64,000 nucleotides of DNA from Octopus vulgaris (lineage: Eukaryota). Below are positions 1-64,000 of this stretch, piece after piece; the stretch's first letter is position 1; every line of letters starts with the position of its first letter. The stretch covers positions 74,462,001 through 74,526,000 of the forward strand of contig OX597830.1 in NCBI GenBank assembly GCA_951406725.2, given 5' to 3'. The position numbers and the translations under genes were made by a program. The notes below the pieces were generated by a model. It saw only the letters and a list, made by a program, of their open reading frames with translations, ran no database searches and was not told the origin of the DNA.

Positions 1-269
1 AAGAAAGATGTAGAGAAAGAGGCTGAGACCTTTCTAGGCTATTGTCGTCGGCAACAATAAAAGCAATACAGGGTATTACAAACATCAGGAGAATGTCTGC
101 CTCTATGGCGCCAGACTAACAGTGTGTGGGAGTGGGGTGGAGGGAAATTTTGAGAGGGAAAGATTGAGAGCAGAAAAAGAATGAGAAAGAAGAAGAGAGA
201 TAGACGGAGAGGGAGAGAAGGAAGGAGAGAGAGGAAGAGAGAAAAGGAGACTGATATGTAGTCTGAGAA

Positions 270-449
270 AATGTATGTGAATTTGCTAATATGTGGTTGT
301 GAGTATATATTTGTGCGTGTGTATATATATGTATATATACATAGTTATATATATACAAATATATATTTGTGCGTGTGTATATATATGTATATATACAAAG
401 ATATATATACATTGTGTAAATATATATACAAATATATATATATATATAT

Positions 450-490
<41 letters not shown>

Positions 491-545
491 AATGTATATA
501 TATATACACAATGTATATATATATATATATATATATATACACTAC

Positions 546-593
<48 letters not shown>

Positions 594-665
594 ATGTATG
601 TATGTATATGTGTATACTCACACTTGTATACACACATATGAGTGCATATATGCATGTGTGTACGT
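270..665. repeat. Compound (TA)n/(TG)n/(TATG)n microsatellite, representative of dozens of similar tracts in the window
   Basis: Direct reading; such tracts produce the YI/CV/HT dipeptide ORFs in the track. Confidence 0.97.
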
Positions 666-1173
666 ATGCACTGTGAATGCGGCAGTGTGTTATTTTCTAT
701 AGTAAAACATGGTTTAAGGTAGAAAGACTAGTTTTGCTGCTTATTTAATTGATATTCAATAGCAATATATTACGTTGTGTGAGCGATATCTAGGTCTGAT
801 GAAATGGTCTGCTTGCAGAAGGTGGAACTCAAGAATTTGGCTTCAGATTACCACTTTGGGGATATAGATAACATCAGCTGAGAGAACTAGTATTACCAGT
901 GAAGTTGGGAGTAGCTGTTTTCATGTGTATGTTTCAGTGTGTGTGTGTAGATATATGTATATATATATATATACGAGAGAGAGAGGTAGTATAGAAACTG
1001 TGTATTATATTAATGTGAGTTACAGAGAGCTTTCGACCGATAGATTGGTGGAATTTATATGTGTATGTAGATATACATAAGTGTGTGTGTGAATATTTCT
1101 GCATGTATATATGGGTATGTATATATATATGTGTGTGTGTGTATGTGTGTGTGTATGTGTGTGTGTATATATT

Positions 1174-1210
<37 letters not shown>

Positions 1211-1244
1211 GTATATGTGTATGTATATATATGTGTATGTGTGA

Positions 1245-1294
<50 letters not shown>

Positions 1295-1296
<2 letters not shown>

Positions 1297-1499
1297 CGGG
1301 AAGGTTTACGAAAATAAACAAAAGACGAAGGCAGGTGGAGTACAAACAAAAAATGTATCAGTATGGCGCTCAGGAATAGAAATAGAACAAGTCTTTTACG
1401 TTTCGAGCCTACGCTCTTCGACAGAAAGATACACAGAAAAAAACAAGGAGAGAAAAAAGGAGAGAAAAAAATGCGTGTAGGAGCTAACGATCTATCATG
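1295..1499 (-). mobile_element. Short dispersed repeat (Penelope pLTR-like / retrozyme-like) with a variant hammerhead fold, copy 1
   Basis: Similar to 41180-41390 (-) and 47465-47582 (+); related 3' parts at 10021-10119 and 22692-22792; flanked by microsatellites. Confidence 0.7.
1392..1429 (-). ncRNA. Minimal type-I hammerhead-like motif with A6U core variant
   Basis: Minus strand reads TCTTT-CTGTCGA-A-GAGC(GTAG)GCTC-GAA-ACGT-A-AAAGA: perfect 5-bp stem I, 4-bp stem II, palindromic ACGT stem III, GUA cleavage triplet. Confidence 0.6.
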
Positions 1500-1571
<72 letters not shown>

Positions 1572-1574
<3 letters not shown>

Positions 1575-2003
1575 AAACTCTACTCTCTCCTGCGCAGCCG
1601 CGAGCGGTACATCATTTGTACGATGTGGAGAATATACCGCCAGCATTGCCCAAACGACCTGAAAATTAGTTTCAAGGTTCATCCAAGGCTGGGACCACGG
1701 CCTATACGTCTCCTGCTCAATTCAGGATCACACCATATAGGTACACTGCGACACAATTTCTTTTCCTCAACATGCCCTATCCCATCACCTTTAAACGGAG
1801 TCTGGACAGATTTTTTTCAAGGAATACCGGATAACCCACCTATACGTGGATGCAACTCACTCAACACGAACTCACTACTTGAATGGATCATAAACGAAAC
1901 TTAACTTAAACTAGATTTAGATAATCCTATCAGGTGGTGCTATTAAGTTAGACATGGCCTGGACGAATCTTTGGTCGAAATATATCTAAGTTTATCTAAG
2001 TTT
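1572..2003 (+). mobile_element. 5'-truncated CR1-group LINE, 3' end
   Basis: LKLYSLLRSRERYIICTMWRIYRQ...HPRLGPR C-terminal ORF2 peptide; 3' UTR with TATCTAAGT tandem tail; same family as 31818-32346. Confidence 0.85.
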
Positions 2004-2314
2004 ATATATATCAATGAAGAAAATTACGAATTTGCGATAAGAAGAAGAAATCTGTCATTTGCTGCGGAAGGGAGATATATCGACATATGAATAATGAACA
2101 TCACGTGTCTGATTGAAAGCACGTAGAGTAGAGAATAAGGTCAACATGTGTGGAAATGTGTTAGGGTGTGCGGCATAGAACTAATGTGAGAGAGATACTA
2201 TAAACAAAGAGTTAGACGTTAAATTATTGTAGGGTTAAAGGGAATTGCGCTGCAAGTGGCATAGAACGCAAATGATGCGCACACAAACACAGTCACACAC
2301 GTACACACACACAC

Positions 2315-2384
<70 letters not shown>

Positions 2385-2389
<5 letters not shown>

Positions 2390-2650
2390 AACCTCCCGTC
2401 GAAGGCAACGTATAAGTGCTCAGCTTTTGCGGAACGACCTGCACAAATGATTTGTTTATAGTGATCAAATGTTCGTGCCAAACATTTGCTCATTCCCACC
2501 ATCAAATCCACGTTGCCTAAATAGGTGCGTGGTGTACCACGCTTTAGATGCCGAAGTATGTTGCTGAAGAATACAACGCACTATCTTGTCTAGGAATTGA
2601 AACCATGATCTCTCGATCATGAGTGCAACACCTTAACTATTAGTCATGTG
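2385..2650 (-). mobile_element. Degenerate tRNA-derived SINE
   Basis: Minus-strand head CACATGACTAATAGTTAAGGTGTTGCACTCATGATCG...GGTTTCAATTCC has A/B-box-like motifs and resembles the heads at 23467 and 33629. Confidence 0.6.
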
Positions 2651-2999
2651 TATACATGCATACACGTACATTAGTATATGTATGTGTACAATATTATGTG
2701 AGAGTGTATCCATTTGAACTATAAACGCTCACACGTGATTTTTATCTGTGCAAAAACAAACAAAAACTAATAAAGCGAGAATACCATACATGTAGCGTTT
2801 ACATCTATTAAGGAACATTCTTTTCACAAGACTTTCTGGATTTTGCGGATGAACGTCAGTAATAGCAGAAAGAGTGATTCACGCAGTTCGCTTTCAATAT
2901 CGTTTTTATTGATTACAGTTGAAAGCACGATCGGATTTGTCGCTTTCGTTTCCTATTTCAGGAGAGTCACCCTTTCTAAAGAATTCTTGTACTTAGGAA

Positions 3000-3850
3000 C
3001 TTTAACAACTCTGGTCTAAATTCAAAGGAATTATACGAAACAATCAACAAACATTTTCAAGAACACTTTGTTTCAAGATCTCCAGTCATTTAGATCTATA
3101 GATCTGTATCTCTGTCACAATAAATCTGGAACTCGAAGGGACAAGGCCCGACATGTCCTCTAATAATGTGAAGCATTGTCGAGAGATCTGCTTCCTATTT
3201 CAACCAGTATTGGAGATCTTTAAATTTTCTGTGATATCTCTTATCCGGAAATCAGAATACGTGTGCAATTGTGAAGACTGACGAAGATTCCTTTTGGAGT
3301 ACTTCAAGCCAGACAAATACCGAAATCCCTGAAATTGGTTTTACCCAGTTTACGTCAAAATCATTCTCTAATTCCTCTTTACGGTGGTAACTGAAGATTC
3401 AATTACATTCTTTTAAACTACTACAGAACAAGAATAAAGGAACATATAATGCAGCAATAATTCCATTCATGTGACTTACTTAACTCCTGAGAACTGACCT
3501 TCAAATTCCCCGACATATTTTATATTCATTCATAACGCCTGAAATCTAACACGTGTACCCAACTATTTTGGAGCTGCTCTGCAGCATCAGCTGCTTTACA
3601 TTGGGGATTATTTTCACCAACTCACTTGATAACCTTCAAGATATCTGTTAGGGGGTCCTTGTTGATCTGAATGTGTTCGTGTTGATTGCTTTACTTTGCT
3701 GGTGAATTGTACGACCACTATGTTGACTGTGGCAAGAGGAATCCCAAGATTTTGTAACAATGTTATTATGGCTAAGTGCTTCCTCAGATTGAACTGCAAT
3801 ATGCTTTTTTGAAACCAGATAGCTGTTTCACTTCCGGTATTCTCGGTATT
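3000..3850 (-). pseudogene. Highly degenerate Tc1-like transposase remnant
   Basis: Minus-strand peptides QNLGIPLATVNIVVVQF...GPPNRYL and NPQCKAADAAEQLQ resemble Tc1 N-terminal HTH regions; many stops and frameshifts; boundaries approximate. Confidence 0.45.
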
Positions 3851-4899
3851 GCTAGTTGCTCGAAATAATTAATACACTATAATCTGAAAAACAAGAAAAA
3901 CATTAACATAGCACCAGGTAGCCTCCGCAGAGAGAAAACGGTATTCTACCCTTGAGATGTCTTGTTTATATATGTACATGTGTGTTTGTATGTGTGCATA
4001 GAGAGAAAGAAGGAGGAGAGAGAAAGAGAAATAGAGAGTGAGTGAGTGAGAAAGCAAGGCTGATAAACAGGTACAGAAATAAATTGATTAATGTTCATGC
4101 GTGTTTTAGGATTTATGATTAAAGCTGGGGGGAGATTTTCTGATAAAAATACAGTCATCCACTAAGCTTGCGCCCTTGTGGAAAATCTAATTTTCATATT
4201 TGAACTTTTGACGATTCCAGATTAATTAAACACTGTTATTGCTGTTGTGGAATCGCCTCTAAATAATTTTAGTTTCTAGCATCAAAAATATACATTGGGG
4301 GTATAGGCAAAGCATAGTTTAAATTCATATACAACACCTGGTGGATTCTTGAAACAGACAACAACTCTAAAAGCAGTAGATTTGTGACTATAACAATTTC
4401 CCCAGCAAATTTTGCCGTCACGGAATAATTCGGCAATTATAATTTTATGGTTTTAATCTTTATTAACATTCATGGTTGGTTCAACCTGGAATACAAAATA
4501 GTACTATTCAAGTCATTATTCAATCTGGTAATATTTGAAATCGTGACTCCAACGAAATCTATATCATTAGAAATACGCGCATTCGAAATTGTGTGGATTT
4601 ACTTATAGATATATATGTGTATATAATATCTACACACACACACACAATTATATTTTATTTAAATTTCATGATATGCAACATAATGTTACGTAGGCTCGTA
4701 AATGCACCTAGCTCCTCAAGTGATCAACAAGAGATGAGCCTAATTCAAGATGGAGCCTAGTGAAGCGGCTATTAAATAATACGCATGACTCTTACAAAAT
4801 GTGTTAAATGCCGCTTACTTTCGGTTGTCCACTAACTCGTATATACATATACATGTACACAATATACATACATACAAATGTATATGTAGATAGATAGAT

Positions 4900-4990
<91 letters not shown>

Positions 4991-5266
4991 GTAGTCTGGA
5001 ACAACCAAATCTTAGTCAGTCAGTTGATGGGCTCCACTACCTCAAATGTTCTTAACATTTAAATCCACATCTTTGTCTATATATCTACTTTCTCTATAAT
5101 GTAGCCACTTGATATGAAAATTTTTGTATTAATGGAAAACCTCATAATTGGCTGATGAGTGCTCAGCATTTTAAAACTGTTGTAATACTTACAACATTTA
5201 ATAAAATGATGTAGTACAAAACGACCGTACCAAATTACCGGAGTCATACTTGTTGCTTATTTTGAT

Positions 5267-5299
<33 letters not shown>

Positions 5300-5926
5300 C
5301 GAGAGCGAGAGACATGCACATACACATGTATGTTTAGCGTGCACTTTAGTCTTGTTGTTGGTTTATGTTTAATGTTTGTATTGATTTTCAGATGTAGACA
5401 AGATCTGCGTCCGGTGGAAATACGATCCATCTTTCAAGACCTGATCCATTTTCATTTCAAATTTTTCTCCCAACCTTCATATATTTCCCTTATTCTATTC
5501 TTTAATAATTTTTTTTTAAATGTTCTTATTATTTTCTGACACTTTCTATCTCTTAATTTTCTTTATTTTTGCTTGTTATTTTCCTTATTTAGTTTATATT
5601 TTCTCTTCATTGTCCTCATCGTCGTGGTTACGATTATCATCATCATCATCTCCATCGTCATCGACGTTATAAATTTTCGCTACCTTCGTTACAGATTTCT
5701 TTACCTCCGTAAACCATATATGTTTGTATGCGTGCGTGTGTACGCGCATGTGTATACACACACATACTAACAAACACACACACACATATTTATCTTCTTT
5801 TCTATTTTATTTCCAGACCTGAAATCGTTTAACTATTGTCTTGCTGGAAATTGAATAAATAATACATTTGATAAGAAAGTAAATAAACATAGCGTTTTAA
5901 ATCCCTCAAGTATAAAACCAAACAAT

Positions 5927-5992
<66 letters not shown>

Positions 5993-6201
5993 TATATATA
6001 TAGATGTATTTATGTATGTATATACATATATGCATATATATATATGTGTGTATATATATGAATATATATATACATCTATATATATGCATATATGCATATG
6101 TATATGTATATATGAATATATATATATATATATATATATCTATATGTAAATATATATATATGCATATATATTTATATATATATATATACATATATATATA
6201 G

Positions 6202-6254
<53 letters not shown>

Positions 6255-6429
6255 TATATATATTTAAAGATATATATACAATCATACGGATATATAGAGG
6301 AAAATATATTCACAACAAATGCAAGCATACACTCTCCCACACGAGCCCACATACTGTACGCATGTGCCCACACTCGCACACACAGAGTAATATTAATTAT
6401 TGTAAACATCAGGGAGATGAGTATTATGA

Positions 6430-6627
6430 TCCTGAAAATGATAATTATGGTGATGATAAAGACAATGAAGAGGGAAACGATGGTCATGACGACGGCGACG
6501 ACGACGATGACGATGATGATAACAAGCATGATGATGATGATGATAATGATGATGATGATGATGATGACAAATATGATGATGATGACGAGGAGGATGACGA
6601 ATACGATGATGATGATGCGGATGATGC

Positions 6628-6688
<61 letters not shown>

Positions 6689-6995
6689 CACGACGATCAC
6701 AACAATAACAACACCAGCAATGACAGCAGCATTGAAAGAATTATGAAAATATTATAACAATGGACAAATAGTGCCGAGAGGGATGTAGGAAGAAGAAGGA
6801 GAAGATGAAGATGAAAAAGAAGAAGAAGAAGAAGAAGAAGAAGAAGAAGAAGATGAAGAAGAAGATGAAGAAGAAGAAGAAGAAGAAGAAGAAGAAGAAG
6901 AAGAAGAAGATGGTGATGATGATGATGATGAAGACGAAAAAGAAGAAGAAAGAGCAGAGGTATGAGGGGGAAGGCGAAGAAGAGGAAGAATAAGA
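6430..6995. repeat. (GAT)n tract followed by (GAA)n tract
   Basis: Direct reading. Confidence 0.95.
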
Positions 6996-7304
6996 TAAGA
7001 TACTAGAAAAGAAGGAAGTGTTAAAGAAGTTGATTTAAGCACACTAGAAAGAGGATATTTCAAACAAGGACATTTCAAACAAATAACAGCATACGAAGGA
7101 GAAGAAGATGAAGACAAAGAAAGAGAGAGAAGAAAAAAAAATCAAATAGAAAAATAAAATTTAAAAACAAAACAATTTTTTTGAAAAAAATAAATACGTA
7201 CATATAAATATAAATATAAATAAAAACAACCTTGATAGTTGAACCGTAAAATTGAAATTTAAAATCCTTTTATCACCGATGTATTGGGTTGATTGGATGT
7301 ATTT

Positions 7305-7552
<248 letters not shown>

Positions 7553-8064
7553 GTTTTACACAACTAAACTATTATTCTTTTGTATCAGTCTCAAGCAAAG
7601 CAGAAAATTTCTCTCATTAGAATTAGTAATTTTTTTTTTCAATATTTTAAGAATTTTTTTTTTTTTTTTTAGTTTTCATTGTAATCTACGTTCGCCTCAT
7701 TACACAACAGAGCTCGCTTACCGACGTCATTAGCTGTATGTTGAAAAATTAAACATTTTATTCAAAAGACTTAGAATCAGTCATTGGAAAAGAGCGAGAA
7801 ATTGTCTTATGAATACAAGTCACAAACAAACATATTAACTGATCGATAGTTTAGCCAAGTTGAAGAGCGTCGTGTTGACAAATATGGTGATAGGAAAAAA
7901 ATTGCCTTATAGTATTTAGTTTCGTCTCTTTAATTTTTGAGCACGTCTGGATAGGTTCTATTCCCAATTCTTCTAATTTTGTCTTTTGCTTTATTATTTA
8001 TTATTGTTGTTTTCCTGACACGCTCATTGAAGAAATAAATGTATTATTTGTTGTACATTGGGAT

Positions 8065-8470
8065 AAGGCAGTAACTTGTAATGTTGTTAGCATGCCAATA
8101 ATTCCGTTTATACGTTCTGAGTTCAAATTCCGCATTAATCGATTTTGACTTTCATCCTTTCAGGGTCGATAAGTGCTAGTTGCGCCTTGGAGTTGACTTA
8201 ACCGACTAGCCTCATCACAGAAAATTTCACCCCTTGTTCTAATAGCAGAAAGGGTTATTTTGTTTATAAATTAGGATAAAATATTAGCTGGCAGAATCAT
8301 TAGTGCATTGGACAAAATACTTCGCAGCATTATTCCGCATGTTTGCATTACGAGTTCAAATCCCTCCAAAGTCTTTCTTTCTTTTTTTCCTTTCAGACTA
8401 CGTAAAATAACATAGCTTCTAGGCACTGGAGTCCATGTAATCAACTCGCCCCCTCTCTGAAAATTACTGA
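8065..8470 (+). mobile_element. Two degenerate tandem copies of SINE family A
   Basis: GTTCTGAGTTCAAATTCC...CTTTCATCCTTTCAGGGTCGATAA and GCTGGCAGAATCATTAG motifs shared with 17962-18195. Confidence 0.75.
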
Positions 8471-9678
8471 ATTTGAGGGATATCACAATGGACCAACTGA
8501 CGTTGCGATATTGCTTTGAAAATGCTGCGATCACGGTCATTTATACACCACTGAATGCAAGTAACGAAGCTTATGAATCGTGGGACACAAGAAAAAATAA
8601 TTTTTAAATCGGGATTAATTGAATCATCTGATCTTCCTTCCATCCGTTCTTCATTTCTTGAGCCTTGAACACTTGGCGGAGTTGCAACATTGATTGACCA
8701 CTAAGACGAACTACAGTTGACAGATATTATAAAGATTTCACTTTGTCGGGGAGAAAAAGAAAGGAACAAAATAAAAACGAAAGACAAAGGCAGAAAGAGA
8801 AACAGAAGCAGAGAAAAATTAGAAAAAAGGAGAAAAAATAATAATCGACTATACTAGAGAAATGGTACTTTATCGATCCTGAAGAACCAAGAGAAACGAT
8901 GATATGGGTTCCGGAACGAATAACAGATGGTGTTCCCTCTGCCTCTCTGTCGTTCATAAACAAGCGTTTTTCCTACCAATGTGAGACACCAATATTTTGC
9001 AAACACTATTGTTTAAAACACGTTGATGAAAACTTAGTTCTTTTTATCTTTCTAAGTTCGATGATAATCAAACGGTAGGACGTTTAAACATTTGAAGCTG
9101 CACGATATGCTTTAGCGGGTGCGATTTCGTTTGGCTATAGTCATAGACTATAGCGGCCACATGATTTGGGTAGAAGCATCGTAACTTTTAGAGTTAAACA
9201 CTAAACCTTGTGATCAGCGGCTTTTAAGTCTTCTAGTAGATGGTCCAACAAAATCGTACCCACTGAAATGTATTGGCTCATTCAAAAGTTTAAGAGACTA
9301 AACTGCTCTTCAAAACTATAACGCCAGAGTACTGTCTGTTCGTTTTTTCCAGCGAATTATAGTATCCAAACCCATAAAACTCACCCCTAAATACGAAATG
9401 TAATAGAAGATATTGCAATATTCAAATTTATTGAAGTCCAAAGATAATAATTCAAAGAAACATACAGATCCAGAAATCCCCTGTTCAAGGCAATAAAGCC
9501 AGTTTGAAAAATAATGCAAAAATGATGCAAAACAGCAGAAAAATTATGATATATTTCAATGATATTCTCTAGCAATACATCAACAATAGTGTATTTGTCT
9601 ATCACATATCTGAATTACTTCGAAGATGCGCGAGTGCGTAGTCTGTGTGTACTTGTTTCTGTGTTTGTATTTGTGTGT

Positions 9679-9743
<65 letters not shown>

Positions 9744-10020
9744 TGTGCGTGAGTCGTTGACCGGGATATACGCATGTCCGCAAAAAAAAAAAAGAGAAAA
9801 TAATGAACGAAATAAATAATGGCCAAGGACATCTCTTCTTGAAATTTAACATTGTTATAGATATATGATATCTTCTTCGTTGTTTTAGGTATCGTTAGAT
9901 TTAGATAGAACGGGAAGAGGGCAAAATCCTTATTACTTCTTGTTTAGCCCAAGTGGGTGTCTGAACTTAAAAATGATCTTGTTCAAGGTATCAGATGCTT
10001 ATTTAGGAATATATATATAT

Positions 10021-10114
10021 ACCCTCCTTCTTCCCTTCTTTCCTGAGCGTCCAATAATACTTTATTTGTTCCACATCCTTGCGTTGTTGTCTTTTTGTTT
10101 TCTTGTTTGGATTA

Positions 10115-10119
<5 letters not shown>
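10021..10119 (+). repeat. Fragment related to the 3' part of the HHR-like repeat family; second copy at 22692-22792
   Basis: Near-identical CCTGAGCGTCCAATAATACTTTATTTGTTCCAC...TTGGATTAACTT at both loci, each followed by (TA)n. Confidence 0.8.
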
Positions 10120-10193
<74 letters not shown>

Positions 10194-10217
10194 GCATACA
10201 TACATACATGCATACAT

Positions 10218-10248
<31 letters not shown>

Positions 10249-10274
10249 CATGCATACATACATACATACATACA

Positions 10275-10327
<53 letters not shown>

Positions 10328-10534
10328 ATACCAATATAATATATATTAATTGTTATCGCCATATTAATATGGCATTCATATAGATATAAGAATAATCGCT
10401 GCCGCTGGTCAGCTCCATGAGGCCACCACCTTAAGATAGCTATTATATTATATTATATTATATTATGGCGATAACAATTAATTTCCAGTAAACGCTGCCG
10501 TAATCTCTTTTATAGAGACTTAGTAATTTTAATA

Positions 10535-10637
<103 letters not shown>

Positions 10638-10645
10638 TACACACA

Positions 10646-11190
10646 CTTGTCCAGCCCCATGCTCATTCCAATGTAGTTGCTGAAACTCTGAACAATTTTG
10701 ATAAGATTTCTTTGTTCCATAGTGCTTTTAACTTAAAGTTTTAGGTCATCCATGTACAGGAGATGGTTTAATTTTTGTCCGTCGCACCTATAAGCTGTGG
10801 TGGTTAAGTTTAACAAGTTTGATAGCGGTGTCAGAGAAAGGCAGAAAAGTAGGGGTGACAGTGAGTCTCCCTGGAAAATCCCACTTCTTACTGGTATATT
10901 ATAGGTTTCCATAGCCTGTGAGCCATTAGTTAATGTTATACTTGTTTTCCAGTTAGCCACTGCATGTTAAATATATTTTTTAGTGGTCGGGCTGTCTTAT
11001 TTGTGTGGAGAGATTTTTAGTATCTATGGATGTGGAACACTGTCGAATGTTTTCTGGTAATCAATCCAAGTCATGTTCAGGTTTGTCTTTCTCCTCTTAC
11101 AGTTCTCTATAATCGTTCGGTTTAGCAGAAGTAGCTCCTTACATCCATACATCCCTCTCCGGCACTCTTTTTGTTCTTCTGGTAAGACAT
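10646..11190 (-). mobile_element. R4/Dong-clade non-LTR retrotransposon, reverse transcriptase fragment
   Basis: GCKELLL, WIDYQKTFDSVPH, GIFQGDSLSPLLF, NHLLYMDDLKL and [10 protein letters not shown] motifs, with stops and frameshifts. Confidence 0.9.
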
Positions 11191-11194
11191 ATCA

Positions 11195-11373
11195 TCATAT
11201 CGTCAGCCACTAAGTGACATGCTCAGCTGATTAAGGTCAAGCAACTGACAAGCAAATCTAAGATATTGAGCAGAATATTTGAATATTTGCTGTAACCCAT
11301 CTTTTATACCAAGACAAATCATGTACATTATAACACTTCTAATCAGTTGAGATCCGAAGCCATGAGAGCCACT
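11195..11373 (-). repeat. Partial copy of ~500-bp repeat X
   Basis: Matches 12197-12330 (CATATCGTCAGCCACTAAG...ATACCAAGACAAA). Confidence 0.85.
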
Positions 11374-11377
11374 GTTT

Positions 11378-11787
11378 GTTACTATATTAGAGCTTAGCGG
11401 CATTTCGCCCGTCTTTACATTCTGAGTTCAAATTCCACAGAGGTCGACTTTGCTTTCCATTTTCTCGGAGTCGATAAATTAATTACCAATGAAACACTGG
11501 GGTTTATGTAATCAACTAGTCCCCTCCCCAATGTTTCAAGCTATGTGCCTATAGTAGAAAGGATTATTACTATTATAAAGCAGCAAGCTGGCAGGAGCGT
11601 TAGTACGCTGGACGAAATGCTTTGCGGTATTTCACCCGTCACTACGTTCTGAGTTCAAATTCCGCCGAGGTCAACTTTACTTTTCATCCTTCTGGGGTCG
11701 ATAAATTAAGAACTAGTGAAACACGGGGGTCAAAGTAATCAACTTAATCCCCTCTCGCAAACTGCCCTTGTTGCAAAAATTTAAAAT
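11378..11787 (+). mobile_element. Two tandem SINE family A copies with (TTA)n tails
   Basis: GCTGGCAG..GTTAG..GAGTTCAAATTCCGCCGAGGTCAACTTT...GGGGTCGATAAATTAAG. Confidence 0.88.
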
Positions 11788-11789
11788 CA

Positions 11790-11832
<43 letters not shown>

Positions 11833-11833
<1 letters not shown>

Positions 11834-12330
11834 GAGTGAGAGAGCAGTTCATGCCATCAAAGTGACACTGGGGTAAAATATACGAAGCCCAATATACCCA
11901 TCATGACTACCCGTCTGATAAAGGTACACCAGGCACATGCATCACAACCATATGTGCGCGACATGGTGATCTCATATCAAGATAAACAGCACATGACCTT
12001 GCAGGTGGGGCCCAGTTAGAATTTTCTTCAGGTTGAGTAGCCCATCCCGCTCAAACGGTCCCTGAATAAGGGTTGTTTAAGGATGTTGAAAGAACCACCC
12101 ATGTTTCCAGAGGTGAACTATTCAAACCCCAAAGAATCCCTCTCACCACATGGCTATGATGCTCCCCCACTACTTCTGCTCGTGATCAGAGATGCACATA
12201 TCGTCAGCCACTAAGGGACATGCTCAACTGGTTAAGGTCAAACAACTGACAAGCAAATCTGTGGTATTGAGCAGAATATTTGCTGTAGCCCATCTTTTAT
12301 ACCAAGACAAAACAATGTACATGATAACAC

Positions 12331-12331
<1 letters not shown>
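11833..12331 (-). mobile_element. Repeat X: non-coding retroposon-like element embedded in (TAA)n
   Basis: Four copies in the window (11195, 11833, 57044, 57784); the minus strand ends CTCTCTCACTC-AATAATAAT; strand inferred from this tail. Confidence 0.75.
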
Positions 12332-12370
<39 letters not shown>

Positions 12371-12984
12371 ATTATTATTATTATTATTATTATCATTAGT
12401 AGTAGTAGTAGTAGTAGTAGTAGTAGCAGAAATGTATGTAAGCTTTATTATGCATTATATTTTATTGAAAACATTCCAAAACCCTACTTATAGATATTTA
12501 GTTTTTCCTGCAAAACGATGAACATCAGAGTAGACACAGTGGGATATATTGAACTAAGAAACGACATCACTAATTACTATGAAGTACATCTTGCCAAATC
12601 ACCTCCTCCCTCAAGCGATGTATAAAATGCTGACAGCAGAACAGAGGCTTGTATTTTGGGGAAGCTTTTTTGTGGACTCAGTCAATACTGTTGGTTTACT
12701 GGTACATTGTTTTCGACACAGTAATTGCAGTGGGTCAAGTTATCCTTAAGCCAAGGTAAGGAGATTTAGAACAACAGCTGTACAATACTGATGTGTGTTT
12801 AGACCCATTTTTTTCTATTTTACATTTATCTTTTACCCATTACTTGTTTCAGTTATTAGACTGCGGACAGGCTGCGGAAACTGCAACCATGCACAAAAAA
12901 CAAACATGTATATATATACATATGTGTGTGTATGTGTGTGTGTGTGTGTCTGTGTGTGTGTGTCTGTGTGTGTGCACGTGTGTG

Positions 12985-12989
<5 letters not shown>

Positions 12990-13078
<89 letters not shown>

Positions 13079-13122
13079 TAATAATAATGATAATAATAAT
13101 AATAATAACAATAATAATAATG

Positions 13123-13218
<96 letters not shown>

Positions 13219-13220
13219 GT
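12990..13220. repeat. (AAT)n microsatellite
   Basis: Direct reading. Confidence 0.97.
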
Positions 13221-13289
13221 AGTAGAGAATCTGATTCCAAACTTACAGGGAAAAATCCAATTTAGTAATACTAAATCAAATTTCACAAT

Positions 13290-13533
13290 ATATAACACAT
13301 GTATATAAATTAGAGAACCACCATGTAGCAATTCAAAAATGATATACTTAAATCATAGAATATAGAAAAAATTAATGATTCGATAAAAAATTTACCTCTA
13401 CTTATTTATCATTCCGTACTTTATTTAGTTCTAGGTAAATGTTTTATCGTATCTTTAATTTTTTTCTATATGCTATGATTTAAGTATATCATTGTTGAAT
13501 TGCTACATGGTGATTCTTCTCTAAATTATATAC

Positions 13534-13542
<9 letters not shown>
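13290..13542. repeat. ~105-bp inverted repeat (fold-back, MITE-like)
   Basis: CACCATGTAGCAATTCAAAAATGATATACTTAAATCATAG...TTTACCT is mirrored by AGGTAAA...CTATGATTTAAGTATATCATTGTTGAATTGCTACATGGTG. Confidence 0.9.
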
Positions 13543-13589
<47 letters not shown>

Positions 13590-13681
13590 TGTGTGTGTGT
13601 CTGTGTGAGTGCGCACCACAGACCCTCCCAAAGCAAGAAAGCACTTTCTAAGCGTTATAGTAGCCTAATAAAATTATAAGT

Positions 13682-14571
13682 TAGGTGGTATCAAAACGTC
13701 CCCGGTCTAATTATGAAGCGCGCCAAATGATGGCAGCACACAGTTGCGTGCGTGATGAGAGCTAGCGGGTACCTTCATGAGGTAGTGTGCTGAGTGACAT
13801 CGCTGTGTTTGCTACGCAAGTTGGGAAATGCGTATTTTTGTGATCCCATGTATGCTATAGTCTGCTATTTTGTCATGAACATGAACAATGAGCCAGCGTG
13901 AAATTTCGCGTAAAAACTTGAGAAGTTTCCTTACAGAGACATTGGACATACTTCGGAAAGTTTACGGCGCCGAGGCAATGGGTTGTACGCAATGTTTCGT
14001 GTGCCACGGACGCTTCAAAAGGATATGAATGTCTCTGGAAGAAGATGAGCGTTCTGCAAGAACTACCACGATGTCACTCCTGCTAATGTAGCATTGTAGA
14101 TCCAGAATTTGTTCCCCAGGGCCTGACCGTCAACCGAGAGTTCTGCTGCGGCGTTTGGAATTGTTTGAAGGAGAACATTCAGTGAAAGTGACCAAATCTG
14201 TTGTGCGCGAAGAATTTGATTCTTCTCCTTACTCGTGCATTTCTCGCCCAAAACAACATGGTATCGCTTCTGCACCCGCTCTATTTCCCAAATTTAGCAC
14301 CTGTGGATTTCCATTTCTTCACCAAGATGAAAATGCAGCTCAAAAGTCGCCGTTCTAACATCGTTGTCGAGATCCAGAGCGAATTGCAGAACGGCTTCGA
14401 TTCGCTTAAGGAAAGCTACTTCCAGTGCAGATTCCAAAGATAGCAGGAATGCTAGGACCAGTGTATTGCTATACAAGGCGTCTATATCGAAGGGGATGGT
14501 GTTAAAACTTACGTAAATGAATTAGTTTTTATTAAACATAACTAGTCCGGGAACCTTTAATTCAACCACTA
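13682..14571 (+). mobile_element. Internally deleted mariner-family DNA transposon
   Basis: HPLYFPNLAPVDFHFF (YSPDLAPxD-like) and DQCIAIQGVYIEG C-terminus; imperfect TIRs at 13682-13715 and 14537-14571. Confidence 0.88.
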
Positions 14572-14619
14572 TAAGGAATCATCGAGGCTCTTAGCCTGCG
14601 GAGTGAGTACATCAAGCAT

Positions 14620-14785
14620 TTTGTCTGTCTTTCTGACTAGCAGAATTTTGACTGTTACGGTCTCAGTTCAAATGCACCTGAGGTCGATCTTGCCTTTCAT
14701 CCTCTCGGGGTCGATAAAATAATTTCCAGTTGAGCACTATGGTTGATTTAATCGACCTAGTCCTCCCCTAAAATTGCTGACATTA
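14620..14785 (+). mobile_element. SINE family A, partial
   Basis: GAGGTCGATCTTGCCTTTCATCCTCTCGGGGTCGATAAAA. Confidence 0.8.
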
Positions 14786-14964
14786 TTTTTTTTCAAAATT
14801 TCAAACCAGTATAAGAAATTATCATGAACAATGAATTCACAAACTCGTTCAACATTTCGAGAATGAAGCAGAAGTCAACGCATACATATACGTATGTATG
14901 TATGTATGTATGTATGTATGTATGTATGTATGTATGTATGTATGTATGTATGTGTGTGTGTATG

Positions 14965-14996
<32 letters not shown>

Positions 14997-15611
14997 GATG
15001 GATGGATGATGGATGGATGGATGGATGGATAGATGGATGCATGCATGTATGTATATATGTATGTATGTACGGAAGGATAGATGTATGTATGTGTGTATAT
15101 ATATATACATATTACATAAGGAAATCTAACCGTTGGAGGTCCCCATATATTCCCGCAAGATCTTTATATTTTGACCCTCTGCAACTCATTTCAAATAAAT
15201 ATGTTGTTAGTGGACATTAAAATGACTTCACACAGGAAGTACTAATACAAATAAAACAAAATATGCCTTTGTTCTCTCTTATATCATTTTGATTACATGG
15301 CAGAACGAGACTTACAAATGATATATCATAAATATTATAACTTAATATACATAGAGTTATATAGATTTGTTGGGATGTTCAGTTGTGACTGCTGTCATAT
15401 GATCATGTAACTTTATCTGGGCAGCAACTGTTTTTGTTTTAGAAGAAAAGCAGAGAGAGGAGTGTATAATTCTCGCATTTAATATACATCATTTACTTCT
15501 ATAGAAATGAAAATAAATAACAGCCATTTGCAGATATTGTTAAATGCTTCTTTACGGCATATATCATATATGTGCTCGCTCAATAAGAGAAGCGTACGTT
15601 GTATATCTTTG

Positions 15612-15664
<53 letters not shown>

Positions 15665-16006
15665 TGTGTGCGTGTGTATATACGTGTCTGTGTGTGTGTA
15701 AATATGTATTATGTATATATATATATATATATGTCTATATATGTATATAACTATACATATATGTATATGTATATATGCATATGTACATAAGTATATATGT
15801 ATACATATATGTATATGTATATAAGTATTTATATATATATATATATATATGTATATGTATATATGTATATGTATATAAGTATATATGTATATATATATGT
15901 ATATGTATATATGTATATATATATGTATATATGTATATATATGTATATGTATATAAGTATATATGTATATATGTATATATATATATGTGTATGTATATAT
16001 GTATAT

Positions 16007-16099
<93 letters not shown>

Positions 16100-16554
16100 G
16101 TCTCTTAAGTTGTCTTGAAATTGCTGTTATTTTCCTTTCTTTAAAATGAATCTCATAAACGAGTGAATTATCCCATGTATGAATAAACATATTAGCAAGC
16201 ATAAATACATAAACACACGCACGCACACACACACAGACACACACACACAGACACAAACGTATGCACAAATATAAGTGCGTGTCTTATTGGATTTATGTGT
16301 ATGTTGCATACCTGCGTATGCGTTATATATGACAAGTATACTAACAGAAATATTTATCCTTTAGAAAGTATGGGTTTATAAGTAGTCTCCTCGTGGATAG
16401 TTGGCAAGAGCTTAGATGCAGATTAAGCATCAAGAAGTTTAAGATAGTCTGGTTAGACAACATTTGATAATCACATTGATAATGGACACTATTGCTAAAA
16501 ATTTAATTGATCTATTCGGTGCATACATATGTGTGCGTATGTGGAAATGCATAT

Positions 16555-16735
16555 TCTTTTATTCTTTTACTTGTACCACTCATTAGACTTTGGCCATGCT
16601 GGAGCATGTGCATTTTCTTTGTCAGCCTAATACTTATTCTGTCGTCCTCTTTTGCCGAACTGCTATGTAACGGGGACGTAATTACACCAACATCAGTTGT
16701 CAAGCGATGGTGGGGATAAACACAGACACACAAAT
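16555..16735 (-). mobile_element. SINE family B, 3' half
   Basis: GGCCATGCTGGAGCA...CTCTTTTGCCGAAC...GTTGTCAAGCGATGG shared with 28555-28979. Confidence 0.8.
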
Positions 16736-16862
16736 ACATACATACATACATATATATATATACATATATATATATACATATATACATACATACATACACA
16801 TACACATATATATATATGTGTGTGTGTGTTTGTGTATGTGTGTGTGTGTGTGGTGTGTGTGC

Positions 16863-16904
<42 letters not shown>

Positions 16905-17760
16905 GCCCCAGCCCCAGCTACAGGTATGTCTCGACCGTCTGCCGAACGTACCCGGACAGCCTTTCATAAGTTCTTTAAGAATTATAATCTTCTTGTCTTA
17001 TTCGAAAATAACAGTGAAGAGCTAAAACTTGACTAAGCTGCAAACCTATGTTAGCCTTACCATAAACCGAATCAGCTGTCACAATATACCATATCGATGT
17101 CCTATCTAACTATTTTATATCTGCTCTTAACATCATTATCACTTGTTTTTCTCTCAGGATTTCTAACCTATCAGCTAATGAGAATATTTTTAATAGTGAT
17201 ATCCAATGATAATCAGACTCTCCGGAATAACGGCTTCCGCGAGAAGATCGCATATATTCCTAATACTAGACTAAAAACAAAGCGCTCATTTCTCTTACCC
17301 TGTGCGGAATCAAAGCCCACCAGGCATGCTCCTACACATCCACATCCCGTCAATCTGCAACTGAATTCCGCTACGGTCAGTACTCGCCCGGTGTGCTGGT
17401 TGCTCGGGGATTGAATAATCTCAAGCCTCAGAACCTTGCCATCATTTCGCAGAGTTCTAAGCCTTCCATGAGCAGAAAGTGGCACATCATAAGGTTTGTG
17501 CCACTATATCTCTTTACAGATTAAATCTTTACCCAAGCTATTTTTCAAAATTATAAGCTCTATTTTTCCCCCACACCATAAATACTATCCCGTTTTCAAT
17601 AAATCTTCGATTAGAACCTCGTACTCTACAATGCCAAACTTGGGATCTATAACTATCTCTTTCAATAGGCGTAAACTTAGCAACCTTACGAATTATCCAC
17701 TCTATCGCACTAGATACTAATACTATAACTTTAGGGAACACTACCCACCTCAATAATAGA
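16905..17760 (+). mobile_element. Penelope-like retroelement ORF remnant (RT thumb / linker region)
   Basis: [39 protein letters not shown] and FPPHHKYYPVFNKSSIRTSYSTMPNLG are typical of the PLE region preceding the GIY-YIG domain. Confidence 0.8.
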
Positions 17761-17961
17761 AGTGGTACCATCCGCGGTTTGAGACCTCTGTTTAATCCTT
17801 CATCTATTCGACTTCACAAAAAATAAGAGCATTAGACTTCGAATAACATAGTCGTTATAGAATCCTCTAAATCGATTGGGTGGCCAAGAATGAAATGTCT
17901 TTGAGACTAGTTCTGCATGACCTGATTTGATGTCCCAGGCTAGCTTGGGGAAGCTTAATAC

Positions 17962-18195
17962 CTATTTCTTTATTACCCACAAGGGGCTAAACACAGAGGG
18001 GACAAACTAGGACAGACATAGGTATTAAGTCGATTACATCGACTCCAGTGCGTAACTGGTACTTAATTTATCGACCCCGAAAGGATGAAAGGCAAAGTCG
18101 ACCTTGGCGGAATTTAAACTCACAACGTAACGACAGACGAAATACGGCTACGCATTTCACCCGGCGTGCTAACGTTTCTGCCAGCTCGCCGCCTT
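17962..18195 (-). mobile_element. Full-length SINE family A with target-site duplication
   Basis: Head GGCGGCGAGCTGGCAGAAACGTTAGCACG; central GTCGACTTTGCCTTTCATCCTTTCGGGGTCGATAAA; 11-bp TSD AAGCTTAATAC at 17951-17961 and 18203-18213. Confidence 0.92.
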
Positions 18196-18254
18196 AATAC
18201 CTAAGCTTAATACTTAAGACAACCTAGAGATAGATTAGCATCCAGAGAAAATAT

Positions 18255-18455
18255 TAGTTTCAAATTTTGGCAGAAGGCCAGCAGCTTTGCCGGCAAGGAG
18301 CAAATTGATTACATCGATCTGTGTACTTGAATGTTCTTTATTTTATAGACATCGAAAGGATGAAGTGTAAAATTTACCTCGGCAAGATTTGAGCTCATGA
18401 CGTAAAAACCGAAAAAAAGCCTTCCGACACCGTATGAATTCTACCAGCTCCTTGC
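18255..18455 (-). mobile_element. Older, degenerate SINE family A copy
   Basis: CGAAAGGATGAAGTGTAAAATTTACCTCGGCAAGATTTGAGCTCA. Confidence 0.7.
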
Positions 18456-19046
18456 GACATCCAGGGATAATTTTTATCGCAGTGATTGTGTTTAGGATGC
18501 AAAGGCCATTGTAAAGAGTGGGGCTCTAAGTGAATCACAGGCATTCCATCACCGGTTCGTATTAATTGTTTTACCAAAGTAGAGACGTTTAGTGTGGCGG
18601 TGGTACCGTAGGTTGAAGAATTGGCGGTGGTGATTGTTTCGTACTTAAGTTGATTTAATTATCATTTAAACTTTCTGAAAGAAAAAAAAAGCGCTTTGTT
18701 TTCGTCATTTAAAAAATTTTTATTTTGATTTTTTTCTTTTACTTTTTGTAATTAATATACAATTTAAATACTATTAATCGTTTGATTCTTTGCTTTTTTC
18801 TCTTTTTTTTTCATGTTTTCGTCCTTTTATGTCTTTTTTCCTAACATTTTGGAATGAATATTGCGGGGTGGTTGGGGTGGGGAAGAAATGTCTGTGTGTG
18901 TGAGAGAGTGTATGAATGTGTATGTGAATGTGTATGTTTCTATGTATATCATAAAATTACTTCGTTAGCGGGACATTTATCTGTGTATATGGAGATCGTT
19001 ACATGTATAAAAATGTGTGCATACACACACACACACACATATATAT

Positions 19047-19105
<59 letters not shown>

Positions 19106-19300
19106 TGTATACACATAGACAAACATATATATTTATGTATATATATATATAATTTCCGTATACATATTTATATTCACACACGCACACGATATAGAGAAAG
19201 TGTTTCTATGTGCGTATACGCATGAGTAAACGAGAGTACATGAATGTGAATATATATGGAGGAAGCTCTGTGTATGTGTGTTGTGTGCGTGTGTGGGCGT

Positions 19301-19342
<42 letters not shown>

Positions 19343-19499
19343 AATTGTGTTTACTCAATAAATCCATTATCAGTAATTAGCGGACTTTTAGCCTTTTCGT
19401 TGATCAAGAAAATTTGTTGTTTTTCGCCACTTAAATATGTCAACCCCGCCCTCTAACATCTTTCACCTGCCCAACGCGGCCGCCCCACCCACATACTCA

Positions 19500-20421
19500 T
19501 ATACCTCCTCATCTTCTTCCTCCTTCTCCTCCTGCTCAGCATCATCATCATCGTCATCGAGATCATTACATCAACCACCTCCACCACCACTACCACCTCC
19601 ACCACCACTACCACCACCACCATCATCGCCGACGCCACCACCATCATCGCCGACGCCACCACCATCTCCACGAAATAATACAAGAATGATGTGGTGCCGA
19701 AGATGGCAGCGTTGGGGCGGGGTGTTGCTGGTGATGGTGGAATTAAGGGTGGAATGTGTTGGTGTGAATGATGTTGAAGATGAGGGTGAAACGGTTGGAG
19801 GTAAGATGGCGTTGGCGTTGCTGGTGATGGTGGAGGTGACTAGGGTAGGAGTGGTAGTGGTGGTGATGGTGATGGTGATGATGGTGGGGGTGGGGGTGAA
19901 TGTGATGGTGCGGGTGGCGGTGGTTTCGATGATAAAAAGAAACTTCAACGACACTAAATGTTTCTTATGATTTGATTAATGTATAATTGGTCCTCTTAAT
20001 GAATTGCTTTTTTATCGTCGTCAACGAACACCCTTCCAACACCCCCACTCCCACCTCCACTCCTATCCTTCCTTCATCTTTTACCGATACCACAACCGAT
20101 ACAAATTCCGATGCCGTCGTCATCGTCATAATCGTCATTACCATCATCATCATTATCGACTTTGTCAAGACTTACCACCACACAGCTAACACGACCACCA
20201 CTACAAGCACCCAAACCACTATCATGAACACCAGCGGAATCACCGTCGAAATCATCGTCGTCATCGTCGTTATCGTCATCATCATCATCATCATGAACAA
20301 CAAAACTATTAGAAGGAGCACAACATCGTCACCATCACCGCCGCATCTTCATTCAACAACATGACCATGACTAACGTCATCATCACCATCATCATCATCG
20401 TCATCATCATCATCGTCGTCG

Positions 20422-20462
<41 letters not shown>

Positions 20463-20956
20463 GTCATCGTCATCATCTTTCCCACAAACTTCAACGACGA
20501 CGAACATCATCAACACCACCACCACCACCACTACAAACATTATCATCATCATCATCATCATCATCATCACGACATTGTTATAGTTATTACTGTTGTAAAT
20601 TTTTAATTTTATATATATATATATTTTTTTTATAATTTGTAGTAGTTTTACGGATAATTAATTATTTTTTTCAATAAACTTTCAGAAGTATCATAGAAGA
20701 AAACATACTAGATTAGTCTCCTGAAAATTTAGTAGCAGTTCCAAAGAACTGTTATGGTTATCGATATTGTTGCGTTGTTGTGTATACATCATCATAATCA
20801 ACATCATCATCATCATCGTCTTCGTCACCGTCGACGTCATCATTATGATCATCGTCATCGTCGTCATCATAGTTATAATAGAAATATTAATAAAAATAAA
20901 AGTAATAATAATAATAATAACAAGGATGATAATAATAATAATGAAAGTAAGAATTT

Positions 20957-20987
<31 letters not shown>

Positions 20988-21043
20988 TACAAGATCAATA
21001 ATAATAATGATGATAATGAATTAATAATAATAACAATAATAAT

Positions 21044-21083
<40 letters not shown>

Positions 21084-21150
21084 TTAATAATGTTAAAAAA
21101 AATAGTAGTCATTAATGTTATAATTACCATTATTAAAATTGGTTTAATGC
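19500..21150. repeat. Compound trinucleotide region: CAC/CAT, then GGT/GAT, then CAT, then AAT
   Basis: Direct reading. Confidence 0.9.
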
Positions 21151-21429
21151 CTATAAATACTATATCATTATTAGTTTGTTATTGTCCCTCATTAACTCTC
21201 TCTTTTCCATCATCATGATAATCCGCAACAGTAAGAGCAATTATTTCAATCCGATCGCTTGCTCACTGGATATAAGAAAAACAGGAAATAAATAAGAGAG
21301 GTTTGTCGATCGGTGTGTAAGCGTAAAAAATAAATAAATAAACATGCAAGGCCACAGATACACAAATTTCCCCATACGGTTCTTCTGTTTCTCGATTTTA
21401 TAGATTCAAATCTTTTCAACCGTTGCATT

Positions 21430-21485
21430 GTTTGACGGGGCGGACGGTGGTGAGCGTTTGACGGGGCAGACGGTGGTGAGCGTTT
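21430..21485. repeat. 26-bp GC-rich tandem duplication; first unit contains a GGGGCGG GC-box
   Basis: GTTTGACGGGGC(G/A)GACGGTGGTGAGC x2. Confidence 0.9.
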
Positions 21486-22369
21486 TAATTTCCTAAACAC
21501 TGAAACAGGATGTGATAGCTATTGATAGGAACAGCCTCCGTTGTACTTCACCTCTACTTTTTAGTTGTCTTGATTCCAGTCATATTTAATCCTGTCATGT
21601 GTGTGTAGTGTGTGTCATTTGTCTCCTACGTACGTTTCAACGTAATAGTTGTTTGCAACATCAGAATCGAAGACAATTAAATGTTGAGCCACTGTGGAAC
21701 CTCAGGGGAACATTTAATTTTGTTTATATTGCTGAGATCAAATGTCTAATTCCAAACAACCACAACTATTAAATAAATATAGGGAACAAATTACATAAAA
21801 TTGTGTTTATTATAATCTCTCAGCTATGCACAGGAAATAGAAGAAACAATGCCTTTTAATATTCATTGATTAAAGCAACCTAGATGCAATAATCAGTGAT
21901 CATCGGTTTCTACTTATAGAAAAATAATCGTAGGATAGAGTTACAATTTCAAAATTACTTGAGTCCATACATGCATATGTGTGTGCTAAGGAACTTGCAC
22001 TTTTTACTGTATAAGCACTTAAACGTTACTCAGAGTTATGTACAATTGTATACTTCACGGCTTACTTCAATCTACAACATGCCGCCTAAATTTGATGGAG
22101 TGTTCTATTCACCCATACAAAAAAGATATCGATTATTATTTGTATATATGTATAATTTATTTTTGCGTTGTTTCTATACGGAATTTTTTCAGTAGCAAAT
22201 ATGTGAATAATTTTTTTTGCAATATTTTTCTCTCTAATATACAACTGTTTCATTTTTTTTTTTCTTTCACATGACTAGAGAGTGAACTGTCATCATGTAC
22301 TGTGTTTGATATAAATACAATGAGCAGAGTAACGAAACAAAGCAAAATTTTTCAGAAACACTTTGAGAA

Positions 22370-22402
<33 letters not shown>

Positions 22403-22788
22403 TGTATGTATGCTGGTGCGTCTGTGCATGTGTATAAATATCTGTGTGTGTGCGCGTATATGCGTATGTGTTTGTGCTTATGTGTATAAAATTCTGTAAT
22501 GCATCAAACGAAGATAAACAAGGAAATTGTGAAAGTAATTAAAAGTAATTATTTGCAAAAACTGTGCAGCGTATGCAGTCTCTTTCTGCCTCTCTCACGT
22601 TCTTTCTTTCGCTCTCTGTCTGTGTCTGTCTCTTTCTGTCTTTGTCAGTCTCTGTAGGTGTGTGTATGTATGAATATATATATATATATAAACCCTCCTC
22701 CTTCTTCCCTTCTTTCCTGAGCGTCCAATAATACTTTATTTGTTCCACGTCCTCGCGTTTTTTTGTTTTTGTTTTCTTGTTTGGATTA

Positions 22789-22868
<80 letters not shown>

Positions 22869-22888
22869 TATACATATGTGTGTGTGTT

Positions 22889-22942
<54 letters not shown>

Positions 22943-22974
22943 GTATTTAATGTTATAAGTATAAATACTTTGTA

Positions 22975-23082
22975 TAACAGATATTAGGCTTACAGAAAAT
23001 AAGCCCTCGGGTCGATTTGTTCGACTAAAGGCAGTACTCAAACTTGGTGTAGTCAAATGACTGAAATAAATAATAGAATAAA
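22975..23082 (+). mobile_element. SINE family B, 3' tail
   Basis: GGTCGATTTGTTCGACTAAAGGCAGT...GTCAAATGACTGAAA. Confidence 0.75.
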
Positions 23083-23398
23083 ATAATATGTATGTATATG
23101 TATTATGTATGCATCACCACTTAGAAGCTAGTGTTGTGTAGCGGTCAGGCGTCTACCAAGAACAGAGCCAAAGACGGCTGGAATCAAGTGATCTGGTAGT
23201 CCTGATAGTAGAAATAAAGCCGATTGTCTTCTGCTGGCAGTGTAAATAAGTGCTTATATGTACCACTGGTAAATACCGCAGCATTTTGTGTTCTAACAAC
23301 CACCAACATATGTGTTGATACATTTTACCTTTTGGCATTTATATTGCTTCTGTCACTTTACATATGTGTTTGTACACACACACATGCACACACAGACA

Positions 23399-23466
<68 letters not shown>

Positions 23467-23469
<3 letters not shown>

Positions 23470-23851
23470 AGGCGCAATGGCCCAGTGGTTAGGGCAGCAG
23501 ACTCGCGGTCGTAGGATCGCGATTTCGATTCCCAGACCGGGCATTGTGAGTGTTTATTGAGCGAAAACACCTAAAAGCTCCACGAGGCTCCGGCAGGGAT
23601 GGTGGTGATCCCTGCTGTACTCTTTCACTACAACTTTCTCTCACTCTTACTTCCTGTTTCTGTTGTACCTGTATTTCAAAGGGCCGGCCTTGTCACTCTC
23701 TGTGTCACGCTGAATATCCCCGAGAACTACGTTAAGGGTACACGTGTCTGTGGAATGCTCAGCCACTTACACGATAATTTCACGAGCAGGCTGTTCCGTT
23801 GATCGGATCAACCGGAACCCTCGTCGTCGTAACCGACGGAGTGCTTCCATC
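23467..23851 (+). mobile_element. Full-length tRNA-derived SINE, family C (resembles octopus OR-type SINEs)
   Basis: A box TGGCCCAGTGG, B box GATTTCGATTCC; close match to 52942-53331; family name is from recall and unverified. Confidence 0.9.
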
Positions 23852-24614
23852 CATGAGAAATGTTGTACCTAAGAAGCATCAGTTGTGGTGTGCAAGAGAG
23901 ACGATTGCGCTGGTATGGTCATGTGGAGAGAATGGATGAAGATAGGTGTGTGAGAAAGTGCCAATCCCTAGCAGTTGAGGGAACCCGTGGAAGAGGTAGA
24001 CCCAGGAAAACCTGGGACGAGGTGGTGAAGCACGACCTTCGAACTTTAGGCCTCATTGAGGAAATGACCAGCGACCGAGACCTTTGGAAATATACTGTAC
24101 GTGAGAAGACCAGGCAGGACAAGTGAGCCCAGCCCACTTATGAATGCCTTTCCTCCCTTGGACACAAAGACCTGTTGAGGCAAGCGAAGTCGATATAGAA
24201 CCTCATCCGACGACAGGCACCCATGCCAACCCCCTTTGCTTGCGAAGACATGTTGGGGCAAGCGAAAGCGAAATCGAAATCGAATTGAACCAGCCAGGAT
24301 CCTTGGTCTGGTGGTACGTAAAAAGCACTATCCGACTCGTGGCCGATGCCAGCGCCGTCTCGACTGGCTTCCGTGCCGGTGGCACATAAAATACACCAAT
24401 CCGACCGTGGCCGTTGCCAGCCACGCCTGGCACCTGTGCAGGTGGCACGTAAAAAGCACCCACTACACTCACGGAGTGGTTGGCGTTAGGAAGGGCATCC
24501 AGCTGTAAAAACATTGCCAGATAAGACTGGAGCCTGTGCAGCCTTCTGGCTTCCCAGATCCCCGGTCGAACCGTCCAACCCATGCTAGCATGGAGAACGG
24601 ACGTTAAACGATGA

Positions 24615-24618
<4 letters not shown>
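23852..24618 (+). mobile_element. 5'-truncated RTE-clade LINE (ORF C-terminus plus 3' UTR)
   Basis: RRLRWYGHVERM...GTRGRGRPRKTW...DRDLW peptide, stop at 24126; 3' end GGACGTTAAAC(GAT)n. Confidence 0.93.
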
Positions 24619-24663
<45 letters not shown>

Positions 24664-24889
24664 CATATGTGTGTATGTATGCTTGTGTGTATGTATTCAC
24701 GTTTAAGTAGCGGCACAGGCCGAGTGCTTACTATGTTGCATTTATGATAATAAGGTAGTTGTTTCGGTTCCTGGACTGGCCATTGTTTTCTGTTTTTTGA
24801 GCACAAAACTCAAGTTCACTCAGCTGGACAAATAAATTATACTGCAACGGGTTGACTTATCCAGCAGGACATATACCTCACAAAATCGA

Positions 24890-25825
24890 GGAAAAACCGG
24901 TCTGGCCCTTTCAGACATATCATCAACTGCTCATGTGGTCACCCTTTCTAGCTTACAGACAATAGAAAAGTCTTTCAGCGGATATACAACTCTCAAGATG
25001 TTACGCCCCTCCAACTGGAGCTGGACGCAATATACATGTGGGCCCAGGAGAATAACATGCATTCTAATGCCGAAAAATTTCAAACCCTGCGCTACCATCA
25101 TACAAAGCTAAATGAAATGCAGACAGGACAAACTGGCCTAGGACGGGCTGCAATCCCCCAATAAAATTCAACGTGTGATCTGGGCATTGATATGTGTAAT
25201 GTTGTATGTTTCCAGGTGCATATTACGACTATCAGAACAAGGAAACAAGAAACCATGATGGTCCGCTGGAGGACATTCGTTCTCAGCTGTTTGCCTACTG
25301 GTCGAAACTATGATCACCACACGATGTAAAACACGAAGCAATCCAGAGAAACTACGTAAAGAAACACGTTTCAATGCCACGTCAGGTCAACTCCCTTGAA
25401 CGCAGGTGAGGAAGATACGCAGTGATAAACATATGGAAAATTCTGGAAGAACTTGTTCCAAACTTTGGCAATGAACGGGGCGCCACTGCATAGTGAGAAA
25501 GAACCCAAAATTGCCAGCATGATACAGAGCTAGATACTGCAACAGCCTGAGTTTCAAGGGTCCACAACTCTTCAATATCTTCTCAAAAAGCCTAAGAGAT
25601 CTACATTGAGTGAACGTCGGTGTCTTCAAAAAAAAACCGTACCTCCGCTTGTCAAGTGTTCCGGTTGAACCCACATCGTGGCAGAAAACACAACCGGGGG
25701 CAGAAGCATCAAACTCAAACATTCCCCAAAAGCCACATATCTGAGGAGGTTTCATATGAAGATGTAGCACACTAAAGGCGGTACCCCGCTATGACTGCAG
25801 CTCTTCTACTACAAGTTAAAAAAGA
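24890..25825 (+). mobile_element. Degenerate CR1-group LINE, 3' portion
   Basis: LQLELDAIYMWAQENNMHSNAEKFQTLRY and NSLERR*GRYAVINIWKILEELVPNFG, SLSFKGPQLFNI. Confidence 0.85.
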
Positions 25826-25853
25826 AAAAATGTATGCGCGTACGTGTATATAC

Positions 25854-25908
<55 letters not shown>

Positions 25909-25930
25909 CATACATACATACATACATTCA

Positions 25931-25962
<32 letters not shown>

Positions 25963-26463
25963 CATACAATCATACATACATACATATACATACATTCATT
26001 AACACATAGAGCAAAGTAACCACACATATTACTACGCGTACATGTGCATGCTTCAGTCAACCATATATATATGCTTAATCACTTGAGATTTCAAAATGGA
26101 ATGATTTTTGAAATTCTTAAAATTTCCATTATTATGATCATGTTGCGGACTGGGGAATTCCGAAGTTCGATTAGTGCATTGGCCGATATGTAAATCGATG
26201 TATGTGATTTCGGAAATTATAGCAACAGCAACAAACGAAACAATAAAGGTAAAAAAAAAAAGCAAAATAAAAATAACAAAACCAAACCAAAAAAAATGAA
26301 ATCTTGGGAGCGAAAGAGAAAGAAGAAACGGATAACAAATGCTTAGAATATATGTTCTGTAAACTAATTCTTAGTCAAGTTCTTTTCTCGGCTTAAATCA
26401 ATAATTTAAGTAATGAAAATCATTGTAAGATTGAAGATACTAAAATTACAGTTGGATAAAATG

Positions 26464-26508
<45 letters not shown>

Positions 26509-26619
26509 ATTACAAACACATACATGAATATATACATACATGAGCGCCTACATACACACGTTTATACGTAGGTATATACACATAAATGTAAGCATATAAG
26601 TTCGTACAAATATGTATAC

Positions 26620-26696
<77 letters not shown>

Positions 26697-26811
26697 TGTA
26701 TAGAGATGGAGAGAGAGAGTGAGAGAGAGGTACATATACATATATATGTGTATGAGCTTCTAGATATGCGTACATATATGTGTGCTATTTGTGCACGCGC
26801 GTGTATTTGTG

Positions 26812-26865
<54 letters not shown>

Positions 26866-27390
26866 AGCATAGATATGTGTGTTTCTATGTATATGAGTTA
26901 AAGTGTTCGAATGATGCATTTGGGAAATTATTGTATGGGATTCGCTCTCTGCAATCTAAATTGTAATTGAACCAAGAAACAGTGCAATGAAATATAAACA
27001 GTTATTGTTTTCATGTTTCTTTTCCGCTTTCATTTATATTTTTGTTTATTTATTCATTTATTTTCGCAGACAATTCCATGTGCTGTTTCTTCGTACTTAC
27101 GTACGTATATACATACATGCATATATACATACATATATATATATATATATATATTTATGTATATATATATCTCTCTATATATATACATATATACATAAAT
27201 AGATACATATATATGTTATATATATGTATATATATGTATATATATATATATATAACATGCATAAGTGTGTTTGAGAGTGTTTGTATACTTAACATAAATG
27301 TATTTGCAAATACATAAACATATGCATACATATATACCAATATATATATCAATATAAGTATGTGTATGTTTGTGTGTGTGTTTACGTGTA

Positions 27391-27462
<72 letters not shown>

Positions 27463-27493
27463 TATACATAGATACATGCATACATGCATGTAG

Positions 27494-27549
<56 letters not shown>

Positions 27550-27948
27550 GCTTATACGTATCTATGCATAGATGTATTGCTGTATGAGCAAATACCAGAG
27601 ATTGTATTCTATAACTGTGAATTTCAGAATGTTGTGCAAAGAGGACAAATGCAAATTTAAGCACATGCGTAGAAAAGATATATATAACATTTACTCAACT
27701 ATGGTGCATTCTTGCATTTTACCTCTCATTTCTCTGTACTTTGTCCACCCACGTTATATATACTTGCACACAAATCCATCAAACTTCTCTCTTTCTCTCT
27801 CACCCTCTCTCTCTCCACACAGACATTTGCATATTTCAAAATATTGCCATTTGTTCTTTTACATGCAGTTAGATGCACACATAGATACAAATTTATATTT
27901 CTAATCATATATATGTATGTATACGTACTCATAATATCTAAATGTACA

Positions 27949-28002
<54 letters not shown>

Positions 28003-28037
28003 GTTGTGTGTGTATAAACATATATACATGCATATAC

Positions 28038-28141
<104 letters not shown>

Positions 28142-28554
28142 ATATATATATATATATATAAACACATGTGTATATATAGATATTTGTATATATGCATATA
28201 TATGTATATGAATATGTGTATCTATATTTATCTAAAAAGGAATGGTCGTTACCAACTCAACGTGGTTGTTCTGCATAGAAAAATGTTAGTATTCCTTTTA
28301 ACCCCAAGAGGACACCTCCTCCAGCTGGTTAACTATACAATATCTGTGTTCGGTATATTGCAAACAAGGGAGGGAACAGCACTCTTAACCTCGTCGAGGT
28401 GTTGATAACCATTACTCTTGCGTAGAGTTACTACTTACGTCTCTTTTATAGATGTAAGAACTAGCAACTTTATTTATATCTACCTCTTTATACAAACACA
28501 TATGTATGTATGCATATATGTGTGTGCGTGCGTGCGCGCGTGTGTGTGTATACT

Positions 28555-28751
28555 CTCTTTAATCTTTTTCTCCCTTCAGTGATTTGACTGCGGCCATGCT
28601 GGAGCACCGCCTTTAGTCGAGCAAATCGACCCCAGGACTTATTCTATCGGTCTCTTTTGCCGAACCGCTAGATTATGGGGGTCGCACACACACCAGCATC
28701 GGTTGTCAAACGATGTTGAGGGGGACAAACAGACACACAGACAGACACACA

Positions 28752-28805
<54 letters not shown>

Positions 28806-28979
28806 TTACATATATACGACGGGCTTCTTTAAGTTTCTGTCTACCAAATACACTCACAAGGCTTTGCTCGGCCGAGGCTATAGTAGAAGACACTTACCCA
28901 AGGTGCTAAGCAGTGGGACTGAACCCGGAACCATGTGGCTGGTATGCAACCTACATACCACACAGCCACTTCTGCGCCT
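28555..28979 (-). mobile_element. Full-length SINE family B with internal TA/TG microsatellite
   Basis: tRNA-like head AGGCGCAGAAGTGGCTGTGTGGTA...GGTTCCGGGTTCAGTCCC, CCTTGGGTAAGTGTCTT, tail GGCGGTGCTCCAGCATGGCCGCAGTC. Confidence 0.9.
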
Positions 28980-29859
28980 ATGCTCACATTTAGTGAACTA
29001 TATGGCCATGGTAAAGCAATTGGATAAGTCTTTTTCAAGAGCTAGGTCTCTTCCAAACTTCTTTAAAATAATAGGCAGTTGCCCATATATACAAATCCTC
29101 TTTTCGTTCGTTTCCTACAAATTATAGACATTGATTGTGTGAAAGGTGTATCCAACGCAGTTTGGGATCCGTGATGTCACAAGCGTTGGATGCCTTCAGA
29201 ACGCAAAGAGCCAAAACAGATTTCAGCTCTAACATTTTGACAATTATTTTCCTTAGAAAGACTACATTGCAATCCACCAATAAATACATGTCATCCAGCA
29301 TCCATAGATTGTAAGGGTCGCCAACATATATCTTCGGGCAGGACACAAGGCTAAATCTCTCCTCACATAAAAACAATGTTAGCGTTGCAAACCAACGAAC
29401 CACTTGACAATGTATACACTGAAGCCATCGCTTGCAACGATTAATTATATTGAAACCTGGTGTATCTAATTACAGTTTGACGGCCTGGGCACTTTGAAAG
29501 ATAAATAAAATAGCCTTGGACATGACAAAGCACAGTAACAACGAACAAATTGCTGACTTTTCTGTTAGTTTTCCTTAAACCCATTGGCGCATCCATCCGA
29601 GATTTTCACAGACATGCAATATTCTCTATCTGATAAAATTAAAGGAACGAAATAAAAATTTCACAACAGCCATTGTTATATATACAATGCAAAAGATTGG
29701 ATCACCATCTTGGGGAAACTTTCTCACTCGTCTGTTTAACGCAACAAAACACTGAGTTAAAACACTGGAACTAGGTATTCTTGCGATTCATGAAATTATT
29801 AGATAATATGTATATCGCTATCTGAGCGAGAGACGGAAAGAGTGACAGTCAGAGAATGT

Positions 29860-30567
29860 GATATGGAGAGACGAATCAAAGCATGTACGGACCAGAGAGA
29901 GAGATTGGAGAGAGAGAGAGAGTGGGGAGAAAGAGAGAGATGGGAGAGGGAGCAAGGGATTGAGTGAGAGTGAGAGAGAGGGAATAAGAGAGAGAGATGG
30001 GAGAAAGAGAGAGATGGGAGAAGGAGCAAGGGATTGAGGGAGAGTGAGAGAGAGGGAATAAGAGAGAGAGAGAGGGGGAGGAATTGATGAATTGAGACAG
30101 AGAGATTGACAGACTGACAGACAAAGACGGGGAGAGAGAGAGGAATATAGAGAAAGAGAAAGAGGAGAGAGAGGGAGATTTAGAAAGCAAAAGGGAGAGA
30201 GAGAAGGGGAAGATTAAGAGTTAAGGGGAAGGGAGGGAGAGAGATAAAGAGAGAGTGAGTAAGAGAGTTGAGGAATTCAGACTGACAGACAGACAGATTG
30301 ACAGACTTACAGACAGAGACGAGTAGAGAGAGAAAGAGAGAGAGAGGGAGAGAGAGAAAGCCAGAGAAAGAGAGAGAGAGGGGGTGAGAAAGACAGAGAG
30401 AGAGATAGAGAGGGAGAGAAAGATATACAGGTAGAGCTAGAGAGCGGGACAAACAGATAGAAGGGAATGTGCAACGATACATATAGTTTTGTATTCGAGA
30501 GTAATTTCTTAGTTATTTCTAGCATTCCTCAGAAGAGTGAGACATGGGAAAAAAGAGGGAGAAAGGA

Positions 30568-30608
<41 letters not shown>

Positions 30609-30672
30609 CAGATTGACAGAGAAAGAATGAAAAAAGAAAGAAGGAAAAAAGAAAGAAAGAAAGAAAGAAAGA
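29860..30672. repeat. GA-rich polypurine tract with an internal ~75-bp duplication
   Basis: GAGAGAGATGGGAGA(G/A)GGAGCAAGGGATTGAG..GAGAGTGAGAGAGAGGGAATAAGAGAGAG x2. Confidence 0.9.
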
Positions 30673-31242
30673 ACATGTTAGACGTTGCGATCGTTTAGCA
30701 AGCAATCAGATCTGTGGCACTAAACATATGATTCAAAGTATTCCGGCTGAGTCCACCTCGACAGTGCTACATAATTAAAGGAAACGTTTTTAAACAGCAC
30801 TCTGTGATTGGCGAGTGATTTCGCTATTATTTCTAGCAAGATGAATGACATCTTTTTCATTGCGAGTTTTGCTGTGTCCATGTTTAATTTTCTCTATGTT
30901 ATTACAGCAGTGTCCAACCACCAATATTCTTGGAGCCAAAATCTTCTCATTGTGAAACAGATGTACAAAAGCAACTTACCAGAAATCAAAATGTCGATAT
31001 TTTCTTTGCAAATATCACTTGTTTCATTTTTTTTATATATAAATATATTTCCATTATTATTCAGTTTTCTTATATAATATATATTTTTTTTTTTATTTAT
31101 TAATTATTTGGATGTAATTAAATTGGAGATATTGATGTAGGAGTCTTCGTTGATGTTCGTACATTTTTGTTGGAAGCTGATTTTCTCATGAGGACGATGA
31201 TGTTGATGTAATGTAATGTAAATATTGGCTTGTATTCTTCTA

Positions 31243-31340
31243 TACACAATAATCCCTCGCTATATCGCGGTTCACTTATCGCGGTTTATTATTTAAGCTT
31301 ACGTCGATTTCTCCGTAGTGTTGTTTCGAATTTATAATAA
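31243..31340 (+). mobile_element. pogo/Tigger-like terminal fragment
   Basis: CAATAATCCCTCGCTATATCGCGGTTCACTTATCGCGG resembles pogo/Tigger TIRs; no partner end seen. Confidence 0.5.
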
Positions 31341-31363
31341 AATAAATATAAATAAATTATTAA

Positions 31364-31420
<57 letters not shown>

Positions 31421-31439
31421 TATTATTATTATTATTATC

Positions 31440-31527
<88 letters not shown>

Positions 31528-31817
31528 TAATAAAGGGTAAAATTAATTAATTAATAATTAATAGTTTTACTAAGTAGTTCAGTATGTTAAAAGAACCATT
31601 ATCGGTAAACTTATACAGAAATTCTATAACTATGCGTGTAATTATAATTAGGGTTCAGCAAATATTTGCTTCACCACATACCAAAATTTAGAAATAGCAG
31701 TTAAAATCTACTATTTCACTACCATAAGTAATTCTCCTAGACAGCAATACTCAACAACTCACGCAGGCAAAGAGAAAAAAAAACGATTCCACCCTAGCCG
31801 GGTGGATGCGTTATTTT

Positions 31818-32346
31818 GTCTCACTAAACGAATTGAAGGCATGGCTGCTCTCGATTATTGGGATCGCCTTAAAGCCTTGAAACTTTACTCCCTCCAGCGT
31901 CGCCGTGAGCGGTACATCATTTGTACGATGTGGAGAATATACCGCCAAATTTGCCCAAACGACCTTAACATTAACTTCAAGGTTCATCCAAGACTGGGAC
32001 CACGGGCCATACGTCCCCTGCCCAATTCAAGATCACAACATACCTGTACACTGCAACATAATTTCTTTTCCTCAACAGGCCCTGCCCTATTCAACATTGT
32101 CCCGAGGGACATCAAAGAGGAAAAGGATCCCATCAACTTTAAACGGAGTCTGGATAGATTCCTTCAAAGAATACCAGATAAGCCACCCATAATTGGATAC
32201 AACTCACCCAAGAAGAACTCACTACTTGAACAAAACTTGACTTAAACAGGATTTGAATAATCCTATCAGGTGGTGCTATTAAGTTAGACATGGCCTGGAC
32301 CAATCTTTGGTCGAAACATATCTAAGTTATCTAAGTTATCTAAGTT
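31818..32346 (+). mobile_element. 5'-truncated CR1-group LINE, young copy with open reading frame
   Basis: LDYWDRLKALKLYSLQRRRERYII...GPALFNIVPRDIK..FKRSLDRFLQRIPDKP, stop at 32245; tail (TATCTAAGT)3. Confidence 0.9.
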
Positions 32347-32349
32347 ACA

Positions 32350-32925
32350 TATTACGTTGTAAATTGCAACTTTCCACTAGTATTTATTTGTCTTTTACGG
32401 ATGCTGAAGTGGACTAAGATGTTACAATGGATTCAGTTGAATGCAGATCAGTGATCAGGTTTTTATTCTTGAAAGGTCGTACACCAAAAGAGACTTTCGA
32501 TGAAATGAAAGAGGTTTATTTTGACGATGCACCATCATAACGACGTAGTCAAGCACTGCCATCGCCAGTTCAAATGTGGTCGGACATCAGTGGAAACTGC
32601 TCCTATTCCTGGATGACCAAATTCCGCTATTGATGACGACACCGTCCATAAAGTGGAAGATGTCATTTTGGAGGATCGCCGCATAACTAACCCAAAAAGT
32701 GAAAAAGGTGTAGGGTCAGAGAAAAAGATGACAATTTGCACATGCAGATGGTCGCACCTATTCAGAAGCAGGAATGAGTTAATTGCTTCCAGACTCTTTT
32801 AGCAATGTTCCTAGAAATGGGGGAGGACATTTTCGGCAGACTTACACAAAGAATGAAACATGGGTCCATCACAATGATCTTGAGACTAAAGTCCAGTGGA
32901 AGCAATGGAAGCATAATAACCCACC
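32350..32925 (+). mobile_element. Mariner transposase remnant, N-terminal half
   Basis: MDSVECRSVIRFLFLKGRTPKETFDEMKEVY, FKCGRTSVE, EDRRIT and ETWVHHND..KQW. Confidence 0.85.
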
Positions 32926-32991
32926 ACCCTCAATACCGTGTCCTACTGTGTCAGCAGTGCACTTTACATCACTTGTTCGGATTATATCTAC

Positions 32992-33279
32992 AGATATTTT
33001 TTAGAAATTATAACCAGCACTGATGTTTGTTACGACATTTCGTATCCTATTAGTGAGATGTAAACAAAAATTTGGATCGAAGAAGAAAAAAGTGCGTATA
33101 TGACATTTTTCGGGAGATTTTTCCCCTTCATCAGCACCCATCTGTTGATGGGTGGTGATGAAGGGGGAAATTCTCGAAATGTGTCATATAAGCCCATTAC
33201 ACATTTAAAATAAAAATCTTCGATCTCATTTTGTGTTGAAACAAAAATCAGTGTTCGCTAAAAATTCTATTGAATATCT
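32992..33279. repeat. Palindrome whose two arms each carry a hammerhead-like motif
   Basis: Core arms 33097-33142 and 33147-33190; minus CTGATGA-AGGGGA..TCTCCC-GAAA-AATG-TC; plus GTGATGA-AGGGG..TTCTC-GAAA-TGTG-TC. Confidence 0.75.
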
Positions 33280-33377
33280 TTAAGAGATAAACCTTAACAA
33301 GTCAGCTATAAATATTTTCTGCTCCTTTTGCATAAGTCGAAGTCATTTGGATAGAAGAGATAAAGTCCCTCGATTCT

Positions 33378-33417
33378 CTGGCTGATGACGGCTATATAGA
33401 CAGAAACTTATGTCCAC
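33378..33417 (+). ncRNA. Degenerate minimal hammerhead-like motif
   Basis: CTGATGA (33382)-CGGCTATATAGACA-GAA-AC(TTAT)GT-C; core intact, stem I poorly paired. Confidence 0.45.
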
Positions 33418-33628
33418 GTCTTTTCCTCCTATCTGCAGAAAATAAGGCTGTCCTTTTCCTTAATGTCAATTCTTGAGAATTCTTTGAATCAGGAGATTAT
33501 CTTCGCTTCTCAAGAAGAGATGGACTTAATTACCATCTGGTAATTATAACAGAGCCATCAGAAACGGAGACAATTTTGATTAATCAAAAATATGTTTTTC
33601 GGTATATGTATATACTAATTATGTACCG

Positions 33629-33942
33629 TGAAAGCGCATGGCTCAGTGGTTAAAGTGTCGGGCTCACAGTCACAAAGTTGTGAGTTCGATCCCTGGACTG
33701 GGCAGTGTGTTCTACTTATGAGCAAGACACTTCATTACCCGTTGCTTTAGTTCATTCAGTTGTAGAAATGAATTGTTACGTCACTGGTACCAAGCTGTAT
33801 CGGTCTTTGTCTTTCCATTGGATAGCATCGGTGATGTGGAGAGGATATACATGGTATGAATGAGCGGCTTGCCCGGGCTTTGCCTCGGAGGGGGGTCTTT
33901 CTAGGTGCAATCCCATGGACATTGATGACCGAAGGGGGTCTT
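33629..33942 (+). mobile_element. tRNA-derived SINE, family D
   Basis: TGGCTCAGTGG A box, GAGTTCGATCCC B box, TGAGCAAGACACTT CORE-like segment. Confidence 0.8.
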
Positions 33943-34046
33943 TAGTATATGACATACCAATATTCATCTCTATTAGTGGAATGCATCGTTTATTTTTACT
34001 GATTTACATGTATATCAAAAAACATGTATTTGTGTGTGCATTTGAA

Positions 34047-34088
<42 letters not shown>

Positions 34089-34204
34089 GCATATACTTTC
34101 ACTATTTTTCTTTCCTAATTCACCACTTCAAAAAAATATTCTAAATGTCAATTTGTTTTTTTTTTTTATTTCTGTCTTTTATTTAATTACAACTTTTAGC
34201 TTTC

Positions 34205-35060
34205 ACCAGCACTACCATCACCACCACCACCACCACCACCACCATCACAACTGATATCACCACAACCACAAACGCTTCAACCACTACCACCATAACCATC
34301 ACAAACATCATTATCACTAACGTTAATACCATATTGTTACTACTATTACTACTATTACTACTACAATCGAAACGACAACCCTTGCTACCAGCCTCATTTG
34401 TTTCTATTTTGACACGTTTTTTTTTCTGTTTGCTTTTTTTTTTCTCCTTTTTCCTTCCATTTACTATTCACGCTTCTTCAAACTCTCCTTTTTTCCCCCT
34501 GTTGTTCCACAGATTCTTCGAGCGAGACCTGATTCAAGATTCTCCTCAGCAGGTTCACCACATGCAAGCATTATAGGCTTTCTCAGGAAGAATATGCGAG
34601 ATTTTCATTAATTTTATTAAAAATCTTGACCATTGCTATCTGGAATTCTTCAAATCATGATTAAATATGTTACGCTTTTCTTTTTTTTTCTTTTTAAGAT
34701 TGTTTTTCCTTTTTTTTGGTGTTTTTTTGTGTTTTTTCTCTTCTTATCCCTATCTTTTGTCATTATGATATTAATAACAAAACATCAGCAGCATCATCAT
34801 CATCATCATCCTCATCATCATCATCACCACCATCATCATCATCAGCAGCAGCAGCAGAGGCAGTAGCATCATCATCATCATGACCACCATCACCATCATC
34901 ATCGTTGTCGTCATCATCATCGTCGTCATCATCATCGTCGTCATCATCATAGTTATCATCGTAGTTATCATCATCATAGTTATCATCGTAGTTATCATCA
35001 TCATCATCATCATCATCATCACCATCATCACCATCATCATCATCATTATCATTATTATTA

Positions 35061-35118
<58 letters not shown>

Positions 35119-36197
35119 CATTATTATCATTATTATTATTATTATTATTATTATAATAATCGTCATCGTCGTTGTGGTCGTCGTCGTTAGCAGCAGCATC
35201 ATGAGAATTATTATTATCGTTAGTATTGTTATTGTTATTGTTATTGTTATTATTATTGCTGTTATTATTGCTGTTGTTGATGTTGCTCACTATTTATACC
35301 TTTATTATTTTTTTTATACATTTGGTGTAGTTTTTAAAAAAGAAAAGAAGCCATTTGTTTCTGTCGATTTCGTCATCGACGCTGTTGTCGCCGTTGTTGT
35401 TTTCGCTTTAGCAGTATTGTGGATTGCTGTGGCAGTAGATGGCGTTACTGTGGATGATGTTGTACTATTTAATCAAACGCATGCTGATAATGATTATGAT
35501 AATGATGGTGACGACGGCGTCTACCAATATGGTGGTGACAATAATGGTGATAATGATAATGGTGGTGGTGTTTGTGGTGGTGGTGGTGGTGGTGGTGATG
35601 ATGGGGTTGACGATGATGATGGTGATGATGTTGATGGTGATAATGATGATGACCATGGTGATGCTGCTGATAATGAGGTGTAGGAGGAGGAAGAGGGGAT
35701 ATTGTTACTGACGATTATAAACATGCTGCTGCTGCTGATGATGATGATGGTGATGATAATGATGATGATTATGATGATGATGGTGGTGGAGTTTGATAAA
35801 GATGAGGATAAGGAGGATGACAATGACGACGACGATTATGATGATGGTGATGAATGCTGACAGTGGCGGTGGTTCTTGCTGCGATGACGGTTGTAGAGAT
35901 ACAATGTTGATAGTAGTGGTTGTGATTTCAATAGTGGTGTTCAATAGATGATGGAGTGGTTTGGGATGGTGGTGGTATCGTTTCATTAATCACACAATGA
36001 TGATGATGATGGCCATGATGATGATGATGACCATGATGATGATGATGATCATGATGATGATGATGATGATGATGATTGTGTTAATGGTGATGATGATGAC
36101 GACGATGATGATCATGATGATTGTGTTAATGGTGATGATGATGACGACGATGATGAAGAGGAGGATCGTGATAGTAATGATGATGAAGACGACGATG

Positions 36198-36239
<42 letters not shown>

Positions 36240-36301
36240 GTGAGGACGATGACGATGACGACGACGACGACGACGACGATGACGACGACGACGACGACGA
36301 C

Positions 36302-36356
<55 letters not shown>

Positions 36357-37022
36357 TCGGCTTTAAGATCTTGTGTGAGTGATTGGATTAGTGGCAGCTT
36401 CGTTGGGGACATCGATTTTTATTTTTGATTTGCTTTTTTGAATGTACGTTTTCTTTCGTTTGGTTTCGTTGTGTGGATCATCTACTTCCGCTGTTGCTGC
36501 TGGATTGTCAGCGTGATGTTACTGTAGTAGTTGTTTGCTGTGGTGGTGGTGGTTGTGGTTGTGATAGTGGTTGTGTTGTAGTTGTTGGGGGTTGTGACTG
36601 GGGTTTTTGAGGTGGTCGTGGTGGTGGCCATGGAGGTTCTAATTGTGTTATAGGTAATTTGATGTCAATGATGATAACGACGTTGATTATGATGATGCTG
36701 ATGGTGATGCTGCTGCTGATGATGATGAAGATGATGATGATGATGATGATGATGATAAAATGATGATGGTAGCGGTAGGTAGTGATGTTAATGATAACAT
36801 TGAGAAATCGATAAAAACGATGGCGATGATGGTGATGTGGTGAGGTGAGTTCTGGTGTTTCTTGCTGTAAAAATCTTATTATTGATGATGATGATGATGA
36901 GGAGGAGGAGGAGGAGGGAGGGAAGGAAAGGAGGAGGAGGAGAAGAAGAAGAAGAAGAAGAAGAAGAAGAAGAAGAAGAAGAAGAAGAAGAAGAAGAAGA
37001 AGAAGAAGAAGAAGAAGAAGAA
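34205..37022. repeat. Large compound trinucleotide domain (CAC/CAT/TTA blocks, then GAT/GGT/GAC, GAG and GAA blocks)
   Basis: Direct reading. Confidence 0.92.
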
Positions 37023-37850
37023 CGGTGATTGCTACCATCAGAAATGCTGTCACTTCTATGATGTCCTTCATGCTGGATTCTCTTTTTAATTTGTAGACGG
37101 AGTATGGTATCGAGAGGACAGTGTTTTGATGTTGCGTTTCTTCGCCAAAATTGATTGTTCTATGTGAAAGCAGCAAATGTGATTTTACATCAGGCTAACG
37201 TTCATATAGTGGCTGTTTCAAATCTAAGCCAACTTCATGTGAAAAGTTATTTACTGCGAATATAAACGATTTGATAATTCTTTTTATCAGAGTCGAACGC
37301 GTGAAGTTTTCTAAAGGGTTAAAATAAGAGAACGATCTATAACTAGTTTAGCCTCAAGATTATTGTTTCGTTCATGATCATGGCATCGAGGGTTCGATTA
37401 CTACACCTAGTGGTGCTTTGTGTTCTTGAGCAAACCTTTCCATTCCGTGCAGAAACTGCCTACTCAGCTGAAAATTATGGCCACTCGACTGTTCTTTTGG
37501 TCGCCTTCTCTCATTATCCACCTTACACAGCCTAGATATGGAATTACAGGTACTCTTTGGTTAATTAAATTACACGTGCAATTCAACCGACTGTCTTCCA
37601 CAAAGTTTTGTCAGCCCACTGCCTATCACAAGGGATCGGTTCAAACCGATGAGTGTGTGTATTTCTGTGCGATATACATATATATATCTATTAGATACAT
37701 ATAAGTGGGATGACTGTAAGTGGACATCCATTATGCTAGAAGTAGATCCGCTATAGCCTTACCATTTACAAAAGTATGTTCTCAAGAAAATTTAGCAAAC
37801 GCCATAACGTAAGCGAGCAAGACAAATAAAAAGATACAATATATAGATTA

Positions 37851-37923
37851 ATCACAAACCCGGTTTCGATGTTATAGCTTACATAATCATTTATGTAATT
37901 ATCCGAAACTCATCAGTGTGATC
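37851..37923 (-). ncRNA. Type-I hammerhead ribozyme with canonical core
   Basis: Minus: GATCACA-CTGATGA-G..TTACATAA(ATGA)TTATGTAA..C-GAA-ACC(G)GGT-T-TGTGAT; stem I ATCACA/TGTGAT, GUU triplet. Confidence 0.8.
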
Positions 37924-38571
37924 GTCATAGCAATTATAATTTGCAGAACTATACACGAGACATACGCATGCGGACGTCTCGTGTAGATTTATTATCAGGA
38001 AGTTGCTTCGATTTGTAGACTAGGTGAAGCTTCGTATTCTTGAACAGGTTGCTCCAATCGACTCAGCTAGAAAATATGTGTATACTTGCGATTTAGCGAC
38101 TTCTCGTACATAGGGAGAATTCATACGCCACAGAATCCGGAAAACCACCCTTATGGACTAAAGGCCTTTGATGATTTTTCAGACACCCAAACACACGCAG
38201 ACAGACATATTTGTGTGTGTTTGTGTGTGTGTTTGTGTGTTTGTGTGCGTGTATGTATGTATGTGTTTGTGTGTGTGTGTGTGTTCTTGTACCTATGTTT
38301 TTTATTATTCCATGTTTTTCTATACAACTCGCTGGAAAACAAACTCCATTGTATAGTTTTGCAGTTTCGCCTTACAACACAACTCATCTGTCACCTTTGT
38401 GACAATACAATATCGTTATAATTAATTGTTTAAAGTAGTTTTATTTCAGCAATGGTTGTTGTCTCTGCTGTTGCCATTGTGAAATTGTCAATGATATGTA
38501 GCTTTTGTCTGTGTTACTCTTCAGTATCAGTGAAAGTGAAAACTTTCGATGCATGTGTTATACTTGCAATG

Positions 38572-38617
<46 letters not shown>

Positions 38618-38726
38618 GTGTGTGTGTGTGTGTGTGTATGTTAATATTTGTATGCATGCCTATTTATAAGTCTTTCTGTTTGTGTGTCTGTGACGCTGCG
38701 GAGATATACAAGTATATATGTATATA

Positions 38727-38781
<55 letters not shown>

Positions 38782-39317
38782 TCATACGTGTATGTATGTG
38801 TACATGTAAGTTCATATGAGCCACGACTGTGGGTTGGTTAGAGATTTGAAATTCCAATATTTTTCTTTTTTAAAATTGGAAGAAAATATTTATCTTAATT
38901 TTATTAGAATTTGTATTATTTAGTTTACGTATCGAAAAAAAAACTTATTCTTTTACATTTCTGTAGTGATTTAGTTATTCAATTTTTCGAATTTACTGGA
39001 AAGTGTTTTGCTAAAAATGCAAAAAAAAAAAAGAAAAAAAGGAAATAAAGAATCATATATTTAATGTATTTCCTGAATAGGACTAAGAAATGTATAAATG
39101 TATCAACACAATAAATAGAAAAACTAATTTAACAATGCAGGGAGATTGTTGGAAATGGAAGATAAATAAATAGAAATAAATAACACAATAAATACGACAA
39201 ATTGTTTTAAATAATATGTTTGGTTTTATTAGCTAAGAGCTCTCTAAATATGGAGATCGATTAGACCATGTCAGACCCGGTGCTCCGCCATATATAGGTT
39301 ATGTTGCTTAGTGTCAG

Positions 39318-39356
<39 letters not shown>

Positions 39357-39379
39357 TTATATTTATGTATATATATATA

Positions 39380-39420
<41 letters not shown>

Positions 39421-39441
39421 TACATATGTATGAATACATGC

Positions 39442-39487
<46 letters not shown>

Positions 39488-39691
39488 GTATTATATATAT
39501 ATATATATCTATATACGTATCTCTTTGTGTGTTCACATATGTATATATATAAATGATTATATATATATATGTGTGTGTGTGTATGTGTGTGCGTGTGTAC
39601 ATATATGAATACACGCATTCACACACACACTTACATACGCATATACATATATATATATGTACACACTCATACACATACATATAATACATAT

Positions 39692-39769
<78 letters not shown>

Positions 39770-40399
39770 TAATACAAAATTGAAGCTACATCCTAAATAA
39801 AAATATCATCATAAGCACGGATTACCCACTTAATAATAGGGCTGAGATTTTCGGGGAGCTTAGCCATTTTGATAAGCATCTATGAAGTCACTTTATCATA
39901 ACGTTTTAGTTGATTACATTCTTGCAATCAGGGACATTTGCATATGCATGCGTATCGGTGTTTGGACATATGCATTTATATACACCTCAGTATTCATTGT
40001 TTCATGTTTTTCCTTGTTTTCTTTTCTCTATTTTTTATCGGATTCTCCTTTCAGCTTTTGATACATTTATTCTAATATCTATTTCTCTTTTCCTATTCTT
40101 TTATTCTTAATTTTTTTGGCATATGTTTGAATTAGTGTAATGTTTGTATGCCCTCCTCTTTAAAATTTGAGAGACGTAATTTATTTCTACCGCATGAGAT
40201 TTATGTAACAACCGAAACGAATAGGGACTGTAATTTAAAGTTCAAGTTGAACCACTTGTAATAGTGTGATGAACCTTGAACAGTAAGAAAATATAAATTG
40301 TGTAGAATGGAAAATCTTTGTAGTTTGTATTAATTTATAGTCATATAACTGCATTTATGCATACTTATATATTTATGCACTAAATGGCATTTATACATA

Positions 40400-40480
<81 letters not shown>

Positions 40481-40481
40481 G

Positions 40482-40784
40482 TGGAAGCACATGGCCTAGT
40501 GGTTAGTGCAGCGAAATCGCAGTCGAGGGATCGCGATTTCGAATCTTAGACCGGGCGATGTGTGTATTTATGAGCGAAACACCTAAGCTCAATGCGGCCC
40601 CGGAAGAAGGTAATGGCGAACTTCTACTGACACTTTCGCTACAGCTTTCTCTCATTCTTTCCTCCTGCATCTTGCAGCTCACCTGCAGGGGACCGGCGTC
40701 CCGTCCAGGTGGGGAAACTATACGTCAAGGAAACCGGGAAACCGGCCCTGATGAGCCAGGCATGACTCGAGAAGGAACAAACAA
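40482..40784 (+). mobile_element. tRNA-derived SINE sharing its head with family C but with a different 3' half
   Basis: TGGCCTAGTGG, GATTTCGAATC and TGAGCGAAACACCTAAGCTC shared with 23467; tail GAAACCGGGAAACCGGCCCTGATGAGCC. Confidence 0.85.
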
Positions 40785-40816
40785 AATATAATATATATGT
40801 CTATCTATATATATGT

Positions 40817-40965
40817 ACGAGGATGTGCTGAAATGTTCCTAGTTTTAAGGGCATCACGAGAGGTCTCTTTGGAGGCTCAACCGTCTGAGTTCTTTCACGG
40901 TGCTTAGAAAACTGAAGGACCACTGCAATAAGTGTGTGAATCTGAGAGGGGAATATGTTGAATAA
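40817..40965 (+). mobile_element. Mariner-derived MITE-like fragment
   Basis: TACGAGGATGTGCTGAAA-type end joined to a C-terminal CNKCVNLRGEYVE* peptide. Confidence 0.65.
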
Positions 40966-41179
40966 CATAGAGCTACATTAACGATCCACTTGCCAGACAT
41001 AGCAAACAATTTTCAAATAAAGATAATGTGCGAATTAAATCCTAAATTCTTGTATCTTACTTTGCCATCAAGTACATCCAGGTTCAGTCTCATTGATCAA
41101 AACTTAAAGCATATTACTATATCTCCGACCCGAGAAAATGCCTCGTCTGTGAATTTGGTAGAGGCAAATATATATATCA

Positions 41180-41390
41180 AGGTGGAGAATTCACACCAAA
41201 AAGAAAAAAACAACAACAAAATACGAAGACAGGTGGTGTAGACAACAAACAGACGTATTAATATAACGCTCGGGAAGTGGAAGAGCCTTTAACGTTTCGA
41301 GTCTATGATCTTCCATAGAAAGGAACTCAGAAAGAAACAAGGAGAGAAAATAAAGAATGTGTAGTGGCTAGCGATCTATCATGGCGAATA
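41180..41390 (-). mobile_element. HHR-like short repeat, copy 2 (motif at 41286-41323)
   Basis: Minus CCTTT-CTATGGA-A-GATC(ATAG)ACTC-GAA-ACGT-T-AAAGG; flanks homologous to 1295-1499. Confidence 0.7.
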
Positions 41391-42721
41391 TATATATATA
41401 TTTCTTAAACAGACACACACATATCTATGTATGTTATGCGTGTGTGTCCGAGTGTGTATTTGACACTCCCCCTCAGATTAAGATTGGTTTGGGTTTGTTT
41501 ACTTCTCCACTCTATCACGTATTTGTTCGCCAAAATAGACTGATATAACAAGTACCTAACTTTGACCAGTACTAGGTTAGATTTGTCCGAATAAAATCCA
41601 TCCCATGCGGCTGTCCAGCTTGGCTGCACTCCATTGACTGAAATAATTAAAAAATACACGCTCAACTGCCATGTCGACTATCTCATTGATTATATATCTG
41701 CAATACTAGTACCAATAACATTTGGTTGTAGTATCATGTGTTTAGTTGTTGTTAACAGATAATCTGTAACAGGTCAGATCTTAGACCAAAGATACTTCAA
41801 CCGTTACCATGCGTTACTATTTTTCTTAAGTGTAGAGAAAATAGGACTACATTCATCAGCATGTCTATTTAGTCTTTTGGAGAAAGATATAACGCAAATA
41901 TCACAGCTACTATTAGCATGTACTGATACCATGTACGGGTTTCCTTGCTCCTTCCTTGTGTGTGTATGACGCCAGAGGTTTTGCGTTATAAGTCGCTATA
42001 AATATTGCTTGAAAAATCTCATTAACTGCAGCTTGCATTACACCCAATTATATACTAATATTGATAATGTATTACAAATGAATAAAACGCAAACAAAAAA
42101 TATCTTTATCGGCAAGAAATCAAAATCATTTAAATCAGTTTATTAAACTTCACATGACTATAATAATTTACAGGTAATTTACATATTCATATGCAATTAT
42201 GAACATTTCCAAATTCACGACTTTCTCACCGTTGAATTTAAACATGCGGCGTTTTCTTACCGACTACGAAGGAAATATTACTGTATATTATGTTACAGAA
42301 CAAAGAACAGCTAGCCGTCACTGGCAAGCGAGTATGGCTTGGTAGAAGATACCATGTTTTTGCAATTTGTTGTAGGTGCTTATGTGTTCGTGAGCAAACA
42401 TACATACACATCACTCTCAGCACCATCGCTTTGACCCAGCGCAATAAGCAGGTGGTGACCCATGGAAGGAGAGGGGGCTAAACCAAAATCAGGCTGAGTG
42501 GACTAAAGCAGTGTAAAACTAAGTGCCTTGCTTAAGGACGCTATTTACCGTTCTTTAGTGGACCAAGCTACAGACAACATAGTAAACCAATACATGGGAG
42601 AGTAATTTAGAGTCGTATGCAGTTGAAATCCAATAGAACCAATCAGTGAAGATTATTTCATGAGGACTGTATAGAATATGAGGGAAGTCAATAGTACTAT
42701 GCTATTTATAACATACACACT

Positions 42722-42938
42722 ATTCTCTTATTCTTTTATTCTTTTACTAGAGTACCATTTTAAGTGATTTTAGTCAAACACATCGACACCTGGGCTTTGT
42801 AAGTCCAGCACTTATTCTATGGGTCTTTTTTACCGAAACGTTAAATTATGAACGTAAACATACCAGTATTGGTTGTCAAATGATGGTAGGTAGCTGGAGG
42901 TGGAGGGTAAAACAGACACAAAAAGGCACTTAAACACA

Positions 42939-43009
<71 letters not shown>

Positions 43010-43182
43010 GTATACAACGGGCTTCTTTCTTTCACTTTCCGTCTACCAAATCCACTCTCTAAACTTCGCTGGGCCTGAGGCTATATTAGAGGAAACTTTC
43101 CCAAGGTACCACACAGTGGGACTGAACCCGGAACTTTTTGGTTGGAAAGCAAGCTTCTAATCACACAACCATAACTGGGCCA
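42722..43182 (-). mobile_element. SINE family B, full length
   Basis: Homologous to 28555-28979, including the internal microsatellite. Confidence 0.85.
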
Positions 43183-43194
43183 ATATAAATATAA

Positions 43195-43302
<108 letters not shown>

Positions 43303-43315
43303 TTTATTTTAAGCA

Positions 43316-43362
43316 AAAACTGTCTGATGAACGGCAACGAGAAACTCAGAGTAACAGATTTT
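43316..43362 (+). ncRNA. Minimal type-I hammerhead ribozyme with canonical core
   Basis: AAAACTGT-CTGATGA-ACG(GCAA)CGA-GAA-ACTC(A)GAGT-A-ACAGATTTT; GNRA loop II, near-palindromic stem III, GUA triplet. Confidence 0.8.
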
Positions 43363-43460
43363 GTTGAATTTTCTGCTGCTTAAAATAAAGCATATTACTC
43401 TACCACTGGTATTTGAGTACTCTTTTTCCACCTTGTTTCACATTTATGTTTTTACTCCGG

Positions 43461-43503
<43 letters not shown>

Positions 43504-43504
43504 G

Positions 43505-43536
<32 letters not shown>

Positions 43537-43548
43537 TATATATACATG

Positions 43549-43605
<57 letters not shown>

Positions 43606-44158
43606 ATGCATGTACGTTTGAATTTATGTGTGTATATTGTACATAACCTTACATAAAATCAAGACAGATCAATTTGCATATGAAATTTAAGACTGCAGCT
43701 CATGTTCTAATCTTGGTCTTTTTTCTAACTACGCCGCTGTTTGGGACTCTTTTCAAAATTAAGTCCACCACTTTCTCTTACGTTTCTGACTTTCTATTTC
43801 TTCTCTCTTACTTATTTACCCTTTCACTTCTGTACCACTCATTCATTCAGTGTCTCTGTATACATGTGTATGTGTGTGTTTGGGTACCTCTGTGTTTGTG
43901 TACGTGTGTGTTCAGTGTACGTAAGCGAGTCTGTATGTATGTGCGTGTTTACAAATTTTCCCTTTTTCCCATATGTTTTTATGATTCGAATAATGAATGA
44001 AACAAATTTGTATACATTATATGTGTGTATGCTTATATATTCACATGTATATATATAGAGATTCGTGCATAAATATATTCGCAAATATATGTATATATAT
44101 ATATATATGTATATATATATGTATGTATGTACGTATGTATGTATAAATAAATATATAT

Positions 44159-44199
<41 letters not shown>

Positions 44200-44559
44200 T
44201 CATATATATATTTATATATATATAGTCATATATATATATATACATACTTAAATATATATATACGTATATATAGATAGTTATACATACATATATATATGTT
44301 TGTGTGTGTGTATATATATACACGCATATATACATAAATTTGTTATGAATACACCTCTCGCTATATACATGTATATATATTATCATATGCATATACACAC
44401 ACCTTGACACACCCACACATACATATGTTGCATATACACATTTATATATTAGACTGAATGTGCACATTCAATATATGACTATACGTGAATTTATTCTTGT
44501 ATGTATATATATATATATATACACATACATACAAATATATATATATGAGTTTCAACATG

Positions 44560-44595
<36 letters not shown>

Positions 44596-44985
44596 TTTCT
44601 ATATGTGTATATACCTAAAGTTCTATCTCTCATATCACATCACACTTCACGTACTTTTCACTTTACACTAGACTGGATGTCCGTCTAAAACGTATAAGTC
44701 ATTTAGAAAATCTTTGATTTCCCATGTGACAAAACTGTCTCCCTCCCTCGCGGCTGTCTGAAATTATGAACGATGATTTTAGTTGTTCTTTTGTTGGTGT
44801 GTTTATTTCGGCATTTCTATACGTCTTACATTGAAGCGCCACGACTTTTCTTCCCGCCAACACTACTTTTCAAAGATGGCCGTAATTTTTACTTATAAGT
44901 TTGTACGCTGTGCAAACCTGCAGAATCTATTCAATATTTTGTTCTTTTTAATCATTTTGTTTTCTTTTTTTATCTAGTGTGTACA

Positions 44986-45035
<50 letters not shown>

Positions 45036-45834
45036 TTGTCGGACTTGGCATTCCTTCAGAGTATTTCGTTCATCATCGTACGTTACTCTTACCTGATATT
45101 ATATACGTTATATAAGACAAATGACTCTCTCCTTCCAATTGTTTTTCGCACAAATTCCTGTCGACTATCTAATATAAACGGAATAACTGCAATATAATAT
45201 TAGCAACGCTCTTCCTTATCCTTCTTATATCAGCCTTTATTTCCTATCATCTTGGCCAAGGATGGCTTAAAAACAAACGTATCAAGGAATGTCCGAACAA
45301 ACGGACAAAACGTTTGAACGAAAGGTCGATCGAATGAATACATTTCTGACTCAACCAGCATAAAGCAAAAGAAAAAAAAAAAGAAAAGTAAAGAATTGAC
45401 GGAGAAACTGAATGAGTGAGAGAAAGAGAATGTAGTTGAAAAACCAAAAAACCAAAAAAAAAAAAACAAAATATTAAAAAACAGAAAAAGGAAAAAGGAA
45501 ACGAAATGTCTGAATGAATGAAGGAAGTAAGGAATGAACGAATGAATCAAGGAACCAAGGAATCAAGGAATCAATGATAGGTTATACAAAAAGAGTCTTC
45601 GTGGTATTTTCGCTTTTATTGGCGTTGCTTTATGAAAAAGAACGTTGCTGTCTTTTCAGTTTGTTTTCCATTGCATGCAAAGCGAAAGGATATTTGCGAT
45701 AGGAAAACTGATAACTTTGTTTATCAATTACTTGTATATCGTTCACAAGGACATCGCCAAGAATATTAATATATATACACAGACGTATGCGCATTATGAA
45801 ATTATATATGTGTCTCTGAGTATGCTAGTATGAT

Positions 45835-45895
<61 letters not shown>

Positions 45896-46099
45896 GTGTG
45901 TGTGCGTGTATACACATACACACACATATATATAGGTATATATATACGTATATATGTGCGTATTATAAATACACACACATACGTATATTTGTTTACGTAT
46001 GTACATATATGCATATACATAAATGTATATGTGTGTGTGTTTTGTGTCTGTACTTACTGTACACGTATATGAGTGTGTGTGTGCATGTGTGTAAATATA

Positions 46100-46131
<32 letters not shown>

Positions 46132-47323
46132 CATGTCTATATAAAAACGTACACACATACACCAATACCTACAGTCACATGTTCATTTCCGTTACAATAT
46201 ACATACACATGTATAAATGCGTGACTGTGTGTGTCGTTGTGTTTCAGTGTATATGTGTGTGTTCTCCCACTGTGTGTGTATGTGTGTATGTTTGTGTGTG
46301 TGTGTGCGTGTGCGTGTGTTTGTGTTTGTGTTTGTGTTTGTGTGTGGGTGTGTGTGTTTGTGTGTGTGCTTGTGTAGCAACAAACTTACAACATTAGATA
46401 CCATCGAAACCTGTTCCCTCACACTTCAACATAACACCCTCTCTGCACTCCCTTTCTGTCAATCCTGCTATTTATTTATATATTTATTTATTTATCTATT
46501 TATTTATTCATTCATTCATTTATTTATTAAATTCTCTTACCGTTCTCTTCATCTTTTCTTTCTTTTATACAACTCCGAACTCACTCGCCCCTATTGGAAA
46601 ATTCCTTGATAACCAAAAACCGCACTCAAGTAACCACCACATCTTGGAACAGCACGTTTATCTCCCCCTTCGCCAATAACTTTGCACTGCTTTCTATTTA
46701 TATGCCTTCCTATCTGAATATGCATCATTCTCAAACTTCCGTTAATCCCAACTATTATATAAAAAAAGCATCAAAGTTTCATTTTTTTTTTCTTATGCAG
46801 AATTTCAGAAGTGCAGATATACGATGTGATATTATAACATAGCTAAGGCACCAGTTGTACCAATTACGGAACCGAAATTACTTTGTACCGGTAATGTTTC
46901 CCTTATAATTTTTTATATTAAATTTCTAGGTAACCTAGTGCAGTCAAGCTCTCCATGGTAGCAGATATGGCAATGTAGTTTTAAAAATTAGTTTCCTGAA
47001 GTACGTGGTTGCATATTATATTCCATGGTACGGCACATTGAGTAAGTAACGAACGAGTCTCCTTGTAAGTGAATCCTTTAGTAAACGGGATTTACGTGGA
47101 AGCCTAACATACTGATCATTCACGTGCATGGGAGGTAAATTCAATCCATAGCTCAGTTATATACCCCACACAGCATGTTCTTTGTATTTAGGGTTGTCCA
47201 ATCTTTTTTACATTTAATGGAAACAGGTTACAAGTCAGCGTTTCACTTCATTTTTTCACCAGTCTATGAGGCTCCCTGTAAAGTATATTTACTCATGCGA
47301 TTCGGATGAATATGCAGTAGAAA

Positions 47324-47380
<57 letters not shown>

Positions 47381-47464
47381 GGCGGTGCATCACCATGGCC
47401 GCAGCTCTGAGCTGAAACTAGAAAAAAAAAAAACACACACACACATTTTTGCTCTAACCATTCT

Positions 47465-47582
47465 TTTTTCTCGTTCGCTCTCGGTTTTTTTTACCTCTTA
47501 ATCTTTTCTGTCGAAGAGCATAGGTTTGAAACGTCAATGACTTTTCTATTTTTCCCGAGCGTTAAACTAGTACACCTGCTTG
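47465..47582 (+). mobile_element. HHR-like short repeat, copy 3 (motif at 47503-47540)
   Basis: CTTTT-CTGTCGA-A-GAGC(ATAG)GTTT-GAA-ACGT-C-AATGA. Confidence 0.7.
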
Positions 47583-47591
47583 TACACACAC

Positions 47592-47651
<60 letters not shown>

Positions 47652-48034
47652 TTGTGTGTGTGTGTGAATGTGTGTGTGTGTATATATATGTATATGTATA
47701 CAAGCATATATAAAACATTTTTCAGCTTTAAACACTAACATTAGAGATCTAAATATAGCTATTGATTGTTTGAAATTTGTTCTGTGAACAATAATTTTAA
47801 AATTGTATTCAAGGAGTAAATCTAAGGTACCAAGGTATTTAACAAAACTCAGTTCTAACCGTCAGCAATGGCCCTAAGAAACAACCTGTATGCAGTTATG
47901 CGACCTTGTAAAATTAGCAGGCAAAACTCCATCTTGAAAAATATGCAACTGATATTGTTTATTTTTAACCTTGATATACAAAAGACACGAGGCAGTGAAG
48001 ACTTGCTTGAATCTAAGTCATTACAAATATTGCT

Positions 48035-48215
48035 TTCGAAATTTGGCATAAGGCCAGCAATTTCGGGTGAAGGGTAAGACGATTACATCGACCCCAGTGA
48101 TCAGCTGTTATTTATTTCATCGTCACCGAAATGAATTTGAATTCAGAGCGAAAATACCAGCGAACGGTTGTTAAGCACTTTCCAGGGGTACTAAGGGCTT
48201 TGTTGTCTCGACGAC
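48035..48215 (-). mobile_element. Degenerate SINE family A
   Basis: GATTACATCGACCCCAGTG...ATTTGAATTCAGAGCG. Confidence 0.65.
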
Positions 48216-48524
48216 TTGCAAATCATAGAAATATTCTCAACAACAGAATGAAAATTTAGAGTAGTAGAAATCAAACTTTAAGATGATCTGGCGGTAGAGG
48301 TGCAATTTTCAGGTTTAGTTAATTTATATTGCTAAGGAACACGAGAATTTCCCCCTGGTAGCTGATTCTACAAGAAAGAGCATGAAAATTTCCATAAAAC
48401 CGTACAGGTTGATACTATTATTTTAAAATTAAACGAGAAAGATAAATATGTTGATGTAAATACATAACAATATCTGGGGAAAATTCTGGATTGATTATAC
48501 TTGGAGGGCTGTATGGAAATAACT

Positions 48525-49418
48525 ATTGGAGCGAGTCATAAATAATTTCGTTTTTTGTTTTAAGTAAATTGAATCGACATATTTAAAACTGAAATTGAAA
48601 CTACCGTTTTAAAAAGTCCTTATTCGTCAGTCAAAATTAAGCGGTGAAAGCGTGCACCTCATACTTTAATATTTCAATCCCTAGAATGGATAAATTGAAA
48701 AAATGTATTCGACAGGTGATGTTACAGGAGTTTAAGAATTGAAAAAACGCCACAGAAACAGCTTCGATGGTGACCGAAATATGGTGACCAAAATTGGTTT
48801 TGTAAGTTTGGTTCCGGAAATTTGTCATTGAGAGATCAACTCAATCCAAGACGTATCAAAGCTGAGCTCCATGGAACAAAGGAAGGTTCTGTTGTGTGTA
48901 AGGTGGGATTACCGCGGATTTATTTATTTCGAGATTTTAAATCGCAATCAAACACTAAATGGCGAATTATACTCTCAACAACTTCAACGTGGGCTTGAAA
49001 ATCATTTAAGAATCCGCCCGGCACTCGTCAGTAGGAGAAACGTTGTGCTTGTTCGTCGTAACACAAGACCATAATCAGCAAGGATCACGCAGGTTGAAAT
49101 ATTGAATTTAGGTTCGTCTCTTCCACTCCATCCATCATATTCATAAGATCTTGCACCAACTGATTTCTTTTTCGCTCTTTACAAAACGCTCTAAAAGGGA
49201 AAAAAATTTTCTCATGAACATCAGGTGAAAACGTATGTGCAAATCTGTCGAAGCCAGCTGAAAGTTATTCAAGAGGAATGAAAAAGCTACTTCATAAATG
49301 GCAAGAGGTCACTCAAAATAATGGTAACCATACTGATAATTGAAAATAATTCTTTGTAAAAATTTTTCTTCAGTAAAGGTGTTTAACAAAATCGAAATTA
49401 TTTACGACTCAAGCCAAT
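48525..49418 (+). mobile_element. Internally deleted mariner transposon with both TIRs
   Basis: KVLLCVRWDYRGFIYFEIL..LYSQQL, HPSYS*DLAPTD; TIRs ATTGGAGCGAGTCATAAATAATTTCG and CGAAATTATTTACGACTCAAGCCAAT. Confidence 0.9.
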
Positions 49419-50223
49419 TTCTATAAATGGTGAATGTCAGAAAAGAAGTCTTTCTTCTGGCGTTCTATGAAAGTCGCAAAGGAGGAGAGGTAAATCCACA
49501 ACTGGGGGGTAAATGGGATACAATTTCATTCGAAATCTAAAGTTTTACGCGGCCTATGTAGTTGAAATATGTCTCCACATGAAAAAAAAAATACTCTACT
49601 TTTCTTTAAAAAAATATCTAAATATCACACTGTTACCCTGTTACACCCATTAAGAAGGGAGAGAGAAAGCGCTGCAATTAGAGGTTTTAAGAATTACAAT
49701 ATTTAGCGCAGCAAAGATTGCTGGCCAAGCAGCGTCAGGTCAAATAGCAGAATAACTAATCAACATTTGAAATATTTAAGACTTTTATTATAAGTGGATT
49801 CAGTAATTATATAACGTTTAGCATTCCGTATTCCCTCTCTTGCAGTTTATTATTTCATTTTTAATCTCTTTCGAATTATATCGTTCTTTGTGTAGCAACG
49901 TTAAAGCGAGATTTAAATCAGAGGCTTTGATACGCTTCGTTGAAAATCGCGATAATAACAATAAAATATTTCTAAAAGTAATTAGAATTTCTATATATTG
50001 CATCACAACTTTATATTATTAATCACTTTAGCACACACGCTCACACACACACACACACTCGCACAGGCGCGCGCACATGGAGACAAATGCATGTGCATTC
50101 GACCAGGAATTATATACACACGTACAATAGATGCGTATGAATGGGCGTATGTATATACACATATATGCGTATGTCTTTCACTCACAAGATATATTTGTGT
50201 GTAACACACTCACACACACACAC

Positions 50224-50254
<31 letters not shown>

Positions 50255-50281
50255 CTTATAAGCATCTATATACATATAAGC

Positions 50282-50327
<46 letters not shown>

Positions 50328-50364
50328 GTTTATATATATATATACACATATATATATATGTATA

Positions 50365-50402
<38 letters not shown>

Positions 50403-50606
50403 TATATGTATATAAATATATATATGAATATGTATATAATATGTACGTATATATGTATGTATATGCACACACAGATACAAACATTCATGCGCACAGAAAC
50501 CCACTCCACACTTCTGTTTTAAATATTTTAGGCGCAAACAATAACACAAACGCAATTAAAAAATGTATTTATAATATACACGTATACACAAATAAACGTG
50601 TGTATG

Positions 50607-50653
<47 letters not shown>

Positions 50654-50722
50654 ATAAACATAAGTGTGTATGCACACATACACACACACATAAACACACA
50701 CATATGTGTATATGTACATCTT

Positions 50723-50768
<46 letters not shown>

Positions 50769-50940
50769 CATATATATTCCATTCAAGTATTATTCTTATG
50801 CTATCAAGCATTCTCCAACACGCATATCGACACGACGCAAACACGCAGTTTCCCTTTCACCCCACCTTTCTCTCCCCATCTCTATCCTCCTTCCTCATCT
50901 CTGTATCTTCTTTCCTATGTCTCTACGTATATGTAAGCAG

Positions 50941-50986
<46 letters not shown>

Positions 50987-51071
50987 GTGAATGTGAGCAT
51001 GTCTGGATACATACATACACAAAATTTTGTTCAGAGTAACCCAATGCACACACATGCTTCTATATATATAA

Positions 51072-51130
<59 letters not shown>

Positions 51131-51477
51131 TACATATAATATATATGTATACCCGTATGCGTATGTGTTCACACATACTCATGCGTTTATATATGTAAAT
51201 ATACCCACAAGCAAAAACATAAATAATTTTTCAGATACATACATGCATAGAAAAGTTATTGTCATTTTGTGCATCCTTTATGAAGACTTGAATATATAGT
51301 GACTGTGTGTGTGTACATACATATATACATACATATATATATATACATATATATGCATATATATATATGTATGTATCTATAAAACACGTACATGTTTGAA
51401 TGTGTGCACGTATGTGTATGCATACCTGTAAGTATGTATATATTGATATAAAGAATAAGTATACATGTATTCATATA

Positions 51478-51509
<32 letters not shown>

Positions 51510-51557
51510 CGTATGCATATATACGAGGGCACATGTTCAAGCAGATACCTGCACAGC

Positions 51558-51643
<86 letters not shown>

Positions 51644-52717
51644 ATATACATATACAGATTGATGGTTATATACTTAGAGCAATACGTATGTGAGTATGAA
51701 TGTTTGTCTGACTGTACACGTGCATATTATATATATATGTATGTATGTATATATGTACGTATATATATACATATATATGTATGTATATATATACATATAT
51801 ACATATATACATATATACATATATATGTATGTATATATATATACATATATATATATACATGTCTTATATATACATATGTATACACACTGTGTGTGTTTGC
51901 TTGTATGTGTTTATGTGAGGGAGTTTGCATATATTTATATCATTTGTATAGGCTGTTATACTGGTACTTGAATGTCTATATATCTCTAATACCCTGTATG
52001 TTTGTGTGTCTATGTGTGTTTTCGTGTTTGTGTGCGTGTGTGTGTACGTTAGTGTTAAATTACATATTTATTAATTTAACATGTAACGGCAATGATATGA
52101 ACTCATTTCAAAGTAATACAAAAGATGTATTTTAATGAGACATGTGATCACATACATATCCTAATTGGAAATAGAGTAGTTTCAATTAACAACACAGCTA
52201 ATCAATTCCAAGTTAATCATATATGCATATAATAAATATTTATTTTCGAAATATAATTAGAAAAAAGAGAAATTCCTGAGGTTCTTTTGTTCCTTTTTTT
52301 TTTGCCTTCGCTATATATCTTTTCGGATTACTAATTACGATACGTATTCATCTCTAATGAATAACAATTAAAACCTCTGTACCTCTTATCCTAATCATTT
52401 GTTTCACAGGGTTGTTTGTATACCTTAAAAAGCTTTGTGTAATTCTGTACAGGGTGGAATAAATGTCACTAACCATTTTTGACTCGAACGCTTCCAATTG
52501 TCTATTTATTTATGATTTTTTTTTTCTTTTTAAGATATTTTCTTGGAGACAGAGTCTGCATAAACACTCTCTAAACATTGTTGGAAATAAAGAATAATGT
52601 TCAACACGTAATTTCTGCTTTGCAGCAAGATACATTATGAGCTGTCACGGAATAATGCCAAGAAATGGTGCCAATTGTGAAACAAATGGAAGAAATTCTG
52701 AGGTTGCTTATACCTTT

Positions 52718-53560
52718 TTACTTTTTACTTATACTTGTTTCTGTTATTGGTATGCAGCCATGCTGGAGCATCCCCTTCAAGGGTTTAGTCGATCAAATTG
52801 ACAACAGTAATTATTTTATAAGCTTGTTCCTTATGCTATCGGTCTCTTTCCTGACATGCTAACTTGCTGGTACGTAAAGCAACCAGCACCGCTTGTCAAG
52901 CGCTGGTGGGTCACACAAACACAAAATGATCTCACTCACGTGGATGGAAGCACTCCGTCGGTTACGACGACGAGGGTTCCGGTTGATCCGAATCAACGGA
53001 ACAGCCTGCTCCTGAAATTAACGTGTAAGTGGCTGAGCACTCCACAGACACGTGTACCCTTAACGTAGTTCTCGGGGATATTCAGCGTGACACACAGAGT
53101 GACAAGGCCGGCCCTTTGAAATACAGGTACAACAGAAACAGGAAGTAAGAGTGAGAGAAAGTTGTGGTGAAAGAGTACAGCAGGGATCACCACCATCCCC
53201 TGGCGGAGCCTCGTGGAGCTTTAGGTGTTTTCGCTCAATAAACACTCACAACGCCCGGTCTGGGAATCGAAACCGCGATCCTATGACCGCGAGTCCGCTG
53301 CCCTAACCACTGGGCCATTGCGCCTCCACCTTCTCACTCACGTACACGCAAACACAAAACACACACACAAACATACGCGTATTCATAAATACATATACAT
53401 ACACGGCGTACATTTTTCATTTTCGGTCTACCTAATCCGCTCACAAGGATTTAGTCGGCCCGTTGCTGTTGTAGAAGACAGCTGCCCAAGGCGCTACGCA
53501 GTGGGACTGAACCTGGAACCGTATGTTTGAGAAGCAAACTTCTTTCCAGACTATCACGAC
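52718..53560 (-). mobile_element. SINE family B interrupted by a nested family C SINE
   Basis: Family B tail at 52718-52925 and head at 53400-53560. Confidence 0.8.
52942..53331 (-). mobile_element. Full-length SINE family C with 12-bp TSD
   Basis: TSD TCTCACTCACGT at 52930-52941 and 53332-53343. Confidence 0.93.
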
Positions 53561-53820
53561 TATAACTAATGGTGAATATTGTTCGACATGTAGTTTGAGC
53601 CTTGCAAAAAGGTAGGTAATTGCAGGTCATTTGTACCATGTGAGGTCAGACGACTACCTCACAAGCTCCATCAGTGATCTACGTAACATGGAAATAAATT
53701 GTAGCTGGAACAACTGCACCGATTGAATCGGTGAAAGAAGTTCTATTAGATTGAGTAAAAATAAGTAAAGTAATGTTACCTTCTTTAGTTATGGCGACTC
53801 AAACGGTCGTATATATTCGC

Positions 53821-53952
53821 TCACCTGGAAGAGATGCCAAATAGGAATGTATCTGTTCTCTTGGCTTTCAGACTCGTCCACACGATATCTTTTGCCACAG
53901 CCACCAGGAAAAGAAAAACTGCATTACCAGCTCGATTAAAGGAAGGCGGCGA

Positions 53953-53953
<1 letters not shown>
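53821..53953 (-). mobile_element. Possible L1/Tx1-like LINE C-terminal fragment
   Basis: SPPSFNRAGNAVFLFLVAVAKDIVWTSLK resembles the AK..IW C-terminal motif of Tx1/L1 ORF2; short. Confidence 0.35.
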
Positions 53954-54533
<580 letters not shown>

Positions 54534-56382
54534 CATTCTGTTTTTGCCTCCGTCATGTACTGATATAATCCCTTGTAGCACTCATGTAGTTATTAGTACC
54601 AATGTACGATAGTTTTACAATGGCAGCGTGCTGACATTTTCGTTATCCCCACCCCTTAACTGATGAATGGTATACCCATAAAATGGGGAGATTCGAACGA
54701 CTTTTATAAATCTCTAGTACTATATAAGCGGCCCAATAATTATGAGGAGCAAAATTCACATCGGTGAAATTCGAACTCAAGAAATTAAAGGGTTTTAATT
54801 CAATATCAGAAGGCACTATCATTTACCGTTTTCGTTTTTCAGACATTACTCTGTTACACTCATAATTATATCTGAATTAGGTGCAAAGTCCAGTATTTTC
54901 TGCGAGGGAAATCGACGAAAATATCGATCATCCTAATACGTAGCCAAATCTTTATTTTATGAACACCGACAGGATTAAAGGCAAAGTTGACCCCTATGGG
55001 ATTTGAACGCTGGTACGATTTTTGTCAATCTGCTGCTCCTAATATTGATTTCTGGCTGTTGCACAAGGTCTCAAATGTTTTCAAGGGTCGAGCTATCGAT
55101 TATATTGATTCCTGTACTGGTATGCTGTTGAATATTATTGACACTGCAATAAAGAAATGCAAAAACTGACCTCTACGGATTTGAACACGTTACCTAAAGA
55201 GACCTAAATAAACATAACAGGCATTTTTATTCATCGCTCCACCGCTTCAGTCACTCCCTGACCTGCCACATCGCACTGAATTAATACAAATTTAGAAGGA
55301 GGGAGAGAGACAGAGAGAAACACACACACGTTCTCTTATATGTACGTATACCTATATATTTCTGTATCTATATCAATGAAATGTTATATCAAACATCGTT
55401 TTCACAAACACAAAGTTCTATATTTAACAATAGAGTTAGTGTATGTTATATACCCTTTGGTTTCTGGTGACATCATTTTGAACCTACTCCGAACCGTTGA
55501 GAAAGTGGTATTCGGGTCAGCATATATATAGTGTCTGTAGGGCTGCAGAGAAAACATAAACCCAACAGTTGCCAAACTCGGCTGACAAACTGTCACTTGT
55601 TAAATTATGGTCAAAGAAAAAGGAAAAAAAAAAATATACAAGTATATATGTATGTATGGTTCCACGTGTGTATGTGTGAGTGTGTTTTTATATGTATATG
55701 TAAATGTATGTTTGAATAAATGTTTGTAGGTGTGTACGTGTCTATGAATGAGTGAATATATGTGAATATATTAATGTGTGTACGCATAAACGTATGTTAA
55801 AAATATTTGCGTATACAAATATGAATATAATAAGCAGTGATATTTCGATATCTCTATCTATCTATCTATCTATCTATCTATCATATATGTGCATATATGT
55901 GAGTGTGTATGTATGTGTGTGTTTGAATATATATATATATGAGATGTATCTGTACGATATGCACATAAATGTATGTATGTATGTACGGATGTTTGTATGT
56001 ATACACTTAGTCTGACAAAGCAAGGTTAAGGACAGACTGAACTCATCAAAAATACTGAAGTAAATACAGACAGTGTAAGAAATATGTTTTGTGGTTCCAT
56101 TTAACCATTTCCTACAAGAATAGAAACGGCCAAACTTATAATAGGAATAACAGCGACACTGGCATTGAGAGAGATGGTGATGAAGATGCTGGTGATGCCG
56201 ACGAACACAGATCAAGTAGTTAATGAAGGTGACGACGGTGACGATGATAGTGATAGTGGTGAGAATGATGATGGAGGGGACTTTTCAATTATGATGATCA
56301 TCATCATCACCACCATAATGTTTGTAATGAATATCGTAATGGGCACGACAGTACCAAATTCTTAAATAATTACTGTTATCAT

Positions 56383-56493
56383 TCTTCTTCTTCTTCTTCT
56401 TCTTCTTCTTCTTCTTCTTCTTCTTCTTCTTCTTCTTCTTCTTCTTCTTCTTCTTCTTCTTCTTCTTCTTCTTCTTCTTCTTCTTCTTCTTCT
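56383..56493. repeat. (TTC)n microsatellite
   Basis: Direct reading. Confidence 0.97.
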
Positions 56494-56524
56494 TGCTGTT
56501 GTTGTTGTTGTTGTTGTTATTACT

Positions 56525-56739
56525 GAGGTGGTGAGCTGGCAGAATCATTAGCACACCGGACGAAATGCTTACCAGTAATTTGTCTACCTCTATGTTCTGA
56601 GTTCAAATTCCGCCCAGGTCGGCTTTGCCTTTCATCCTTTCGGGGTCAATTCAATAACTACAAGTTACGCACAGGGGTCGATGTAATCGATTTAAAGCCT
56701 TCACCCCAAATTTCAGATCTTGAGCCTTTAGTACAAAGG

Positions 56740-56817
<78 letters not shown>

Positions 56818-57042
56818 GGGGCGGCGAGATGGCAGAATCGTTAGCACACCGAGAGAAATTCTTCGCGGCATTTTGTCTGCCACTGCATTCTGACTTCAAA
56901 TTCCGTCGAGGTCGACTGTGTTTTCATCCTTTCGGGTTCTATAAAGTAAGTACCAGTTAAACACTGGGCTCGATGTAATGGACTCATCCCTTCCCCCCAA
57001 CAAAAAGAAAATATTTCTGCTTTTGTGGCAAAATTTGAAATT
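56525..57042 (+). mobile_element. Two tandem SINE family A copies separated by (TTA)n
   Basis: Heads at ~56527 and ~56819 (GG(T/C)GG(T/C)GAG(C/A)TGGCAGAATC). Confidence 0.88.
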
Positions 57043-57043
57043 G

Positions 57044-57510
57044 AATGAGTGAGCAGTGTATGTCGTCAAATTGACATTGGGGTAAAATATACGAGGTCTA
57101 ATATACCCATCATGACTACCCGTCTGTTAATGGCGCACAAGGCACATGCATCGCAACCATATATGCGCCACATGATGATCTCATATGAAAATGAACAGGG
57201 CATGATCTTGTAGGTGAGGCCCAGTTAATAATAAGAGTTGTTTGAAGATGCTGAACAAAACATCATTGTTTCCAGAGGTGAATTATTCAAAGAATTCCTC
57301 TCAACTCACGGATATGATGCTCCCGCACTGCTTCCGCTCGTGATCAAAGATGCAAATATTGTCAACCACCAAGAGACATGCTCAACTGGTTAAGGTCAAG
57401 CAACAGATAAGCAAATCTGTGGTATAAAGCAAAATATTTGCTGTAGCCTCTCTTTTATACCAAGACAAAATGTGTACGTGATAACACTTCCAAACAGGTA
57501 AGATCAGAAT

Positions 57511-57512
<2 letters not shown>
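57044..57512 (-). mobile_element. Repeat X copy
   Basis: Homologous to 11833-12331. Confidence 0.85.
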
Positions 57513-57573
<61 letters not shown>

Positions 57574-57740
57574 TTATTGTTTTTTTTTTCTTCTTCTTTC
57601 AAATTTGCTTCCATTTCTTGCCGAGTGTCTTCCCGACTCCTAGGGCAAAGAAACTCATAGTATACATTGGTAGGCCATTAAACTAAACTCAATAGTTCGT
57701 TCATTTTTTTTTAAAGTTAAATTAAAATACATTTATTATA

Positions 57741-57783
<43 letters not shown>

Positions 57784-57785
<2 letters not shown>

Positions 57786-58050
57786 GAGTGAGAGAGCAGA
57801 GACACTGGGGTAAAATATAAGAAGCCTAGTATACGTATCATGACTACACGTCTGATAAGCTTACACTAGGCACATGCATCACAAACATATGTGCGCGACA
57901 TGGTGATCTCATATCAAGGTAAACAGCATATGCCCTTGCAGGTGGGGCCCAGTTAGAATGTTCTTCTGGTCAAGTAACCCATCTCGCTCAAAAGGTCCCT
58001 GAGTAAGAGTTGTTTAAGGATGTTGAACGAAACACCCATGTTTTCAGAGG

Positions 58051-58054
<4 letters not shown>
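57784..58054 (-). mobile_element. Repeat X, partial copy abutting (TAA)n
   Basis: Homologous to 11833-12120. Confidence 0.85.
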
Positions 58055-58142
<88 letters not shown>

Positions 58143-58144
58143 TA

Positions 58145-58360
58145 CTTGTGTGGCTGTGTTAGTCCCCCGCCCACCATCGATTGACAACTGATTTTGCCGT
58201 GCTTACGTCCCTCGTGACTTAACGGTTCGGCAAAGGAGACCGATAGAATATGTTCTAGGCTTAAAAAGAATAAGTCCTGCAGTTGATTTGTTCGACTAAA
58301 GGTAATGCTCCAGAATGGTCGCGGTCATAGGACTGAGACAAGTAAAAGAATAAAAGAATA
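58145..58360 (+). mobile_element. SINE family B, 3' half
   Basis: CGGTTCGGCAAAGGAGACCGATAGAATA...TTCGACTAAAGG...GACTGAGACAAGTAAAAGAATAAAAG. Confidence 0.8.
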
Positions 58361-58447
58361 TATACAGATATGTATGTACGTATGCATGCATGTAAGCATG
58401 TATGTGTATGTAAGCATGTATGTATGTATGTATGTATGTATGTATGT

Positions 58448-58493
<46 letters not shown>

Positions 58494-58600
58494 ATTGCTT
58501 GAGCCCTTGTTTTTGTGTGCGCGCCTGGATATATGTTAGCGTGAATCGCATATGCATGGCATGAATCTTATTAGAGAAAGTATCTGAAAATATCACTCAC

Positions 58601-58661
58601 GCTTTCTTTGAATACTCTCTCCGTCCAAGATCTCCGCTCTCAGCACCTTCCTCGCAGACAT
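58601..58661 (-). CDS. Candidate first coding exon, MSARKVLRAEILDGESIQRK; product unknown
   Basis: ATG at 58661, open to a consensus GTGAGT donor at 58600-58595; unique sequence downstream of a TATA box; no homology recognised. Confidence 0.25.
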
Positions 58662-59099
58662 CGAAAACGAAAAAAAAAAATAGATAAATAAATAAAATAA
58701 ATTTATAAAAATTATAAAACGAACAACAACACTGAACACTTGAAAAAACACATAATAGCAAAGAAAACAAAAATAAGATGAACAATAATGCGCTGAGTAA
58801 AAAAAAAAAAAGCGACTCTAACGAATATATCTAATAGTTGACTTCAAAGTAATTCTACCGAAGCGACCTGTCAGATGCCAAAATAGAGACACAGCACTAA
58901 TATCAGTATCGGCAGATTGCACTGTGTTCGGTGGTTTGGAAGCGATGTATCTGGTTCTGCTACAACCAAGTCTGGTAGCAAACATATCTTTCCCCTGCCA
59001 CCTTTTTCTCTGCCCGTGTATTCAACAATGAACTTTTGCTGTCCGAATTATGAGGTCATCTGTATAAGATTGTGTCCGAAGCGTGCGGCGATGTTTTCC

Positions 59100-59150
59100 T
59101 ACCGCGAAGTTTCCCTAGTGTCCCGCCGTTGAGTTTTATATAGCGGCAAA
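59100..59150 (-). promoter_or_regulatory. Candidate TATA-box core promoter
   Basis: GC-flanked TATATAAAA at 59142-59134 in a CpG-containing unique island. Confidence 0.3.
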
Positions 59151-59231
59151 TCAACATGGCTACTGGACAAACATTCTATTAAAGACACACACACACACAC
59201 ACACGCACACACACAGACACTCACAGACACA

Positions 59232-59294
<63 letters not shown>

Positions 59295-59518
59295 ATATAC
59301 GTACATACACACAGGGCAGAAAGGCATATACGAGATAGACACACTCTTACACTTGCATATCTATCTAATTATCTATCCATCGATATACATACATGCACAC
59401 ACACTCCTACACACGCTCACATACACATACATACACACGCACAAATGTATATATGTATTATATATGTATTTTAAATGTATATGTATGCAATGAATAGAAA
59501 TAAGTGTACGTATTTGTA

Positions 59519-59572
<54 letters not shown>

Positions 59573-59623
59573 AAGAGAGAGATAATTTCTCTCTATGTAT
59601 TTGTGTATGTATATGCATGTATT

Positions 59624-59696
<73 letters not shown>

Positions 59697-60571
59697 CATA
59701 TGTACTTTATAAGCAGGTAGTTTTCAACATTTTACATCTCTGTTTCTTTCCCACTCTCTCTCTCCCTCTCTCTCTCTCTCTCTCACTCACTCATTTTTGA
59801 GTTTACGGTATTCCGGTGTGTTGTTTTTCGGGCTCCCTATTATACGATCCAAATATCCCGTAATGTCCACGTGTATGTATGTATGTATGTGTGTATGTAT
59901 GTATGTATGTATGTATGTATGTATGTATGTATGTATGTATGCAATTATGTTTGATGTACGAATTTATATGTTTGTATGTATTCATGTATGTATATATGTA
60001 TCTATGTTTATATGTATGATTTTGTTTATGAACGCTTGCGTATATATATATATATATGTTAGTAAGTGTACTTGTATCTATGTAACTGCGTGTGGGTGGT
60101 ATATATTTGAATGCATGCATATATAAATTTATATGTATATGAATACATAAAATATATATACATAAAAACAAATATATACAAATATATACATAAATATACA
60201 TAGATGCATACATACATACATACATACATACACATATACATCCATGCATGCATAAATAGATACACGTACAATAATACACATATTCACATACTCGCATGCA
60301 CATCAGTGTTGGGAGATCTGAACCGATGGCTAAAGATATCCAGTCGAATTGCCGGTTTCCATGGACTGTTAATCCTAGCGTCACAATACTGACTGACCCT
60401 ACGCTCCACTAAAGTCCTTCTACAAACCACTGAACTTTTCTAGCCTTGCCTTTCAGCGGAAATGTTACTTGGTATCGCAGTCGGTACAGAAATTCTTAAT
60501 CTGAAGCGTCAAATTTGTTGGAGCATGCGCCAAACAACCAGCCTGTTGATTGTTATTAATATTATTAAGGC

Positions 60572-60776
60572 AAAGGCAGTGAGCTGGCAGAATAGTTAGC
60601 ATGCCGGACAAATTGCTTAGTGGAATTTTGTCCGTCTTCATGATCAACATTCATATTTCACAGAGGTCAACTTTGACTTCTATCCTTTCTGGGACGATAA
60701 AATAAATACCAGTTGAGTACTGGGGTTGATGAAATTGGCTTATCCCCTCTCTCAAAATTATTTGCCTTGTGCCAAA

Positions 60777-60778
<2 letters not shown>
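60572..60778 (+). mobile_element. SINE family A
   Basis: GGCAGTGAGCTGGCAGAATAGTTAGCATGCCGGAC... Confidence 0.85.
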
Positions 60779-60820
<42 letters not shown>

Positions 60821-60900
60821 TATTATTGTTACTACTATGATTATTACTACTATTATTATTATTATTATTATCCTCCTCCTCCTCCTCCTCCTCCTCCTCC

Positions 60901-60943
<43 letters not shown>

Positions 60944-60954
60944 TATCATCATCA

Positions 60955-61018
<64 letters not shown>

Positions 61019-61040
61019 TATTATTATTATTATTATTATT

Positions 61041-61799
61041 CTTTCGTAACACAGTGTAGGTAAAACTGCACCGGGGTCTTTCGTCATCTGTCAAGTCACA
61101 AGTACCTCAGACTGATAATACTTTCCTTAAGATGTGCGCTGTGCTCAATTAGTCAGCTTTTTACAAGACATCGACCTTGCTTGGGATTTCCAGTTGATTT
61201 TAAAAAACTTGAAGTTTCAATGGGATTGAGCCCAAGGCTCCGATCACCACTGGTATCACTTTTATATTACCCTCTCGTATTCCATACAGTCTTGTCATTT
61301 CCACTTTGAATCCGGAGTACTTGGTAATTTTTTCAACCTCTTTATTCACAACATTCATGTCATTTGGTATGGCTAAATCAATGATCTGTCAGTATTTGTC
61401 TATCTTATTCAATATTACAATATCCGGCTGACGGTGTTCGAATACACGATCCATCTAAAAATCATAGTCCCAGAGTATCTTTGCACTTCCACTCTCCTGC
61501 ATAACTTTACTTGGTACATGCTCATACAAGTTCTCTGTTACTTCTACGATGGCTTTCTATCTTAACTTTCCTAAGTGTCATTGATATGGGTATTAGTGCA
61601 ATTGCAAGAAGTAACGGAGAAAACGAGTCACCTTGGAAGATATCCCTTTTAATATTAAGTTCTCCAAAGAATACATTACTTGGGTACGATTTGGTTTTCC
61701 ACTTTTCATTCTATGCATCAGAAAATTTGTGATGTTGTCAGCAACACCAAACATCCGCAGGCTTTCAGCGATCCAAGAATGAGACATCATATCATATGT
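61041..61799 (-). mobile_element. Internally deleted R4/Dong element (RT fragment fused to REL endonuclease and 3' UTR) ending in (TAA)n
   Basis: HSWIAESLRMFG, IFQGDSFSPLL, then YEHVP..KILWD..RQPDIV..IIDLAIP..EKITKY..IPVVIGALGSIP..TAHILRKVL. Confidence 0.9.
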
Positions 61800-61920
61800 C
61801 TTCTTCTTCTTCTTCTTCTTCTTCTTCTTCTTCTTCTTCTTCTTCTTCTTCTTCTTCTTCTTCTTCTTCTTCTTCTTCTTCTTCTTCTTCTTCTTCTTCT
61901 TCTTCTTCTTCTTCTTCTTC
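61800..61920. repeat. (TTC)n microsatellite
   Basis: Direct reading. Confidence 0.97.
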
Positions 61921-61929
61921 TTTTTACTT

Positions 61930-62940
61930 AAACAGCTGAAATGCAACGTTTAGCGGGACTTAGGACATTAAGGTTTTATCGTGTGTGGGAGGGGATACAC
62001 GATGCTGGAAAGGATAATATTAGTTACCTGACTACCGGGTTCAAATGGGGCATAATTGAAGTACATAAGGATTCGGAGATATATTTTGCACATAACTGGC
62101 GGAATGCGGAAAACTCGGATTATTGAAGTGACAATGTATGGAGTATAGGGAACTTTTTGCAGTAAGTGGATATCTGTTGGGTATTTACGTTGAAACATCG
62201 GTCGAAAACCAAGTTATATGTAGAGGTGGTTATAGTTCATAGGGATTATGTTTGGAGAGAAGAAATAGATCGAGGGTGCTGTGACGAATCTACGAGCATG
62301 TATCGATCAGTGAAATGTTTAGGAGAAGAAACAAATTAATGTAGAGTAGTGAGTTGGTGACTACAAATTGTTTACTGATGGCATCGAGGTTTTATGGTTA
62401 GGGATAGCTGCCCGATACATCATTTCTGCTGTCACTGAAGTCGAAGACTTGGGGCAAAAATAATGTAAGGTATAAGTTGTTAATTCAGAAAGGCATGTGC
62501 TTAAATAGTTGCTGGTAATCCAAAGAGTTCGGAGAGAACTTGCGTGAGCACAAGTCTTTGGAGGAATGAATGAGGGTAGCTGTTTTAGCATTCATATTTT
62601 TCAGTAAAATGAATGTTTTTGCTTTTGTTATTCACATCGGTTGGAAATAATCACGAACTGTTTTGTAACTTAGAGTTTTCGATGGTGTGATTGTATATTT
62701 TAGGAACAACATAGTATGGTAGGTTTGAGAGGCCCAATCTTGATGGTTTGAATATAAACCAAGTAGAGCATTGAGGAGGGATATGGTCTGCTTAAATGCT
62801 AAACGGTTAAAGTCATTATCTCTGAAATCGAATGAGGACACCATTTTCTTGAGTGAACCTTGAACAGAGGGACTAGCCCGGACACAGAGATAATTTCGCG
62901 ATAGATAGAGATAAGTCGATGTGGGACTTAGCATGATGAG
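61930..62940 (-). mobile_element. Possible degenerate Penelope-like N-terminal region
   Basis: Frameshifted peptides (NL..FRPMFQRKYPTDIHLL; NLNVLSPAKRCI) are loosely PLE-like; weak. Confidence 0.3.
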
Positions 62941-63289
62941 TAAGATTTAGATTGGAACGAGGAAATGAAGACAACGAAAATTGAATAAATGAGTGAATGG
63001 GGAAGAATTATACAGTGGGTTAACTTTTGGCTATAAGAATTTTGATGAAGAGAAGGGAGTAGAAGGCTCACTAATTCCTTTTTAGTTTACTGGCTAATAA
63101 CAAACTGATATAACTTCAATTAATAAATAAGCCTACAGTTACTAATGCTGTAACTATCAAGTGTACCATGAATGCTACTTGTCGTAGACATCTATTCCAA
63201 ATTTTACTTTGTAAATACGGTCTACCAACATAGCTTTCTTGTTATGTAACCCATTGAAAAGTGTTAACATTTTTCTAGCGCGTCTATTC

Positions 63290-63470
63290 TTTATCATCTC
63301 AATCCATTTTCGTCCGTTGAACAAAGGCTACAGAAATATCTTAATATTGGTATTGTGTTAATCCCTTTAATGATGTCCATTCCATTTAGCATGGTTACTA
63401 AGATCTTTCTCACTCTCTTCTTATTTTCTTCAGAATGTAGTATAAAGCTTTCATTTCGTTCAGTTTCTCC
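63290..63470 (-). mobile_element. R4/Dong ORF fragment (post-RT region)
   Basis: KRVRKILVTMLNGMDIIKGINT-IPILRY matches the R4-clade R..KIL...LN..N.IK.INT.A.P.L.Y motif. Confidence 0.7.
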
Positions 63471-63592
63471 TTGAACAAGCCCACATGTTTCCCACTCTCT
63501 CTCTCTCTTTCTTTCTCTCACCCGTTCTCTCTCTCTCTCTCGCTCTCTCTCTCGCTCTCTCTCTCTCTCTTGTGTATTTCATATAAATGTAT

Positions 63593-63688
<96 letters not shown>

Positions 63689-64000
63689 ATACGTATATAT
63701 ATAAATATATATATATACATATATTTATGTTTATGTTTATATTCATACATGTATATATATATATATAATGATATTCATATACATGTGTAAGTTTATATAT
63801 TATATGCATGTATGTATATGTATGTATATATATGTGTGTGTATATACCTATACATATATATATATATATTTATGTTTATATATTATATATGTGAATATAT
63901 GTGAATGTATATGTATATATATATGTGTGTATGTGTATACATATCTGCATAGATACATACGTACAAAGCTGTATGTATACACGCACACACATACACACAC

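Follow-up and report, generated by a model that had tools for sequence, protein, structure and literature searches.

A variant minimal hammerhead motif with uridine at core position 6 in an abundant Penelope-like retrotransposon family of Octopus vulgaris

The window, a 64,000-nucleotide stretch of Octopus vulgaris DNA analysed at its full length, contains three homologous repeats that each carry a short hammerhead-like motif. Copy 1 is a 5'-truncated pseudo-LTR (pLTR) fragment of a younger subfamily at 1295..1499 on the minus strand, flanked by (TA)n and (CA)n/(TA)n microsatellites. Its 5' end lies 75 nt upstream of C3, its 3' end was read off the window sequence, and it is 90.6% identical over 245 nt, TA tract counted in, to the pLTR of a full element at locus L102. 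The minimal type-I hammerhead motif of copy 1 (1392..1429, minus strand) is the same as the family state. Stem I has 5 bp, C3 is at 1424 and U6 at 1421, an extra A follows A9, stem II is GAGC/GCUC, the palindrome is ACGU, and H17 is at 1397, with the predicted cut between 1397 and 1396.

Copy 2 (41180..41389, minus strand, ends approximate) is 85.6% identical to the copy at L083 and is grouped by the tree with the G7/U17 subfamily. Its motif (41286..41323, minus strand; U6 at 41315) is decayed, with a private G5A change, a broken stem II and a private A>G change at position 1.5. Copy 3 (47465..47583, plus strand, ends approximate) is a short fragment that groups with the old subfamily and is 77.7% identical to the copy at L093. 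Its motif (47503..47540, plus strand; U6 at 47511) is also decayed, with two G-U pairs in stem II and a mismatch in stem I. Judged from their sequences, copies 2 and 3 represent older subfamilies with private lesions, and both motifs are predicted to be dead. The preliminary description had placed the three motifs at these coordinates and strands with cores CTGTCGA, CTATGGA and CTGTCGA, cleavage triplets GUA, GUU and GUC, T at position 6 throughout, G5A and a stem II mismatch in copy 2 and a weak stem I in copy 3, all of which is borne out by the sequence. Its proposed stem-I covariation (TCTTT/AAAGA versus CCTTT/AAAGG) did not hold up. Among 108 copies, 104 carry A at position 1.5, and at position 2.5 there are 56 with T and 50 with C; every subfamily consensus ends in AAAGA, so the AAAGG of copy 2 is a private substitution.

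Homology of about 200 nt surrounds the motif among the window copies (copies 1 and 2 match at 151 of 222 aligned columns), and a profile built from the three copies found no additional copy of the ribozyme part within the 64-kb window. In the 2.8-Gb, microsatellite-rich genome, 3,202 sites match the copy-1 pattern exactly and 0 match its reversed control, so the motif recurs far above chance. An Rfam scan of the window returned no hammerhead family among the best 150 of 584 weak matches, the top ones being microsatellite artefacts. Folding of the three motifs gave z values of -0.58, -0.28 and +0.63 (copies 1, 2 and 3), and such folds alone are not evidence. Window matches to L102 at 28770 and 42996 were rejected as pLTRs and belong to a separate repeat beside L102. 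The window also holds an inverted pair of 389 nt and 96.7% identity (23467-23853 and 52941-53328) and further hammerhead-like CTGATGA...GAAAC strings with canonical A6 at 33382-33409 and 43324-43347, both on the plus strand.

By sequence, the three repeats are 5'-truncated pLTR fragments of an autonomous, very abundant, endonuclease-bearing Penelope-like element (PLE). Family copies have a 3' end fixed ~125-140 nt past C3 and followed by (TA)n, whereas their 5' ends are variable, and the longest pLTR copies reach upstream into the RT-thumb and endonuclease coding sequence. A protein search for the element yielded 12,146 candidates, 150 of which were scored. Each pLTR of the full elements at the fetched loci contains the motif, in the orientation of the ORF. 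At L102 the pLTRs (1156-2109 and 5642-6595) are 99.2% identical over 956 nt, both cores read CTGTTGA and the two motifs are separated by 4.5 kb; pLTRs around an ORF with the hammerhead inside were also found at L104, L116, L106 and L113. These results establish the link to PLEs that had been proposed, since copies run into an RT-endonuclease ORF and full elements carry the motif in both pLTRs. The accompanying retrozyme-like option is abandoned because the scattered copies derive from the ends of an element that bears an ORF. A non-LTR retrozyme, described as non-coding tandem repeats with a hammerhead in each (bioRxiv 10.64898/2026.07.22.740005), was likewise rejected, as dispersed solo fragments extending into a coding element were found in place of non-coding tandem hammerhead repeats. 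Fragments of pLTRs lie adjacent, in tandem or inverted at L098, L099, L085, L109 and L059, a few hundred to a few thousand bases apart, which is typical of PLE insertions.

The element has the domain order RT, CxxxxCxxC linker and GIY-YIG. The unbroken 1,098-residue frame of L101 contains an RT that matches Pfam RVT_1 at E 8e-08, together with a CxxxCCxxC linker and a region for the endonuclease. The GIY-YIG match on L102 (E 0.002) is below the curated cut-off, and endonuclease motifs are visible in the translation. The Cys linker is present both in P0001, a protein of the U6 family, and in the related element at L300, and the 3' ends adjoin (TA)n. A CX2-5CxxC linker is common to Neptune and Nematis (PMC8557442). 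Judged by the features of Craig 2021, the element is an EN+ PLE of the Neptune/Nematis type. Its clade is likely Neptune, an assignment from features (linker and (TA)n targeting) rather than RT phylogeny, in which (TA)n targeting points to Neptune rather than Nematis. An apparent RT-endonuclease frameshift shared among copies was rejected as a selection artefact; the tail of the search query also appears out of frame, and the indels vary among copies, so no frameshift is shared. A distantly related PLE family with ~29-34% protein identity to P0001 occurs close by at L230/L285, L108 and L110.

The family motif has stems I and II, GAAA, a palindromic stem III, an NUH site and a bulge after A9, and 87.8% of its cells are paired. 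It lacks the consensus core CUGANGA, with A6, and we class it on this sequence pattern as a variant of the minimal type-I hammerhead, not a canonical member. Perfect U6 motifs number 16,091 genome-wide (15,967 + 124), with G17 in only 124 of them (0.8%). When a slightly shorter pattern was searched with any base but U at position 6, 740 matches emerged, and the first 100 listed comprise 75 C, 19 A and 6 G by eye. With anchors outside the core there were 8,931 matches, and among 100 listed, position 6 is T in 96, C in 3, G in 1 and A in 0 (by eye). The 108 core-independent copies have U in 103 cases and A in 2. Among 100 listed copies of the old subfamily (by eye), T occurs in 81, C and A in 9 each, and a deletion in 1. 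That A6 share of 9 in 100 listed copies (the subfamily includes L151-L180) exceeds the expectation from transversion decay and may reflect an A6 sub-lineage or reversion. C6 as a subfamily of its own was rejected because it occurs across all N7 classes. An A6 family consensus was named beforehand as a result that would overturn the preliminary description; the consensus is U6 in every subfamily. We conclude from these counts that U6 is a state of the lineage, not copy decay, throughout the amplification of the family. A loose descriptor found 26,628 non-A6 and 9,137 A6 pattern matches (controls 199 and 111), the former being mostly the U6 family plus a few unrelated repeats. A separate repeat that recurs in this loose hammerhead search, at L245, L252 and L258, reads CTGGAGAGTAYATCAGCCGAAACGT.

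Conservation was assessed in an alignment of 225 distinct copies, 190 of them in the U6 lineage, using the 108 that were long enough and not picked by their core. Flank columns alone went into the trees, and changes were counted on branches of at least four leaves. Changes per column amount to 0.01 at ten core positions, 0.00 at U6, 6.3 at N7, 2.3 at H17 and 1.09 in the held-out flank. In the published hammerhead core, N7 and H17 are the two sites left free to vary (PMC7151607). Loop II is near-invariant too (0.27 changes per column), so conservation extends beyond the catalytic positions. Constrained columns are unchanged in 19 of 19 cases against 51 of 89 in the downstream flank (Fisher p 1e-4, with columns that are not independent), and the subfamily consensuses differ at 35 of 114 flank columns but at 0 of the 28 constrained ones. 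Of the four longest stretches without variation, three fall in the motif; lineage-level change is likewise absent from 71 of 153 flank columns. Subfamilies diverge from their own consensus by ~4% to 10%, and ~30% of flank columns differ among them. Core and stems thus appear conserved at the lineage level with change confined to N7 and H17, in a test that draws on a short alignment with non-independent columns, few changes and some anchors that overlap stem I. Zero change at one U6 column cannot prove selection for U itself. Within the U6 lineage, no compensatory changes were seen in the stems.

A homologous sister pLTR (L267-L300) has a 3-nt loop II and a GUUU/AAAC stem I and keeps A6. Between the U6 family and this sister lineage there is one clear compensatory pair, C-G to G-C at 2.4-1.4, which is one event tallied across many rows (50 hand-picked copies). 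The sister pattern has 9,802 matches, and the 100 listed include 73 CCG (U4C, core CCGACGA), 25 CTG and 2 CAG cores, with A6 in 99 (by eye). The U4C copy at L300 carries its motif at 7242-7282, and its open RT-endonuclease frame (~2424-4343) shares 68.6% identity with P0001 along 640 residues. One sister subfamily combines U4C with a stem-I mismatch, yet it amplified. Two related lineages have each fixed one change of the CUGA turn (A6U and U4C). We infer that A6 is ancestral, from the general hammerhead consensus and not from a rooted tree. We speculate, tentatively, that Penelope elements repeatedly select attenuated hammerheads via the uridine turn, with A6U and U4C arising independently in one genome on an otherwise intact catalytic core, and CUGUNGA working only when switched on by protein, dimer or metal.

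The motif is best read as a conserved, slowed hammerhead variant, probably assisted by protein. We put at roughly 0.55 the probability that it is still a slow ribozyme, which would cut after H17 only on ACGU pairing and/or with help from an element protein. A hammerhead with U4C is slow in vitro and supported viroid infectivity. A natural A6C hammerhead cleaves slowly with a preference for Mn2+ (PMC3088659, PMC7151607), and cleavage by one PLE hammerhead is reported to be protein-assisted (PMC11167929). In a transcript with both pLTR motifs, the two ACGU segments could pair, and cleavage after H17 would follow; U6 would slow this step as the published A6C does, and a U6-A15.1 hairpin may hold the monomer off. 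Copies would arise by target-primed reverse transcription that starts at the fixed 3' end, inserts into (TA)n and stops early, on a template that would be uncut at the 3' motif, or circular.

The genomic copies bear on the state of that template. They span the motif without a truncation peak at H17, so most templates were presumably uncut there or circular. This fossil truncation test covered 100 listed rows, equal to 30 distinct loci, of 1,451 overlapping matches; by eye, these loci have 5' junctions that abut TA in the vicinity of the cut site, only 2 of which match H17 exactly while 4 lie at the loop II TA. Eight sequence runs, all consisting of contigs, gave among the entries listed no peak of molecule ends and no back-joint at H17. 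Depth in them was highest over the motif and U was the sole letter given at position 6, but these tables were truncated and filtered and carry no evidential weight. In 52 of 113 copies (L001-L030, L121-L180, L239-L266) the 5' ends cluster ~60-89 nt upstream of C3. The cluster is possibly a preferred stop or RNA start, and subfamily divergence may also end alignments there. The predicted probability of the U6-A15.1 pair is 0.98 in L102 and 0.42 in copy 1, and predicted energies are -20.4 kcal/mol for two monomers versus -13.7 kcal/mol for the swapped dimer, with tertiary energy ignored. In such models U6 can favour a non-catalytic monomer hairpin, readable as an off state or as the actual function. 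Folding of longer context gave no pairing of an upstream CUAC with loop II.

A hairpin with a function of its own is the basis of a possible but less probable explanation that was absent from the preliminary description: a conserved fold without cutting, in which the motif is kept as a structural cis-signal such as a protein-binding or reverse-transcription element. U6 would have made a continuous rod of stem II, tandem G-A pairs, U6-A15.1, G5-C15.2, U4-G16.2 and stem I, and minimum-energy folding predicts the rod for U6 copies but for neither A6 nor C6 versions. The conserved loop II and the missing H17 peak fit such a signal, as do the tolerance of U4C in the sister lineage and the finding that PLE ribozyme mutants still insert in vitro, where cleavage is dispensable (PMC11167929). 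A rod, however, prefers U7, whereas N7 changed ~6 times among all four bases. C3, U16.1 and a non-G17 are kept although they are unpaired in the rod. Of 13 junction positions, N7 and H17 alone moved, an outcome with a chance of ~1 in 78.

It is improbable that the ribozyme simply died at A6U, its apparent conservation stemming from the youth of the family or from few masters. Mutants of the CUGA turn have hardly any activity in a published type III hammerhead scan, where low activity was seen for every single mutant and no pair was rescuing (PMC9901934), and lineage-level changes are few, with many flank columns (71/153) likewise unchanged. Against a relic, the absence of change at all 28 constrained columns contrasts with the divergence among subfamilies and in their flanks, and the longest invariant runs fall mostly (three of four) within the motif. 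The preliminary description had offered either an active core variant or a family that amplified after losing catalysis; the former is favoured by the sequence evidence, and the latter, taken as a neutral relic, is disfavoured by the lineage-level conservation. That U6 is copy-level decay, or the element a non-autonomous one of retrozyme type, we consider very unlikely indeed. The A6 minority of the old subfamily (9 among 100 listed copies, by eye) may mark real A6 sub-lineages, but U6 is the majority in each subfamily and is found in both pLTRs of near-identical full elements, which speaks against copy-level decay, and copies continue straight into the RT-endonuclease ORF.

The motif closely resembles the minimal type-I hammerheads of metazoan PLEs (Cervera & de la Peña 2014, PMC4209133), which also lie in both pLTRs, have a short stem I, G10.1-C11.1, an extra nucleotide between A9 and 10.1 and a palindromic 15.2-16.2 without a stem III loop, occur mainly as solo dispersed copies and have a U-rich 5' flank. 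Their consensus is CUGANGAH, with U3-A8 as the core variant noted in the main text, in contrast to the fixed U6 here; supplement file 2 of that work has three CUGU matches, none of them a core. Phage Bcep176 (Perreault 2011, PMC3088659; Naghdi 2020, PMC7151607) offers another natural change at position 6 with low but detectable activity. That change is to C in a single phage example, whereas the octopus has U in a family of >16,000 copies with an evolutionary record. Neptune and Nematis EN+ PLEs (Craig 2021, PMC8557442) share the RT, the Cys linker, the C-terminal GIY-YIG with an internal CxxC, pLTRs, a hammerhead near the 3' end and (TA)n targets; the hammerhead core differs here in being non-canonical. 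The Poseidon element PAc (Frangieh 2024, PMC11167929) is alike in having no RNA or insertion ends at the cut site and an unprocessed RNA template. Protein-helped cleavage was demonstrated for its hammerhead, where the variants noted are at C3 and G8, not at position 6. Small PLE hammerheads that cleave as dimers (Lünse 2017, via PMC6765202) likewise have a diminished stem III. Literature searches, with Lünse 2017, the PMC9901934 supplements and PMC4209133 supplement file 1 outside their scope, found no report of a natural A6U hammerhead, and the main text of PMC11014351 contains no A6U, A6C or 'position 6'. The architecture and host element are already known, and the family-wide U6 core is, by its sequence record, a new and real variant whose evidence of function is evolutionary.

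A natural experiment is at hand in a successful element with a departure from the core at a supposedly invariant position and in its sister, which has canonical A6 and a U4C branch. Set side by side, the three cores could reveal if what selection maintains is cleavage, slowed cleavage or a mere fold. Most of the CUGNNGA-type motifs tallied here (26,628 non-A6 versus 9,137 A6) would escape a search with the standard CUGANGA core, and if U6 cleaves, the hammerhead consensus and its search descriptors would need widening.
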